NCBI GenBank assembly: GCA_943908425.1 | Contig: CALTTC010000003.1 | Location: 40,661 to 104,660, forward strand | Length of the DNA stretch: 64,000 bases | Source: an uncultured Moraxella sp. | GTDB lineage: Bacteria; Pseudomonadota; Gammaproteobacteria; Pseudomonadales; Moraxellaceae | Reading direction: 5' to 3' | Part shown: positions 1 through 64,000 of the stretch, one piece after another | Position numbering within the stretch: position 1 is the first letter of the stretch | Layout: each line of letters opens with the position of its first letter | The notes under the pieces: model-generated | The model's input: the letters and a program-made list of their open reading frames with translations, nothing else | What the model was told of the DNA's origin: nothing | Databases searched by the model: none | Made by a program: the position numbers and the translations under genes

Positions 1-1043
1 TGACATTTGTTGGTCCACACCCTGACCACATTCGCCTAATGGGCAATAAAGTCTCCGCCATTAACGCAATGAAAACCGCTGGCGTGCCAACGGTGCCGGG
101 GTCGGTTGGCGTGGTTGACATTCATAATGCTGAAGAGCAAGCACGCAACATTGGTTTTCCGCTTATCGTCAAAGCAGCGGCAGGGGGCGGTGGACGGGGT
201 ATGCGAGTGGTTGAAACCTTTGAGCAATTATTGCCCCAAGTAACTGCCGCCAAATCTGAAGCCCTATCCGCCTTTGGTGATGATACGGTGTATATGGAGC
301 GGTTTTTAAAAAATCCCCGCCACGTTGAAGTGCAAGTTTTGGGCGATGGCGATGGCAACGCCCTGCATTTATTTGACCGTGATTGCTCCCTACAGCGTCG
401 TCATCAAAAAGTGCTAGAAGAAGCCCCTGCCCCTGATATTCCTGATGATGTGCGTAGCCCAATTTTGGCAGCGTGTGTGCGAGCGTGCGAGCAAATTGGC
501 TATCGGGGGGCAGGCACGTTTGAGTTTTTGTATGAAGATGGGCAATTTTTCTTTATTGAAATGAACACTCGTGTCCAAGTAGAGCACCCTGTTACCGAGA
601 TGATTACTGGCATTGATATTGTGGTAGAACAATTAAAAATCGCCGCAGGCTACGGCTTATCTTACCATCAAGATGAAATTGCCATTCGTGGACACGCCAT
701 TGAATGCCGTATCAATGCCGAAGACCCAAAAACCTTTATGCCCTCACCTGGCACCATCACACGGCTATTCACCCCAAGCGGTTCAGGGGTGCGATTTGAC
801 AGCCATTTGTACACAGGCTACACCATTCCAAGTTATTATGATTCGCTCATTGGCAAGCTTATTTGCCACGCTCAAACACGTAGACAAGCCATCGCCAAGG
901 CTGTCCACGCCCTAGACGAGCTTATCATTGAAGGCATAAAAACCAATATTCCTTTGCACCGTGATGTGATTTTATCCGATGATGATTTTAATGAAGAAGC
1001 ACAAAATATTCATTATTTGGAGAGTTTTTTGTTGAAGCGATAA
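1..1043 (+). CDS. accC: Biotin carboxylase (acetyl-CoA carboxylase subunit AccC). The 5' end lies outside the window; the frame is open from position 3.
   Basis: Translation contains [24 protein letters not shown] and [14 protein letters not shown], all hallmark AccC ATP-grasp motifs. The ORF is open to the window edge. Confidence 0.9.
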
Positions 1044-1237
1044 CACTTAATAACATTAAGGCGATTTTCCCAGTAAATCAAAGCGGTATATTTATCAAAT
1101 AAATACACCAATCCTATAGATACCGCTGTTGCTAGGCAAGTAAATTCATCATCAAAAAAAACAGCTTGATTAGGTCAGGGTTTGTTTATCCAACAAAACA
1201 TCATTGACACATTTTAGCAAAACAACTCATCAACCCA

Positions 1238-2752
1238 CTATGCCGACGTCATATCCACCGATGTTCCCACCACTGTAACACCGCAAGCACGCTTAGCTTC
1301 GTGGCGAGCATTTTCAAGGGCGGTCAAATACTGCTCATCAATATCCCCTGAGATATAATTGCCATCAAAAACAGAACAATCAAAACCATCTACCTTAGAA
1401 TGCTTGGTATCTGAAACTGCCTCAACCAAATCCTCTAAATCTTGAAATATCAAGCGGTCTGCCCCAATGATTTGACGCACCTCCTCCACCTCACGATTGT
1501 GGCTGATAAGCTCGCCCCGTGTTGGCATATCAATGCCATAGACGTTGGGGTAGCGTACAGGGGGAGCGGCACTGGCAAAAAAGACGTTTTTTGCTCCCGC
1601 ATCTCTTGCCATCTGGATAATCTCTTGACAGGTTGTGCCACGCACAATAGAATCATCAACCAACAGCACATTCTTGCCTTTAAATTCAAGTGGCACAGCG
1701 TTTAATTTTTGTCGCACACTTTTTTTACGCAAAGCTTGCCCTGGCATAATAAATGTCCGCCCAATGTAGCGATTTTTATTAAATCCTTCACGGTATTTGA
1801 CATTTAGCTTGGCAGCAAGCTCCAGTGCCGATGTACGCGATGTATCAGGAATGGGAATGACCACGTCAATGCCGTGATTATCGCCCCACGTTGCCAAGAT
1901 ATTTTGGGCAAGTTTTTCGCCCATACGCATTCTGGCACGATACACCGATATGTTATCAATGATGGCATCGGGGCGCGCAAAATACACATATTCAAAAATA
2001 CACGGGGTGTACTTGGCATTTTCTACACAGCGATGGCTATAAAATTGATGATTTAAATCAATAAAAATCGCCTCACCTGGGGCAATATCTCGCACCACTG
2101 TAAATCCAAGCGATGTTAGAGCAATCGATTCTGACGCCACCATATATTCCACGCCTTTATCAGTTTGTCTTGTGCCATAGATAAGTGGGCGGATACCATT
2201 TGGATCACGAAACGCTAGCAGTCCGTGTCCTGTAATCATCGCCACAACACCATATGCCCCTTGGCATCTGCGATACACCGCCTGTAAGGCAGAAAAAATC
2301 TCATCAGGGGACAGCTTGCCGTGAGAATAACCTTGTAATTCGTGAGCAAAAATATTTAATAACACTTCAGAGTCTGAGTCGGTATTTAAATGACGGCGAT
2401 CGTCTTCATACAGCTCTTTGGCAAGCGTTTTGGCATTGGTCAGATTACCATTATGCGCAATGGCAATGCCATAAGGCGAATTAACATATAAAGGCTGAGC
2501 TTCGGCAGTGCTTGACGTGCCAGCGGTAGGATAGCGGACGTGTCCAATGCCCATATTCCCCACCAAATTTAGCATATGGTGATTTAAAAAGACATCACGC
2601 ACCATACCATTGTCTTTACGCAAAAAAAATCTGCCGTTTTGCAAGGTAACAATTCCTGCAGCATCTTGTCCACGGTGCTGTAAAATCGTCAAACCATCAT
2701 AAAGCATTTGATTGACGTTTTCAAACGCTGCAATACCCACCACACCACACAT
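1238..2752 (-). CDS. purF: Amidophosphoribosyltransferase. The true start is probably the Met preceding the catalytic Cys (MCGVVGI), not the first ATG of the ORF at 2815.
   Basis: The MCGVVG N-terminal nucleophile, a glutamine amidotransferase class-II domain and a PRTase domain ([13 protein letters not shown]). Classic cvpA-purF gene order. Confidence 0.9.
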
Positions 2753-2846
2753 AAAACCCCCAAAATTCGGTAAAACCGCCACTATAATAGCAGTATTTAT
2801 AAGCTTTTCAAGCAAAAATTATCAAAAAAAGCACTTAGTTTTAACA

Positions 2847-3344
2847 TCAAGGCTCATCAAGCACTTGCCATACCTCACCTGCACTTTTGGCAAGTAAAGT
2901 TTTTGCCATTGGCGCAAGGGGTAGCAGGTTCTGGGCAAGCAATGAACGCTCCCAAACAGCAAAATGGCTCAAAATAGGTGCGGTAAGCGACAGCACCACA
3001 AGCACCTTCAATAAACCCACGCCCGCCCCCAATACACCACCAGCGATTTTGTCTAATAAATCCAGTTTTAAGGCTTTTAGTGCCTTACTAGAGACATAAA
3101 CCAACAACTGCAAAAACACGAGCACCAATAAAAATACCAATAAAAACGCCAACGCCAGCTGTAGCACCGGATTATCAGTCACGCTTGCTACTAGCGGTTG
3201 GGCACTGTGCGCCATTTTACTTGCCGTCACTAAGGCAATCAGCCACGACAAAAGCGCCAGTGCGGTTTTCATCGCCCCAGCACGAAAGCCCCGCCATAGC
3301 GACCCAAGCACCACTAGCGCAATGATAATATCTAAAATACTCAA
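2847..3344 (-). CDS. cvpA: Colicin V production / membrane protein CvpA
   Basis: A 165-aa polytopic membrane protein lying immediately upstream of purF, as in the enterobacterial cvpA-purF operon. Confidence 0.75.
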   Translation of the reverse strand: MSILDIIIALVVLGSLWRGFRAGAMKTALALLSWLIALVTASKMAHSAQPLVASVTDNPVLQLALAFLLVFLLVLVFLQLLVYVSSKALKALKLDLLDKIAGGVLGAGVGLLKVLVVLSLTAPILSHFAVWERSLLAQNLLPLAPMAKTLLAKSAGEVWQVLDEP

Positions 3345-3378
3345 AGTTTTCGCCCCTTATATTTAGGCTTATCCGCTA

Positions 3379-4410
3379 TTATTGCAAGGCGTCTAAATAA
3401 TTACCGACCGCGTTCACACACTCATCAATAAGCCCCGCCCCACGATAGACAAGCCCTGAATACAGCTGAATAGCACTTGCTCCTGCCTGCATTTTTTGTA
3501 CCGCGGCTTTACCCGTATCAATACCCCCAACACCCAATAAATCCACCTTACCAGCCAAACGGTCGTGAAATTTTTGCAATACTTCAGTGCTCTGATACTG
3601 CACAGGTCGCCCTGATAAGCCACCTGCCTCAGTCGCCTGCGGATAGTTTTCCACCCCTGTGCGCGCAAGGGTCGTATTGGTCGCAATCAGCCCATCAATA
3701 TCAAAGGCAAGCACGTTTTTGGCAATTTCGTCAATTTGGTCATCGTCCAAATCTGGGGCGATTTTTAGGGCAATGGGCACATAAAACCCGTAGCTTGTCG
3801 CAAGACGGCTATGGCAATTTTTAACGCCTGACAACAAATGGGCAAGGGCATCACCGCTTTGTAAATCACGCAAATTTTTGGTATTGGGGCTTGAGATATT
3901 GACCGTAATATAACTAGCATAGGGATAGACGCGCTCTAGGCAGTAAATATAGTCATCCAAGGCATTTTCAACAGGCGTTGTGGCATTTTTACCAATGTTA
4001 ATACCCAATACGCCTTTAAATTTGGCGCGCTTGATATTGTGAATAAGGGCGTTCACCCCTGCATTATTAAAGCCCATACGATTGATAATCGCGCCTGCTT
4101 TCGTTAGGCGAAACAAGCGTGGTTTATCGTTACCGGCTTGTGGTTTAGGGGTGATAGTACCCACTTCAATAAACCCAAAGCCCAAATTTGCAAGGGCGTC
4201 AATATATGCCCCATTTTTGTCAAGCCCTGCAGCAAGCCCGACAGGATTGGGCAAATGCACCCCCATACAGGAGACTGGCAAATCTATATTGCTATGCGTA
4301 AGCCCCAGTAGCCCCACTTTATTGGCAGTGGACAAAAGACGTAAAGTAACCTCGTGGGCGTGCTCTGGCTCAAGCAAAAATAAAGCCGGACGTAAAAGCG
4401 CATAGGACAT
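3379..4410 (-). CDS. pyrD: Dihydroorotate dehydrogenase (quinone), class 2
   Basis: N-terminal membrane-association helix, then [43 protein letters not shown], which matches PyrD closely. Confidence 0.9.
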
Positions 4411-4458
4411 GGATTCACCCCTAAAAATAACCAGTAAAAACTAAGTAGCCACTATATG

Positions 4459-4935
4459 CTAAGGCGCAAAGCTCGTCACAAAGCTCATCTCACCAAGTAG
4501 TGGCGCACCATCTAGCACCCTTGCTTCAGCCAGCGCAAAGGCTTGGGGCGGCTCATCGGTCAAGAGCGCCACCATCTTCGCGATAATATTCATATGACAG
4601 ACAACGACTACCACGCCATCATTGGCAAGCACCTCTTCGTCCATCATTGCCACAATCGCCTGTATGCCCCGCTTGGCATCATCTTCTGGCGTAATCGCCA
4701 TACAACTATCTGGCAACTCACGTTTGCCTAGTGCCTGCCCGATAAGTGTCGCTGTCTGCTGGGCGCGCTTATAAGGGCTAGCAATTAGCTGTGTTGCCAC
4801 ATCTTCTTGCAAAAACTGCGTCAGCCACTGCCCTGTTGCCATCGCCTGCGATTGCCCCAATGCCGATAATTGACGCTCGCTATCAGGCAACGTATATGCC
4901 CCTGCATCACCGTGGCGAATAAAAATTAGTTTCAT
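4459..4935 (-). CDS. sixA: Phosphohistidine phosphatase SixA
   Basis: MKLIFIRHGDAG carries the RHG catalytic motif of the histidine-phosphatase superfamily. At 158 aa it is SixA-sized. Confidence 0.75.
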   Translation of the reverse strand: MKLIFIRHGDAGAYTLPDSERQLSALGQSQAMATGQWLTQFLQEDVATQLIASPYKRAQQTATLIGQALGKRELPDSCMAITPEDDAKRGIQAIVAMMDEEVLANDGVVVVVCHMNIIAKMVALLTDEPPQAFALAEARVLDGAPLLGEMSFVTSFAP

Positions 4936-5122
4936 TACATTTTCCTAATTAAATTTACGCTATATCACATTTACGCTATTTTACCGCAAATTAGCCATCA
5001 TTTCATACCATATCCCAAAAACCACCAGCAAGCTTGCTTTTGGCTTGGCAATCCCACCCAAATAACTGACAAATCACTTTGTTTATTTAATCGTATAAAA
5101 GCGCTTGCGTTTTTGCGTAAGA

Positions 5123-5539
5123 TTATTCTACTCGCTGTCCTTGTTTGTTGATATAAAAACCCACACCATCTTTTTCAACCCAAGCCAGCCCATTAACGAA
5201 ACTGCCAGCATCCTCAAAGTGCAAAGGGATGACAATTTTTCCGGCTTTATTGATATAGCCCACCTCATCGCCATTGCCCACCACCGCTAGACCTTCACTA
5301 AAGCCCCATCCCCAGCCAAATCGTAGCGGTATGATCATTTGACCAGCTTCGTCGATAAAGCCAACTTTGCCGTTTTTGCCAACGATGGCTAGACCTTCTT
5401 GTAGACAGCTTACATAATCATAACCACTTACTTGTACTTGTGGTGCTACACAGTCATCCGCCCAAGCTATATTCGTAAGCATTGTTAATGCTAACATTGC
5501 CTTTACAATTGTTGGCATTGCCTTTTTCACTACTTTCAC
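5123..5539 (-). CDS. WG-repeat (KWG-like) secreted/lipoprotein, function unknown
   Basis: Signal peptide, then repeated G(K/N)xGxIDxxGxxVIPLxF...WG units. Confidence 0.6.
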   Translation of the reverse strand: MKVVKKAMPTIVKAMLALTMLTNIAWADDCVAPQVQVSGYDYVSCLQEGLAIVGKNGKVGFIDEAGQMIIPLRFGWGWGFSEGLAVVGNGDEVGYINKAGKIVIPLHFEDAGSFVNGLAWVEKDGVGFYINKQGQRVE

Positions 5540-5699
5540 TCTTTATCCTTATCAATCCAAAATGATGATATTGGCAAATGTATAAAATCCCATCACCACA
5601 CAAACCGCCCAACGACTATTGGTTTTGATGGATTGGTTTTAGTCCAATTACCCTTTCGCTTATTTTAAAGCATATATTGTCTTAAGCTAATTATTTGTA

Positions 5700-6956
5700 T
5701 TACACTTCTTGTATCACCTTTGACAATTTATCATTGGCAATATCGTGGGGCATCACAAATTCCACATCGCTTCTAAAGCCTGTTTCCATCAAATTTAGTG
5801 CCACCCCAAGCGTTGCCTTGTCTTCAAAAATCACAGCGTGCAAGGCGTGGGTGATGGGCATATAAATACCCAGCTCTTTGGCACGTTCGTGGACTTGGGC
5901 AATGGTATTGACCCCTTCGGCGGTTTGCCCCAGTTTTTTGATGGCATTATCAAGGCTTACACCCTTGCCCAACATATGTCCAATACGATAATTACGACTT
6001 AACGTAGACGAACAAGTGGCATACAGATCCCCCACCCCTGACAAGCCCAAAAAGGTCAAAGGATTTGCCCCCATTGCCACCCCAAATCGGCTCATCTCCG
6101 CCAAGGCTCGTGTCAGTAGCATTGCCTTGGTGTTTTCACCAACTTTATAGCCTTCTGCCATACCCATTGCAATGGCATAGATGTTTTTTAATGCCCCGCC
6201 AAGCTCCACACCCTTGATGTCATCGCTTGCAAATACCCGAAAAAAACCACTGTGCAAGGCGGTCTGAACAGCATGACGCAGTGGCTCACTATCGCTTGCA
6301 ATCACGGTAGCGGACGGCATATTATCCATAATTTCAAGGGCAAGGTTTGGCCCGCTCATCACCCCAAAATTGACTTGGGGCAAGGTCTCTTGAATCACAT
6401 CGCTCATCAAGGCAAAGCTGTTTTTTTCCATTCCTTTGGTCAAAGAAACCACCGCTTGGGCGGTTATCATTGGGGCAATGGTGGTCAAAATCTCACGCAC
6501 CGCCGAGCTTGGCGTTGCCACAAAAATAATGTCTTTATCTTTTACCGCTGTTTTTAAATCATAGCTAAATTTTAGGCGGTCATCCAAGCGATGATTGGGC
6601 AAGTATTTTTTGTTAATCCGCCCTTTTTGCATTGCCCGAACCGCACGGCGGTCTCGTACCCAAAGCGTGGTATCACAGCCATTTTTGGCAGCCAAATTCG
6701 CCATCGCCGTCCCAAAACTGCCCCCACCCAAAAACACCAAACGCAAATTTGCTTTATCGGCGGTATTGATACTCACCCCAAGCGTCTGTGGGTCAATGGG
6801 GTTTTTTGCTTTTTTAAAGCCTGCAAGCCCTATGATATTGTCCAAAATACCGCCATCTTCTGTCAATTCACTGACCGCTTGTTTGCCTGTTGTGGCAATT
6901 TTGGTGATTTTTTGCACTTGCAATTTGGCTTTATCACCCATTTTTGTCAAACTCAT
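5700..6956 (-). CDS. gpsA: Glycerol-3-phosphate dehydrogenase [NAD(P)+] with an N-terminal extension of about 70 aa
   Basis: LRLVFLGGGSFGTAMANLAAKNG Rossmann motif and a conserved GpsA core. No alternative Met exists between residue 6 and the Rossmann fold, so the extension appears genuine. Confidence 0.85.
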   Translation of the reverse strand: MSLTKMGDKAKLQVQKITKIATTGKQAVSELTEDGGILDNIIGLAGFKKAKNPIDPQTLGVSINTADKANLRLVFLGGGSFGTAMANLAAKNGCDTTLWVRDRRAVRAMQKGRINKKYLPNHRLDDRLKFSYDLKTAVKDKDIIFVATPSSAVREILTTIAPMITAQAVVSLTKGMEKNSFALMSDVIQETLPQVNFGVMSGPNLALEIMDNMPSATVIASDSEPLRHAVQTALHSGFFRVFASDDIKGVELGGALKNIYAIAMGMAEGYKVGENTKAMLLTRALAEMSRFGVAMGANPLTFLGLSGVGDLYATCSSTLSRNYRIGHMLGKGVSLDNAIKKLGQTAEGVNTIAQVHERAKELGIYMPITHALHAVIFEDKATLGVALNLMETGFRSDVEFVMPHDIANDKLSKVIQEV

Positions 6957-7250
6957 TTTGAAGCCCTATGTCTTGGTTGTATTGATTTCATCAAAGGCTG
7001 ATAAAAGTTTAAACCTTGTCACGATACCAACATTTCATCATTTAAATAGCAAATTGCGTGGCAAATTCATAGCCAATCGCAACCTATAATCACAGTTCAA
7101 TTTAAGCCACTGCTTTTCATTTGTTTAATCTCATTTATTAAATTTTTAAATCTCATTTGTTCAATTTAAGCCATCAAATCTAAGTCATAAACCTAAGCCA
7201 TCAAATCTAAGCAACTAGCCCTAAGCGTCAGCCCCAATTATTTTAGCGGT

Positions 7251-7826
7251 TTAATCCAATTGGTATTGCACAAATTGACCAACATCAATCGGCTTACGCT
7301 TAGGCAATACCACACCGCTTGTACCCACATAAATAAACCCAACAATCATATTGGGGGCTTTAACGCCAAAAAAGTCTTGTATCATAGGGTGATTTGCCAG
7401 AAGCCCTGTCCGCCAAACGCTACGATAACCAAGGCTTTCTAGCCCCAGCAAAAAATTTTGCACACACGCCCCAAGGGCAAGCAACTGCTCAAATTCTGGT
7501 ACTTTTTTATGCACCTTAAAATCGCTAATCACCGCCACAATCATTGGGGCACGTTTGGGCATCAGTCTTAATTTTTCACGGTCTTTGGCGGATAATTTTT
7601 CGCCTTGTGTTTTGGCGTTTTGCTTGCCTGCCCGCTCTAATGCCTGCCCAAAACTGCCCAAACCGCCACCTGTGAGTACCACGAACCGCCAAGGATTTAG
7701 CTGTTTATGGTCAGGGGCGGTCATTGCCAAGGCAAATAATTCGTTCAGCTCATTTTTGGACGGCACAGGCGTGGTCAAGTTACCAATAGAACGGCGATTT
7801 TTTATGGTTTCAAATAGCTTGTTCAT
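7251..7826 (-). CDS. Nitroreductase-family NAD(P)H oxidoreductase (YdjA-like)
   Basis: 191 aa. ETIKNRRSIG..F....P and the nitroreductase fold signature. Confidence 0.7.
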   Translation of the reverse strand: MNKLFETIKNRRSIGNLTTPVPSKNELNELFALAMTAPDHKQLNPWRFVVLTGGGLGSFGQALERAGKQNAKTQGEKLSAKDREKLRLMPKRAPMIVAVISDFKVHKKVPEFEQLLALGACVQNFLLGLESLGYRSVWRTGLLANHPMIQDFFGVKAPNMIVGFIYVGTSGVVLPKRKPIDVGQFVQYQLD

Positions 7827-7870
7827 TAATTCATCCTTAACACTTCAACCAATCCAAATACTTAAAATTT

Positions 7871-9106
7871 TTAAAATAATGTTTGTTGCTTATTTGCGAT
7901 TATGGATTTTTCAACCAATTGCAATCTTAGCTTAGCTATATTATCAATAGTACCTTCATAACCATTTTCTAGCAATGTTTGAATAGCTTCTGGGTTATTT
8001 TTTATGGGTTCAGGAGATTGACAGAGTAAAAACCTTCTATTTGCACCATCTTCTTGATTGCACTCAATAACCGCTTGAGCAGTTGTTCCACTACCTGCAA
8101 AAAAATCCATAACAATATCATGCCCATCAGTACACAGCTTAATAAAATATTTAATCATCTGAGTAGGCTTTGCTGTTTTAAACATATGACCCAATCCTAA
8201 TTTTTCTAAATCGTGTTTGCCTTGGCGAGAATAAAAGTTTAAAATGCTCATCGCATTATCCTTGCTATCAATCAATAAATGCTTCTCGTAAGGTCTGTTG
8301 TTTTTAAATATTAACTTATTATCGTGATATAGCTTAATAAATTTTTCTTTTGACGACCAACCACGAGTTTTTAAAGCAGGCAAAAATAGACTAATTTCTG
8401 GAATTTCCAGTGTGTGCGGTTTTGATGGTATAGATAAGTCTTTAGCAAAACAAATATTACCGCATTCATCAACGACAGAATAATTTTTCAACCAACTCAA
8501 TTCTTCATTGCCATCATATTCCTTGAGTTTGTTTTTTAAGAAAAGATTAACATCATCTAAATTATTGCTTTTTAAAAACTCATTTTTAATATCTTGACAT
8601 AAAGATAAAATTATTTGGCGATAATTTGGCATATCAACACGCTTTACACTAAAACTTGGGCATTGCTTTTTGTTCTTAGCATAAACAACAACATATTCGT
8701 GAATTATATTAATATGTTTAGCATTACTTTTAGTCGCCTGCTTTGTAATAAACATACCCAAAAAATTTTTTTTTCCGAAAATACTATCACCAATAATCCT
8801 TAAATCAACCATTTTATTATCATCAATAGAAATAAAAATCACCCCATCATCAGATAGCTTATGCTTTGATTGTTCCAATAAATTTTTTATAAAAAGATCC
8901 CAATTTTCAATATCGTCATTATATTCAAAATTTTTGGATTTGGTGTTATACGGTGGATCTATATATATCATTTTAATTGTATTATTTTTTACAAGTGGCA
9001 AAAAATTCTCAGCATTCATACTATATATTTGATTGTATTGCATCTTTCCACCAATCTTGATTACCATATTTTGCAATAAGTAAATTTTGTGTTTCTTGAT
9101 ATCCAA
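7871..9106 (-). CDS. Site-specific DNA methyltransferase (N6-adenine or N4-cytosine), beta class. It has DPPY before FxGxG and is probably Type II. The likely start is an internal Met near 9043 or 9019, giving little or no overlap with the upstream gene.
   Basis: Motif IV IYIDPPYNT near the N-terminus and motif I VMDFFAGSGTT near the C-terminus with about 290 aa between them (TRD). This is the permuted beta-class architecture. GC is about 28%. Confidence 0.8.
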   Translation of the reverse strand: MDIKKHKIYLLQNMVIKIGGKMQYNQIYSMNAENFLPLVKNNTIKMIYIDPPYNTKSKNFEYNDDIENWDLFIKNLLEQSKHKLSDDGVIFISIDDNKMVDLRIIGDSIFGKKNFLGMFITKQATKSNAKHINIIHEYVVVYAKNKKQCPSFSVKRVDMPNYRQIILSLCQDIKNEFLKSNNLDDVNLFLKNKLKEYDGNEELSWLKNYSVVDECGNICFAKDLSIPSKPHTLEIPEISLFLPALKTRGWSSKEKFIKLYHDNKLIFKNNRPYEKHLLIDSKDNAMSILNFYSRQGKHDLEKLGLGHMFKTAKPTQMIKYFIKLCTDGHDIVMDFFAGSGTTAQAVIECNQEDGANRRFLLCQSPEPIKNNPEAIQTLLENGYEGTIDNIAKLRLQLVEKSIIANKQQTLF

Positions 9107-9644
9107 TCACTGGCATAATAGCAAAACCATACTTAACAACCAAATCCTTTAATGAAATATTTTGAGTTGAACGACTGTTTGGCTTTCTCGTCAAAATACG
9201 ATTAAGTAAATAATCGCCGATATCAGGATTTTGACCATAAACAATAAATTTCAGCTCAGATAATCCTTGCCAAACACCTACTGCCAAGAACATTTTTTCA
9301 TCCATAAAGGCTTGAGCTTTCTCCTCATTGGTATCATTAAAAGTTGCACCCCAACTATTTGCTGATAGCGATACCTGTTTCACCTCTAAATATATGTCTT
9401 GGGTTGTAGATTTTTTGGCATCAAAACCGTGTTTTTTTGTATTAATTAATTCAAAATTCAAATAACTTGCAATCAGACTGTCTTTATATTCATTAAAAAA
9501 AGTATCATTATCTAATTTTTTATACTTTATTTGTATTTTCATTAAAGGATTAATTGCCGACGTTGTTTCTACCAAAAATTTACGATTAATTGGCTCAAAG
9601 CATCCTTTTTTAAAAATAGCCAAATCTTGATTTTTAAATGCCAT
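9021..9644 (-). CDS. Candidate Type II restriction endonuclease, cognate to the downstream methyltransferase. The ORF-track start at 9725 lies inside zapE; the Met at 9644 (MAFKNQ...) directly follows the zapE stop.
   Basis: About 207 aa, AT-rich, co-oriented with and 3'-adjacent to the MTase. It contains a PD-(D/E)xK-like arrangement (FDAKK...DIYLEVKQ). No recognisable housekeeping homology. Confidence 0.45.
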   Translation of the reverse strand: MAFKNQDLAIFKKGCFEPINRKFLVETTSAINPLMKIQIKYKKLDNDTFFNEYKDSLIASYLNFELINTKKHGFDAKKSTTQDIYLEVKQVSLSANSWGATFNDTNEEKAQAFMDEKMFLAVGVWQGLSELKFIVYGQNPDIGDYLLNRILTRKPNSRSTQNISLKDLVVKYGFAIMPVIGYQETQNLLIAKYGNQDWWKDAIQSNI

Positions 9645-9645
9645 A

Positions 9646-10776
9646 TTAATAATCTCCGTTATTATGATTAGAGTTTTTACCCAAACGATGAGCCTGCCCC
9701 AAATACTCTTCTGATTGCATCTCAAGTAGCCGTGAACGAGTGCGTTCTATCTCAAAGGCGAGCTTTTGTCCGCTATACAGCTCCAAAATGGGCTGTTCGG
9801 CACGCACAAGCAATTTGACACGGCGGTCATAAAATTCATCAACCAAATAAATAAAGCGTAACGTAGGGTTAGCAAGCGTATCATTAAGGGCTGGCACATT
9901 GTCCACCATCACCGTCCCAAATTGATTGGCAATGTCAATAAAATCAGACGCCGAGCGTGGTTGCATACACAAATCCCGAAAATTAGCAAGCAAGACCGAT
10001 TCACTGCGTTTTACCACATTGATTGGGCGACCATTGACAACGATTGGCTCACTGCTTGACCGCCCAACGCTTAGCTCATCAAATCGCTTGGCAAGCCAAT
10101 CTTTGGTATCGTGCGACAAAGGCGACACATAAAGCTTTGCTTGCTTTAATAGCCTTAAGCGATAATCAATGCCAGCGTCAATATTCATGACAGTGGTATG
10201 GGCATTGACTTGGGCAATGGCAGGCAAAAAGCGGTCTCGATGAATGCCATTTTTGTATAGCCCATCAGGGGCAATGTTGGACGTTGCCACAAGCACCACG
10301 CCCTTATCAAACAGCTTACCAAACAAATCACCCAAAATCATCGCATCAGCCACATTGGAGACAAAAAATTCATCAAAACAAATCACCCACGCCTTATCGT
10401 AGATAATATCCGCCACCGTATCTAGCGGATTTTCTTGCCCTTGCAATTTAACAAGCTCGCCTTGGACATATTGCATAAAATGATGAAAGTGCATTCGCAT
10501 TTTTTTGTCAATGGGTAAGCACTCAAAAAACAAATCCATCATCCACGTCTTGCCACGCCCCACCCCGCCCCACATATACAAGCCCAAAATCGGCTCACTT
10601 TTTTTAAAAAAACCAAAAAACCCTGTCGGCTTATGCTCTTTTTTGATGATTTTATGATACAGCTCATCTAAATAAACCATCGCCTTTTTTTGTACGTCAT
10701 CGGGGCTAAAACTGCCACTTGCCAAGGCGGAGTTATATCTTGCCAAAGGCGTATCATTGCTTGCGGTATGAATCAT
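9646..10776 (-). CDS. zapE: Cell division protein ZapE (AFG1-family ATPase)
   Basis: Walker A GLYMWGGVGRGKTWMMD and the AFG1 ATPase family layout. Its start overlaps the upstream stop (TAATG). Confidence 0.85.
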   Translation of the reverse strand: MIHTASNDTPLARYNSALASGSFSPDDVQKKAMVYLDELYHKIIKKEHKPTGFFGFFKKSEPILGLYMWGGVGRGKTWMMDLFFECLPIDKKMRMHFHHFMQYVQGELVKLQGQENPLDTVADIIYDKAWVICFDEFFVSNVADAMILGDLFGKLFDKGVVLVATSNIAPDGLYKNGIHRDRFLPAIAQVNAHTTVMNIDAGIDYRLRLLKQAKLYVSPLSHDTKDWLAKRFDELSVGRSSSEPIVVNGRPINVVKRSESVLLANFRDLCMQPRSASDFIDIANQFGTVMVDNVPALNDTLANPTLRFIYLVDEFYDRRVKLLVRAEQPILELYSGQKLAFEIERTRSRLLEMQSEEYLGQAHRLGKNSNHNNGDY

Positions 10777-11900
10777 TATATTGTCCTTATATCGCTGTTG
10801 TGGGGGTCAAATTGGTAAAAATACGCCAAAACTTGCTTTAATTGCACCAGTTTTTTGTCAAAAAAATGTCCAGTTTGCAAAAAGACAGCGTGGGGCAAGC
10901 CAAGGTTTGTTGCCACCGTTTGCAAAAAGGCAGGCGACACCAAACGGTCATTGTCCCCATAAATCAAAAATGCCGACCGCCAATCTATCGCCAAATGGGC
11001 AAAATCGGCTTTTGTTGTGTTTGCTTTTGATAAGCTTGCTTTTATTGCTTTTGCTGCACTGGTATTTGGTGAATTGATGGTTAATGAATGCATATTTGAC
11101 AAATTGGCATTGGCGTTAGGCGACTTGACATTTGAGTTTTTAACATTTGGATTGCTTAAGGCGTTGGGTACATTCAAGCCCTTTGGTGAACTTAACAATA
11201 CATCATCTAACAACACATCATCACCCAAGAAATCAGCATTCGCACTTGATACAGGGGTGCTTGATACAGGGATATTTGACAAATGAGTGCTTGATAACTG
11301 GGTATTTGGTGCATCAGCTCTTGACAAGTCAATGCTTGGCAAATCAACATTTGACCAATCAGTATTGGTTAAATTAGCACTGGGTAAACCAGTATTAGGT
11401 AAATTAGCGGTAAATAAGCGTGCATTAACATCGTCATCAAAATCGTCATCGCCTTTTACTTGACCAGCAAATAACCGCCCAAGCGATGGGGCAATTAAGG
11501 CAAGACGCACCACAGGCACGCCTTGACGGCGTAATTTATCCGCAACCAAGCACGCCATATAACCCCCAAAAGAAAATCCGCCAAGCCAAAATTGCGTGGG
11601 GCTGTCAGAATAAGCAGTGATATGCTCTACCACACAAAGGGCATCGGCAAGCTCCAAAACACTAGCCGTTGCCACCCCAGACGACTGCCCTACCCCACGA
11701 GAATTATAGCGTACCACGTTATAGCCTTGGTCTCGGCAATGACGAAAGAGTGTGCTGACCACTTTATTGTGCATTGTACCGCCTTCTTTGGGATTGGGGT
11801 GAAACAATAACGCTGTAATGGCACTGTCTTGCCAAAGACAGCTTATTTCTAAGCACCCATCGGCACCCAAGTGTTTTGCACTAATTAGTTCGGTATCCAA
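10776..11900 (-). CDS. Alpha/beta-fold hydrolase carrying an internal low-complexity, pentapeptide-like repeat insertion of about 180 aa
   Basis: Nucleophile elbow GGFSFGG within an N-terminal alpha/beta-hydrolase half, and a C-terminal half ending in the His region (QTGHFF). The two halves are separated by N/S/L-rich degenerate repeats encoded by tandem-repetitive DNA (11000-11420). Confidence 0.6.
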   Translation of the reverse strand: MDTELISAKHLGADGCLEISCLWQDSAITALLFHPNPKEGGTMHNKVVSTLFRHCRDQGYNVVRYNSRGVGQSSGVATASVLELADALCVVEHITAYSDSPTQFWLGGFSFGGYMACLVADKLRRQGVPVVRLALIAPSLGRLFAGQVKGDDDFDDDVNARLFTANLPNTGLPSANLTNTDWSNVDLPSIDLSRADAPNTQLSSTHLSNIPVSSTPVSSANADFLGDDVLLDDVLLSSPKGLNVPNALSNPNVKNSNVKSPNANANLSNMHSLTINSPNTSAAKAIKASLSKANTTKADFAHLAIDWRSAFLIYGDNDRLVSPAFLQTVATNLGLPHAVFLQTGHFFDKKLVQLKQVLAYFYQFDPHNSDIRTI

Positions 11901-12043
11901 AAGTCGCCTTTTTGTGCTATTTTGGGCATTATAGCACAGTTTTTGTTGGCGTTATGCCGATCTATTACTCACAAAATTACGAAACCACCAACGATTAGCA
12001 AGGTTTATTTGTTATAATGGTATTTTTAACCCTAAGGATTATA

Positions 12044-12394
12044 ATGCAAAAATTGCTTGCCATCACCCTTGGCGCGCTTGTTCTTAGCGCCTGCCAAAGC
12101 ACCCCAACCGCCCCAGTTATTCAGCGCAATAACGCTACTTTTGAGACCACAGGACTTGGCACTACCAAAGCCTTGGCACAAAAACACGCCCTTGACAGCG
12201 CCAAAAAGCAATGTGGTATGCGTAGCCCAATTATCCTAAGCGATCAAGTGCATTACAACGGCGTGCTGGACGAAAAAACAGGGCGACTCATTGACCAAGG
12301 CGTAGCGATTGTTGGGACTGTACTTGGCACCAAAACCCCAAGCCTTAGCCGTGATGACGATTACGAGTATCGCATTAGTTTTAAATGCCAATAG
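12044..12394 (+). CDS. Small lipoprotein, function unknown. The start is taken at MQKLLAITLGALVLSAC.
   Basis: Signal peptide with lipobox LSAC. 116 aa. Confidence 0.55.
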   Translation: MQKLLAITLGALVLSACQSTPTAPVIQRNNATFETTGLGTTKALAQKHALDSAKKQCGMRSPIILSDQVHYNGVLDEKTGRLIDQGVAIVGTVLGTKTPSLSRDDDYEYRISFKCQ

Positions 12395-12425
12395 CGTACA
12401 TTTAAACGCCGACAGCGTATAAAAA

Positions 12426-12848
12426 TTAATCAAGCCAGTCAAAAATCTGCCGATTGGCAACAGGAAAATCATCCATTCGCTGTTGCAGTGTCGGTTTGTC
12501 TAGCCAAAATAGGGGTTGCTGTTCTGCCCCTACCCGTTTGGCGTGTAATATTGCATAACTATCCGCACTTAAATGGATAAGATAAGTATGTAAGCACACA
12601 CCCCGAGCCTGATTACTGACATCACCCAGATGACGGTAATGCTCACCTGCTAAACACACCCCAAGTTCTTCACGAATTTCGCGCAATAACGCCGTATATG
12701 CACACTCACCATCAGCAAGCTTACCACCAACAAATTCAAGCTTACCGCCCTCGGGCTTATCATCCGCTCTTCGTGCGACCAAATACCGCCCCTCATACTC
12801 AATCACTGCAATAGCAACTGCTAGCATTGTCGCTCCAAAACTTGGCAT
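12426..12848 (-). CDS. NUDIX hydrolase (MutT-like). The likely start is an internal Met (MPSFGAT...).
   Basis: Nudix box GGKLEFVGGKLADGECAYTALLREIREELG. Confidence 0.75.
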   Translation of the reverse strand: MPSFGATMLAVAIAVIEYEGRYLVARRADDKPEGGKLEFVGGKLADGECAYTALLREIREELGVCLAGEHYRHLGDVSNQARGVCLHTYLIHLSADSYAILHAKRVGAEQQPLFWLDKPTLQQRMDDFPVANRQIFDWLD

Positions 12849-12965
12849 TATAACTTTTCTGTTGTAAAAAATAAAATTTTTTGTTAGAATGCCACCTTTA
12901 ATATATGCGTTGTGGATTCCCCACTTCCTCAAATCTATCAACGTTACTTTATTTAAGGATTTATT

Positions 12966-13232
12966 ATGGCCAATTCAGCCCAAGCACGCAAACGCGCTCG
13001 TCAAAACGTTAAACGTCGTAGCCAGTCTGCCTCTCAACGTTCTATGGTGCGCACGTACATTAAACGTGTCCAATCTGCTATTGAACAAAAATCATATGAC
13101 CTAGCCAGCGAAGCCTACAAAAAGGCAGTGCCTGTGATTGACCGTATGGCAGACAAGGGCATTATCCACAAAAACAAAGCCGCGCGTCATAAAAGCCGTC
13201 TTAACAAAGCTGTTAAAGCGCTACAAGGCTAA
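12966..13232 (+). CDS. rpsT: 30S ribosomal protein S20
   Basis: [18 protein letters not shown], 88 aa and basic. A strong bidirectional terminator follows. Confidence 0.95.
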
Positions 13233-13261
13233 TTCAATTAGCATAGCCTAACGCTTACCGC

Positions 13262-13290
13262 AAAAAGAGCCTATAATCAGGCTCTTTTTT
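13262..13290. terminator. Bidirectional rho-independent terminator between rpsT (+) and nnr (-)
   Basis: AAAAAGAGCCT-ATAATC-AGGCTCTTTTTT: a perfect 6-bp stem flanked by an A-run and a T-run. Confidence 0.7.
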
Positions 13291-13300
13291 AGCGTTGTGT

Positions 13301-14797
13301 TTATGGCGCTCTAGGCAAATGATTAATGGTTGCGGTAATCGCGTTGGGCATTTGGGTAGCATTTAAAATACCTAGCCCACCCTGCGCCACTGCCAGCCTA
13401 TCCCCCGCTAAGGCGTGAATGGTAACCATACTGGCAATCGCTAACGCCCCATATTGCGCACGCAACCCCGCAATCACCCCTGATAGCACATCGCCCATAC
13501 CCGCTGTCGCCATCGCCGGATTACCAAACGGACAAATGGCAAGCTTGTCTGTCAAGGTCAATGTACCCGCCCCTTTTAGCACCCAACTCCCACCATAGCG
13601 TGCCTGCAAAGCATAGATTGCTTGGGCTTTGTCTTGGGTGATTTTATCGGGCGTACACGCAAGCAATCTTGCCGCTTCCCCATCGTGCGGAGTAGCAATC
13701 ACAGAAATGGGTAGTGGGCTAAACTTATCGGCAAATTTTGCCAAAAAATACAGTGCATCAGCATCCAAAATAAGCGTTTGTAAGTTATGCGCTAACAGCT
13801 TAGGCATAACTTGCAAAAAATAATCCTCTGCCAATTTGTCACGCCCAAGCCCCATGCCAAATGCTACAGTATCCATTTCTTGTAAAATGCTATCATCTAG
13901 CTCCGCCATAGTGCGCGTCATCAATGCTGGATTACGCGCCAGTACCGCCGAGTGGTGATTTGCCTCACAAAATAGCGTAACCTTGCCTGCACCACACGCC
14001 AATGCCGCCTCACCTGCCAAGATGACCGCCCCGCCCATCGCAAGACCACCACCGATAATCGCCACTGTGCCATTACTACCTTTATGGGCAGTTTTTTGTC
14101 GCGTGGGCAATACCGGTAAGCGATAATCTAAACTTGCTACAGGCGTATCATCTATGACAGGGACAAGCGGACATAGCACAATGTCTTTGGCATACTCTCG
14201 CCCATTGCCAGTTAGCGTGCCAAGCGTCAAGGCAGTAAGAGCAAGGGTTGTCGTAACTTTTGTGGCAATAGTAGCCACCGCACCACTATCGGCAGCCAGT
14301 CCTGCAGGGCAATCAATAGCTATTTTATAGCCATCAGCGTTATTAAATGCTCTTATCGCCTGCTGGTAATCAGTTGTTGGCAAATTAACCGCCAAACCAA
14401 GCAAGGCATCAATATGCACCGCAAAACGCTTACCCTCAAGTTGCGATAATCCTACACAAGGCACGCCACTCGCTTTTGTTATCTTTTGCGCCTGCGCTGT
14501 CATCTCACTTAGCCCCTGACACGCTTGCACCGTGGTTACAAGATAGCCAGCTTTATGCAGATGTTGCGCCAACAGATAGCCAATAGCACCGCTTTCACCG
14601 TGTCCACACCAAATGGCAATGGGCGTGCTAGCCGTGATAACAGGCAGTGTTGGCAAATAATGCGCAAGCATATTCCCCGCTTGTCGCCATAGGGCTAGGC
14701 GGTCACTTGTCTTGGCAAGCCAGTCATCTTGCCACTTATAAATTTGCTTTGGCGTGTAGACCGGATATAGACGCGGGGTGTCAGTAACTCGTAGCAT
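13301..14797 (-). CDS. nnr: Bifunctional NAD(P)H-hydrate repair enzyme Nnr (YjeF_N epimerase plus ADP-dependent dehydratase). The start is probably internal, so it does not overlap slt.
   Basis: C-terminal carbohydrate-kinase-like domain with GAGTLTL and ATAGMGDVLSGVIAGL. N-terminal YjeF_N-like domain. Confidence 0.8.
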   Translation of the reverse strand: MLRVTDTPRLYPVYTPKQIYKWQDDWLAKTSDRLALWRQAGNMLAHYLPTLPVITASTPIAIWCGHGESGAIGYLLAQHLHKAGYLVTTVQACQGLSEMTAQAQKITKASGVPCVGLSQLEGKRFAVHIDALLGLAVNLPTTDYQQAIRAFNNADGYKIAIDCPAGLAADSGAVATIATKVTTTLALTALTLGTLTGNGREYAKDIVLCPLVPVIDDTPVASLDYRLPVLPTRQKTAHKGSNGTVAIIGGGLAMGGAVILAGEAALACGAGKVTLFCEANHHSAVLARNPALMTRTMAELDDSILQEMDTVAFGMGLGRDKLAEDYFLQVMPKLLAHNLQTLILDADALYFLAKFADKFSPLPISVIATPHDGEAARLLACTPDKITQDKAQAIYALQARYGGSWVLKGAGTLTLTDKLAICPFGNPAMATAGMGDVLSGVIAGLRAQYGALAIASMVTIHALAGDRLAVAQGGLGILNATQMPNAITATINHLPRAP

Positions 14798-14798
14798 A

Positions 14799-16799
14799 CT
14801 AGTAAGCAGGTGTAACATTGCCCATACGCTGACTGATCGCCACAGGCGTGCCAAGTGCCGTACCATAAACAGTGGCATTCTCCATTACGTGCTTGACATA
14901 AGCGCGCGTTTCACCATAGGGAATCGCCTCCACATACTGGTCAGCACTCATCGCACCATAGCTTGGCAACCACGCTTTGGCGGCATTAGGACCGGCATTA
15001 TAAGATGCGGTAGCAACCGCTAATTGCCCATTGGTTTTATTTGCCAAATCTCCCAAAAACCACGTACCATAACGAATATTGGTGTCAGGATTGCTCATAT
15101 TGCCAGTGCTTTCACCAAGACTACGCGCGATTTGCCGTGCTGTGCCGGGGATAATTTGCATAAGCCCTGCAGCATTGGCAGATGACTGTGCCGCCGGCTG
15201 AAAACGGCTTTCTTGACGGATAATGCCGTACGCCCACGCAGGGTCAATGCCCACGCGCCGACTATAGCCCATCACTGCATCGCTATAGAGCATGGGGTGC
15301 GACAAGGCAGCGTTACGCACTGGGCTATTTTGCATGGCATAGATACTGCGCGGATAATTGCCCAAATCGTGCGCCATTTTTGCCGCGTGCAAGATAAGAT
15401 TGTGGTTGCCACTATTGCGCGCTTGGCGTACCGCCCAGTTCCATTCTCGGTCAATATAGCTACTTTTGGCGTTGTTATGCATCAACAAAAACGCGCGAGC
15501 AAAGTGAGGATCGCTCATCACAAGCGCGCTATCCGCATTCGGCAACTGATTACCGCCAATGTCATTTAGACCCAAACGCAGACCCAATTTATCTTTTGCT
15601 AATAAGCCATAATAATCAATGTCTTGGCTTAAGGTTTGATAAATGGTGCGCGCTTGTGCTGTCTTGCCGAGCTGTTCATAACCGCGCGCGAGCCAATATT
15701 GCCAAGTCGGCTCACCTTGCTTGTCTTGTGGCATCGCGCTAATGGCGTTAATGACATCTTGCCATTGACCAAAATAAATAGCGATTTGGGCATAGTCTTC
15801 GGCTTCTTCAAAATTAAACGGCTCGCCTAAGCTATTATGAAACCAGTTCAATGCCTGTACAGAAAACCCATCATCGGTATTCATATTCATCCGCTTAACA
15901 GCGATACTACGATAAGCATAACGTTTGGCTTGCTCGCTAAGTAGTGGCTGTGGACGGCGACTATCCATCGCAATGTCACGCTCTAGCTGGGCAATGGCTT
16001 GGGTGTAGGAGCTGTGCGCCAGCTGAGAGATGGCATAAATGTACAAATATTGGTCGGCAAGGCTTGCGCTTGGGCGACTATTAAAGCTTGCCAAAAAGCT
16101 ACTTGGATTACTTTTAATCGCCGTTAATTGTGTATAATCAAGCGGTAGACGCAGTTGCTGTGCCAACTGCACAATTTGCCCTGTTACGTTATCGGCTGGA
16201 CGGTTTTTGGAGAGCTGGCGCCCATCAATTCTTAACAAGCGCACCAAACGCGCGTGGCGGTCTTCTGCACTGATATAAGGATTGCTCGCCATTGCCTGTG
16301 CCAAGGTTGCGCACAGCGCCGGCTGACGTGTGGTATCTAGCCAAACGTCTTGATAAGCGCGAATGGCAGGGTCTTTGGCACCGTGCACCCCAAGCCCAAT
16401 GGCGCAGCGCTCACTGGCATCAGCATTCATGATATAAGGCGACACCACGCGCACCGCAACATAATCGCCCATTTCTGCTTTTTTTTCTGCAAAATCGGCA
16501 ACCAATTTTTCTGCCATTACCGTGCCTTGATATTGACGCACAAAATTAAGAATGCTGTTGGCATCTTGACTGGCTAGATTCTCATTTAAACGCCAGTAAG
16601 TTGGATACATGGCAAATAATCCACCCGCCATCCGCGCTTCATAGTCATAAAGCGCCGTGCCACTTGCTCTTTCGGCATCGTTAAAGTAGCTTGCGCTATA
16701 ATCATTTTGATAATTAACTTTGGCGCAAGCAAGTATCGGTAGTGCCAAGCTTATCAAGGCAAGCGGACGCAATTTTTTACGCATAATTATCCTTAACAA
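14799..16799 (-). CDS. slt: Soluble lytic murein transglycosylase (Slt family)
   Basis: Signal peptide, a long superhelical N-domain and a C-terminal SLT catalytic motif (ESRFQPAAQSSANAAGLMQI). Confidence 0.85.
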   Translation of the reverse strand: MLRIIMRKKLRPLALISLALPILACAKVNYQNDYSASYFNDAERASGTALYDYEARMAGGLFAMYPTYWRLNENLASQDANSILNFVRQYQGTVMAEKLVADFAEKKAEMGDYVAVRVVSPYIMNADASERCAIGLGVHGAKDPAIRAYQDVWLDTTRQPALCATLAQAMASNPYISAEDRHARLVRLLRIDGRQLSKNRPADNVTGQIVQLAQQLRLPLDYTQLTAIKSNPSSFLASFNSRPSASLADQYLYIYAISQLAHSSYTQAIAQLERDIAMDSRRPQPLLSEQAKRYAYRSIAVKRMNMNTDDGFSVQALNWFHNSLGEPFNFEEAEDYAQIAIYFGQWQDVINAISAMPQDKQGEPTWQYWLARGYEQLGKTAQARTIYQTLSQDIDYYGLLAKDKLGLRLGLNDIGGNQLPNADSALVMSDPHFARAFLLMHNNAKSSYIDREWNWAVRQARNSGNHNLILHAAKMAHDLGNYPRSIYAMQNSPVRNAALSHPMLYSDAVMGYSRRVGIDPAWAYGIIRQESRFQPAAQSSANAAGLMQIIPGTARQIARSLGESTGNMSNPDTNIRYGTWFLGDLANKTNGQLAVATASYNAGPNAAKAWLPSYGAMSADQYVEAIPYGETRAYVKHVMENATVYGTALGTPVAISQRMGNVTPAY

Positions 16800-16881
16800 A
16801 AAGTACTTAAGATAACAAAATTTGGTTATTTTGCTGTATAAAAGTTGTAATAAAACCTATCGCAAGCTTACCGCGTTAAGA

Positions 16882-16910
16882 TTGTTCATTGCCTAATTAT
16901 TTGCTATAAT
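16882..16910 (+). promoter_or_regulatory. Candidate sigma70 promoter for miaB (TTGTTC-N17-TATAAT)
   Basis: Read directly: -35 TTGTTC at 16882-16887, a 17-nt spacer and -10 TATAAT at 16905-16910, 26 nt upstream of the miaB ATG. Confidence 0.4.
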
Positions 16911-16936
16911 AGCTCATTTATCCAGCACTCGCCCTT

Positions 16937-18352
16937 ATGACCGTAACGCTTTTTGACCCCAACGCTTTGCCTAGCCAACCAGCCAGCGACACCGCCCCCA
17001 AAAAAGTCTATATCGCCACCCAAGGCTGTCAGATGAACAGTTACGACAGTAGCAAAATGAGCGATGTACTGAGCAACAGCCACGGCATGATACGCACCGA
17101 TAATATCAATGACGCTGATATATTGATTATGAACACCTGCTCGGTGCGTGAAAAAGCCCAAGAAAAAGTCTTTAGTGAGCTTGGTAGATGGCGCAAACTA
17201 AAAGAAAAAAACCCCAATTTGGTCATTGGTGTCGGCGGGTGTGTGGCAAGCCAAGAAGGGGATAATATCCAAAAACGTGCCCCTTATGTGGATATGGTTT
17301 TTGGTCCACAAACCTTACACCGCTTGCCTGAATTGTATGAAAAATCGCTTGCCCAAACCGCCTTAACCCCCAAAAAGCGTATCGGTACGGTAGATGTCTC
17401 GTTTCCAAGCATTGAAAAATTTGACTTTTTGCCAGAGCCCAAAGTTGATGGGTATAAAGCGTTTGTTTCTATTATGGAAGGCTGTTCTAAATATTGCTCG
17501 TTTTGCATCGTGCCTTATACCCGTGGCGAAGAATTATCACGCCCCTTAGACGATGTTTTGACAGAGATTGACTCACTTGCCGAACAAGGCGTGCGTGAGA
17601 TTACCCTACTTGGACAAAACGTCAATGGCTATCGTGGACAAAAAGATGACGGCAGTTTGTGCCGATTTAGCGAACTTCTGCATTATGTTGCCCACATTGA
17701 CGGCATTGACCGTATCCGCTACACCACAAGCCACCCCTTAGAATTTAGCGACGATATTATTGACGCTTATGCCACCATTCCAAAGCTTGTCAATCATCTA
17801 CATTTACCTGTACAAAGTGGCAGTAACGCCATTTTACAAGCAATGAAACGCAATCACACCATTGATATTTATATTGAACAAATCAAAAAATTGCGTGCCA
17901 TTCGCCCTGACATTCACTTATCTAGCGATTTTATTATCGGTTTTCCCAATGAAAGCGATGACGATTTTAATGCCACATTAGCCCTTGCCAAAGACTTGGA
18001 TTTTGACCATTCTTATAGTTTTGTGTATTCCAAACGACCTGGCACACCTGCCTCTGACTTGCCTGATAACGTGGATTTGGCAACCAAAAAACAACGCCTT
18101 GCTATTTTTCAAAAAGTGATTGTAGACTCAACCATTGCCAAAACAAAGGCCATGCTTGGGCAAACCATCACCGTACTGGTTGAAGAACCATCCGATAGAA
18201 TGCCAGGCTATTTACACGCCTCGGCAGAAAATACCCGTTCGGTCATTTTTGCTGGCGACAATGGTTTATTGGGTAAATTTGTCAAGGTACATATTACCGA
18301 CTACAAAGGCCCGCATATGGTGGCAGGCGAATTGGTGGCAGTGGTGGGTTAG
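16937..18352 (+). CDS. miaB: tRNA-2-methylthio-N6-dimethylallyladenosine synthase (radical SAM MTTase)
   Basis: N-terminal MTTase Cys triad ([18 protein letters not shown]), radical-SAM CxxxCxxC ([11 protein letters not shown]) and a TRAM C-terminus. Confidence 0.9.
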
Positions 18353-18429
18353 GTGGTAATGGACTAGATAGTTAGGATTAGTATAAGATTAGATAGTTAG
18401 CTAAGCTTTTATATTTTAAGGATTAAAAA

Positions 18430-19841
18430 ATGCCCAAAAAAAGCACTACCCAATGGATTTGCTGATTATTTACATGATATCACAAAAGAAAAATCAGGCG
18501 ATAAACAAAGCCTTGCCACACCGCAAGCACTGTTTGACACCTTGCGCGAAAAGGTCATTCATCAAGATAGTGCCTTACGCCAATTAGCTACTTTGGCATT
18601 TTATCACCAAAAAAAACAGTGAACAGCAGACGGATGTCATCATTAAAAATATGCCTGTATTTCTGACCGGTCAAACAGGCACTGGCAAGACGCATATGAT
18701 TGAAGTGCTGTGTCGTACACTCAATCTTCCCTATATCATTTATAACGTTATGAACCTAAGCGCAAACACTTATAAGGGCACCAATCTGCGTAATCTGGGT
18801 GAAAACCTCCTAAAAAGTGTCGATGGCGATAAAGAAAAAGCTGCTCATGCCATCATTTTTTTTGATGAATTTGACAAACTGTTTATGGACAAACAAAATA
18901 AAACCCTGCAAAGCTACCATAATTTACTCATTGCCGAATTATTAACAATCATTGAAGGCAGTGCCGGATTTCCCGTCGATGATAAAGGCGAAGTAATTGA
19001 CAGCAAAAAAATGCTGTTTATTCTCGGTGGCAGCTTTGGTATGCACGAACAAAGTAAGCATGAAAAGATAAACCCTATCGGCTTTCACGAAACCCCTGTC
19101 GCGCCAGAAGAAAAATAGGTCAGCAATCAGCCTGGCTTGACAGAATTTGGACTGCCCGATGAGCTTGCTGGACGGATTGGCGGGGTCATTAAAATGCAAT
19201 CGTTAGGTAACGAGCAGATGATCGAAGTATTTTTTAATAGCCCCACCTCGCCCATTAAAGCTTTGAATCATCGGCTCAGCTTAGTTGATTGTACCCTACA
19301 AATAGAAACCGGTCTTATTAAGCAGTTAATTGACGATAATGCCGATCTCATAAAAAAATTCGGTGTGCGCGGGATTTATCAAGCTTTTTATCAGTTGCCC
19401 GCCGTGAATCAAATACTGTTTTCTGCGCCGGAACAGTCGGGGACTACCTACCGTCTAAGCTGTGATGGCTATGAGATTGTGGACGATGATGAGCCCGACG
19501 ACAGCGACGACATTGATGCTATCTACAGTAGTATAACATATGCCAAAAAAGACCAAACGGCGGCGCTAAGACAGCAGTGGGTTAGCGATGTAATGCAGCT
19601 TAACAACACCGCCCTTAGCATAAAAGAAGAGCTAGACAACCTAGAAAAAATTGAATTTGAAGAATTTCAGCTACTGATAGCCCGCTATGAGCTATGGGAG
19701 ATGCTATACGAAGAATGCATCAACACGCACGCTTATGCCAGCCACGTCACACTAGCAGATTTGGCAATCATTGATACTAGCATAAAAGAGCAATGGGCGA
19801 CACTTTGTAAGCAAGCAACACAAGAAAAGATACCTTTTTGA
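18430..19841 (+). pseudogene. Divergent ClpX-family AAA+ ATPase paralog, disrupted by +1 frameshifts at an A7 tract (18436-18442) and an A8 tract (18609-18616) and by an in-frame TAG at 19119-19121. It lacks the ClpX N-terminal zinc-binding domain and has a unique acidic C-terminal domain of about 150 aa.
   Basis: Conceptual translation across the frames gives TPQALFDTLREKVIHQDSALRQLATLAFYHQK (ClpX-like N-terminus of the AAA module), Walker A FLTGQTGTGKTHM, Walker B AIIFFDEFDKL and a sensor/arginine-finger region EFGLPDELAGRIGGV. The pore loop reads TYKG rather than GYVG. Confidence 0.6.
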
Positions 19842-19919
19842 GTCGGTGTATCACGCCAAACCCTGCCCTGCTAACCTTTTTGTTCATCACGCCATCAAGC
19901 ATAGCAAATTCGCGCTACT

Positions 19920-21128
19920 TTAGTCTTTGGTAAATAATCGTGCCAGCATTCTATCGCAACGCTCAAGCTCACTAATGGCAATAAATTCATCCGCCTTATG
20001 TGCTTCATTGATACGCCCAGGGCCACAAATAACGGTAGGAATGTCCGCCTGATAAAAATGACCGCCTTCGGTCGCATAAGCCACTTTTTGTGTACTGATT
20101 TTTGGGGGATTGGCTGATGCATTATCTTGCGTTTTGGCTTTAGCAATCAGTGTTAATAATTCTGCTTGTTTATCATGACAAGGTAGTGCAGGCACCGCTA
20201 CCTTTTTGGTTAAATAAATGCCACATTCTGGAGCAATCTTTTGCATTGTTTGGCTTAATTTTTCGGCATAAGCACAAATTTTTTGGATAATGACGTCAGG
20301 GTCGCTATTGGGCAAATGGCGTTGTTCAAAAACAAACGAACAGCTGTCCGGCACGATATTAACCGCCGTACCGCCTTGTATCTGCCCCACCGACAGCGTA
20401 GTAAATGGCACATCAAAGGCGGTGTCTTGTACGCCATCTTTAGCTTCTTCGGCGACGTTGGTAATAAACTCAATCATTTTGGCACCATAGCTGATGGCAT
20501 TCACACCCACAGGTGTTAAACTTGAATGCGTGGATTTGCCTTGAATAGTGCATTCATAAACACTAATGCCTTTATGGGCAACCACCGCTTGCAGTTGTGT
20601 TGGCTCGCCAACGATACAGTAGTCAGGCACAGCCCCCCACGTTTTTAGCTTGGCAAGCAATAACGGCACGCCCAAACAGCCCACTTCTTCATCAAATGAC
20701 ACCGCCAAATGCAAAGGGTGAGTCAGCTTATTTTCTTTGGCAAGTCCTACCGCTTCGGGCAAAAAATTTAACACACAGGCAAGAAAACCTTTCATATCGC
20801 ACGCCCCACGCCCATAAATCTTGCCATCACTAATCCACGCACAAAACGGGTTTTGCGACCACGCTTGATTGGCGACAGGCACAACATCACTATGCCCAGA
20901 CAACACAATACCCCCACTTTGCTTAGCTTTAGCAGGGCTATGATTATAAATGCTCACCCATAAATTTGCCTTATCGCCAACAGCATTTGGCACAATCATC
21001 GGCGACAACCCAAGCGTCAATAAAAATGCGTGTATGTCATCAATCAGTGCCAAATTACTATTATGGCTTATCGTATCAAAACCAACTAAGCGTTGTAACC
21101 AATCGCTACTGTTATTAGGGTATGTCAT
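19920..21128 (-). CDS. argE: Acetylornithine deacetylase (M20 peptidase family)
   Basis: LSGHSDVVPV, GKIYGRGACDMKGF, IVGEPTQLQAVVAHKG and CGPGRINEAHKADEF align with E. coli ArgE motifs. Confidence 0.75.
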   Translation of the reverse strand: MTYPNNSSDWLQRLVGFDTISHNSNLALIDDIHAFLLTLGLSPMIVPNAVGDKANLWVSIYNHSPAKAKQSGGIVLSGHSDVVPVANQAWSQNPFCAWISDGKIYGRGACDMKGFLACVLNFLPEAVGLAKENKLTHPLHLAVSFDEEVGCLGVPLLLAKLKTWGAVPDYCIVGEPTQLQAVVAHKGISVYECTIQGKSTHSSLTPVGVNAISYGAKMIEFITNVAEEAKDGVQDTAFDVPFTTLSVGQIQGGTAVNIVPDSCSFVFEQRHLPNSDPDVIIQKICAYAEKLSQTMQKIAPECGIYLTKKVAVPALPCHDKQAELLTLIAKAKTQDNASANPPKISTQKVAYATEGGHFYQADIPTVICGPGRINEAHKADEFIAISELERCDRMLARLFTKD

Positions 21129-21474
21129 AACGCACCTGTATCGTGGGGGAGTTGGGTTGATTGTAGTTGTCCGATTTATATTCGCCTAAGATAGACCAAA
21201 GGCTAGGCTTGTAAACGACTGCGTTAGCGCCAATTTAAGGTAACTGATTATCAAAAAATATATTGAGTTAAAGTTATCTATTCACCATTTGTCTTAGCCC
21301 AAAAATAATGACCAAAGCTATTTTAACATGACAACTTATTAAGCCAACCCATTTTAAGCTAATCCACTGTATCTTATGACAATGGTAATGGGTAAGCGAC
21401 TGGTAGTTTTGTGAAGGCTTAATGCTACCACTTAGCTTTTTAAGTGCTATTCGCTATCTTTTGGCGTACTGTCT

Positions 21475-22113
21475 TTAATCACTTTCACTGGCGGTTTTGC
21501 GTCCCATTGCCAAGCCCTTAATAATAGCAAGCTCTTGAACGGGCTTTTTTTGACGGCGGGCGAACATCGCAGGCACAAGTCTTGCAAATTCATACAATTC
21601 AAAATACTGCGTCTCTTGCTCATCATCTAAATTTGCTGGCATTTGCGCCTCATCAGTAAAATCTAGCGCCGTCTCTTCGCCGACATCGCTTGGCAAACGC
21701 ACGCTGGCAACTTTTGCCAAATCGCTCAACGCTTGGCGCTCATCAGCTTGCAAATAAGTATCCGCCACGCCAATGCCACTAATAAATCCGCCCGCCCAAT
21801 CCTTTAATGCCAACACCCGTAAATCCAGCGCCCAATCATCCTCAGGCACAAGCGGGGCAAACTCTAACGCATCATCGCTATCACTGACCGCAAAGGCGAC
21901 ATCCTCACCGTATTGGGTCAAAAGCGCCAAGGCTTGCGCGCTAGGTATGGCAAAGCTTAGCTCGTGCAAAAGCTGTTGCCACTCCGCCTCGGTCGGTGCT
22001 TGTGCCACACAGACAATGCCAGTTAGCATACCGTGCAGCTCACTTACCGAAATATCCGTCCAATCCGCAAAAGCGCTTTGCCAGTCGTCAAATTCGCTGT
22101 TATATTCGTGCAT
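21475..22113 (-). CDS. UPF0149 family protein (YgfB-like)
   Basis: Acidic 212-aa protein with SVSELHGMLTGIVCV, lying in a conserved neighbourhood with zapA. Confidence 0.65.
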   Translation of the reverse strand: MHEYNSEFDDWQSAFADWTDISVSELHGMLTGIVCVAQAPTEAEWQQLLHELSFAIPSAQALALLTQYGEDVAFAVSDSDDALEFAPLVPEDDWALDLRVLALKDWAGGFISGIGVADTYLQADERQALSDLAKVASVRLPSDVGEETALDFTDEAQMPANLDDEQETQYFELYEFARLVPAMFARRQKKPVQELAIIKGLAMGRKTASESD

Positions 22114-22171
22114 TTTTGTTGCCTTTTTGGTTTATTTTCTATAGATTTAATGATATCATCTTTTTTATTTT

Positions 22172-22552
22172 TTGGGGCAACTTATGCTAGAAAAATTACA
22201 AACCCTTGAAGCACAAATTCAGACGCTTACCCAAAATTACCACGTCGCCTTGACCGACCTTGCCAACCTTAAAAATAAACCCAATAACGATGCCAAAAAC
22301 GAAGCAACGATTTTGGCATTAGGGCAAAAGCTCACTCAAGCCCAAGACGATTGCAAGACTTTAACCACCCAAGTACAAAACTTAACCAAACAGCTAGATG
22401 CCAGCCTTGCCGATATTGACAGCTTGCAAGCCGACAATGCCAATCTTAGCGAGATGGTAACTGCCCTACAAGAAAAAAACCGCCTTGCCATTGAACGCGC
22501 CGAACTCGTGAAAGACTGGCTTGTCAATATTGATAACGCCCGCAGCGAATAA
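22172..22552 (+). CDS. ZapA-associated coiled-coil protein (ZapB-like / TIGR02449-like)
   Basis: 126 aa, a continuous heptad coiled coil (LEKLQTLEAQIQTLTQ...), immediately upstream of zapA. Confidence 0.5.
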   Translation: MGQLMLEKLQTLEAQIQTLTQNYHVALTDLANLKNKPNNDAKNEATILALGQKLTQAQDDCKTLTTQVQNLTKQLDASLADIDSLQADNANLSEMVTALQEKNRLAIERAELVKDWLVNIDNARSE

Positions 22553-22573
22553 CCCATCATCAAAGGAATAATA

Positions 22574-23194
22574 ATGACTGAAAAAATGCACCCTGCCCTT
22601 GCCGCCTTACATATCGCTAACCAACAAAAGGAGCAACGTGACCAACGTGAACAAGCCAGCAAAACCAAAATTAATCCCGCTTATCTAAACTTAAAGGGCG
22701 AGGAGTTGGGCAATAGAGAGACGACAAACAAACCCAATCAAACCAACGAAACCACCGCCCAGCAGTCCATCAATATTACCCGCAGCCAGTCCGCCACGCC
22801 TGCCAAGCCAGCCATCTCACAAAAATTGCAACTAGGCAACAACACTGTCGCCCAACAAAAACTACTCAATAAACAAGACAACACCAGCACGTCAAGCACT
22901 TTAACGCGTGTAGATATTAGCATTGCTGGCACTTCTTATCGCATCAACTGCCCACGCGAGCATACGAGTACCTTACAAGAACATAGCGAGCGCCTGAATA
23001 AAGCCTTGCGTGATATTCGTAGTAATTTTGGCAACAAAAATCCAAGTAACGAGGAGCTACTCGTCTTGCACTGCCTTGCCTTATATGATGAGCTACATAC
23101 CGCCCATTCCCTGCAAGAAAAACAGCGTAATAATGACGTAAAAGCCGAAGCACTCATTGAACGGCTTATCAAGCAGACTAAAGAAGTCCTATAA
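22574..23194 (+). CDS. zapA: Cell division protein ZapA with a Q/N/T-rich low-complexity N-terminal extension of about 95 aa
   Basis: The C-terminal 100 aa (RVDISIAGTSYRINCP...LVLHCLALYDELH...) match the ZapA fold. The N-terminal half is low complexity. Confidence 0.8.
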   Translation: MTEKMHPALAALHIANQQKEQRDQREQASKTKINPAYLNLKGEELGNRETTNKPNQTNETTAQQSINITRSQSATPAKPAISQKLQLGNNTVAQQKLLNKQDNTSTSSTLTRVDISIAGTSYRINCPREHTSTLQEHSERLNKALRDIRSNFGNKNPSNEELLVLHCLALYDELHTAHSLQEKQRNNDVKAEALIERLIKQTKEVL

Positions 23195-23201
23195 AAAAGT
23201 T

Positions 23202-23612
23202 TTACAGACGGTGCTGTGCGGGTAATTTTTTGATAAAATACAATAACAACCCAAGCAGCCACCCAAGCAAAATAAATTCCAAAACCGCCACCATGATAAC
23301 CACAGTCGGCGCTTGCTGATAGCTATCATTTAATAAGCCACTGCCCACCGTTGCCAAATATATAAGTAGCACCAGCGCCACCCAAATCAGGCGCTCGGCG
23401 TTTTTGCCGTGCCACAAGCTACGCACACACAACAAAGCCGGCAATAAAAGAACCAACTGCCAGCCCCAAAATGTCCACGATAATTGCTTGACAACAAAAC
23501 CCATCACCAAGGGCATAGCAAGTAAGCGCCACAACAGCCAAATGATCAAGCTGTATTTAACTTTGTGATGAAGCTTTGCTAAGTGGGTGGGTGAGGGGGA
23601 GGAAACAGCCAC
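23202..23612 (-). CDS. Small integral membrane protein (DUF-type, function unknown)
   Basis: Four predicted hydrophobic helices. 136 aa or shorter if an internal Met is used. Confidence 0.45.
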   Translation of the reverse strand: MAVSSPSPTHLAKLHHKVKYSLIIWLLWRLLAMPLVMGFVVKQLSWTFWGWQLVLLLPALLCVRSLWHGKNAERLIWVALVLLIYLATVGSGLLNDSYQQAPTVVIMVAVLEFILLGWLLGLLLYFIKKLPAQHRL

Positions 23613-23745
23613 AGCGATATTACCGACAGGAATTTGTCGCCATTATACCCAATTTGCAAAAAACTTACGAAACTTTTACGCTTATCTTTTGTTTTCATAG
23701 CAAAAGTTTGTTAAAATCTCCCAATTTACTTTCGCTGAAAACGAT

Positions 23746-25272
23746 ATGGACACTCTTTTAAACAAATTGCCGTTTGCGCACCACAGCTGGTTTATGTATT
23801 TACGCATGCTTGTGCGCCATTTTTTGGAAGACAACTGCACCCAAAAGGCAGCAAGTTTGACTTATACCACACTCTTATCGCTTGTGCCAATGATTGCCAT
23901 TGTGCTCGTGATTTTCTCTACCGTGCCAGCGCTAGAAAACGCGCGTGAGCAAGTACAGCAAGCCATCTATAGCAATTTGTTGCCGTCATCAAGCCGACAA
24001 GTCAGCGAATACATCAACAATTTTGCACAAAATTACGCCAAATTTACCTTTGTGGGTATTAGTGTCTTATTGTTCACCACCGTTACTACTCTTATCACCA
24101 TTGAAACCGCCTTTAATCAAATCTGGCGCGTGGAAGAACAAACAGGCGGGGTCAAGAGTACCTTGCGTTATGTCGCCATGGTGATTGGCATTCCGCTGAT
24201 TTTGGGCGTGGCGTTTATTGCCTCGAGCGCCATTCAAAGTGCAGATTTTTTGAATCGGCAAATCGGTGGCTACGGCATGAACTGGGCGATATGGGGACAA
24301 GTTTTATCGTTTATTATCACCTGTGGTGGCTTTATTGCCATGTATTGGTTTATCCCTAAAGTGCAAGTGCCACTAAAAAATGCCGCCATCGCGGGGATTA
24401 TTATTGCCATTTTATTTGAACTCGTGAAGCGGTTTTTCGGGTTGGCAATTACCAATTTTACAAGCTATGAAGCCATTTATGGGGCATTTGCCGCCTTGCC
24501 AATTTTCTTGTTGTGGCTGTATATTTCGTGGAATTTGATTTTGATTGGTGTGGAGATTAGCTACACCTTAACCATCTTTGATACCGATGAAGTGCCGGTG
24601 CGCCACCCCATGCTTAGCTTGCTTGACATGCTAAATCTTATCTACAAAAACTACAAAGAAGATAAAGGTACAAGCGAAGCAGAATTGCGCGAGGTATTAG
24701 GACGTAAAGAGCTACCCAAATGGCACACCTACATCTCACATTTGATTGAAAATGGACTCATCACCCAAACCGACAAAGCCGAATACACCCTAAAAACCAA
24801 CCTTAACACCATCAACCTATGGCAATTTTATAAAACTTTGCCCTACCCCCTACCAATCAAAGAAGAGCTTATCCAATTAAAAGAAGTGGATTACGATCCG
24901 TGGTATGTGGAGATTTATCAGCAGTTAAAAACCGTGGAAACCACCACTCGCCAAAGTCTTAATATGCCCTTAGCGCACTTATTTGAGACAGCGCCCTTGC
25001 GCCCCAAACGCGAGGTGATGGCAATGGCAAGTAACGAGCACGCAAGTGACGCGCGTATGGACGGTGTGTACAATAATGATGCAAGCTTTGATAAAGCCGC
25101 ACGCAAAACCGAAACCACAAGCGATAACGACAGCGAGCTATTAATTCCTGATGGCGAGGCGGCATTTACCGCTGGCACGTTTGGCAAGATTGCTCGCTTA
25201 ACCAAAAAAGCGCGCCACTTTATTGGACGTGGACGTGGAGCGCTTGAGGACGTGAAGCGTAATTTTAGGTAG
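23746..25272 (+). CDS. YihY/BrkB-family inner membrane protein with a C-terminal soluble extension of about 220 aa
   Basis: YLRMLVRHFLEDNCTQKAASLTYTTLLSLVPMIAIV is the YihY signature, with six TM segments. The C-terminal 220 aa are hydrophilic. Confidence 0.75.
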   Translation: MDTLLNKLPFAHHSWFMYLRMLVRHFLEDNCTQKAASLTYTTLLSLVPMIAIVLVIFSTVPALENAREQVQQAIYSNLLPSSSRQVSEYINNFAQNYAKFTFVGISVLLFTTVTTLITIETAFNQIWRVEEQTGGVKSTLRYVAMVIGIPLILGVAFIASSAIQSADFLNRQIGGYGMNWAIWGQVLSFIITCGGFIAMYWFIPKVQVPLKNAAIAGIIIAILFELVKRFFGLAITNFTSYEAIYGAFAALPIFLLWLYISWNLILIGVEISYTLTIFDTDEVPVRHPMLSLLDMLNLIYKNYKEDKGTSEAELREVLGRKELPKWHTYISHLIENGLITQTDKAEYTLKTNLNTINLWQFYKTLPYPLPIKEELIQLKEVDYDPWYVEIYQQLKTVETTTRQSLNMPLAHLFETAPLRPKREVMAMASNEHASDARMDGVYNNDASFDKAARKTETTSDNDSELLIPDGEAAFTAGTFGKIARLTKKARHFIGRGRGALEDVKRNFR

Positions 25273-25290
25273 CACTAGCTTACCCAAAAA

Positions 25291-25317
25291 AGCCGTATGA
25301 CAAAACGGCTTTTTTTA
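25291..25317. terminator. Bidirectional rho-independent terminator between yihY (+) and the pyrC-like gene (-)
   Basis: AAAAAAGCCGT-ATGACAAA-ACGGCTTTTTTT. Confidence 0.7.
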
Positions 25318-26481
25318 GTCAAAGAAGACAGCAACTACCTTGCCTTGTAAGCGCTCACCCAAAAACGGCGTATTTTTACCTTGGGATAATAAAGTATCTT
25401 TGGTTACTTGCCACGTTTTATTAGGATCAACAACAATGGCACCGCCTGTGCTTTGCCATAAGGCATCAATGCCGGCAATGGAAGCAGGATTGGTGGCGAT
25501 TTTGGCAACCAACTGCTCGGCACTCAGCACGCCATCTGCCACAAGCTTACAGCCCAACGCCATAAAAGTGTCAAAGGCGCTAATGCCGGGTATCGCTTCG
25601 GCAAATGGGGCAAATTTATCCCTTAATGACAACGGCGTATGATGACTACAAATTGCATCAATCGTGCCATCTTGCAAGCCTGCAAGCAAGGCTTGACGGT
25701 CTTGCTCACTGCGTAATGGCGGCAAAACATAGGCATTAGTATCAAAACCAATGAGCGCATTCTCGGTCAAATGTAGCTGGTGCATTGCCACATCACAAGT
25801 CACGTTAAGCCCTTCGGTCTTTGCCTCGCGGATTAGTTGCACCGAATTTTGGCAAGACAATTGGCTAAAATGCGCGCGTACATTGGTATGTTTAATCAGT
25901 AGCAACTGCTTGGCAATGGCGGCGGTTTCGGCAACGCTAGCAATGGCAGGTAATCCCTGATAAGTAGCGATAAAACCATCGTGCGCCACACCCGCCTTGG
26001 CTAAGGCAGATTCATTGGGATAAAAAAACACCGGTATTGCAAAATTAGCCGCGTATTCCAAAGCGCGCAATAACACATCGTCATTTGCCATATCAGCACG
26101 TGCATTACTTACCGCTATCGCCCCTGCCTGTTGTAATGCCAACATATCAGCCGGCGCTGTCCCTGCCAGTTCTGCGGTCATCGCCCCAAGAGCGTGCACA
26201 AACACACCCTGCGCCCGCGCCTTGCTCTGTAATTCTTGAATTGCCGAGCAATTATCCAAAACTTCTGGGCTATCTGGCGGCACCACCAAATGTAAAAACC
26301 CATTTTGCCGTGCCGCATGACTTTCGCTGGCAAAGGCATTGGCAAGTGTGCCATAGGGTATTGCGCACAAATCCACGAGTGGTGGTAATAGCCAAAGCTT
26401 ATCATCCGTCCCACAAAGTGCCTTTGCCTGCGCTACTAACTTTGCTGTATCGCCACTAGATTTTGCTAAAAAATTTTGCAT
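25315..26481 (-). CDS. Dihydroorotase-like protein (PyrC-prime, probably the non-catalytic ATCase partner)
   Basis: Amidohydrolase fold with dihydroorotase-like features, immediately downstream of pyrB as in Pseudomonas pyrB-pyrC'. Confidence 0.7.
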   Translation of the reverse strand: MQNFLAKSSGDTAKLVAQAKALCGTDDKLWLLPPLVDLCAIPYGTLANAFASESHAARQNGFLHLVVPPDSPEVLDNCSAIQELQSKARAQGVFVHALGAMTAELAGTAPADMLALQQAGAIAVSNARADMANDDVLLRALEYAANFAIPVFFYPNESALAKAGVAHDGFIATYQGLPAIASVAETAAIAKQLLLIKHTNVRAHFSQLSCQNSVQLIREAKTEGLNVTCDVAMHQLHLTENALIGFDTNAYVLPPLRSEQDRQALLAGLQDGTIDAICSHHTPLSLRDKFAPFAEAIPGISAFDTFMALGCKLVADGVLSAEQLVAKIATNPASIAGIDALWQSTGGAIVVDPNKTWQVTKDTLLSQGKNTPFLGERLQGKVVAVFFD

Positions 26482-26546
26482 AGTTATCCTTTGTTATCTC
26501 TAATACCGCCCAAGCGTATCGGGGTTATCTGCCGTGCATAAATAGG

Positions 26547-27572
26547 CTAACTTGCCTGCCCAGCAATGGTCTCAGCAAGTATCGCCATGCGCACCGCAAT
26601 GCCGTTATTAACTTGCTTTAAAATCACTGATTGCACCCCATCGGCAACTTCTGAGGCAATTTCTACCCCACGATTGATCGGACCTGGGTGCATCACCAAA
26701 GCATCAGTTTTGGCAAGGGCGACACGGTCTTTGGTGAGTCCATACGCCTTAAAATATTCTTGCACCGAGGGCAACAGTGGCGAGCCAATACGCTCATTCT
26801 GGATACGCAAACCGATAATCACATCTACATCACGTAGCCCTTGCTCAATGTCGTTGTACACTTGTACATTGTAATCCGTCATCGCGCTTGGCAACAACGT
26901 TTTTGGGGCAATCACCCGAATATCAGGCACCCCTAAGCACTGCAAAGCGGCGATATCAGAGCGTGCCACACGGCTGTGCTTAATATCACCAATAATCGCG
27001 ACCGACAAGCGCTCAAACGGGCGTGGGCATTCACGGTAAATGGTAAGCATATCCAGCATTGCTTGCGTGGGGTGGGCGTGCCAGCCATCGCCAGCGTTAA
27101 TGACCGCCACGTTTGGCACGACCGCTTTTGCAATAAAATGCGCCACCCCCGACACGTTATGACGCACCACAAAAGCATCGGCACTCATCGCCTCTAGATT
27201 CCATAGCGTATCCGATAGACTCTCACCCTTACTTGTGCTGGATTTTGCAATATCAAGACTTACAACATCCGCCCCCAGTCGCTTGGCAGCGAGCTCAAAG
27301 GTGGTGCGTGTACGCGTGGAATTCTCAAAAAACAGATTCACCACCGTATGCCCTGCCAACTCCTTAGTATGGACAATCTTGCCGTCTTGAATGTAGCTGT
27401 CAGCTTTATAAATAAGCTGCATGAGCTGTTCGCCTGACAAGCCCTCCACCCCAATAAAATGCTTTAGCGCCCCTGTCGTCAAGACTTGTGGTGCTACCAT
27501 CGCTTGCGCTAGTAACGCTTGCCTTGCCGCGCCAGTTAGTGTTTGTTTCTCAAAAATTGTTGTCATTGCCAC
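26547..27572 (-). CDS. pyrB: Aspartate carbamoyltransferase catalytic subunit
   Basis: STRTR carbamoyl-phosphate motif ([13 protein letters not shown]), plus HPTQ and HPGP(INRG) motifs. Confidence 0.9.
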
Positions 27573-27766
27573 CCCTTGTTATCTGCACCCAATATTCACG
27601 AGCAAAAACATGAATACCCAGTTGCCGCAACCAAATTAGCCATTATTAGCGGATTTATTGTAGCGTATTTTACGCGGATTTTCTTAGCTTTTTTTGCTAA
27701 ATTTTTCGCCTACAGTATGTTGATTCGTGGTAAAATTAGGCTTTTTATCATATATAGGTTGTCCAT

Positions 27767-28765
27767 ATGCTGATTGACGTTACCACCCTTGCCGACTATT
27801 TAGCAAAAAATGAGGCAAATGAAGCAGTCACTAGCACCCTATTAACTATCGCTACTGTTGGCGGACAAATTAGCAACTTATTGCGCCGTGGGGCACTGGC
27901 GGATATTTTGGGCGATGCTGGCAAGGATAACGTGCAAGGGGAAGCCCAACAAAAACTTGATGTCATCGCTAACGACTTACTATTAAACGCACTGTGTGCG
28001 AACCGACACTGCGCTGGCGTGGCGAGCGAGGAGCTAGAGCACAGTATTCCCGCCCACGCTGATGGTAGCTTGCTTGTCTTATTTGACCCTTTAGATGGCT
28101 CAAGCAACATTGCCATTAATATGAGTGTTGGGACAATTTTTTCTATCTTGCCGCACCATAAGTCAGGACAAGCGACACAAGATGAGGATTTTTTACAAGC
28201 AGGTACCGCCCAGTTAGCGGCAGGCTACCTATTATACGGTAGCTCCACCATGCTGTCTTTGACGCTAGGTAATGGCGTGGCAATGTTTACCCTTGACCCA
28301 ACGCTTGGGCAATTTGTGCAAATCCGTGATAATGTTCAAATCGCCGCCGATACCGCCGAATTTGCCATCAATGCCTCCAACGAACGCTACTGGCTACCGC
28401 CCATGCAGCGCTACATTCGCGAGCTTGTAGCGGGTGATACCGGCGTACGCGCCAAAGATTATAACATGCGCTGGATTGCCGCCATGGTCGGTGACATTCA
28501 CCGTATTTTGTGCCGTGGCGGTATATTTACCTATCCCTTTGATACCAAATTCGCCAATAAAGCCGGCAAGTTACGCCTCATGTATGAAGCCAATCCCATG
28601 AGCTTTATCATTGAACAAGCCGGCGGCGCAAGCACCGATGCTGTCACGCGCATTATGGATATCACGCCAACCCACATTCATCAGCGCGTACCGGTCGTCC
28701 TTGGCGCAAAAAACGAGGTAGCGTACGTTAAAGCACTACACGAAGCGTTTAGCGAAGATAAATAA
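27767..28765 (+). CDS. fbp: Fructose-1,6-bisphosphatase class 1
   Basis: ASEE..., DPLDGSSN and [11 protein letters not shown] are FBPase class I motifs. Confidence 0.9.
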
Positions 28766-28782
28766 CTAGCACGCGCCATTAT

Positions 28783-29568
28783 TTGCCAAGAGAGACTATG
28801 CTCATCACCTCCAAAAACAACCCCAGCCTAAAGACACTACAAGGGCTGCTTAGTGAATCTCGCCTACGCAAAAAACACCAGCAGACGGTATTAGAAGGTA
28901 CGCATTTATTACAAAATTTACTAGCAAGTCATCTCACCCCCGTACAGGTCATTATTAGCGACAGTAGCCACACTTACCCAGAAATTGCCGAGCTACTTAG
29001 CGCACTCAAGGACACGCCTGTACTTACCGTGAGCGATGGTCTTTATAAACAGTTACGCACCCTAGGCACAAGTCTACCGATTATGGCAATCATCGACACG
29101 CCAATGCCTGCTATAGCGCCAGTGACTTCTGACTGTCTAATAATTGATGGCGTACAGGACACTGGCAATCTTGGCACACTACTGCGCACCGCTGCTGCTA
29201 CTGGTTTTCATAAAGTGCTTTGTACAACAACCACAGCATCGGCGTGGTCACCCAAAACACTGCGAGCGGGCATGGGCGCACATTTCTCCCTAACTATTTA
29301 TGAACAGCTTGACGCAACAAGCATTTTGACAAACGTCAAAGTGCCACTATTTGCCACAAGCTCGCACGCTAAAGACACTATTTTTGCACATGATTTGCGC
29401 GCGCCACTTGCTTTGGTCATGGGTAATGAAGGACAAGGCGTCCAACCTGCACTTTTAACAGTCGCAACTACCATCGCTTTACCCCAGTTAGGACAAGAAA
29501 GCCTAAATGTGGCAGTAGCAGGCTCTATCTGCCTATATGAAGTTCTACGCCAACGCCATTATGCTTAG
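28783..29568 (+). CDS. TrmH/SpoU-family RNA 2'-O-methyltransferase
   Basis: SpoU MTase motifs (LVMGNEGQG.. and the SPOUT knot region). 261 aa. Confidence 0.7.
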   Translation: MPRETMLITSKNNPSLKTLQGLLSESRLRKKHQQTVLEGTHLLQNLLASHLTPVQVIISDSSHTYPEIAELLSALKDTPVLTVSDGLYKQLRTLGTSLPIMAIIDTPMPAIAPVTSDCLIIDGVQDTGNLGTLLRTAAATGFHKVLCTTTTASAWSPKTLRAGMGAHFSLTIYEQLDATSILTNVKVPLFATSSHAKDTIFAHDLRAPLALVMGNEGQGVQPALLTVATTIALPQLGQESLNVAVAGSICLYEVLRQRHYA

Positions 29569-29678
29569 CATAAAAAGCTTTGCGATCACGCGTATTTTTT
29601 GTGCATTTGCGTAACGCTGACTTGTATTTTTAATGAAATGACTTACTATAGGCTTATTTGATTTGTAGGTTACTAAAA

Positions 29679-30572
29679 ATGATGCGTATTGGTTTATTTT
29701 TATTGACTAACCTTGCTGTAATACTCGTATTCGGCGTGGTCATGACCATTTTGTCAAAATTCTTTGGGATTGGTGGCGTACACGGTGCACAAGGACTCAA
29801 TCTTACAGCGCTGGCTATTATGTGCTTTATTTATGGCATGGTAGGGTCGCTGATTTCATTATTTTTATCCAAATGGCTTGCCAAAAAATCTACCGGCACG
29901 CGCGTTATCACCACCCCAAATACCGCCGTTGAACAATGGCTATTAGACACCGTCGCCAAACAGGCAAAAAGTGTCAAAGTTGCCATGCCTGAAGTGGGTA
30001 TTTTTAATAACCCCCAGCCCAACGCCTTCGCCACTGGCTGGAACAAAAATGCCGCACTCGTTGCCGTCTCCACAGGGCTACTAGAGACCATGAGCGCCGA
30101 TGAAGTAGAAGCTGTGCTCGCCCACGAGATGGGGCATGTAGCGAATGGCGATATGGTTACCTTAGCGCTATTGCAAGGGGTAGTGAACGCCTTTGTTATG
30201 TTCTTTGCGCGGATTGTCGGCAGTTTTGTGGATAGAGCGGTATTTAAAAACAACGGCGATGCCCCAGGTCCTGGATACTATATTACAAGCCTAGTCATGG
30301 ATATGTTGCTTGGCATATTAGCGACAGCTATTGTCATGTGGTTTTCACGCTATAGAGAGTTCCGCGCCGATGCCATGGGCGCGCGCCTTGCCGGGCGTGA
30401 CAAGATGATTAGTGCACTAAATGCCCTACGCCCTACCCAACACCAGCCAAGTCATATGCCCGAATCTATGAAAGCTTTTGCATTTTCTGCTGGTAAAGTC
30501 GCCAATCTGTTTCGCTCGCACCCACCTTTGGACGTTAGAATTCAAGCCTTACAGCGCTTGAATGACAATTAA
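29679..30572 (+). CDS. htpX: Protease HtpX (M48 zinc metalloprotease). The start is taken at MMRIGLF.
   Basis: N-terminal TM helices and HEMGH zinc motif ([12 protein letters not shown]). Confidence 0.9.
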
Positions 30573-30615
30573 CGCGTTAATCGGCTTTTATTTGCAATAA
30601 CTCAAAATAAAATAG

Positions 30616-30640
30616 CACCTAAATTTTTTAGGTGTTTTTC
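30616..30640 (+). terminator. Rho-independent terminator of htpX
   Basis: CACCTAAA-TTT-TTTAGGTG followed by TTTTT. Confidence 0.65.
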
Positions 30641-31182
30641 ATTGTTAAGCAATCTATGGTAAATTTTGTTATTAAATAACTGGTACTATAAACAAGCCCT
30701 GTCAAGCTTTAGCAAAGTCTGTGATGATGGATTGGTCTGAAAGCCAACTACCGACCAAGTTGCAAATAGCTATACCATTTTGCCAAATGGAGCTAAACCA
30801 ATTCAGGCGTTGTTGTTTGGTAATAAAACTTATTTTGTGATCTATCTCACTAAATTTAAACACTATCTAAATTCCACATAAAATGACAAACAAACCATCA
30901 GTACAGTACAACCCAACCGCTCAATCCTAATCCTGTCTTAATTTTTTAATTCAGTACCAAACTTACCCAACGGGAATTAAATCAGGCGAGTAAAGTAAGT
31001 AGCCAAATAATGCCATTAAATCTTATCTTTTGTAAAATTTAACATTACCCATTACAACTATGCTACTTGGGAGTTTTGGTTGGTTAAACCTACTTTATTC
31101 AAGCGTAGATCGCTTGATACTCATAAAATTTGACAAAAAGCATTTATCAGAAAACACTGGGTTGGAATACTCTCTATCACCT

Positions 31183-31215
31183 GACAAACCAAAACAAAAC
31201 CCGCTAAAGCGGGTT
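31183..31215 (-). terminator. Rho-independent terminator of the minor-pilin operon (minus strand)
   Basis: On the minus strand: AACCCGC-TTTA-GCGGGTT followed by TTTGTTTTGGTTT. Confidence 0.6.
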
Positions 31216-31272
31216 AGAGCAAAATTATAAAAATTTTAACCAGAGTGAATGTAAAGCAATGCTATCAAACAA

Positions 31273-31698
31273 TTACTCGCGCCATTGGTTAGCTGTGCCA
31301 CATGCAGTACCACGACATTTTTTACCATCGCGGTGCAAAGAAAGCGTCCCATCTGCTGCAACAGCTGATTGCGCTTTTGGCGTGGCGGTAATTACCCAAT
31401 CGCCCGTGCTTGTGTTATCACCTATACCGCTTACCGTCACGGTATACAACGCATTAGATGAACCTTGTGGGTAATCGCCTTCAAACTCAGTTTTACTAAC
31501 GTTGCGGTAACTGCGAGCCACGGTTTTTTGGCGCTCTATGCGTTGTCCAATCAGCTGCATATCCGTCATCATATCCGCACGTTTAGTGCGCACGACATAA
31601 TCTTGATAACGTGGATAAGCAATTGCTGCTAAAATACCAATAATAGTGATAACCACCATTAATTCAAGTAAGGTAAATCCGTCTTGATACTTTACCAC
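31273..31698 (-). CDS. Type IV pilin-like protein (PilE/ComF-type minor pilin)
   Basis: Prepilin leader plus the N-terminal helix MVKYQDG|[20 protein letters not shown]. 141 aa. Confidence 0.75.
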
Positions 31699-32345
31699 GA
31701 CTCAACCCCCCTGCCCGAGCAGTCATTATTAGCAAGCACTAATTGTCTAAAATTAGCACTATTGCTCACCAAACAACGCATGCCATTACTGCCAATTATA
31801 AACTTTTTCGCACCCTGTTCTTCTAGTTTTTTGCTAGGGTACGCGGCTATTTTCCACGACTGTCCCATATTATTAAGAATAACATCATTTAAAAGATTAT
31901 AATTAGCATCGCCTGCCGATAATGGGACAAGACTAATTGCTTTGCGACCCATGCTGCCTACACCCGTCTGACCAGTAAACCCATCAACTACTTCTAACTT
32001 ATAATTATAATTGGTTTCATTGCTACCATTTGGTACATAGACAAGCGTATTTTGAACCACCGAAGCAGCAGAGCGACGTGGCTTGGGGTCATAGCAATAA
32101 GAGCTACCGTCTGGACAATAATTGTCACCGCGATAAGGCACAAAACCCTTATAGGTCAAGGCTTTAGCACGCCAGCGCTCTAACTGTACCTCCAACTGCC
32201 CCATCTGCGCCTGTGCTTCTTTTTCCGCATTTAACACGGTAAAACGCTGGTAGGAGGGTATGGCGATGGCAGCCAAAATAGCAATAACCACCACCACAAT
32301 CATAAGCTCAATGAGTGTAAAGCCTTGCTGTAGCGTTTTGGGCAT
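31692..32345 (-). CDS. pilE: Type IV pilin-like protein (PilE-type minor pilin)
   Basis: MPKTLQQG|[20 protein letters not shown] prepilin N-terminus. 217 aa. Confidence 0.75.
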
Positions 32346-32354
32346 AGTATTCTC

Positions 32355-35300
32355 CTATTTTTCCCACCAATCTCTTGGATTTAGTACAAGACTGGAGTCA
32401 AAGCCTTTTTTATCAGGATCGCTACCAACCCCACCCGTAGGCGTATTACCGCCATTAGGATCATCAGGTCGTTGCTTCTTACCACAATCTGCACCCGTAC
32501 AATGTGTCACAAGCGTTCCCACCAGTCCTCCAGCAGAACCACCCTCAGTGGTAATCACGTTACCGATAATACCAATACCAATATTGACCGCAGGAATTCT
32601 TGTGAAATCGCCCCCCTTGTCAATCGCACAGTTACCAAAGGGTAGGCACATCAGGCGACGCTGCGTGACACCGCGCTGAACACTACCAGTCACAACTGGG
32701 GGAGCAACAGTGGTCGGCACACCGCATTTACTTGTTACCGTTGGTGCAGGTGCAGGCGGTGCAACACTTGCAGTACCATTGACAATAGCAGAAGGATTAT
32801 AAACGGTAGTAAACAGATAACCAGCCAAGGCATCGGGCTCGTTAAAAGATTTAAGACCTGTCGCCGGCTGCGCTACGCCATCAACCACCCATTCAGCCAA
32901 TGGGTAATACCAGCCTTGGCTTACGCCAGATAACATATCTGATTTGACTTGTACATCGCCCGGAACAAATCTAATCTCACTTAAATCCGCAACCGTCAGA
33001 TTTTTCGTTGCCATCGTTGTATTAGGATCGTACATGCGATTTCTAGCTATCGCGATATCTTTATCCAAGAAAGTGTATAGAGCATCTGGTGTCTGACGCG
33101 TGGCAGATACGGGCAAGCTTCTATTACCAGAACCAATGCTAACCATACCTGTAACACCGCCATCAATTTCTTTAGTGAAAGTTACCAAGGGTCGCTCATA
33201 GAATCTTGGCGCTGTATCGCTACCAGATTTTTGGCCGCTGACGTCAAGCACCTTAACAACACGAGTTACCTTAAAGCTATCACTACAACGCTCTTGCCCG
33301 TTTTCAATAGGACAGGTCGGTTTTTTGTTGTCTAAATCAGCACGCCAAACACGCCCACCCAAGTCAGCGTAATAAATGTGATCAACATAACCGTCGCTAT
33401 CACGATCTAAAACGCGAATTTGACTTACCACACTGTGGTTCATTTCTGGATGAGTACTTGCTTGTAAACTGGTGCCTGCATTCGTAGGACTATTGGCAGC
33501 GCCTTGCGTTGCCCACCATAATAGCTTGCCACTATTAGTAGGGGTTATCTCCAGGCGATTGGTGGTGCTATTAAGCCTTTCTTCACCCACTTGCACGGCA
33601 TAGACGGCGTTACCTTGTGCATTGCCAACCGGTACATAGTCAGCGCTTTCATAGCCATAATCATAGCCGCCTGCCAAAAAATCAACCATCACTTTTTTAC
33701 CACCTGAACGCACGTAGCCCACGCTAGGTTTTGCCCAAGACTGACCCATACGGGCATAGGCTGCATTTTCAGCAGCTGATTTACCACCAAAACCTGCTAA
33801 AGCTACGGTGTTATCCTGCAGTTTTTTACCATAATTGGAGCCAACAGTATATAACAAGGTTGGTGCTGTTTTATTAGAAATATCTAAACTATAGTATTTA
33901 GAGCCACCCATGCGTAGACCACCAGAGGCGATAACACTGGTTGCTTTATACTTTGTTTTATCAGCAGAAAAATCATGGCGACTGGTAACTGTCCAGGGTC
34001 CATCCACGCCATGCGGTACTTTGTTAGCCTTGGTTGTTCCTTCATTTAAAGCATCTGGCTGTAAGTCCAACATCTCTTGTGGCACAAAAGAGAACAACTC
34101 TTGACCTGTTGTATTGTCAACTAAATGTAGCGCCCCCTCCATTGAGCCATAAATAACAGCGTCTTTACGACTATCAGCAACAAAATTACCGTTACTATTG
34201 ACCCCAATTTCATAAGCAATCAATTGTGGGCTTGAGTGTAATACAGCACCTAACGTATAATCTGGTGCAGACTGTGCGTACCCACCCAAAATAGGTGCCA
34301 ACTGAGCAAGATCATTACGCGTGCTAAGCTTCGTATTCACATCTGCAGGGCCTGCTATCTTCATCAGCCCATCTGCTGTATCAACCCAAAGATTTCTTGT
34401 ACCAACTGCAAGATTGTCTAGACGCGATAGCTCCTGATTATATCTAAACAGCTGCGAATAAGTACCGCCCACTTGTGGCATTGCACCATCTGGACGTTCT
34501 GCACTATTCCAAAAATCATAAGTGTCGGGGTTAAACTCACCCTTTTCATTTTTGATCACTGGCTGATTATTAGCACCGAACATTCTAGCATCATTAACCT
34601 TGTATTTTTTTAGGTTACCGTTCCATAACACGTTACTGCCAGGTTTTGGGTCTAGAATCGGTAGATAAACAGAGCCGCTAGCAATATTACCCGTAAGTGG
34701 ATCAATGGGGGCAGACATTGCTCCTGTAGATAGCGGGGTGCGGTCAGGTGGTGGCAAGATAACATCAGAGGGTTTGTCGGTAGGCGGTGGTGGAGTTAGA
34801 CTAAACATAAAGTTTACCACGCTTTCTGTTACTGCTTCAGTATCGCCAACATCCACATAATAAAATCCGCCCTCGCCATAGCCCGCCCCATGCTCACCAA
34901 GCTTACACATATTCTTTGCACGCGCATCTGTAAAACTGTCGCAATTATAAGCCTGCACTTCACCTTTTTGAGTACCTCCTGGTAAGACAACCTGCTTGGG
35001 ATATCGTCTGGCATCTTTAACTTCTTTTAAACCACCGCCATAACCTACCGAGGCAAAACGCACGTCAGCATTGAACTCTCGTCTATCAGGGTCGGTGGCA
35101 TAATTGTCAGTAACTCTAAAGCTTTGATTTCTAATGATATTACCACTGTTATCAAATCTAGCACGAGCAGCTTTTGCCATCTCTCCAGCACAGCTCCAGT
35201 AGCTATATAGTGTACTTGTAACACCTAGTGCTTGCTTCTTAATGGTTGCGTCGTCTAATGTACCTCGACAGACGTTATTGTTACCTGCTGTGATTGAGAC

Positions 35301-36488
35301 GTGTGGCTGATTTCGTAAAGCTGTATTTAAGGTTGCGCGATAAGTATCTTTTCCACCATAACTATTATTTGTTACATCTAAGGCATCGCCATCACTTAAA
35401 AAGTAGATACCATTGGCAGCACATTCATTATCGGGAGATAAAGGTGTTCTATAGGAATTACCCAGTACTCGGCTGTCTGGGTGTGCAATCCTAAATCCCG
35501 AGTAAGGAAAAGTACCCGTCTTTAATTCAGCAAAGTAGTAAGTATTGGTACCCTCTTTTTGAGGGATGACATTATAGAGTGGGTTGTTTTGATAAGGCCC
35601 TAAGGTGACTGCTTTGTCCGCACCTCTGACCCATGTTCCACTAGGACAAGCAGTTAAATGGTCAAATCTATTAGTTGATAGTTTTCTAGCAGCGTTGGTG
35701 GTATCACAAGCAATAAATTGCCCATTTTGCTCTAGACCCAAAGGAAAAGCAACAGGATAGATATTACCTGCATTGGTTCTACCACCTGAGAAATACGCCA
35801 TGGTCTCGGCGATGGTCAGCGCCAATGGATTGGCTTCCTTACCCGCAGCACTTAAAGCGGCAATTTGCTGTGCTATCTGGTAACGATTGGCATCAGTCAT
35901 ATCCAGTGCAGGATAAAGAATCTGACCGCCATTAGGACCGTTTAAAGCAAAGTTACTAGCAAGACCGATTTTAAAGTCAGAGATTTTACCTAGTGGCGAT
36001 TGTATGTTATTGTTTTGCTTGTAGTCGCTGATTTTCGGATTGGGATTGGTTAAAAACTGTAAAAACGCTTCTCTTAATACCGATATGCGCGTAGGATTAC
36101 CATCACAAGTTTCATAGCGATAAGCAACGGATTGTGATGTTCTGTTGCCGTTTTCATCATAAAAGGGGAGCTGTCTTGTTTCCAGCTTGTGTCTACGCGC
36201 ACTGTAATCTGGATCGCCCCTCACACAGGATTTGATGTTACTTATACCATAGTCAGCATCATAGCTACCAGCTTCTATACCCATACCCACTCCGATGTTC
36301 AAAACCAACATCAAGACAGGTTTAGATTGGGGTGGAGGCTGCTGTGATGGTGGCACACTAGGCGATATGGGCACGATGGTATGGTGATTATAAATTTCCA
36401 AATCATCGGCATGTGCTGTAGACAATGCACAGCTAACGCTCATTGCTAAGGCAGACAGAACAAGCTTATTTTTTGCGTAAGCACTCAT
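32355..36488 (-). CDS. pilY1: Type IV pilus tip adhesin / biogenesis factor PilY1 (PilC-like)
   Basis: 1377 aa with a signal peptide, lying between pilX and pilE. C-terminal beta-propeller region with the PilY1 calcium-binding loop DRDSDGYVD followed by GGRVWRADLD. Confidence 0.85.
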   Translation of the reverse strand: MSAYAKNKLVLSALAMSVSCALSTAHADDLEIYNHHTIVPISPSVPPSQQPPPQSKPVLMLVLNIGVGMGIEAGSYDADYGISNIKSCVRGDPDYSARRHKLETRQLPFYDENGNRTSQSVAYRYETCDGNPTRISVLREAFLQFLTNPNPKISDYKQNNNIQSPLGKISDFKIGLASNFALNGPNGGQILYPALDMTDANRYQIAQQIAALSAAGKEANPLALTIAETMAYFSGGRTNAGNIYPVAFPLGLEQNGQFIACDTTNAARKLSTNRFDHLTACPSGTWVRGADKAVTLGPYQNNPLYNVIPQKEGTNTYYFAELKTGTFPYSGFRIAHPDSRVLGNSYRTPLSPDNECAANGIYFLSDGDALDVTNNSYGGKDTYRATLNTALRNQPHVSITAGNNNVCRGTLDDATIKKQALGVTSTLYSYWSCAGEMAKAARARFDNSGNIIRNQSFRVTDNYATDPDRREFNADVRFASVGYGGGLKEVKDARRYPKQVVLPGGTQKGEVQAYNCDSFTDARAKNMCKLGEHGAGYGEGGFYYVDVGDTEAVTESVVNFMFSLTPPPPTDKPSDVILPPPDRTPLSTGAMSAPIDPLTGNIASGSVYLPILDPKPGSNVLWNGNLKKYKVNDARMFGANNQPVIKNEKGEFNPDTYDFWNSAERPDGAMPQVGGTYSQLFRYNQELSRLDNLAVGTRNLWVDTADGLMKIAGPADVNTKLSTRNDLAQLAPILGGYAQSAPDYTLGAVLHSSPQLIAYEIGVNSNGNFVADSRKDAVIYGSMEGALHLVDNTTGQELFSFVPQEMLDLQPDALNEGTTKANKVPHGVDGPWTVTSRHDFSADKTKYKATSVIASGGLRMGGSKYYSLDISNKTAPTLLYTVGSNYGKKLQDNTVALAGFGGKSAAENAAYARMGQSWAKPSVGYVRSGGKKVMVDFLAGGYDYGYESADYVPVGNAQGNAVYAVQVGEERLNSTTNRLEITPTNSGKLLWWATQGAANSPTNAGTSLQASTHPEMNHSVVSQIRVLDRDSDGYVDHIYYADLGGRVWRADLDNKKPTCPIENGQERCSDSFKVTRVVKVLDVSGQKSGSDTAPRFYERPLVTFTKEIDGGVTGMVSIGSGNRSLPVSATRQTPDALYTFLDKDIAIARNRMYDPNTTMATKNLTVADLSEIRFVPGDVQVKSDMLSGVSQGWYYPLAEWVVDGVAQPATGLKSFNEPDALAGYLFTTVYNPSAIVNGTASVAPPAPAPTVTSKCGVPTTVAPPVVTGSVQRGVTQRRLMCLPFGNCAIDKGGDFTRIPAVNIGIGIIGNVITTEGGSAGGLVGTLVTHCTGADCGKKQRPDDPNGGNTPTGGVGSDPDKKGFDSSLVLNPRDWWEK

Positions 36489-36505
36489 TGAATTATCCTT
36501 AAAAT

Positions 36506-37279
36506 TTAACTAATACATTTAAAATCAGTAGCCTGACCACGGAAAGTTTGCACTTGAATATTATGGGGTACACCAAGCCGTGACAGACATTGCCCAATGG
36601 TTTCAGAGTACCTGCTTGTATCAATTTTTTCGGTCATCTCCACCGGCAGTTTTAAACATTCATTGATACTACTACGGCTAGCATTACTATAACTAGGTAT
36701 CAGTGAGACGGCGTGTGCATCAAAATAAGAACACAAGGTATTAACGGCACTTGATGTAGACACAAAGTCATCACTAGAGGTTGCGATAGCCTCCCCACCA
36801 AACGCTTGGTTTTCGTTACTCTCTTTGGTTTTTCTCAAAGTCAGCTGTGTAACAATACGTCCTTCGCTTACATAATGGTTATTGTTGGTTGTATCACAAA
36901 AACCGCTATCACGTCTTGCTGCCAGTGGATACCCCAAGGCGTTTTTTTCAGTGATCACCGATGTATTAAATAGCTTTTCAGCATCTTTACGCAAACAAAG
37001 CACAATTTCAGCGTTTATATATTGCTCTCCAGGTCGAGACAGATAGCCTTGTAGCGTATCACGGCGTCCTGCTTTATTGCCAGAGGCATCCGCGCGACTT
37101 TCTTGCTCAATTTTAGCTAAAGCAATATTGTTGGCTTGAAAGTTAAGTTTGCTTACCTGTGCTGCCGTCGCTACCTGCAAGTCCGTACTACTACGCTTTA
37201 GGGCAATGATGCCAATCACGCTAATCACAAGCAACAGTACTGCTACCACAATTAGCGCAAACCCTTGCTGGGAATTCAT
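36506..37279 (-). CDS. pilX: Type IV pilus minor pilin PilX
   Basis: MNSQQG|FALIVVAVLLLVISVIGIIAL prepilin-like N-terminus. Positioned between pilW and pilY1. Confidence 0.75.
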   Translation of the reverse strand: MNSQQGFALIVVAVLLLVISVIGIIALKRSSTDLQVATAAQVSKLNFQANNIALAKIEQESRADASGNKAGRRDTLQGYLSRPGEQYINAEIVLCLRKDAEKLFNTSVITEKNALGYPLAARRDSGFCDTTNNNHYVSEGRIVTQLTLRKTKESNENQAFGGEAIATSSDDFVSTSSAVNTLCSYFDAHAVSLIPSYSNASRSSINECLKLPVEMTEKIDTSRYSETIGQCLSRLGVPHNIQVQTFRGQATDFKCIS

Positions 37280-37290
37280 TGATGAATATC

Positions 37291-38340
37291 TCACACGACA
37301 CCTCGAGCATTACGAATCAGAATGTTACTGGTATACACATCACGCATCTTACCGTCATCAACTGAAGAAACCGTTTGATCTAGCACCTTATAGCTGTTAT
37401 TTGGTGCCTGAATCGGATTATCGGCACGCATTAGTAACCCTATCTGCATGGCAACGATACGTTTGGTTGTCTTGCCTGTTGCGACATCTAGCCCAAAAAT
37501 ACTATTCATGCTTGCCAAGGCAGGAATGGGACGATATTCAATCGCTAATTCACTGGGCTTTGCTGCAAATTTTTTGCTATCCGTCAAACCCATTAATACC
37601 TGAAAATTCTCAACATTGGGCACGATAATTTGACCATCGCCAGCAAGATTATTGGCACCTGGCGTACCATCAGGTTTTGTATAAGTAGAAATATCTATAC
37701 CATTTTTGTTAGTAGAAGTATTAGGGGCGGACGAAGTTGCCGTGCTTGCAGAAATGCCTTTTGCTAATTCTTCATCATAAGCATAGATCGCAGCAGCACA
37801 AGCAAGACCGCCACTGCGTACAAAGTAGCGTTCAATAACATAATTATCTTTTGGGATAATACGCCCCATACAGTCCACCTTGCCAGCTTCACGCATACGA
37901 TATTGAATAGTCAGTTGGTCACTAGCGGTACCGCTACCATTCTTTGATAGTAATTCAGCGGGGATAAGGTTACCGCCTAGATTGAGTCCGCGCAAGTTGT
38001 TGCCTACAATTTGACCACTTGATAAAGTCGTACCAAACACGCTCATATCGGTAGGTGCCGTAAGCACAATGCCCCCTAAAGCAGTTAGATGGTTTAAAAA
38101 ATCGCCATCACCACCCTCACTATCCCCAAGAGAGCCCAAATTAGCGCGTTGCATATGCCGAGTCAAATAATCCGCACCAAAAACACTATTATCTACTAAT
38201 TCTGAACCAGCTTGTTGAATGTTATTAGACAGCAGTCCTGTATAAAATAGCTTAAAGGCAGCAGCAGTGATTAGTAGGCCAATTATCAAAGCAATCATCA
38301 GCTCTATCAATGTAAAACCTTGCTGGGTATTTCTGCGCAT
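37291..38340 (-). CDS. pilW: Type IV pilus minor pilin PilW. The start is taken at MRRNTQQG|FTLIELM, which overlaps the pilV stop by 1 nt.
   Basis: Prepilin leader plus [20 protein letters not shown]. About 350 aa. Confidence 0.8.
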   Translation of the reverse strand: MRRNTQQGFTLIELMIALIIGLLITAAAFKLFYTGLLSNNIQQAGSELVDNSVFGADYLTRHMQRANLGSLGDSEGGDGDFLNHLTALGGIVLTAPTDMSVFGTTLSSGQIVGNNLRGLNLGGNLIPAELLSKNGSGTASDQLTIQYRMREAGKVDCMGRIIPKDNYVIERYFVRSGGLACAAAIYAYDEELAKGISASTATSSAPNTSTNKNGIDISTYTKPDGTPGANNLAGDGQIIVPNVENFQVLMGLTDSKKFAAKPSELAIEYRPIPALASMNSIFGLDVATGKTTKRIVAMQIGLLMRADNPIQAPNNSYKVLDQTVSSVDDGKMRDVYTSNILIRNARGVV

Positions 38341-38897
38341 CAATTCACCTCTATAAACATACAAGACGCACCCGGATTATAGGCACCGGCTCTAGTCAAG
38401 CAATGGTTACCACTTGCGCCAACCGTAGGTGTAGTGGTATCCCACGCTGCTATCATGCACCGTGAGTTAGCAATAACACTTGCCGTGGTATTTCTAGGGC
38501 AATCTACGATATTAGCCGTAATATCACTATCGGCAAACTGCTTGGCAAATAAGTGTACATCGACCGCCGCTATTTGGGCGGGGGTGCAAAGTGCACTAGG
38601 CGCCGTGCCATCAAGACCACACATGTCACTTGGTGCATTTGCCGCTTTAGCAAGTAATCCCGTCGGCGTAGTCATTGCGCTAAACTGAGTCTGATATTCA
38701 TCCATCGCAGCAGGATTGGTGCGAATTTTCTCTGCTACGCTTTGCATGACAACAAGCACTTTGACGCGCTCAATAGATTCATTGGTTGCCTTAACAGAGG
38801 ATGTCTGTAGGGCAGCAAAGCCTAGCATACCGACCGCAAGTAACAACAAAGCGATTAACGCCTCAAGCAGTCCTATACCCTGTTGGTATCTAATCAC
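38340..38897 (-). CDS. pilV: Type IV pilus minor pilin PilV
   Basis: MIRYQQG|IGLLEALIALLLLAVGMLG. 185 aa. Confidence 0.75.
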   Translation of the reverse strand: MIRYQQGIGLLEALIALLLLAVGMLGFAALQTSSVKATNESIERVKVLVVMQSVAEKIRTNPAAMDEYQTQFSAMTTPTGLLAKAANAPSDMCGLDGTAPSALCTPAQIAAVDVHLFAKQFADSDITANIVDCPRNTTASVIANSRCMIAAWDTTTPTVGASGNHCLTRAGAYNPGASCMFIEVN

Positions 38898-39370
38898 GCA
38901 CAGCCCCCCTGTTGTTTAGTCGCGGTAATAATGTTATAACCTTGAATGGCTACGACTCGTTTATCCACCGTCTCCCCTGTATAGCATATTTCATAACCTG
39001 TACCCGTACCGCCTAGGGGCTCATTAGTAGTAGTTTGTGGTATACCCTTATTAAATACAATACCACCGCTTACAGCCGCTTGTGGCGTGACGACAATATT
39101 TGAGTTTAAGTAAACAATTTTTGTGCCACCGTTAGGATTGTTAAAAGTAAACCTATCACCCGAAAAAGTAACGCTTACACGTTGCTGACTAGCAAACGAC
39201 TCGGCACGCGCCTGCTCCAACACTGTCTTCACCGCTTCGCTCGCCTCTTGCATACGTGAATTCACCATCGTACGCTTCATTGACGGACCAGCAATTGTTG
39301 CCAGTATAGCAACGATAGAGATGACAACCAACAGCTCAATCAAAGTAAAGCCAATCTCGGCACGTTTCAT
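38894..39370 (-). CDS. fimT: Type IV pilus minor pilin FimT/FimU (GspH-like)
   Basis: MKRAEIG|FTLIELLVVISIVAILATIAGPS. The first gene of the fimU-pilVWXY1E-type operon. Confidence 0.75.
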   Translation of the reverse strand: MKRAEIGFTLIELLVVISIVAILATIAGPSMKRTMVNSRMQEASEAVKTVLEQARAESFASQQRVSVTFSGDRFTFNNPNGGTKIVYLNSNIVVTPQAAVSGGIVFNKGIPQTTTNEPLGGTGTGYEICYTGETVDKRVVAIQGYNIITATKQQGGCA

Positions 39371-39564
39371 AGGTCTTTCCACTGAATATAAAGGTACATA
39401 TCACTATTTACAAGCAAGATTCGTTCCAATCTTAATATATTAGCATCAATTATAACACTTTTTACACAAAATACAAATCGACGGGTAAACGACCGCTGTC
39501 CAAGGCTGGAAAGCGGTGTTTTTGGTAAAGGGCATAGAATTAGCGATAAGGTATGCTAAAAATT

Positions 39565-40113
39565 TTAGGCAAATTCCTGTAACTCTGGATTAATGCCACT
39601 TTGAGCGACATTGTTGGCGTAATTACAAAGCGTCGCCAAAGCCACACCCATCACCACATCCAAGACGTTCTGTTCAGTATAACCAGCCTCTTGAAAAACG
39701 CGCAATTCACTGTCGCTTACCTTGCCACGTTTATCCATCAATTGCATGGTAAACTGTGCTAGCGCTTGGTATTTGGTATTACTATCAATACTCGTACGCG
39801 CACGCAGGGCAGACAGCACCTCCTCTGGCATGGACAGCTTTAGCTTACCAATTTTGGTATGCCCTGCCACACAAAAATCACAACCGTTGTGTGCCGCTGC
39901 CGTGATTTGCACCACCTCAATTTCTTCAGGACTTAAAGAGTTTTTGCTGTTAAGCTTACTCACCTCTTGATACATCTCTAGTGCCTGTGGTGAATTGGCA
40001 AGCACGCCAATTAAGTTAGGCAAAAAACCATTGGCTTTTTCCACCGCTTGAACGCGGATCTTCGCGCTCTCGGGTGCGCTATCACTAGTATGAACGGTAA
40101 GACGGGTCATCAT
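39565..40113 (-). CDS. Carboxymuconolactone decarboxylase-family protein (AhpD-like)
   Basis: AhpD/CMD fold with a CxxC-H motif (GCDFCVAGH). Confidence 0.7.
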   Translation of the reverse strand: MMTRLTVHTSDSAPESAKIRVQAVEKANGFLPNLIGVLANSPQALEMYQEVSKLNSKNSLSPEEIEVVQITAAAHNGCDFCVAGHTKIGKLKLSMPEEVLSALRARTSIDSNTKYQALAQFTMQLMDKRGKVSDSELRVFQEAGYTEQNVLDVVMGVALATLCNYANNVAQSGINPELQEFA

Positions 40114-40163
40114 TTTCTCCTTAAATAAAATAATTAATGGGGATACGACGATTATTTACAAGG

Positions 40164-40751
40164 TTAATTACCGTCTGAAAAATTGTCACTAATCGGCTCG
40201 TACGGGGTAATGCTCAAATCTTGGGGGTTGATATTAGGGCGCGAATGGCTGATTTTATCGTTATTAACCTTTTTTACTTGATTAATCGCTTGACGCAATT
40301 CATCATTACGCGCGTCCGCCTCGGCTTCGGCACGTTCCAGCGTATCGGCGTGGGGGTTGGTGCTATCTAAATTATCAACAGGCAGATTGGGAGTTGTGGT
40401 AATGGCTGGCTCGACCAAAACAGGCGGTGTTACCACTGTGGCGGTGTTATCTGGCGCTGGGGTTGGTGTGGCTGGTATCGCTATTGGGGGGTGATTTACC
40501 GATGGCACTACATTGTTAGCAATCGGCTGATCAGCAGCAGTAGTAGGCGTTACCGCTATTGGAGAGCCTACAGGGTTAGCATTCTTAGTAGGCGCAACAA
40601 TAGCTGGCTTGACAATGTTAGGGCTAGGTGTGCTACGCTGATGATTGATATATAGAGCAATGGCGACTATATTTAGTATCACCGCCAATACTAATACCGC
40701 CAAGACAAGTCCTCGGTTGCGCACTGGACGCGCTGGTTTATAAGGCTGCAT
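40164..40751 (-). CDS. Membrane-anchored Pro/Thr-rich protein, function unknown. The start is taken at an internal Met; the longer ORF to 40901 runs into comF.
   Basis: Basic N-terminus, one TM helix (LVLAVLVLAVILNIVAIALYI), a Pro/Thr/Ala/Val-rich linker and a charged helical C-terminus. Confidence 0.45.
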   Translation of the reverse strand: MQPYKPARPVRNRGLVLAVLVLAVILNIVAIALYINHQRSTPSPNIVKPAIVAPTKNANPVGSPIAVTPTTAADQPIANNVVPSVNHPPIAIPATPTPAPDNTATVVTPPVLVEPAITTTPNLPVDNLDSTNPHADTLERAEAEADARNDELRQAINQVKKVNNDKISHSRPNINPQDLSITPYEPISDNFSDGN

Positions 40752-41409
40752 TCGCCCTCCTATCAAACTGTGGACTGCCGTGTGCCACACAAGTTGCCAG
40801 TATGGACAGACTGCTATCCGCTTGCCACAAAGTCTCCGCCACTGCCTGCAAGGTCGCCCCCGTTGTCGCCACATCATCAAGTAAAACCACGGTCGAGGCA
40901 CTAGGTAAAGTAGTCAGGGCAAAGGCGTTTTGGACATTGGTTAAGCGCGCGCTACGGTCTAGTTCACGTTGGTGCGCGCCATCTTGTATCCGCTCAACCC
41001 CCGTATATAGCGGCAAATCGGTCAATAATGATAAATAATCCGCCAACAGTCCCACTGGATAAAATCCACGTGCGACAAGCCTTGCGTGGGTGGTGGGCAA
41101 CGGTAAAATAACTGCTTCATCGGGGATAATTTGCGCCAGTTTACCAAGTGCTTGCAATAATAGCGGTATGGTCTGCAAATTTTCTGCATCTTTTAGTTGC
41201 CCGATTGCTTGTGCAAGTACACCGACATAATAGCCAGCCGCTTGTACTTCAAGAACGCGCCCATTAGCGCATTCCACATTAAAAGGCGGCGGCAACCACG
41301 CCATTGCCTCATCACAATCTGCACACAAAAATCCGACCGCCAGTGGCTTACTTTGACACAGCGTACAAACGTTCTTGCGCTGCATAAGCCAAAGCCCTAA
41401 GCGATACAC
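40738..41409 (-). CDS. comF: ComF-family competence protein (PRTase-like)
   Basis: N-terminal CxxC...CxxC zinc finger (CTLCQSK..CADCDE) and a C-terminal phosphoribosyltransferase motif (VVLLDDVATTGATL). Confidence 0.8.
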   Translation of the reverse strand: MYRLGLWLMQRKNVCTLCQSKPLAVGFLCADCDEAMAWLPPPFNVECANGRVLEVQAAGYYVGVLAQAIGQLKDAENLQTIPLLLQALGKLAQIIPDEAVILPLPTTHARLVARGFYPVGLLADYLSLLTDLPLYTGVERIQDGAHQRELDRSARLTNVQNAFALTTLPSASTVVLLDDVATTGATLQAVAETLWQADSSLSILATCVAHGSPQFDRRANAAL

Positions 41410-42570
41410 CTATAAGCCCATCCAGTCGGTAAGCATAATGCCCACCCCCACAGAGGTTGCCTCGTGGTTATAGTCCACAATGGATTGTCCATAGCCGTGA
41501 AACAACTGCACATAGCCCGATGCACCGCGGCGTAAAGGACGCACATAATCTAGCTGTAGCGCCCCCTTGCCTGTTTTTGGATTTAGGCGCGCAAGCCCTG
41601 AGATGTTACTACCACTCTCTAGTTGATAAATAAACTTGACATCGCCATAGCCATAATAATCGCTAATATCAGGGTTATCATCGGGTTTTGTGCCGTCTTT
41701 TTTAACCACCCGCGTCCACAGCCTTGGCATAATAGTCAGTCGCCCCCACTCTGCCCCGCCCATTAAGTATAGCCGATTCCAAGAACGTGACAACGGGTCA
41801 GCCTCGCCATTAGAATGGTGCACCGCGCCAGCACCTAACAAGCGTAAACGTCCACCTAGCGGTAAATCCGCCGCCACAGGCTGGGTCAAAAAAATCTCCG
41901 GCTCATAATCGTGCGCCCGAAAAGGACGTGAGTTGTCCTCATTATACACTTGCCAGTGCGACAGCTGGGTATAGCCAAGCCATAAATCGGCATCGGTGCC
42001 AAACAGATTTTCTCCTGCCTTGGTTTTTAGCGATAATTGAAATTTAAGCTCGGCGTTACGCATTTCGTTATCACTAAACGCTACCGGCGCTTGCGTGGGC
42101 GTTTGTGGATAGCGGTTAGGGCGGGCATTGACATACAATGGCAAAATATAGTTGGCGTTGTGGGGGCGTGCCGACCATAGTCCGCGCTCACTATTACGCT
42201 CCAAATCATAAGACAGGCTAAGCAAGCTATGCTCCGACAACTCGCGCGCGGATAGCCCAAGCTCGGTAACCACGCCAGTATCTGTTAGCGTCTCGGGGAC
42301 TATTTGCGCTTCTTCTAATACAATCTGTGGCTTGCCAGTAATGGTACTCTTTAGTGTTTGCGAGAGATTAACAGGGCGTTTTATCACATTATCCGCTTCT
42401 ACGAGCGCATCAAAACACGCCAAGCGACTGGCATCGTCAATAATCTGCTGGCAAGCACCAAGCTCACTGCCAGCACCAACCACAGACGGTGTATCAGACG
42501 GCGCAACTGGCGCGGAATCAGCGTGGGCGACAGCGGTCGTTAGCGACAAAGCAAGTAAAGTCTTGCGCAT
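41410..42570 (-). CDS. pldA: Outer-membrane phospholipase A (OMPLA)
   Basis: Signal peptide and a beta-barrel with the catalytic HxSNG motif (AVHHSNGE) and YTQLSHWQ. Confidence 0.8.
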   Translation of the reverse strand: MRKTLLALSLTTAVAHADSAPVAPSDTPSVVGAGSELGACQQIIDDASRLACFDALVEADNVIKRPVNLSQTLKSTITGKPQIVLEEAQIVPETLTDTGVVTELGLSARELSEHSLLSLSYDLERNSERGLWSARPHNANYILPLYVNARPNRYPQTPTQAPVAFSDNEMRNAELKFQLSLKTKAGENLFGTDADLWLGYTQLSHWQVYNEDNSRPFRAHDYEPEIFLTQPVAADLPLGGRLRLLGAGAVHHSNGEADPLSRSWNRLYLMGGAEWGRLTIMPRLWTRVVKKDGTKPDDNPDISDYYGYGDVKFIYQLESGSNISGLARLNPKTGKGALQLDYVRPLRRGASGYVQLFHGYGQSIVDYNHEATSVGVGIMLTDWMGL

Positions 42571-42684
42571 AATTTTCTCAAAAAATAAATAACCATCTAT
42601 TGTAATACAAAATAAAACCCCAACAAAGCGCTATTTCACAAAGACAAACAGCCTAAGCACATTTGTTGCTTATCTATCGCCCAC

Positions 42685-44496
42685 TTAACGCCTTGCTAAC
42701 TGCTGTAGCTGCGCCACAAAGTCTGTGCGGCTAATCTCGCCTAGCTGCTGTGCCACCCACTGCCCCTCTTGATAATACAGTAATGCTGGCGGTCCAAAGA
42801 GATTATAGCGCGCCAGTACCGCACGGCTATCGGCGCTAGTCTCGGTAATATCTAGCTTGACCACTTGCCAATTGCCAAGCTCAGGCGGAGGGTTTTGAAA
42901 TAAATTGGCATCCATAATCTTACATTCAATACACCACTCCGCGGTAATATCCACCACTACGTTACTGTTACTTGCCAAAATTTTATCCAATTCGGCAAGC
43001 GTGGTTACCACAATCGGCGCGGATTGTAGCTTGTCTGTCGGTTGTCGTAACGGCGCAAACGGTTGCCACACATTGACCGCCCCTAAACCTGCACCGACCA
43101 ATAAACAACCCGCCCACACGCCAAGTGGTAGCGCGATAAGCCGTGCCAGCGTGTGCTTAAGTCGCCAAAAAAATCCAGCCAGTACCGCAAACCATAACGC
43201 CCATAATAACAACATCCAGCTGGTTGCCACCACACGATTGACCAATAATAGCGCCACGGCAAACAGCAATAAGCCACCAAATTGTTTAACATGTATCATC
43301 CATGCCCCAGATTTAGGCATAAATTTGCCTTGGGTAGTGCCAATTACCACAAGCGGTAACGACAAGCCAATGCCAAGGGCAAATAGTGCAACAAAACCCA
43401 AGGCAATATTGCCACTCACGCCTACCGCGCCTAGCGCCCCTGCCATCGGTACTGACACACATGGCGACACCACAAGCGCCGACAAAATACCTGCTACGAA
43501 ACTGCCAGGCGCTGTGCCAAAAAACCTATCGGCACGTCCTGCGCCTTGCTGTAAGCGACTGCTCAGTGCTTGAGGCATTTTTAGCTGCACCACATCTAGC
43601 ATTTGTAAGCCGAGTAGCACAAATAGCGCGGCAAAACCCAATAAAATATAAGGATTTTGTAGCCACGCCAGCACCCCAACACCGCGCCCAAACCACGCCA
43701 CCAGCGCCCCAAGTGCGCCATAACTAACCGACACCCCAAGTCCATAGCTGGCGGTTAAAACAAAGCCACGACGGGCGGTGGGCTTGCCAGTTGCTACAAT
43801 GCCAGCAATGATGGGAATCATTGGATACACGCACGGCGTAAAGGCAAGCAATAGCCCCGCCAAGAACAGTAATAGCACCGCAAGCATTGGACGATTTGCC
43901 ACCCCAAATGGGTCACTTTCCCCTGCCAAAGTGTGGTTTAATTGATATCCTGTTAGTGTAGCGGTAGTCGGCGTTGTCTCTGCGCTAGTAGTGCTAACCG
44001 CGGGCACTTGGGCAACTGATGTCTCGCCGTCAAGTTGTACGGGGATTTTTTCGGGAGGATAGCATAGCCCCGCTTCGGCACAGCCTTGAAAACCAAGTAA
44101 CGCTTCACCCGTCGCCCCATTTAAGGGTAAGCTTGCCACCACATCACGCGTAAATACCGCCACCGCCCCAAATTGAGGGTCGTCCACCGTGGTCGGTGCG
44201 ATACTAAACTCAAAGTTATCAAGTACCGTGCCATCGGCAAGTGTCAAATGCAATTTGTCTTGATAAAGATAATATCCCGGTGCGATTTGAATATGTAACG
44301 TTAGCGTGTCATCGGCAACTGTTGGATTTAGCGAAAACGCCTGCATCACCGGCAAAAATTTAGCCGGCTTATTAGCAAACAAAGACTCAAGGCTATTTGA
44401 CCCACTTGGTTGTGGCGCGCCTTGCTGGCTGTAGGCAGACGTTAATGGCATTAGACAAGCCATGGCTAGCGCTACCATAGTTATTTTGCGTTTCAT
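42685..44496 (-). CDS. dsbD: Thiol:disulfide interchange protein DsbD
   Basis: Periplasmic N-domain, a TM core with CVYPMIPI and a C-terminal thioredoxin domain with WCIECK. Confidence 0.85.
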   Translation of the reverse strand: MKRKITMVALAMACLMPLTSAYSQQGAPQPSGSNSLESLFANKPAKFLPVMQAFSLNPTVADDTLTLHIQIAPGYYLYQDKLHLTLADGTVLDNFEFSIAPTTVDDPQFGAVAVFTRDVVASLPLNGATGEALLGFQGCAEAGLCYPPEKIPVQLDGETSVAQVPAVSTTSAETTPTTATLTGYQLNHTLAGESDPFGVANRPMLAVLLLFLAGLLLAFTPCVYPMIPIIAGIVATGKPTARRGFVLTASYGLGVSVSYGALGALVAWFGRGVGVLAWLQNPYILLGFAALFVLLGLQMLDVVQLKMPQALSSRLQQGAGRADRFFGTAPGSFVAGILSALVVSPCVSVPMAGALGAVGVSGNIALGFVALFALGIGLSLPLVVIGTTQGKFMPKSGAWMIHVKQFGGLLLFAVALLLVNRVVATSWMLLLWALWFAVLAGFFWRLKHTLARLIALPLGVWAGCLLVGAGLGAVNVWQPFAPLRQPTDKLQSAPIVVTTLAELDKILASNSNVVVDITAEWCIECKIMDANLFQNPPPELGNWQVVKLDITETSADSRAVLARYNLFGPPALLYYQEGQWVAQQLGEISRTDFVAQLQQLARR

Positions 44497-44584
44497 CGTG
44501 TTCCCCTTGTGTTATCCTGCTTGCTACCTGTATTAGGCATCTTACCGACAAAAAATGACACTTGACTGACAAAAATTGTCAGTA

Positions 44585-45751
44585 TTAGCGCTCACCCAAG
44601 CCCTCAGATAAGGTCTTAGTAATGGGTTTTGTTAGATAAGACAATACCGTACGCTCGCGCGCTTTGATGTCTACAGTCGCAGTCATGCCCGGACGAATGA
44701 CAATATCTTTGGCGCGGTCGGCATATTCAGCATCGCCAATGCGAATTTGCACACGATAATAAGGTTCCTCGCCATGGGCAGTACGTTGCATTAGAGTGTC
44801 TGGGCTAATATACACCACCTCGCCGGTCATCGCACCAAAAATAGAATAATCATAGGCATCAAGCTTGACGCTAGCGGTCTGTCCTTCTTGCACATAGGCG
44901 ATATCGGCAGGTTTAATTTTTGCCTCCACCACCAAATCACCACTGGTCGGTAACAGCTGCATAATAACATCGCCAGGCTTCACCACCCCGCCAATGGTCG
45001 TAACATTGATATTATTAACCTTGCCATCAGTAGGCGCATACAGGCGTTTTTCTTCTAGCACTTGGTTTCTGTCGCGCAGTTGTTCTTGCTCGGCTTGCAA
45101 ATCCTCTTGGGCTTTGGTCAGCTCCGCTTGCGCCTCTTCAAAATATTTATTGCGCTTATTATTAATCTGTGCCTCAATATCCGCCACTTGACGTTGCAAA
45201 CGAATAATATCTGCTTGACTTACATCACCGTAACGCAATAACGGCTCATTCAGCGCTAATTCTTGTTTGGCTAGGCGTAACATATTTTGTAGGGAGGAGA
45301 CATCTTGTTCAATCGCCATTTTGCGGCGATTATAAAGCTGGGTTTGGTTAGTCACATACTCAGGATAACCTTGTAAACTGTCGGCAAAGACCAGCGGTTT
45401 ATCAAAAATTTCTGCCTCTAAACGGCTGATTTTCGCTTGCAGAGCAGCAACTTTGGAGGCAGCATTATTAAGTGCCGCTTGCGCACGTTCTTCTTCTAAC
45501 ACGAGTAATAACTGCTCTTTTTTGACCTCATCGCCCTCTTTGACAAGGAGCTGGGTTAGCACGCCCCCCTCTGAGGCTTGGATTTCTTGGGTTCTGGCAC
45601 TGGCAATGACAGTTGCTTGCGCGCGCGTGACTTGGTCAATTTTGGCGAATGACGCCCACACCAGTAGCAGCACAATGACCAGTAATGCAAGCCAAATGGT
45701 TAAGCGCACACGCTTATTGCTTGGGCGAGTAGGCGTATATTGATAACTCAT
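44585..45751 (-). CDS. Type I secretion periplasmic adaptor (HlyD-family membrane fusion protein)
   Basis: N-terminal TM anchor, a long coiled coil and a lipoyl/beta-barrel C-terminus. It overlaps the upstream ABC transporter gene by 4 nt. Confidence 0.8.
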   Translation of the reverse strand: MSYQYTPTRPSNKRVRLTIWLALLVIVLLLVWASFAKIDQVTRAQATVIASARTQEIQASEGGVLTQLLVKEGDEVKKEQLLLVLEEERAQAALNNAASKVAALQAKISRLEAEIFDKPLVFADSLQGYPEYVTNQTQLYNRRKMAIEQDVSSLQNMLRLAKQELALNEPLLRYGDVSQADIIRLQRQVADIEAQINNKRNKYFEEAQAELTKAQEDLQAEQEQLRDRNQVLEEKRLYAPTDGKVNNINVTTIGGVVKPGDVIMQLLPTSGDLVVEAKIKPADIAYVQEGQTASVKLDAYDYSIFGAMTGEVVYISPDTLMQRTAHGEEPYYRVQIRIGDAEYADRAKDIVIRPGMTATVDIKARERTVLSYLTKPITKTLSEGLGER

Positions 45752-47901
45752 TGGGGATCACCTTCTAAATTCTGCTTGGCGGCTTCATTTTGTAATTGTT
45801 TAGTATGTGCCTGTGCTTGCTCGTTTTTGGCAAGTTGCTCAAGCACCGCCTGTTTTGGTCCATCCATCACAATCTGCCCATTTGCCATAATAATAATGCG
45901 CTCCACCAATTGCAAAAGCCCCATCTTGTGCGTAGAAACCACCAAAGTTTTGCGCCGGTCTTCTAACGCTTGTGCCAACGCTTGTAAGCATTGCTGTTCT
46001 TGCATATTATCCATAGAAGCGGTCGGTTCATCAAGTAGCCACACGGCAGGATTGGTAAGGATTAGGCGGGTAAATGCCACCAGTTGTTTTTGTCCGCCAG
46101 ACAACCCCTTACCCCCTTCAGTAATGGGTAAATCAAGCCCACTAGAATGCGTAGAAACTAGACGAATTAAGCCTGTGCGGTGCAAAGCGTGACTTAAGAC
46201 ATCATCAGGCGGAGCGGGCATGCCAATCAATAGATTCTCACGCAATGTCCCTTGAAACAGGCGATGATCCTGTTGCAAATAACCCACTTGCTCGCTTAAG
46301 CTTTCACGGCTAATTTGGCGAATATCCAAGCCGTCAAGATATAATTGTCCGTCTGTTGGTGCATATAAACCCGATAATAACTTTAACAGCGTGGATTTAC
46401 CCGAACCAATCGTCCCCAAAATCGCCACGCGCTCCCCTGCACGAATGGTTAAATTATCAATGTGTAACGCAGGACGGTCATTGCCAGCATAGGCAAAGCT
46501 CAGCTTATGACACTGATAATTACCATAAATTTGACTGGGCGATAAAGGATAACTGACCCCAGCATTGTCTTGTTGTAGCTCAAAGAGTTTTTCTATGTTG
46601 TCGCTGGCTGCTTTAGCGTGGGAATATTGCACAAGCATATTAGGCAAATTCATAATTGGTGCTAACACCCGCCCACCCAAAATGGTGCAGGCAATCAAGC
46701 CACCGATGGTTTTTTCATGACTCATGACAATAAACGCGCCAATAATCACAATTAAAACATAGCTGATTTGTTGGAGCATTTGTACTGAATAGTTAAGATT
46801 GTCATTGGTATGACGCATTTGCAAATCATTGGTAGTTGTGGCGTTCATCACCGTAAGCCAACGCGATAAAAACTTCCAATTACCCGCCCCTGCTTTGATG
46901 GTTTCCATGCCCTCTACCGCTTCCACCAAAATACCGGTCTTTTTGTAGGAGTCTTGCGCACCCGCTCCAGCAATGGCGTTGATTTTTTTGCGTGCATTTA
47001 AGCCAAGCATAATACCAATAAACGCTGCTACCACTGGCACAAGAGCAATCCACGGCGAACCGATAAAAGCAATCACCACAATAAAAATGGCGCTCATCGG
47101 CAAATCCACAAGCGTAAATAACGTACTTGCAGTAAAAAAACTGCGTACTTGCTCATAGCCACGCAACTGGGCGGCAAGCGAACCGACCGACGCTGGCATT
47201 TGATCCACACGCACACGCAACAGGCGCTCAAAAATATCGCGTGACAGATTTTGGTCTAATCCCACAACCATATTATCCATCACTTTAGCGCGTGAAAATT
47301 TCATCACCGCCTCAAAAATAATGACCAGTCCCACACCGCTTGCCAGCACCACAAGGGTGGCACTGTTGCCTGTCGGTATCACGCGGTCATACACTTGCAT
47401 AGAAAATAACGACACTGCCAGCGCCAAAAAATTGATAATCAACGAAGCAACCACCGCCTCTATGACCACCGATTTATGACTGAGTAAGTTTTGGCGTAAC
47501 AGGGCTTTAAAGGTGGTGTTTTTTTGTACTAAATGTTGATTGGTTAATACCAAATTGGCGACAAAACCAAGCTCACTTGCTTTGATGCGATGTGTGGCGC
47601 CCTCTTGTTCCATAAGCCACTGATTATCCGCCAACTGCTGTACAATACGCCCAAAACCCAACTGCTGATGATAGACAATGAGTGGCATATAAGCAGGGTC
47701 AGGTGCCTGTAGCTGTTCTGGTTTGTCTAGCACCCCAAGCACTTCTAGCATTTTTAATAATCGTAAATAATGATCATTCACGTTTACGACGCTTTCGCTG
47801 GCAGACTGTAAGCGGTTTTTATCCACGCTAAAGCCTTGCTCTTTTAGGGTGCGCGCAAGGACAAAGACTAGGTGATGATTGGTATTATCGGCTATAGTCA
47901 T
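45748..47901 (-). CDS. Type I secretion ABC transporter ATPase/permease with an N-terminal C39-like (non-catalytic) domain, HlyB type. The start is taken at the internal Met MTIADNT.
   Basis: The N-terminal 130 aa form a peptidase-C39-like fold without a Cys, followed by six TM helices and an ABC NBD (GTIGSGKST, LSGGQKQ, LLDEPTASMD). Confidence 0.8.
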   Translation of the reverse strand: MTIADNTNHHLVFVLARTLKEQGFSVDKNRLQSASESVVNVNDHYLRLLKMLEVLGVLDKPEQLQAPDPAYMPLIVYHQQLGFGRIVQQLADNQWLMEQEGATHRIKASELGFVANLVLTNQHLVQKNTTFKALLRQNLLSHKSVVIEAVVASLIINFLALAVSLFSMQVYDRVIPTGNSATLVVLASGVGLVIIFEAVMKFSRAKVMDNMVVGLDQNLSRDIFERLLRVRVDQMPASVGSLAAQLRGYEQVRSFFTASTLFTLVDLPMSAIFIVVIAFIGSPWIALVPVVAAFIGIMLGLNARKKINAIAGAGAQDSYKKTGILVEAVEGMETIKAGAGNWKFLSRWLTVMNATTTNDLQMRHTNDNLNYSVQMLQQISYVLIVIIGAFIVMSHEKTIGGLIACTILGGRVLAPIMNLPNMLVQYSHAKAASDNIEKLFELQQDNAGVSYPLSPSQIYGNYQCHKLSFAYAGNDRPALHIDNLTIRAGERVAILGTIGSGKSTLLKLLSGLYAPTDGQLYLDGLDIRQISRESLSEQVGYLQQDHRLFQGTLRENLLIGMPAPPDDVLSHALHRTGLIRLVSTHSSGLDLPITEGGKGLSGGQKQLVAFTRLILTNPAVWLLDEPTASMDNMQEQQCLQALAQALEDRRKTLVVSTHKMGLLQLVERIIIMANGQIVMDGPKQAVLEQLAKNEQAQAHTKQLQNEAAKQNLEGDPQ

Positions 47902-47914
47902 TCTTATAATATCT

Positions 47915-49360
47915 CTAAAAAGCAGGGGGTGACGTATCGGTAGCACTATCAGTAGCAATACTATCATTGGTAGTAGCACTATCAGGCACGTCGTTTACTG
48001 GTGCAATATCATCAAGCATCGGCTCAAAAAAAGCCTCTGGCGGATTGGGGTCTTGATAGGCAAGCCACTGCGTTAGTTGTAAATAGGGGTGAAATTCTTG
48101 CACGTCTTGAAGGGTATGCACTTTTTGCCACGGCATCACCCCAAAATCTACTTGCAATTTAAAAAAGTTGGCAACCATCTGTGATTGCACCTGTAGTAGC
48201 TGCTGTTGGTATTGCGACTGCTCGCGCACGGCATTTAGCACCTCAAGCCAGCTTTTGCGTCCCGCGATAAATTGCCGTTGGTAGGAATTAACCACAATCT
48301 GTGCCCCTGCCACGGCTGTGGTTAAGGACAGTTCTTGGTCCTTGGATGACACAAATTGCTGATACTGCGTTTGGATATTTTCCATAACAGTACGGCGCAC
48401 CGCCTCGGTGTTCTGCACAAGACTTTCTACACGCGCTTGACTGGCTCGCTGTAGCGCAACATTAGAAAATCCCGCCCCTGGGTCATAACTTAGCCCCCAC
48501 GACAAATCGCTGTCATTTTCTCGCCCCTTTTGGTAGTGCGCGTACTCATATTGGGCATAAAGCTTGGGGTATTGTGCCGCTTTTTGGGCACGGGCTTGAT
48601 GGCGCGCCGCTTCCACCGCAAAACGTTGGCGTACTACACTTGGGTTGGTTTGGCTAATATCACCAAGCACTAATTGGCTAAACCCTGCTGATTGTTGTTT
48701 GGCATAGCGCACAAGCATTGCTAGCGGCAAGGATTGCCCTGTCTGCACAGGCTCTCCTACCATCTGTTGTAGTCTGGCTAGGGCGATTTTTTCTTGTTCT
48801 TGGGCAGCTTGATAGGCGTGCTGGTCTTGCAAGATACGATTGGTAATTAAGTCAAGCTCAATTTTGGCGGACACCCCTTGCGCTACCCTGCGCTGCATCA
48901 TCGCCTCAAAATCCGCTAAGCGCGCCAAACTTTGCAAATACAAATCCTGCAATGCGATAGCATAGATATAGCTTTGCCAAATATCAATGGTATTTTTGGC
49001 AACGGTGTTTTGTTGTTCATAAATGTAAGCGGTAGCGGCTTTATTATCATAAATGGCTTGATTGACATTAGCCGTCAGCTGTCCGCCCGACCACAAGGGC
49101 TGACGCACTCCCACGCGACTGACCACACCATAATCAGCGCTACGTCCAGCACTCACAGTAGGTGTCGGCAAAAAATTGAGCTTAGCCGCCAAGACCCCCT
49201 CTTCGCTTGCCGTCTCATCTGCAACCGCCGCCAACACAAGCGGATGGGTCTGCACCGCTACTTGCAACAAGCCATTGACATCCATTGGATTAACCGCATA
49301 GCTTATTGTGGGCAAAACAACACACGTCGCGACAACGAGACGAGAAAAAAAGCATTTCAT
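47915..49360 (-). CDS. TolC-family type I secretion outer-membrane protein
   Basis: Signal peptide, two TolC repeat halves rich in coiled coil, and first position in an operon with the hlyB/hlyD-like genes. Confidence 0.8.
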   Translation of the reverse strand: MKCFFSRLVVATCVVLPTISYAVNPMDVNGLLQVAVQTHPLVLAAVADETASEEGVLAAKLNFLPTPTVSAGRSADYGVVSRVGVRQPLWSGGQLTANVNQAIYDNKAATAYIYEQQNTVAKNTIDIWQSYIYAIALQDLYLQSLARLADFEAMMQRRVAQGVSAKIELDLITNRILQDQHAYQAAQEQEKIALARLQQMVGEPVQTGQSLPLAMLVRYAKQQSAGFSQLVLGDISQTNPSVVRQRFAVEAARHQARAQKAAQYPKLYAQYEYAHYQKGRENDSDLSWGLSYDPGAGFSNVALQRASQARVESLVQNTEAVRRTVMENIQTQYQQFVSSKDQELSLTTAVAGAQIVVNSYQRQFIAGRKSWLEVLNAVREQSQYQQQLLQVQSQMVANFFKLQVDFGVMPWQKVHTLQDVQEFHPYLQLTQWLAYQDPNPPEAFFEPMLDDIAPVNDVPDSATTNDSIATDSATDTSPPAF

Positions 49361-49536
49361 GATAAGGCAGACAATCGCTAAATAGCTCCTATTTTAAGTC
49401 AAGATGCCCAAATGCACAAGGTTTTTTGCCACAGTTACCAAAAAACAACCGCTGTGTGACACAACGCAAGCTTTGATGCTTGCCAATAATTGTCAAAACC
49501 GTTATTCTTATCCCTTTATCCAACAATAGGTGATTT

Positions 49537-50343
49537 ATGCAAAAATTTCTTGTATTTGGTGTGTTATTGGCAAGTGTCTCTGCCTTTGCTGCCCCTGCCA
49601 CACCAACCATGCGTGGTGAATACCTTAATCTTACCCTACCCAACGCCCTAAACCTTGCCAACAATCCAGTAGCCGGCTTACCTATCCCCAAATCTGGCGT
49701 TAGTGAAGTGTTGCGCATACCCACCATTTTGATTGACCAAACCAAAAACGGCGGCGGACAAATTGATGTCACCTTAGTGGATGATTTTATTGCCGATGTC
49801 AGCCCAAACGCGCGCCACTATCCCCCCAATTTTCCTAACCGCACCGCTCAGCACTACACGCGTGAGAACGTTAAGCACTTGGCGACTTTTTTGGAGCCGT
49901 TTGCTAGCGCACCAAATGCCTCGTATGACGTGCTTATCCGTGCCGCTAAACTTAACGCGATGGGGCGCAATCTAGACTTAGGCTCAGAGTATGGCGTACG
50001 TGCTAGTACCCACCTTGCCAACGCCCTAAAAATAAAGCCAAACGACACCGAAGCCAATCTTATCTATGGCATTATGCTAGCAGAAGGGGGCGGTTTTAAA
50101 GAAAGCAAAAAATACCTAGACAAAGCCGCCGCTAACGGCTCGCTAGAAGCAGAACAAAGCTTAGCGCAAGCAGATCTATTGGGCGACAACAAAGCCGCTG
50201 CTGTGAGTCGTTTACAGCGCTTACAAGCCAAACATCCCAACAATGCCCAGTTGCGCGAACAGTTGCGTATTGTTGAAGGCGGCGGCTACTATATTTGGGA
50301 CATCAAAGACAACGATATTAACGTCAAGCCCATCACCCGCTAA
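49537..50343 (+). CDS. Secreted protein with a TPR/Sel1-like C-terminal region, function unknown
   Basis: Signal peptide MQKFLVFGVLLASVSAFA and a helical-repeat-like C-terminus. Confidence 0.5.
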   Translation: MQKFLVFGVLLASVSAFAAPATPTMRGEYLNLTLPNALNLANNPVAGLPIPKSGVSEVLRIPTILIDQTKNGGGQIDVTLVDDFIADVSPNARHYPPNFPNRTAQHYTRENVKHLATFLEPFASAPNASYDVLIRAAKLNAMGRNLDLGSEYGVRASTHLANALKIKPNDTEANLIYGIMLAEGGGFKESKKYLDKAAANGSLEAEQSLAQADLLGDNKAAAVSRLQRLQAKHPNNAQLREQLRIVEGGGYYIWDIKDNDINVKPITR

Positions 50344-50362
50344 CCACCACCCCAAAAACAAA

Positions 50363-50391
50363 ATGCCGATAACTTAATCGGCATTTTTTTA
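50363..50391. terminator. Bidirectional rho-independent terminator between the secreted-protein gene (+) and surA (-)
   Basis: AAAATGCCGAT-AACTTA-ATCGGCATTTTTTT. Confidence 0.7.
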
Positions 50392-50408
50392 GGTTTAAAA
50401 CACTTGTA

Positions 50409-51686
50409 TTATTTGGGCATAATATTGATATAAGCGCTTGATTTTAGCTCTTGTAGCCAATCCTCTTGGGCTTGGGGCGCCTGACGCTTAAACAATATCT
50501 CCTCCGCCAATGCACGCTTATATTGCTCGGTCACATCACGTTGGCGCGTGGCATCTACTTTGACAATATGATAACCAAACTGGCTGACAAAGGGGCGCGA
50601 AAAATCTCCCGCGCTGGTGTTTTTCATTGCCACCTCAAACGCCGGTACCATCTGCCCTTCACTCACCCAGCCAAGACTGCCCTGCTTAGCCGCAGACCCT
50701 GTATCATCAGAATAAGTCGCTGCCAATTCCCCAAAATTCGCCCCTTGCAATAACGCATTGTACAACTCGTTAATCCGTTGCTCTGCCAATGCGGCGCTTT
50801 GATTGGCATCAACCTTGACAAGAATATGGCTTGCCTGCCATTCAGGCAATAACACTTGTCCATCATCGCGCTTATCTAGCAACAAAATTACATCCACGCC
50901 TTGCGCACCCACCAGTGGCGGACTAATACCGCCCACTGGTAGACTTGTGATAATAGGTGCCAAATCAGCGGGTAAATTCGCTGCTGGATGATAGCCAGTA
51001 TCCGCCCCTTGCAAGTCCAGCGGATAATCTTGCCCAGCTTGTGCCATCACCGTCTCTAAATCCTGCCCTGCCGCCAAGGCTTGGCGCACACGCTGTCCTA
51101 CCGCCAAGGCTTGTGCCTGACTGGTTGTCGCATCAATGGGCACGCGAATATGCACGGTACGATATTGCACCTGATTTAACGCTTGTCCTTCTGGCGAGCG
51201 TAAAAATGCCTCTATTTCTTGGGGGCTAATTTTGACAAGATTTGTGAGTTGGTGTTCCATCAATGCCCCAACTGCTGCCTCGTCAATCAATTCTTGACGT
51301 AAGGCATTATAACTGCCTAATTGCTGCCGCTCCAAGCTTTGTTGAAACTCGGCAAGACTATTAAAGCCTTGCGCTTTGGCAATTTGTAATAGCTGATTAT
51401 CAATCAACTCATCATTCACATTCACCCCTGCGCGCTTTACAATACCCAGTTGCAGTTTACGCAATATTAATAGCTCTAGCGCCTGACGCTCTGCCAATGC
51501 TTGACTGATAGTCTGCCCACGCGCCGCATAATCTTGCAGCAGTGCATTGGTGGTATCGGCAAGCTCACTTTGTAAAATAATGCTGTCATTGACGACCGCC
51601 GCCACGCCGTCTTGTTTGGCAAATGCTGTCATCGGCAAGGTAAGACTTAACGCCACAAGACTGGCATAGATGAATTGTTTTGACAT
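50409..51686 (-). CDS. surA: Periplasmic chaperone / peptidyl-prolyl isomerase SurA. The start is taken at MSKQFIYASL to avoid overlap with lptD.
   Basis: Signal peptide, an N-terminal chaperone domain, two parvulin PPIase domains, and a position immediately downstream of lptD. Confidence 0.85.
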   Translation of the reverse strand: MSKQFIYASLVALSLTLPMTAFAKQDGVAAVVNDSIILQSELADTTNALLQDYAARGQTISQALAERQALELLILRKLQLGIVKRAGVNVNDELIDNQLLQIAKAQGFNSLAEFQQSLERQQLGSYNALRQELIDEAAVGALMEHQLTNLVKISPQEIEAFLRSPEGQALNQVQYRTVHIRVPIDATTSQAQALAVGQRVRQALAAGQDLETVMAQAGQDYPLDLQGADTGYHPAANLPADLAPIITSLPVGGISPPLVGAQGVDVILLLDKRDDGQVLLPEWQASHILVKVDANQSAALAEQRINELYNALLQGANFGELAATYSDDTGSAAKQGSLGWVSEGQMVPAFEVAMKNTSAGDFSRPFVSQFGYHIVKVDATRQRDVTEQYKRALAEEILFKRQAPQAQEDWLQELKSSAYINIMPK

Positions 51687-51739
51687 AGCTACTCCACTTA
51701 TATTAATCATTAACGTGTTATCATACCATTTTTTGGGCA

Positions 51740-54487
51740 TTAAAATGTATTATTAAACCCAAGCACTCGCTCTTTTAATAACTTACCAAGCCGTCCACTG
51801 CCCGTCAGTCCTGTTAAACGCAATTCTGCCATCACTGCCCGATTGACATCATCAGGATTTAAATCATTGCGATACTGGCGTCCATACACCGCAATACCAA
51901 TACAACAATCTTCATAGCCTACGCCCACCAAAGCATCCATAAAGCCACGATATTTGCTGTCGTATTGGGCGGTGCCAAGTAATTGCCATTGCTCACGCAC
52001 CGGCACAATCGCTGAGACAGTATAAGCAGACAGTGGCAGTTGCCCAAGTCGCAAGTTTTCTTTACGCTCAATCACGCCAATGTTGAATAGCATATCATCG
52101 CTTGGCTGATAACGCACCGCACCAATAAAGGCATTGGGGCGATATTCTCTGGTGAACGAACCTGACACATCAAACCATAGCGCCCCACTTGGGTTGGCGG
52201 ACAGTTGCCACGCTAAGCCAGAATTGCCCTTTTGAAAGCCGGTTGCCCCATTCACCGTCACCCGACTGTCGCGCAAATAAAACTGCTCTGCAATCCCAAC
52301 TTCAAGACGTGTGCGCCCTTGACCGTCCAAATAACGGTAATTTACCGCAGGGGTAATGGCGTGCAAATCGCTCACGCGGTCATAACCCAAAAACCAACTG
52401 TCGGCAAGTAACTGATTATAACTCATTGAAGCAACACTGGTCTCAAAGTTTGGCATCTGACGTTGATTTTTGTAGGGACTATATAAATACTTAAGGCGTG
52501 GGGTCAAGACTTGATAACCTTGGTTGCCAAACCAGCCAAAGGGCGCGCCATTTTTTTGTAAAAATAAGCCACTGTCCACGCTTAAATTTGGCACAATAAC
52601 GTTGTAAGTGCCGTCTTCTTTGGTCAAGTTTTGGTGCGACAGGCTATCTTCATCAAAACGCATAAAAAGCTGGGTCACGCCCACTTTGGGCATTACATAA
52701 CCATAGGAGCGAACGAGTGGCAAGCTTGCACTGACATTATTATATAAGCGCACACCACTTTTTTCGGTATCCGAGCCGTCTTTAATGGACTTTTTAAAAT
52801 ACGCCGAATGCGTGCTAGCGGTGACATCAAAACCACGCGTATAATCTTTTGGCGCACGATAAAGAACATCAAGCTGTGGCAAGCGACTATAGGGGCGATT
52901 TTTATCCAAAATGGGATTGCCAAAACGGTCTGTGCCATTTAATAATTGAAAGGTTTGGGCTTTTAGGCTAGCGTTTAGGTGCTCGTTATTATAAGTAACG
53001 CCAATTACCCGCGCTAGATTTAGCGAATTATTGCTCACGCCAAGCTTATCAAAATCGGCAAGATAAGCACTGTCCGAGACATAACGATAGCTGGCATTAA
53101 CCTGCAAATCCTGTTCGGCTAAAGGGCGTAACGTATGGTCAAAAAACAGATGACTACGGTCTTTATTCTGATATTGCTTATCACTTGGCAAATATGCCGT
53201 ATCTAATTTACCTGCGCCCAGATTAGGGTGCAAATAGCGCAATTCAGCATTAAGACGTGGATTGCGGTGCGTATAAAATGTTGGGGTCAAAGTGGCGTCA
53301 TAATTGCTTGCCAAATTAAAATAGTACGGGGTTGTAAGCTGTATGCCATCAGTACTATTAATTCCCACACTTGGCACCAAAAAGCCTGACGCGCGCCGAT
53401 TATCCAAGGGAAAATTAAAATACGGTAAATAAAAAATGGGCGTATCGTGCACTTTAAAGATGCCATGGCGCGCCACACCCCGCCCCGTGTTACGGTCTAA
53501 CGTGATATTTTTGGCATCAATTTGCCAAGTGCGCCGTGTGGGCGGACAGGTACTAAAAGTGCTGTTATCTAGCTCATAGACATTGCTGTCGCTATGGGTA
53601 AGACGTTCGGCATAACCGTGTGCGTGCAAGCCTTGACTGGCAAAAGCGATATTGTGTGCTTTTGCTTCCCCTGTTTGGGTATTGTAATCTAGTTGCTGTG
53701 CTACGCCGAGCAAATCTTGGCGCGTATTGTTTGCTACGCCACCAAAAGCGACGTTGCCCAGCGCCTGACTTTGTCCTGTGGCAGGGTCAATATGCACGCT
53801 ATCGGCACGGATTTGCCGGTCATTTTGGCTAACGACCACGTTGCCGGTAAGCTCAGCGCGCGTATCATTGTCATAATAGGCGTGTGTCGCTGTCGCACTC
53901 AATGTGCCATCATTGGGCGGTAAGGTGCCAACAATGGGATACAACCAAGTGCCTTGACACATTGGCGCTTCATTATAAAACTGCGATAGGGCTTGTAAGC
54001 TACTCTGGCTACTTTCTGCTTGGCGCGTATCGGGGGCAAGTGGTGCGGTGTTACTGGCAGGGCGCACAATACTGGCAGGATTGGCAAGCGTACTTGTGGT
54101 AGTGGGGGTAGATGCTTTAAAAGGCGTAATAGACACAATGGGCGTAACAGCAGGGGTCGGCACTCGCTGGACAACAACAGGCGGTGCTATAGGTTGGCTA
54201 ATGACAGGTACGGTCGGCACCACAGGTTGCCAATCGGTCGGCAAAGGACGGGCAATCACGGCTTGCGCGACGGGGCGTAAGGCTTGCTGGTCGGATGCGA
54301 TGGGTGACGCGACACTTGTCGTTGGCATTTCAGGCAATGGGCGAGCGATTGTCGGCAACTCACTAAACGCCTGTCGCCCATTAGCGTCTGCCCACGCCGT
54401 ATTGCCAAGCCACAAGCTTGGTAATGCCAGCACCCACGCTGTTTTTGTTGTCAATTTTTTGTTCATAGCCGACAAGGTGTGATACAA
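51740..54487 (-). CDS. lptD: LPS-assembly outer-membrane protein LptD with a Pro/Thr/Ala-rich N-terminal extension of about 150 aa
   Basis: Signal peptide, a low-complexity region, then an OstA-like N-domain and a large beta-barrel. Conserved lptD-surA synteny. Confidence 0.85.
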   Translation of the reverse strand: MYHTLSAMNKKLTTKTAWVLALPSLWLGNTAWADANGRQAFSELPTIARPLPEMPTTSVASPIASDQQALRPVAQAVIARPLPTDWQPVVPTVPVISQPIAPPVVVQRVPTPAVTPIVSITPFKASTPTTTSTLANPASIVRPASNTAPLAPDTRQAESSQSSLQALSQFYNEAPMCQGTWLYPIVGTLPPNDGTLSATATHAYYDNDTRAELTGNVVVSQNDRQIRADSVHIDPATGQSQALGNVAFGGVANNTRQDLLGVAQQLDYNTQTGEAKAHNIAFASQGLHAHGYAERLTHSDSNVYELDNSTFSTCPPTRRTWQIDAKNITLDRNTGRGVARHGIFKVHDTPIFYLPYFNFPLDNRRASGFLVPSVGINSTDGIQLTTPYYFNLASNYDATLTPTFYTHRNPRLNAELRYLHPNLGAGKLDTAYLPSDKQYQNKDRSHLFFDHTLRPLAEQDLQVNASYRYVSDSAYLADFDKLGVSNNSLNLARVIGVTYNNEHLNASLKAQTFQLLNGTDRFGNPILDKNRPYSRLPQLDVLYRAPKDYTRGFDVTASTHSAYFKKSIKDGSDTEKSGVRLYNNVSASLPLVRSYGYVMPKVGVTQLFMRFDEDSLSHQNLTKEDGTYNVIVPNLSVDSGLFLQKNGAPFGWFGNQGYQVLTPRLKYLYSPYKNQRQMPNFETSVASMSYNQLLADSWFLGYDRVSDLHAITPAVNYRYLDGQGRTRLEVGIAEQFYLRDSRVTVNGATGFQKGNSGLAWQLSANPSGALWFDVSGSFTREYRPNAFIGAVRYQPSDDMLFNIGVIERKENLRLGQLPLSAYTVSAIVPVREQWQLLGTAQYDSKYRGFMDALVGVGYEDCCIGIAVYGRQYRNDLNPDDVNRAVMAELRLTGLTGSGRLGKLLKERVLGFNNTF

Positions 54488-54534
54488 TTTTGTGTATTTT
54501 ACACTATTTTTTCTGTGCTTAAGGGATTTTTTCT

Positions 54535-55542
54535 ATGACCGACACCACAAATACGCGTACAGCATTATTACACGCCTTTTTGGCAAGCTACTTTAACGCG
54601 CCTTACACCCTAGAGAGTCTTGCTGGGGATGCTAGTTTTCGCCGTTATCACCGCGTCACTTGCCAAGACACTACTTATTTGGTGATGGATGCCCCACCCG
54701 AGAAAGAGAGCGTGGCAAGCTTTTTGGCAGTTGGCGATATTTTAAGCCCTGTGGTTAATGTGCCAGCTATTTTGGCGCGCGATACGGACAATGGTTTTTT
54801 GTTACTACAAGATTTTGGTACGGTAGAATTTGCCGATTTATTGGACGATGGCGACAATCTTGCCAGTTATGCACAGGCATTGCACACCTTGCAGGCATTA
54901 CAAACACTACCCATTACCGACCCCGCTGTCAATGCCACCTTGCCCCACTACAGTCCCGCCAAATTGCGCGAGGAAATGCAGTTATTTGTGGATTGGTTTT
55001 TGCCTTACGTTGGGCTTAACATTGATGATGAGCTGTGGCATACGCTCACAGAAACGTTAATTAGCGATATTAGCCGGCAAGCACAAGTGGTTGTACACCG
55101 TGATTATCACAGTCGCAATTTGATGGATGATAAGCATTCAGATAGGCTTGGGGTCATTGATTTTCAAGATGCGGTAATTGGCGCTTATACTTACGATGTG
55201 GTTTCATTATTGCGCGATGCTTACATCAACGTCTCAGAAGACTGGGTAACGGCACAGCTACAAGTCGCTTACGCCATACTTGGACAAGACCAGGGCAGTT
55301 TCACAGATTTTGTGTACGACTGCAACATTATGGGCGTACAGCGTGGACTAAAAGTGCTTGGCATTTTTGTGCGCTTGGCTAAGCGTGATGGCAAAAAGCG
55401 GTATTTGGCAAACATACCTACCGTGCTACGCAATCTATTGACCCAATTAGCCTACCTACAAAACGACAATGATGTCTATCAGCGTTTTTATCAATTTTTG
55501 CAGGATAATGCTTCTGCTATTCAAGCTAAAGTAGGTGGGTAA
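54535..55542 (+). CDS. amgK: Anomeric MurNAc/GlcNAc kinase AmgK (aminoglycoside-phosphotransferase-fold kinase)
   Basis: APH-like kinase with HRDYHSRNLM, divergent from lptD and upstream of a MurU-like gene, as in Pseudomonas. Confidence 0.7.
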   Translation: MTDTTNTRTALLHAFLASYFNAPYTLESLAGDASFRRYHRVTCQDTTYLVMDAPPEKESVASFLAVGDILSPVVNVPAILARDTDNGFLLLQDFGTVEFADLLDDGDNLASYAQALHTLQALQTLPITDPAVNATLPHYSPAKLREEMQLFVDWFLPYVGLNIDDELWHTLTETLISDISRQAQVVVHRDYHSRNLMDDKHSDRLGVIDFQDAVIGAYTYDVVSLLRDAYINVSEDWVTAQLQVAYAILGQDQGSFTDFVYDCNIMGVQRGLKVLGIFVRLAKRDGKKRYLANIPTVLRNLLTQLAYLQNDNDVYQRFYQFLQDNASAIQAKVGG

Positions 55543-56246
55543 TGATCACTCAAGCGATGATTTTGGCGGCGGGGCGTGGCGAGCGAATGCGCCCTTTAAC
55601 TTTAACCACACCTAAGCCCTTATTAGCTGTCGGCGGTAAGCCGCTTATCGTTTGGCACATTGAACGCTTACGCCGTGCTGGGATAGAGCGGATTGTCATC
55701 AATGCTGGTTACTTAGCCAATAAACTGAGCGATTTTTTTGCTATACACGATTTTGGGGTGCAAATTGTGCTGTCGCTTGAAAACCCGCCCCTAGAAACCG
55801 CGGGCGGTATCAAGCAAGCGCTTACAAACAAGCTATTAGCACCTGCCCCATTTATCCTTATCAATGGCGATATTTGGTGTGATTATCCCCTTGAGAACTT
55901 GACTAATATCACTCTGCAAGACCATTTGGGCTATTTGTTATTGACTGATAATCCTGACCACAATCCGACTGGCGACTTTGTACTAACGACAGACGGTAGC
56001 GGACGCGTTGTCCCTAAATCCACCAAGCCCCTACCCAGTCTCACCTTCGCTGGTGTCTCTGTGCTTGACCCTGCGTTATTTGCTGGCGTGCCTTGTGGGC
56101 AGATTGCCCCCCTTGCCCCTTTATTACAACAAGCGATGCACGCACAAAAAATCATCGGCAGCCGTCTTGATGGCTATTGGATAGATGTCGGCACGGTTGA
56201 ACGCTTACAGATTATCAATGCTTATTTGGCAGATAAAAACGATTAA
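55542..56246 (+). CDS. murU: N-acetylmuramate alpha-1-phosphate uridylyltransferase MurU
   Basis: Nucleotidyltransferase N-terminus ILAAGRGERMRPLTLTTPKPLL. Its start overlaps the amgK stop. Confidence 0.7.
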   Translation: MITQAMILAAGRGERMRPLTLTTPKPLLAVGGKPLIVWHIERLRRAGIERIVINAGYLANKLSDFFAIHDFGVQIVLSLENPPLETAGGIKQALTNKLLAPAPFILINGDIWCDYPLENLTNITLQDHLGYLLLTDNPDHNPTGDFVLTTDGSGRVVPKSTKPLPSLTFAGVSVLDPALFAGVPCGQIAPLAPLLQQAMHAQKIIGSRLDGYWIDVGTVERLQIINAYLADKND

Positions 56247-56291
56247 AATCAATAGCTTATAAAAATTTTGCCAAAAATTAATAAATAATGC

Positions 56292-56319
56292 TTGACGTAT
56301 AGTAAATTTACTTTATAAT
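56292..56319 (+). promoter_or_regulatory. Sigma70-type promoter of the tRNA-Val/tRNA-Asp operon (TTGACG-N16-TATAAT)
   Basis: -35 TTGACG at 56292-56297 and -10 TATAAT at 56314-56319, about 43 nt upstream of tRNA-Val. Confidence 0.55.
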
Positions 56320-56362
56320 ACGCACCAACTTAAACAAATTAACCCTTTGTTTACTTGTTTAA

Positions 56363-56438
56363 GGGTCGTTAGCTCAGTTGGTAGAGCGTCTGCCTTACAC
56401 GCAGAATGTCGGCGGTTCGAATCCGTCACGACCCACCA
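56363..56438 (+). tRNA. tRNA-Val (anticodon TAC)
   Basis: Cloverleaf folded by hand: acceptor GGGTCGT/ACGACCC, anticodon stem TCTGC/GCAGA, loop CTTACAC, T-loop GGTTCGAATCC, 3' CCA encoded. Confidence 0.9.
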
Positions 56439-56509
56439 AATACTTTTTTAAATAATTTTTTGAAAGTAGTTTCACTTTTAAAATAGTTTACAAAGTATTA
56501 GCGACCTTA

Positions 56510-56586
56510 GCAGCGGTAGTTCAGTTGGTTAGAATATCGGCCTGTCACGCCGAGGGTCGCGGGTTCGAGTCCCGTCCGCTGCGCCA
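56510..56586 (+). tRNA. tRNA-Asp (anticodon GTC)
   Basis: Acceptor GCAGCGG/CCGCTGC, anticodon loop CTGTCAC, T-loop GGTTCGAGTCC, CCA encoded. Confidence 0.9.
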
Positions 56587-56607
56587 TTTTTAAAAGCTTT
56601 GCTTTAT

Positions 56608-56640
56608 ACACCAAATCTCCCCTGATTTGGTGTTTTTTTG
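56608..56640 (+). terminator. Rho-independent terminator of the tRNA operon
   Basis: ACACCAAATC-tcccct-GATTTGGTGT followed by TTTTTTT. Confidence 0.7.
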
Positions 56641-57668
56641 TGTAGTTATCTCCAATCAATACTTCATTTACCTAACAAAAGATTGCCAAAACACACGCTA
56701 AACTAAACAACTTTTTATTAAGAACTTGCCAGATATACCAAGCCTTTTATGCCAGCCTTACCGCTTTTTAACCAATGGCAACTGGCAAACCTTTATCTCT
56801 ATTATATAACATTCAACAAGAAATCCGCCTTTTGGGCATAGAGTTACACGCTAGCTTTGAACGTTATTGATTAATTTTAGTTAATATCCACCACGCTAGT
56901 TATGCCACTTCTAATAGTAATCTATAACCAAAACTTAATTATGCCAAGCAACTTTTAATATCTCTTTAAGCTTATGAAATAAATCTTTTGCTTAATAAAA
57001 CAAATGTCTTTAATGAACCATAAATTGTGCATTGAATTTATAAAACGGCTATTTCATAATTTATGCACAAAACAAAGCGACAATGCCACTTAAGTGATTT
57101 GTGTGATTTTAGGCGATGGTCTTTATGGCAACAACCCAAAGTTACCGTCACCGACACGCCCTATTCATCAAGGTTAAAAAGCTCTTTGCCCCAAATCTCA
57201 TTGACCGCCTTATCATCAAAGCTTTTCATCAGCAAAATCCGCCCCCAAGCATCATTGCTTTTGTCATCATATGAGTAAGGGCGTGTCAGTTTGCTTATTT
57301 ACCCAATCAAACAATGTGCAATCGTTGTCCAAAATAGCGATGTCGCCTTGTTGCATCACCCATCAAACCACAGCAATATCTTATCAAAAAAATGGCGTAT
57401 CAAATGGGCGTTTTTCTTTACCAAAATCAAGGCGATATGATTGGCAGACTAGATGGCGTTTGCCCTCACGCCACAGCGTTTAATTTACGGCATAAGCCTT
57501 TGTTTTTAATATCAAAAATTTATTTTTCAATGCCACAGCTTAAAGCCAACAAACTTGGACTTAATTGTGCAAATTACAATTTAAGTCATTATCGCTCATT
57601 TGACGATTTTACCGTACGAACAAGTGGACGCACGGTCTTTAAAACCATCAATCGTGCCATCTTTATGA

Positions 57669-58730
57669 CTAAAAATACCCACGTTCATAGGCTTTTGGTA
57701 CATCCATCACCCCATCAAAATCCGCCCCTGCTTGATTGTACTGAGCGTTTAGCCACCACTGTGGGTCTCTGAGCAATCCACGCCCCACTGCTACAAGGTC
57801 AGCATCACCCACCGCTAATACATGGTCGGCAACGTGGGGATTTTCTAACATACCAACAGCAATGATTGGCACGTTTGTCGCCTGTTTCATCTTAGAAGAC
57901 AAAGCGACTTGATAGCCTGCACTAAACTCTGGGTGCTTGCCTGCGACCAATACGCCATCACCGCCACCGCTAACGTGCAATATATCCACACCTGCCGCCA
58001 CGTAACGCTTAGCAATTTGTACGCCATAATCGCTGTCATAGCCATTCTCGCCGTATTCCTGGGCAGAGATTCGCATGATTAATGGCATATCGCTTGGCAT
58101 CACCGCCTTGACCGCTTGAATGATTGTCTCGCCAAATAACAATCGGTCTTGACCGTATTTATCATCACGGACATTAGATTTTGGCGAATGAAACTGATGA
58201 ATCAAATACCCGTGTGCCCCATGCAGTTCAATGGCATCAAATCCTGCGTCAATGGCACGTTTAACCGCACTCACAAAGCCTGCAATAATGTCATCAATAT
58301 CGCTTATGCTTAATGCTCTTGGGGTTTTTAGGTTTTGACCTTCAAAGTCCAATTTGCCATAATGAATGGCACTAGGGGCAACCACATCATCACAATTTTG
58401 GGCTTTTCGTCCTGCGTGGGCGATTTGAATGGCGATTTTACTGCCGTGTTTGTGCACGCTGTCCACGATTTTTTTCAATTCATCACGCTGGCTATCACAC
58501 CAAAGCCCTAAGCAGTTGGGCGAAATCCGCCCATTAGGAGCAACGTTGGTCATCTCAACGATAATCAAGCCAATACCGCCTATGGCACGAGCGGTATAAT
58601 GCACAAAATGCCAATCATTAGGCAGACCATCTACCGCTTGATATTGACACATCGGCGGCATGACAAGGCGATTTTTAAGACTTAAGCCTTTTATAGTAAA
58701 AGGTTTTTGTAAAAAGCGAAATTTAGCCAT
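57669..58730 (-). CDS. NADH:flavin oxidoreductase (Old Yellow Enzyme family, YqjM/NamA-like)
   Basis: TIM-barrel OYE motifs (PPMCQY, HGAHGYLIHQFHSP). 353 aa. Confidence 0.8.
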   Translation of the reverse strand: MAKFRFLQKPFTIKGLSLKNRLVMPPMCQYQAVDGLPNDWHFVHYTARAIGGIGLIIVEMTNVAPNGRISPNCLGLWCDSQRDELKKIVDSVHKHGSKIAIQIAHAGRKAQNCDDVVAPSAIHYGKLDFEGQNLKTPRALSISDIDDIIAGFVSAVKRAIDAGFDAIELHGAHGYLIHQFHSPKSNVRDDKYGQDRLLFGETIIQAVKAVMPSDMPLIMRISAQEYGENGYDSDYGVQIAKRYVAAGVDILHVSGGGDGVLVAGKHPEFSAGYQVALSSKMKQATNVPIIAVGMLENPHVADHVLAVGDADLVAVGRGLLRDPQWWLNAQYNQAGADFDGVMDVPKAYERGYF

Positions 58731-58811
58731 AACAGCTCCTAGAACATCATTGAAAAAACAGGTCTTGAGATACAGTCATCTATAGAAATAGGGCTATCAT
58801 TGATGAACATT

Positions 58812-59141
58812 TTAATTTAACGTCTCGTTCAATGACGCCAAAAACGCCGCCACCGCCTGATGATTGTAGCGATAATATGTCCATTTGCCAATGCGTTTGG
58901 ACTCAACAAGCCCCACCGCTTTTAGGTGATGTAAATAAGACGACACCACCGACTGAGCCAATCCTGTCTTTTGGGTGATAATGCCTACGCACACGCCACC
59001 TTGAAAGTCATCGGGGTTATTGCCACGATTGGCAAAGTGCGTCTCAGGGGCTTTGAGCCACAGCAGTATCTGCCAGCGATAATCATTGGATAAGGCTTTA
59101 AAGGCGTGAAGCAGGGGTGCTTTGTCGGTAATGGTTGTCAT
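58812..59141 (-). CDS. ArsR/SmtB-family transcriptional regulator
   Basis: 109-aa winged HTH (QSVVSSYLHHLKAVGLVESKRIGKWTYY). Confidence 0.7.
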   Translation of the reverse strand: MTTITDKAPLLHAFKALSNDYRWQILLWLKAPETHFANRGNNPDDFQGGVCVGIITQKTGLAQSVVSSYLHHLKAVGLVESKRIGKWTYYRYNHQAVAAFLASLNETLN

Positions 59142-59149
59142 TGGGGTAT

Positions 59150-59169
59150 TATATCTAATTTTTTAGATA
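59150..59169. promoter_or_regulatory. Perfect 8-4-8 inverted repeat ATATCTAA-TTTT-TTAGATAT immediately upstream of the arsR-like gene. Candidate autoregulatory operator.
   Basis: Seen directly in sequence. It starts 9 nt upstream of the ArsR start codon. Confidence 0.5.
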
Positions 59170-59448
59170 TGTCTATCTATTTTTTGGTTTTGTGGCTTTA
59201 GCTTAAAAGTCTGGTTTTTTGTTGTCTTTTGTGGCGATACAGGGTTTTTACTTAACTTATTCGCTTGCTTACTTGGCAGGCTTTGATGACTTGGCTAGTT
59301 TTTCTACATTTTTTGCAAAGCCTATTGATTGTTGTTTTACGTGTCATCACGCTGTTTTTAATGATCATAATTTGGCTTTGAGCAGTAACCCGCCATAAGC
59401 TTGCTATAATAAAGAGAGCCCTATTTATTTTTAGGGCTAGGTGATGGA

Positions 59449-60279
59449 TTATTTTTTACTCGCCAAACTTGGGCTTGCCGTTAATGTATCGTCATCCAAA
59501 CAATAAGCCAAAAGCTTACCACCCCACACGCATGCCCCATCAAGGTTACGCACCTTTTTATTTGCAATCTTCCCTTCAAGTGCCGCCCAATGCCCAAAAT
59601 AAATCCGCTCTTTTCGCTTATCGGTAATGGGATTTTGCCAATCAAACCACGGTTTAAAGCCTGCTGGCATCGCTTGATTGTCCAAAGCGTCGCCTTTAAA
59701 GTTAAAATCTAGCTCGCCTGTCGCAGAGCAAAGACGCATACGGGTGAAATAATCACAAATTGTCCCAAGTCGTCCGCTTGGCGTGTGCCAATCTTTTGGT
59801 GCTTTGCTATAAAAACTTGGCAAAATTTGGCGTAACCGTGCCTTATCCTTAAAAGCTTGATGCAATTCATCGGCGTAAGATAATGCTTCTTTTGTATCCC
59901 AAATCGGGGGTATGCCTGCGTGTACTAGCACGCTTTTTTTGTCAATGGGCAACAAAAATGGCTGATGACAAAGCCAAGTCAATAAACTGTCGCAATCAGG
60001 GGCAGATAATATAGACAAGGTCTTGTCCTTAGGTTTTGGGGGTAATACGCCAAGCCACGTCGCAATCAGGGTAACATCGTGATTGCCAAGCACGGTAAAC
60101 AACACGCCATCGTCCGCCAGTGTCTTTGCCCATCTTAAGGCTTCCAACGATTTATCGCCACGTGCGACAATATCGCCACATAAGTACAGCTTGTCTTTTT
60201 TGGGTTGAAAGGCGATTTTATCAAGCAATCGCTGCAATTCATCAAAACAGCCGTGAATATCGCCAATTAGATATTTTGC
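59449..60279 (-). CDS. apaH: Bis(5'-nucleosyl)-tetraphosphatase, symmetrical (ApaH). The start is taken at MAKYLIGDIHGC.
   Basis: Metallophosphatase motifs GDIHGC, GDIVARGD and GNHD. Resembles E. coli ApaH N-terminus MATYLIGDVHGC. Confidence 0.85.
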   Translation of the reverse strand, partial: AKYLIGDIHGCFDELQRLLDKIAFQPKKDKLYLCGDIVARGDKSLEALRWAKTLADDGVLFTVLGNHDVTLIATWLGVLPPKPKDKTLSILSAPDCDSLLTWLCHQPFLLPIDKKSVLVHAGIPPIWDTKEALSYADELHQAFKDKARLRQILPSFYSKAPKDWHTPSGRLGTICDYFTRMRLCSATGELDFNFKGDALDNQAMPAGFKPWFDWQNPITDKRKERIYFGHWAALEGKIANKKVRNLDGACVWGGKLLAYCLDDDTLTASPSLASKK

Positions 60280-60525
60280 CATTGTTATTATCACATTGTT
60301 GTTATTACATTGATGTTATTACATTATTTTTGTTGTATCGTTGTTGCTATATTTGTTACTACTATCACATTGCTATTGCCAAAATCACTTGACGTAAATC
60401 AATGATTTAGTATAAGTCATTGATTAACCATCATTTATCCAGCCAACTCACAAACGCCAACTACAAATACCGCTGTGATACAATGCCAATTTATAAAAAA
60501 ATTTATACAAGAATATTGGCAACGA

Positions 60526-60585
60526 AGTGTTGATAAACCAAGTATTGATAAACCAAGTATTGATAAACCAAGCGTTGCTAAAACA
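60526..60585. repeat. Four tandem copies of a 15-bp unit (AGTRTTGATAAACCA; the last copy is degenerate) in the apaH-rsmA intergenic region
   Basis: Seen directly: agtgttgataaacca / agtattgataaacca / agtattgataaacca / agcgttgctaaaaca. Confidence 0.8.
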
Positions 60586-60640
60586 GCACCGATAAAACGC
60601 ATTAGAAAAATCAACGCTTGCACTCAAGACCGACTTAAAA

Positions 60641-61492
60641 TTAAGATGATTTGGGCAACTTATATTGACTGCCATTACTTAATGCCACAAATTGTGCCAC
60701 ACTCAACGTTTCTGGACGAGCGGTTGGATCTATGTTTATTTGCTCAAAATCCTTATCATTAAGCGTTGGTAATAAAGCATTTGTTTTAAAAATTGCCCGC
60801 AAGGTTTTACGGCGGTGATTAAAACACTCACGCACCACAAGGGCTAACCAAGCTTCATCATCAGCAATCAGAGGTTTTGTGGTATAAGGCTCTAGGCGAA
60901 ACACCGCACTTGTTACCTTGGGCGGAGGATTAAACGCTGACGGCGGTACGGTAAGCAAATAATCACTGCGACAATAGTACTGTACAATCACCGACAATCG
61001 CCCATAGGCTTTTGTACCGACATCGGCTGTAATACGCTGTACCACTTCTTTTTGGAGCATAAAATGCATATCAGCGATAACGTGGCTATAATTTAACAAA
61101 TGAAACAAAATCGGCGTAGAGATATTATAAGGCAAATTGCCCACCACCCGAAACGCCCCTTGCCCAATCTTATCTGCAAGCAATGCAAAATCCACCGCTA
61201 AGGCATTATCATTGATAACGGTCAAACGGTTGTGGCTATTAGCCCCGATATGCAGTTTTAGGCGACTTGCCAAATCACGGTCAAGCTCAACAGCGGTCAT
61301 CGTCAAAACCTGTGCCAGCATAGGCTCGGTCAATGCCCCAAGTCCTGGGCCAATCTCAAGCAGATTGTCGTTTTTGTTAAGACCGATGGCATCAACAATT
61401 TGCTGGATAACGTGGGTGTCGTGCAAAAAATTTTGCCCAAAGCGTTTGCGTGGGGTGTGGGCGACCATTTTTGGCGTTTTAGGATAATTCAT
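60641..61492 (-). CDS. rsmA: 16S rRNA (adenine1518/1519-N6)-dimethyltransferase RsmA/KsgA
   Basis: FGQNFL, the [13 protein letters not shown] motif and NLPYNIS. Confidence 0.9.
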
Positions 61493-61739
61493 AACAAACT
61501 TACAAAAGCCTTATTATAGCCGATAAACCGATAAATAGCACCTTGCTTTTATGGCGGATTGTTTAAGTTTAGCGGTTGATAATAGCCCATTGGGCGAATG
61601 GTTTTTGACTTTAGCTTTTGACTTTAGCTTAAACCTAGCCACTATCACCAATAAACTCAACATTAATCGCTGATAAAATTTTTAAATACAAATTTTTAAA
61701 TACATTAAACTTCTAAATAATTATTAAACTTCTAAATAA

Positions 61740-63005
61740 TTAAAGTGGCTTTTGGGTGTGATGTTGTGCCATTTGTTCTGCCATTGCAATCGCTGATGCT
61801 AAGCTTTGATGGCTTGTCTGCCCTGTTCCTGCCAAATCAAAAGCAGTGCCGTGGTCCACAGACGTGCGAATGTAAGGCAACCCCAAAGTGATATTGACCG
61901 TCTCGCCAAAACCGTGCGATTTTAAGGGGGCAAGCCCTTGGTCGTGATACATCGCAATAATCACATCACACGTCGCCAAATGCTTGGGAGTAAATAGCGT
62001 GTCGGCAGGCATCGCAAGAGAAATGTCCACACCTTTTTGTTGAAACGCTTGTAGCACTGGATTGATAATATACGTCTCTTCTGTCCCCAAATGCCCGCTC
62101 TCGCCTGCGTGCGGATTTAATCCACATACCAAAATTTTAGGGGCTAACAGCCCAAATTTGGTTTGTAATTCAGTCAGTAAAATATTCACCGTGCTTGCTA
62201 TATTTTGCTTGGTGATGGCATCTGGTACTTGGCGTAACGGCAAATGAGTCGTAACCAACGCCACTTTCATTACCTGATTGGCAAGCATCATCACCACCTT
62301 ATCCAAGCCACAAGCGTGCATAAAATACTCGGTATGCCCCGAAAATGGACCGCCATCAATCAGCACTCCGCCATCAATCAGCACCGATTTGGCAAGCGGT
62401 GCGGTAACAATCGCTGACACCCAAGCCCTGCTTGCCAAGCAATGAGCAATGGTTAATTGTGTTGCCACCATTGTTGCATTTAAAGGATTTGGTTGTCCTG
62501 CAATCACCCAAGTATTGCTTGGTACATCAATCACATACAAACAAGGTTTACCCAAATCACATTGGCTAAGTGCTGTCTGTAAGCAATTATTAAAGTCATT
62601 GGCGTTACTGTCATCAGTACTAACCTGAGTGGCGTTATCGGCAAGACTATCATCAGCAATACAGTCATCAGTAACACAATTATCGGCTACAATATCAGCA
62701 AGGCTCAAGTCTAATTTTTGCAAGGCAATACTGCAGTTCACTCCTAAGCTTAGCAGGGTATTTTGTCGTGCCACAAGGCTTGCAAAACACGCGGTAACCA
62801 CCACTGGCACGCCGTTATTTGTTTGTTGCTTGATTGCTTGATTGCTTGTTGCCGGATTGCTTGATTGCTTGTTGCTGATGGTTTGCTTGGCTAATGATGG
62901 TTTTGCACGGCTTGCCCACGACAACACAATATCCATACCAATGCCTGCAGGCTCACCTGTGGTAATTAAAATGGGGGCTTTGGAGCGATAAAAGGCATCT
63001 GCCAT
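61740..63005 (-). CDS. pdxA: 4-hydroxythreonine-4-phosphate dehydrogenase PdxA carrying several low-complexity in-frame insertions
   Basis: PdxA motifs TTGEPAGIG, GHTEYF, VVMMLAN..KVALVTTHLPLR, ILVCGLNPHAGE and MYHDQGL. About 90 extra residues sit in S/N/Q/D-rich inserts encoded by repetitive DNA. Confidence 0.85.
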   Translation of the reverse strand: MADAFYRSKAPILITTGEPAGIGMDIVLSWASRAKPSLAKQTISNKQSSNPATSNQAIKQQTNNGVPVVVTACFASLVARQNTLLSLGVNCSIALQKLDLSLADIVADNCVTDDCIADDSLADNATQVSTDDSNANDFNNCLQTALSQCDLGKPCLYVIDVPSNTWVIAGQPNPLNATMVATQLTIAHCLASRAWVSAIVTAPLAKSVLIDGGVLIDGGPFSGHTEYFMHACGLDKVVMMLANQVMKVALVTTHLPLRQVPDAITKQNIASTVNILLTELQTKFGLLAPKILVCGLNPHAGESGHLGTEETYIINPVLQAFQQKGVDISLAMPADTLFTPKHLATCDVIIAMYHDQGLAPLKSHGFGETVNITLGLPYIRTSVDHGTAFDLAGTGQTSHQSLASAIAMAEQMAQHHTQKPL

Positions 63006-63077
63006 AAATATTTCCTTTGGTTTTTCTTGTAAAATTTGCTACACTTATCATAACATATCTTTGCCCAAAAAACCCCA

Positions 63078-64000
63078 ATGAGCCAAGCCACCGCCATCAA
63101 AGCCCATCTAACCGAGCAAGAACCGCCCCACAATTTGGCGATGGAGCAAGCCCTGCTTTGTGCGCTGATGAACCACGAAGAATCGTTTGAAGAAATTGCT
63201 GAGATTATCCGCGCTGAGGATTTTTATGGCGAGCGCCACAAGATTATCTTTGACAGCATCGCCCACTTAGCACGCACCAATAATCCTTACGACACCTTAA
63301 GCGTTTTTGAGCAATTAGAACGCCAAAGAAAAACCGAAGACGCTGGCGGTGATAGCTATTTTTTGGAGATTGAACGCAGTGCCGGCACGCGTTACAATCT
63401 AAAATTCTATGCCGAAAAAGTGCACGAACTTGCCACTTATCGCAAACTTATTACGACCGCCAATGACATTTTGGCAATGGCACACCACCCCAAAAAACAA
63501 ACGCTTGGCGAAATCTTAGACCGCGCCGAGGCACAGATTTTTGCCATTAACGAGGCGCGCAACAGAAACACAGGCACCCAAGGTCTAAAAAAAGGCGATG
63601 ACATACTACAAACCGTGACAGAGCTGTTAGAAGAATTACGAGAGCGTCCCGACGATGCGCTACTTGGTCTTGACACAGGTTTTGAAGAATTAAACAACAA
63701 AACCCAAGGTTTACAAAAAGGCGATTTGGTGGTGCTCGCTGCCCGCCCCTCCATGGGCAAAACCGCCCTTGCCATCAATATCACCCAAAGCGCCCTATAC
63801 AACAAATCATCGGTCATGTTTTTTTCTATGGAGATGAGTGCCGAGGCGATTGTTATGCGTTTGTTGTCGGCGTGGAGCGGTGTCAATCACTCCAATTTAC
63901 GAAGTGGCAAAATGTCCCCTGATGAATGGGCAAAGTTTAATAATGGCGCAACGCTCCTTGCCGACAGTAAACTCTACATTGATGACCGCAACAACCTATC
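63078..64000 (+). CDS. dnaB: Replicative DNA helicase DnaB (N-terminal domain and start of the RecA-like domain). The 3' end lies beyond the window.
   Basis: DnaB N-terminus PPHNLAMEQALLCALM and Walker A AARPSMGKTALAINI. The frame is open to the window end. Confidence 0.9.
   Translation, partial: MSQATAIKAHLTEQEPPHNLAMEQALLCALMNHEESFEEIAEIIRAEDFYGERHKIIFDSIAHLARTNNPYDTLSVFEQLERQRKTEDAGGDSYFLEIERSAGTRYNLKFYAEKVHELATYRKLITTANDILAMAHHPKKQTLGEILDRAEAQIFAINEARNRNTGTQGLKKGDDILQTVTELLEELRERPDDALLGLDTGFEELNNKTQGLQKGDLVVLAARPSMGKTALAINITQSALYNKSSVMFFSMEMSAEAIVMRLLSAWSGVNHSNLRSGKMSPDEWAKFNNGATLLADSKLYIDDRNNL

What the first reader, a model, noticed from the sequence alone, without database searches (positions are those of the whole stretch)
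18430..19841. Disrupted, highly divergent ClpX-family AAA+ ATPase paralog with a novel C-terminal domain downstream of miaB
Stitching three reading frames gives a single ClpX-like AAA+ module. Its elements are an N-terminal helix TPQALFDTLREKVIHQDSALRQLATLAFYHQK, Walker A GQTGTGKT, Walker B IIFFDEFDK and a sensor/Arg-finger block EFGLPDELAGRIGGV. It lacks the ClpX zinc-binding N-domain, has TYKG in place of the GYVG pore loop, and carries an acidic C-terminal domain of about 150 aa (DDDEPDDSDD...) with no obvious counterpart. The gene is broken by +1 shifts at an A7 tract (18436-18442) and an A8 tract (18609-18616), and by an in-frame TAG (19119-19121). Deleting a single A in each tract restores the frame. 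It is therefore either a recently decayed accessory ATPase, a slipped-strand phase-variable gene, or partly an assembly homopolymer error. GC is slightly below that of the neighbours.
Basis: partly seen in the sequence, partly recalled or inferred. Interest (0 to 1): 0.65.

Follow-up and report, generated by a model that had tools for sequence, protein, structure and literature searches.

The report
Dead copy of ClpX-like ATPase gene

Summary
Window 18430-19841 (+) encodes, over three frames, one 469-aa ClpX-like AAA+ ATPase. It is broken by two 1-nt insertions and an in-frame TAG, which lies at 19116-19118, not 19119-19121.

A natural intact allele (P0067, 98% DNA identity) matches the repaired reading over its whole length and differs at 10 of 469 positions. 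The lesions are real: eight independent skin-metagenome assemblies are 100% identical across them. Other A8/T9 runs in the window lie in intact ORFs.

Four related haplotypes carry four different indel combinations, and only one is intact. The Moraxella lacunata type-strain ortholog has an independent nonsense codon in the same loop.

The protein is ClpX-like by sequence (ClpX model, E=6e-35) and by fold (TM 0.77-0.82 normalised to the ClpX chains). It is not ClpX: it has no zinc-binding domain and no RKH loop, its pore loop is TYKG, and it scores 121 bits against a 359-bit cut-off. It keeps an invariant IGF-type loop, so ClpP docking is likely but untested.

The family is small, seen almost only in Moraxella and nearly always directly after miaB. 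In 32 of 51 homologues it ends in DD[MLI]PF, like the SSB C-terminal tip. The window lineage adds an orphan helical domain and ends in KIPF.

Verdict: a recent, real pseudogene of an uncharacterised ClpX paralogue. Phase variation is not excluded.

The parts
16937..18352 (+). miaB (tRNA methylthiotransferase), intact. It is the conserved upstream neighbour of the family.
   Evidence: 471-aa ORF. Pfam UPF0004, Radical_SAM and TRAM on the identical locus L024. The same adjacency is seen in L019, L032 and L034-36.
18353..18429 (+). AT-rich spacer (26% GC) holding a direct repeat GAYTAGATAGTTAG x2 (18362-18375 and 18387-18400). No + strand terminator-like site.
   Evidence: A 4-bp TAGT insertion polymorphism lies after 18383 in three related alleles.
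18430..19841 (+). Pseudogene of a 469-aa ClpX-like AAA+ ATPase, read across three frames.
   Evidence: The intact allele P0067/L021 matches the repaired reading over its whole length.
18433..18442 (+). Lesion 1: C3A7 tract, +1 nt relative to the intact allele (C2A7). The frame from the ATG stops after 11 codons.
   Evidence: alignment and translation (MPKKSTTQWIC*).
18609..18616 (+). Lesion 2: A8 tract. It is A7 in the intact allele and in L018, and A9 in L022.
18669..18692 (+). Walker A, GQTGTGKT.
   Evidence: G80, T82, G83, G85, K86 and T87 are invariant in 39 family members.
18768..18779 (+). Pore-1 loop TYKG (ClpX has GYVG). The Tyr and the final Gly are retained.
   Evidence: G116 invariant.
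18852..18878 (+). Walker B, IIFFDEFDK. It contains a T8 run (18856-18863) that is T9 in allele L018.
19077..19085 (+). IGF tripeptide (in PIGF), in the loop that in ClpX docks onto ClpP.
   Evidence: G217 and F218 are invariant in 39 sequences. It aligns within 2 residues of the ClpX IGF. The loop has low pLDDT, consistent with flexibility.
19116..19118 (+). Lesion 3: in-frame TAG. All four related alleles have GGG (Gly) here, so this is a GG>TA dinucleotide change.
19143..19187 (+). EFGLPDELAGRIGGV, the Arg-finger block (R248 invariant).
19359..19373 (+). FGVRG, the sensor-II arginine block (R313 invariant).
19482..19535 (+). Acidic, predicted-disordered linker (residues 351-368, DDDEPDDSDD...).
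   Evidence: pLDDT below 50 for residues 362-371.
19536..19823 (+). Lineage-specific helical domain (residues 369-464) with no detectable relative outside this species and one sister species.
   Evidence: AF2 helices. No Pfam match. No Foldseek PDB hit with E<1. HMMER against 1.84 billion representatives finds only its own cluster and P0002.
19827..19841 (+). C-terminal KIPF plus the TGA stop. This is a degenerate form of the family's DD[MLI]PF tail.
19920..21128 (-). Convergent downstream gene, an M20-family peptidase, intact.

Best explanation
Window 18430-19841 is a real, recently inactivated pseudogene of an uncharacterised ClpX paralogue. The window is identical to a scaffold of a human-skin metagenome assembly, and its closest relatives are Moraxella.

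In its intact form (469 aa in a related strain) the protein is most likely a hexameric ATP-driven unfoldase. It has a complete ATPase site: Walker A and B, Arg finger and sensor II. It has a Tyr-bearing pore loop and an invariant IGF-type loop, so it probably docks onto ClpP as ClpX does. That docking is inferred, not shown.

It lacks the N-terminal zinc-binding domain and the RKH loops that ClpX uses for adaptors and ssrA tags. Partner or substrate choice has therefore probably moved to the C-terminus. In most relatives that is a disordered, often Pro-rich linker ending in an acidic DD[MLI]PF tip resembling the SSB C-terminal tip (function inferred). In this lineage it is an orphan helical domain ending in KIPF.

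In the window strain no full-length product can be made. There is an extra C in the C3A7 tract after the ATG, an extra A in the A8 tract, and a GG>TA change that creates a TAG just after the IGF loop. A related allele (L023) has both frameshifts but GGG at the TAG site. On the simplest reading the frameshifts came first, though the haplotypes look mosaic, so the order is not certain.

The gene appears dispensable and is lost repeatedly in nature.
For: Real, not artefact:
- L024-L031 (eight assemblies of different ENA analyses) are 100% identical to the window over the parts they cover. All eight cover the A8 tract and the TAG; two cover the C3A7 tract.
- Other A8/T9 runs in the window lie in long intact ORFs.

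Identity of the protein:
- NCBIfam ClpX 121 bits, E=6e-35.
- Pfam AAA and AAA_2.
- PDB ClpX 6sfw, E=1e-24 over residues 28-339.
- AF2 model with pLDDT 84. All 50 listed Foldseek matches are ClpX or mitochondrial CLPX chains, best E=4.5e-18, TM 0.77-0.82 normalised to the target chain and 0.5-0.6 normalised to the query.

Intact allele and repair:
- P0067/L021 (469 aa) matches the repaired reading over its whole length, with GGG at the TAG site.

Recent decay:
- Segregating codons are 15 synonymous to 13 nonsynonymous, against a neutral expectation of 79% nonsynonymous (p=1.5e-4). The AAA+ half is 9:2.
- Flanking genes have pN/pS 0.02.

Recurrent loss:
- L018, L022 and L023 carry different indel sets.
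- M. lacunata CCUG 4441 has CAA>TAA eight codons after PIGF, in a gene otherwise 99.6% identical to intact copies.

Family features:
- G217 and F218 of the IGF, the Walker motifs, R248 and R313 are invariant in 39 sequences.
- The tail logo has D at -5 (25/32), D at -4 (23/32), M/L/I at -3, and P and F in 32/32.
- The family sits immediately after miaB in four species-level loci.
Against: - pN/pS stays well below 1 and an intact allele persists. The gene is therefore not an old pseudogene and could be switched rather than lost.
- The gene holds 5 of the window's A/T runs of 7 or more, where about 1 would be expected from its length. The sister species has an A8 tract at the same 5' position. 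Both features also fit a contingency locus.
- ClpP docking, hexamer formation and any SSB-tip-like function rest on motif conservation only.
- A canonical clpX, clpP or ssb was not found in the DNA available here. 'Paralogue' is therefore an inference from general knowledge of Proteobacteria.
- The platform of the SRR243387xx runs is unknown. The two singleton tract lengths (A9 in L022, T9 in L018) could be read errors.
Confidence: 0.8

Rival explanations
1. The gene is a phase-variable contingency gene. Slipped-strand changes at the C/A, A and T tracts switch expression on and off in the population, and the window shows an 'off' state.
For: - Five haplotypes at 97.7-98.8% DNA identity to the window show five different tract or indel states: C2/C3, A7/A8/A9 and T8/T9.
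- Long A/T runs are about five-fold enriched in the gene.
- A poly-A tract directly after the ATG is kept in the 57%-identical orthologue (A8 in L019).
- Substitutions still show purifying selection.
- All indels fall in the gene or its spacer, and none in about 3.4 kb of flanking coding DNA.
Against: - The TAG (a GG>TA change) and the 2-bp CA deletion in L018/L022 are not repeat-length changes and cannot revert by slippage.
- Tracts of 7-9 A/T are short for high-rate switching (established knowledge of contingency loci).
- Two tracts are 'off' at once in the window and in L023.
- Eight assemblies of the window lineage show no length variation.
- The flanks contain no long homopolymers, so 'indels only in the gene' is a weak control.
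Confidence: 0.15
2. The frameshifts are homopolymer errors of sequencing or assembly, and the gene is intact in the organism.
For: Two of the three lesions lie at homopolymers. The singleton A9 and T9 states come from Logan assemblies of runs whose platform is unknown.
Against: - The A8 tract and the TAG are identical in eight independently assembled contigs from different ENA analyses. Two are HMP skin runs of PRJNA46333, which I believe are Illumina data (not checked here). C3A7 is seen in two of the eight and in two Logan contigs.
- The TAG is a dinucleotide substitution, not a length error.
- A T9 at 8766-8774 and A8 runs elsewhere in the window sit in intact ORFs.
Confidence: 0.02
3. The gene is still expressed by recoding or as a split protein. 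Transcriptional or ribosomal slippage at the A tracts would restore the frame, and the TAG would divide the ATPase into two polypeptides that reassemble (re-initiation at TTG 19137).
For: - The TAG lies in the flexible loop after the IGF (low pLDDT).
- M. lacunata has an independent stop in the same loop.
- An ORF restarts 18 nt downstream of the TAG.
- Polymerase slippage at A runs is known to rescue frameshifted genes in some bacteria (established knowledge).
Against: - It needs two separate slippage events plus re-initiation.
- The intact allele and all other relatives are single polypeptides with no stop there.
- The split would separate the Walker motifs from the Arg finger within the large domain.
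- Two stops falling within about 20 codons of a 470-codon gene is only about 4% unlikely by chance (my estimate).
Confidence: 0.03

Closest known systems
ClpX (bacterial ATP-dependent Clp protease ATP-binding subunit; NCBIfam NF003745 / TIGR00382; PDB 6sfw, 6wrf, 6vfs)
   Same: - It has the same AAA+ fold: TM 0.77-0.82 normalised to the ClpX chains.
- Walker A and B, the Arg-finger block GLPDELxGR (ClpX: GLIPEFIGR) and the sensor-II GxRG are present.
- The pore-1 loop carries an aromatic residue.
- An IGF tripeptide sits in the equivalent flexible loop.
   Different: - Only about 25% identity, and 121 bits against a 359-bit cut-off.
- No N-terminal C4 zinc-binding domain.
- The RKH loop is deleted.
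- The pore-2 region is shortened.
- The pore loop is TYKG/GYKG instead of GYVG.
- It has a C-terminal extension that ClpX lacks.
SSB C-terminal tip (SSB-Ct, ...MDFDDDIPF in E. coli; PMC5872125, PMC10018359)
   Same: Most family members end in a disordered, often Pro-rich linker followed by acidic or aromatic residues and then D-D-[M/L/I]-P-F-COOH. Examples are EFFYDDDMPF and DPDDDIPF. This is the same pattern as the SSB linker plus acidic tip.
   Different: - It is attached to an unfoldase, not to an OB-fold DNA binder.
- No binding to any SSB partner has been tested.
- The window protein's own tail is degenerate (QEKIPF; EEKIPF in the intact allele) and follows a folded helical domain rather than a linker.
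- A few members end in ...LW or lack the tail.
HslU
   Same: It is the next-best AAA+ relative. Like this family, HslU uses its extreme C-terminus functionally, to dock and activate HslV (established knowledge).
   Different: HslU has an I-domain and no IGF loop. Its match here is weak (39 bits). The family shows no HslV linkage.
Homopolymer-tract contingency (phase-variable) genes of mucosal bacteria
   Same: Reading-frame changes at A, T and C runs differ between closely related strains, and there is a run directly after the start codon.
   Different: The tracts are short (7-9). Non-repeat lesions co-occur (the TAG and the CA deletion). No within-sample heterogeneity has been shown.

Membership tests
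ClpX (equivalog sense) | Scores above the curated NCBIfam cut-off for ClpX | tested here: not met
   NF003745 gives 120.9 bits against a cut-off of 359. TIGR00382 gives 105.2 against 370.75.
ClpX (equivalog sense) | N-terminal C4-type zinc-binding domain (adaptor and substrate docking) | tested here: not met
   Only about 27 residues precede the AAA+ module, and they contain no Cys. No zf-C4_ClpX Pfam hit. The ClpX alignment starts at ClpX residue 61.
ClpX (equivalog sense) | GYVG pore-1 loop | tested here: not met
   TYKG in the window. Most relatives have GYKG or GFKG, and the long-N-terminus subgroup has GIVG. The aromatic residue is kept in the window subgroup.
ClpX (equivalog sense) | RKH loop at the pore entrance | tested here: not met
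   The pairwise alignment shows a deletion where ClpX has GGRKHP: 'fpvddkg......ev' against 'VPPQG-GrkhphqEL'.
ClpX (equivalog sense) | IGF loop for ClpP docking | tested here: met
   PIGF at residues 215-218. G217 and F218 are invariant in 39 family members. The loop is equivalent to that in ClpX. Actual ClpP binding is not testable here.
AAA+ ATPase, HCLR clade (ClpX/HslU-like fold) | Walker A, Walker B, Arg finger and sensor II; large plus small AAA+ domains | tested here: met
   Pfam AAA and AAA_2 are above their cut-offs. The catalytic residues are invariant. The AF2 model matches ClpX chains.
Proteins carrying a functional SSB-Ct-type tip | C-terminal acidic residues followed by [I/L/M]-P-F-COOH after a disordered linker | tested here: inconclusive
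   Met by 32 of 51 relatives. The window protein has E/Q-K-I-P-F after a folded domain.
Proteins carrying a functional SSB-Ct-type tip | Binds the SSB-Ct pocket of SSB-interacting proteins (ExoI, RecQ, PriA, chi and others) | not testable with these tools
   Needs binding assays or complex prediction.
Phase-variable contingency locus | Reversible, high-frequency repeat-length change, seen as within-population heterogeneity | not testable with these tools
   Only consensus assemblies are available. Between-strain tract differences are seen, but eight assemblies of the window lineage are identical.
Pseudogene | Frame-disrupting lesions relative to an intact orthologue or allele, present in the organism and not in the assembly only | tested here: met
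   Two frameshifts plus a TAG relative to the intact P0067. They are reproduced in independent assemblies.

The most novel reading that the evidence does not exclude
The miaB-linked family may be a previously unrecognised ClpP-docking unfoldase that has swapped the N-terminal adaptor domain of ClpX for a C-terminal mimic of the SSB tip. A hexamer would then display six SSB-Ct-like tails. These could plug into the SSB-binding pockets of replication and repair enzymes, to remodel or degrade them or to compete with SSB. In the window's species, expression of this costly factor might be toggled or repeatedly discarded through homopolymer slippage.
Probability: 0.2. Interest if true: 0.75.

Novelty: new variant of a known kind. 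Interest (0 to 1): 0.45.

Why it matters
The window copy is simply a dead gene, and showing that it is real rather than an assembly error is useful for annotation.

The wider value lies in the family it belongs to. ClpX is normally a single, highly conserved gene whose specificity comes from its N-terminal zinc domain and RKH loops. Here is a narrow, unannotated paralogue ('AAA family ATPase') that keeps the ClpP-docking loop but has lost both specificity elements. In most members it carries a tail that resembles the SSB tip in sequence pattern.

If the tail works like SSB-Ct, it would link a Clp-type unfoldase directly to the SSB interactome. That is a concrete hypothesis and can be tested with peptides and pull-downs.

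The repeated natural knock-outs (four haplotypes in one species and one type strain in another) suggest the gene is conditionally dispensable or costly. They also provide ready-made null and intact alleles for comparison.

Tried and rejected
- Assembly artefact: rejected. Independent assemblies are identical, and other homopolymers in the window are intact.
- Known defence ATPase: PADLOC gives only weak generic AAA matches to IetA and DolB (E=4.6e-6 or weaker, P-loop region only). Not pursued.
- Mobile origin: tblastn of a typical member against 50,697 phage and 72,556 plasmid records finds only ordinary ClpX-level matches of about 26%. The gene is syntenic after miaB in several species, so it is chromosomal and vertically inherited.
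- Known fold or domain for the C-terminal 118 aa:
  - Pfam finds nothing. KIX_2 is sub-threshold, and only for the sister protein.
  - Foldseek against the PDB finds nothing with E<1, on a model with pLDDT 66.
  - HMMER against 1.84 billion representatives finds only its own cluster, P0002 and a spurious repeat protein.
- More alleles from JGI metagenomes: one exact-match scan returned only a contig already held.
- The window's species was not found among the GTDB species representatives. The best genome hits were 37-44% identical Moraxella loci and one 40% identical contig binned as Acinetobacter.
- Compensating frameshifts: the indels of L018 (+1, -2, +1) and L022 (-2, +2) sum to zero. However, the CA deletion makes an immediate TAG, and C3A7 stops after 11 codons, so no long product is restored.
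- Literature: no paper links a ClpX paralogue to Moraxella. No paper found among the ranked hits of two searches describes an SSB-Ct-like tail on a Clp ATPase.
- ssb, clpX or clpP in the held DNA: none found.
Full report
**1. What is in the sequence**

Translating 18360-19860 in three frames shows one protein split over three frames.
- MPKK... starts at ATG 18430 and stops after 11 codons.
- The next frame carries ...KKALPNGFADYLHDITKEKSGDKQSLATPQALFDTLREKVIHQDSALRQLATLAFYHQKKQ*.
- The third frame carries everything from ...NSEQQTDVIIKNMPVFLTGQTGTGKT... to ...EKIPF* (stop at 19839-19841), interrupted once by a TAG.

Removing one base at 18433-18442 (C3A7) and one at 18609-18616 (A8) gives a 469-codon frame with a single internal stop. 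That stop is at 19116-19118. All quoted motifs are present.

**2. The lesions are real**

The window is identical to a 149,765-bp scaffold of a human-skin metagenome assembly (L024). Seven further contigs from other ENA analyses are 100% identical to it over the parts of the gene they cover. These include two HMP skin runs of PRJNA46333.
- All eight cover the A8 tract and the TAG.
- Two cover the C3A7 tract.

Elsewhere in the window a T9 (8766-8774) and several A8 runs lie inside long uninterrupted ORFs. The rest of the window is densely packed with intact genes. A general homopolymer-error problem is therefore excluded, and the TAG is not a length error in any case.

**3. An intact allele exists, and the locus is polymorphic for knock-outs**

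The 90%-identity protein cluster of the window's fragments contains a 469-aa member, P0067. Its contig L021 is 98.3-98.4% identical to the window. It reads ATGCC-A7, A7, T8 and GGG where the window reads ATGCCC-A7, A8, T8 and TAG.

The repaired reading is therefore correct. The first lesion is strictly an extra C, and the second is an extra A.

Three more haplotypes (97.7-98.8% identity over the gene region) each carry a different lesion set:

| Haplotype | Lesions |
|---|---|
| L023 | the window's two frameshifts, but GGG at the TAG site |
| L018 | C3A7, a 2-bp CA deletion at 18560-61, and T9 in the Walker B codons |
| L022 | the CA deletion and A9 |

On the simplest reading the frameshifts in the window lineage came before the TAG, but the haplotypes look mosaic, so recombination could have separated them. 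All indels in these contigs lie in the gene or its upstream spacer. None lie in about 3.4 kb of flanking miaB and M20 coding DNA. Those flanks contain no long homopolymers, however, so this is only a weak control.

In a different species, the M. lacunata type strain CCUG 4441 carries CAA>TAA eight codons after the PIGF motif. The gene is otherwise 99.6% identical to intact copies from metagenomes.

**4. How old is the damage?**

Across the five haplotypes, 15 codons segregate synonymous changes and 13 nonsynonymous. That is far fewer nonsynonymous than neutrality predicts (79%; binomial p=1.5e-4).
- The AAA+ half is 9:2.
- The C-terminal half is 6:11.
- Pairwise pN/pS is 0.10-0.34, against 0.02 in the flanks.

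The core was thus under selection until recently, or still is in strains where the gene is intact. The C-terminal domain evolves almost freely.

Changes private to the window lineage are the nonsense codon, L234P, E464Q and one synonymous site. That mix is what drift after inactivation would give.

**5. What the protein is**

| Search | Result |
|---|---|
| NCBIfam ClpX | E=6e-35, but 121 bits against a 359-bit cut-off |
| Pfam | AAA and AAA_2 |
| PDB sequence search | ClpX 6sfw, E=1e-24, residues 28-339 |
| AF2 model of P0067 with 39 relatives | pLDDT 84 |
| Foldseek of that model against PDB | all 50 listed matches are ClpX or mitochondrial CLPX chains; best E=4.5e-18; TM 0.77-0.82 normalised to the target, 0.5-0.6 to the query |

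Retained and invariant in 39 family members:
- Walker A and Walker B;
- the Arg-finger block and the sensor-II Arg;
- the Gly of the pore loop;
- the G-F of a [P/A][I/M]GF motif, in the flexible loop that corresponds to the ClpP-docking IGF loop of ClpX.

Missing: the zinc-binding domain, the RKH loop and part of the pore-2 region. The pore loop is TYKG.

I therefore treat it as working like a ClpX-type unfoldase that probably docks on ClpP (inferred). It is not a ClpX orthologue.

**6. The family and its context**

Two database searches recover only about 50 clusters among 5.8 billion proteins. The only names given are 'AAA family ATPase [Moraxella sp.]'. Genome hits are M. lacunata, Moraxella MAGs and one contig binned as Acinetobacter.

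The gene lies directly after miaB:
- in the window;
- in the 57%-identical sister orthologue (L019);
- in Moraxella sp. VT-16-12, where its start overlaps the miaB stop;
- in the M. lacunata group.

No + strand terminator-like site separates it from miaB here.

A longer subgroup has a roughly 200-aa N-terminal extension and no PF tail. The one member checked (P0039) sits elsewhere, next to hsp33.

No close relative occurs on phages or plasmids.

**7. The C-terminus**

In 32 of 51 relatives the AAA+ module is followed by a short, often Pro-rich linker and then a tail with these features:
- D at -5 (25/32) and D at -4 (23/32);
- M, L or I at -3;
- P at -2 and F at -1 (32/32 each);
- often aromatic or acidic residues just upstream, as in EFFYDDDMPF and DPDDDIPF.

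This is the pattern of the SSB C-terminal tip (DDDIPF, a nine-residue acidic tip after a disordered linker; PMC5872125, PMC10018359).

Whether the tail binds SSB partners is untested.

The window lineage and its sister differ. After an acidic disordered stretch they have a helical domain of about 100 aa, and the window protein ends in KIPF. Four searches found no relative of that domain:
- Pfam finds nothing.
- Foldseek against the PDB finds nothing with E<1, though the stand-alone model has only pLDDT 66.
- A full HMMER pass over 1.84 billion representatives finds nothing outside the two species.

**8. Decay or switch?**

For a switch:
- tract lengths differ between haplotypes;
- the gene holds 5 of the window's long A/T runs, where about 1 is expected;
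- the sister orthologue keeps an A8 right after its ATG;
- selection is still visible.

For plain decay:
- the TAG and the CA deletion are irreversible;
- two tracts are off at once;
- the tracts are short;
- eight assemblies of this lineage show no variation;
- another species lost the gene by a simple nonsense mutation.

I favour recurrent loss of a dispensable gene (0.8 for 'real pseudogene'). I leave about 0.15 for species-level phase variation, which only read-level data can settle.

**9. Verdict**

The finding is correct and not an artefact, but the window copy is an ordinary pseudogene. The interest lies in the family: a ZBD-less, RKH-less ClpX paralogue that retains the IGF loop, is linked to miaB, and carries an SSB-tip-like tail. 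It appears undescribed.

Noticed in passing
L002 about 8820 (equivalent to L034 position 8970): The Moraxella lacunata CCUG 4441 type-strain orthologue has a CAA>TAA nonsense codon eight codons after PIGF. This is the same flexible loop as the window's TAG. The gene is otherwise 99.6% identical to intact metagenomic copies.
   Followed up: yes
window 18437-18534: Six of the seven short independent contigs of this allele begin within about 100 bp of the start codon. Three of them begin at or in the A7 tract (18438, 18443, 18443). This could reflect a coverage drop in the 26%-GC spacer or tract-length heterogeneity breaking the assembly graph.
   Followed up: no
window 18362-18400: The miaB-gene spacer holds a direct repeat GAYTAGATAGTTAG x2, 25 bp apart. 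Three related alleles carry an extra TAGT after 18383.
   Followed up: partly
window 19116-19117 and 19820-19821: The window lineage carries two adjacent-base double substitutions in this gene (GG>TA making the stop, and CG>AC). That is unusual for so few private changes.
   Followed up: no
L037 8001-9644 (P0039); also P0036, P0046-P0052: A second subgroup of the family (about 500-600 aa) has a conserved N-terminal extension of about 200 aa plus an acidic low-complexity insert. It has a GIVG pore loop without Tyr and no PF tail. The one member checked (P0039, L037/L038) sits next to hsp33 and near a type I-F CRISPR-Cas locus.
   Followed up: partly
L019 2336-7024: In the sister species, a TonB-dependent receptor, a TbpB-like lipoprotein and a Slam translocon gene are inserted between the AAA+ gene and the M20 peptidase gene.
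   Followed up: no
window 56640-57669: About 1 kb without a convincing ORF lies directly downstream of tRNA-Val and tRNA-Asp (56363-56586). It is possibly a remnant of an integration site.
   Followed up: no
cluster members P0068, P0069: Some ENA gene calls read through the TGA stop as Trp (…EKIPFWVGVSRQ…). This is most likely a gene-caller genetic-code artefact rather than a variant.
   Followed up: no
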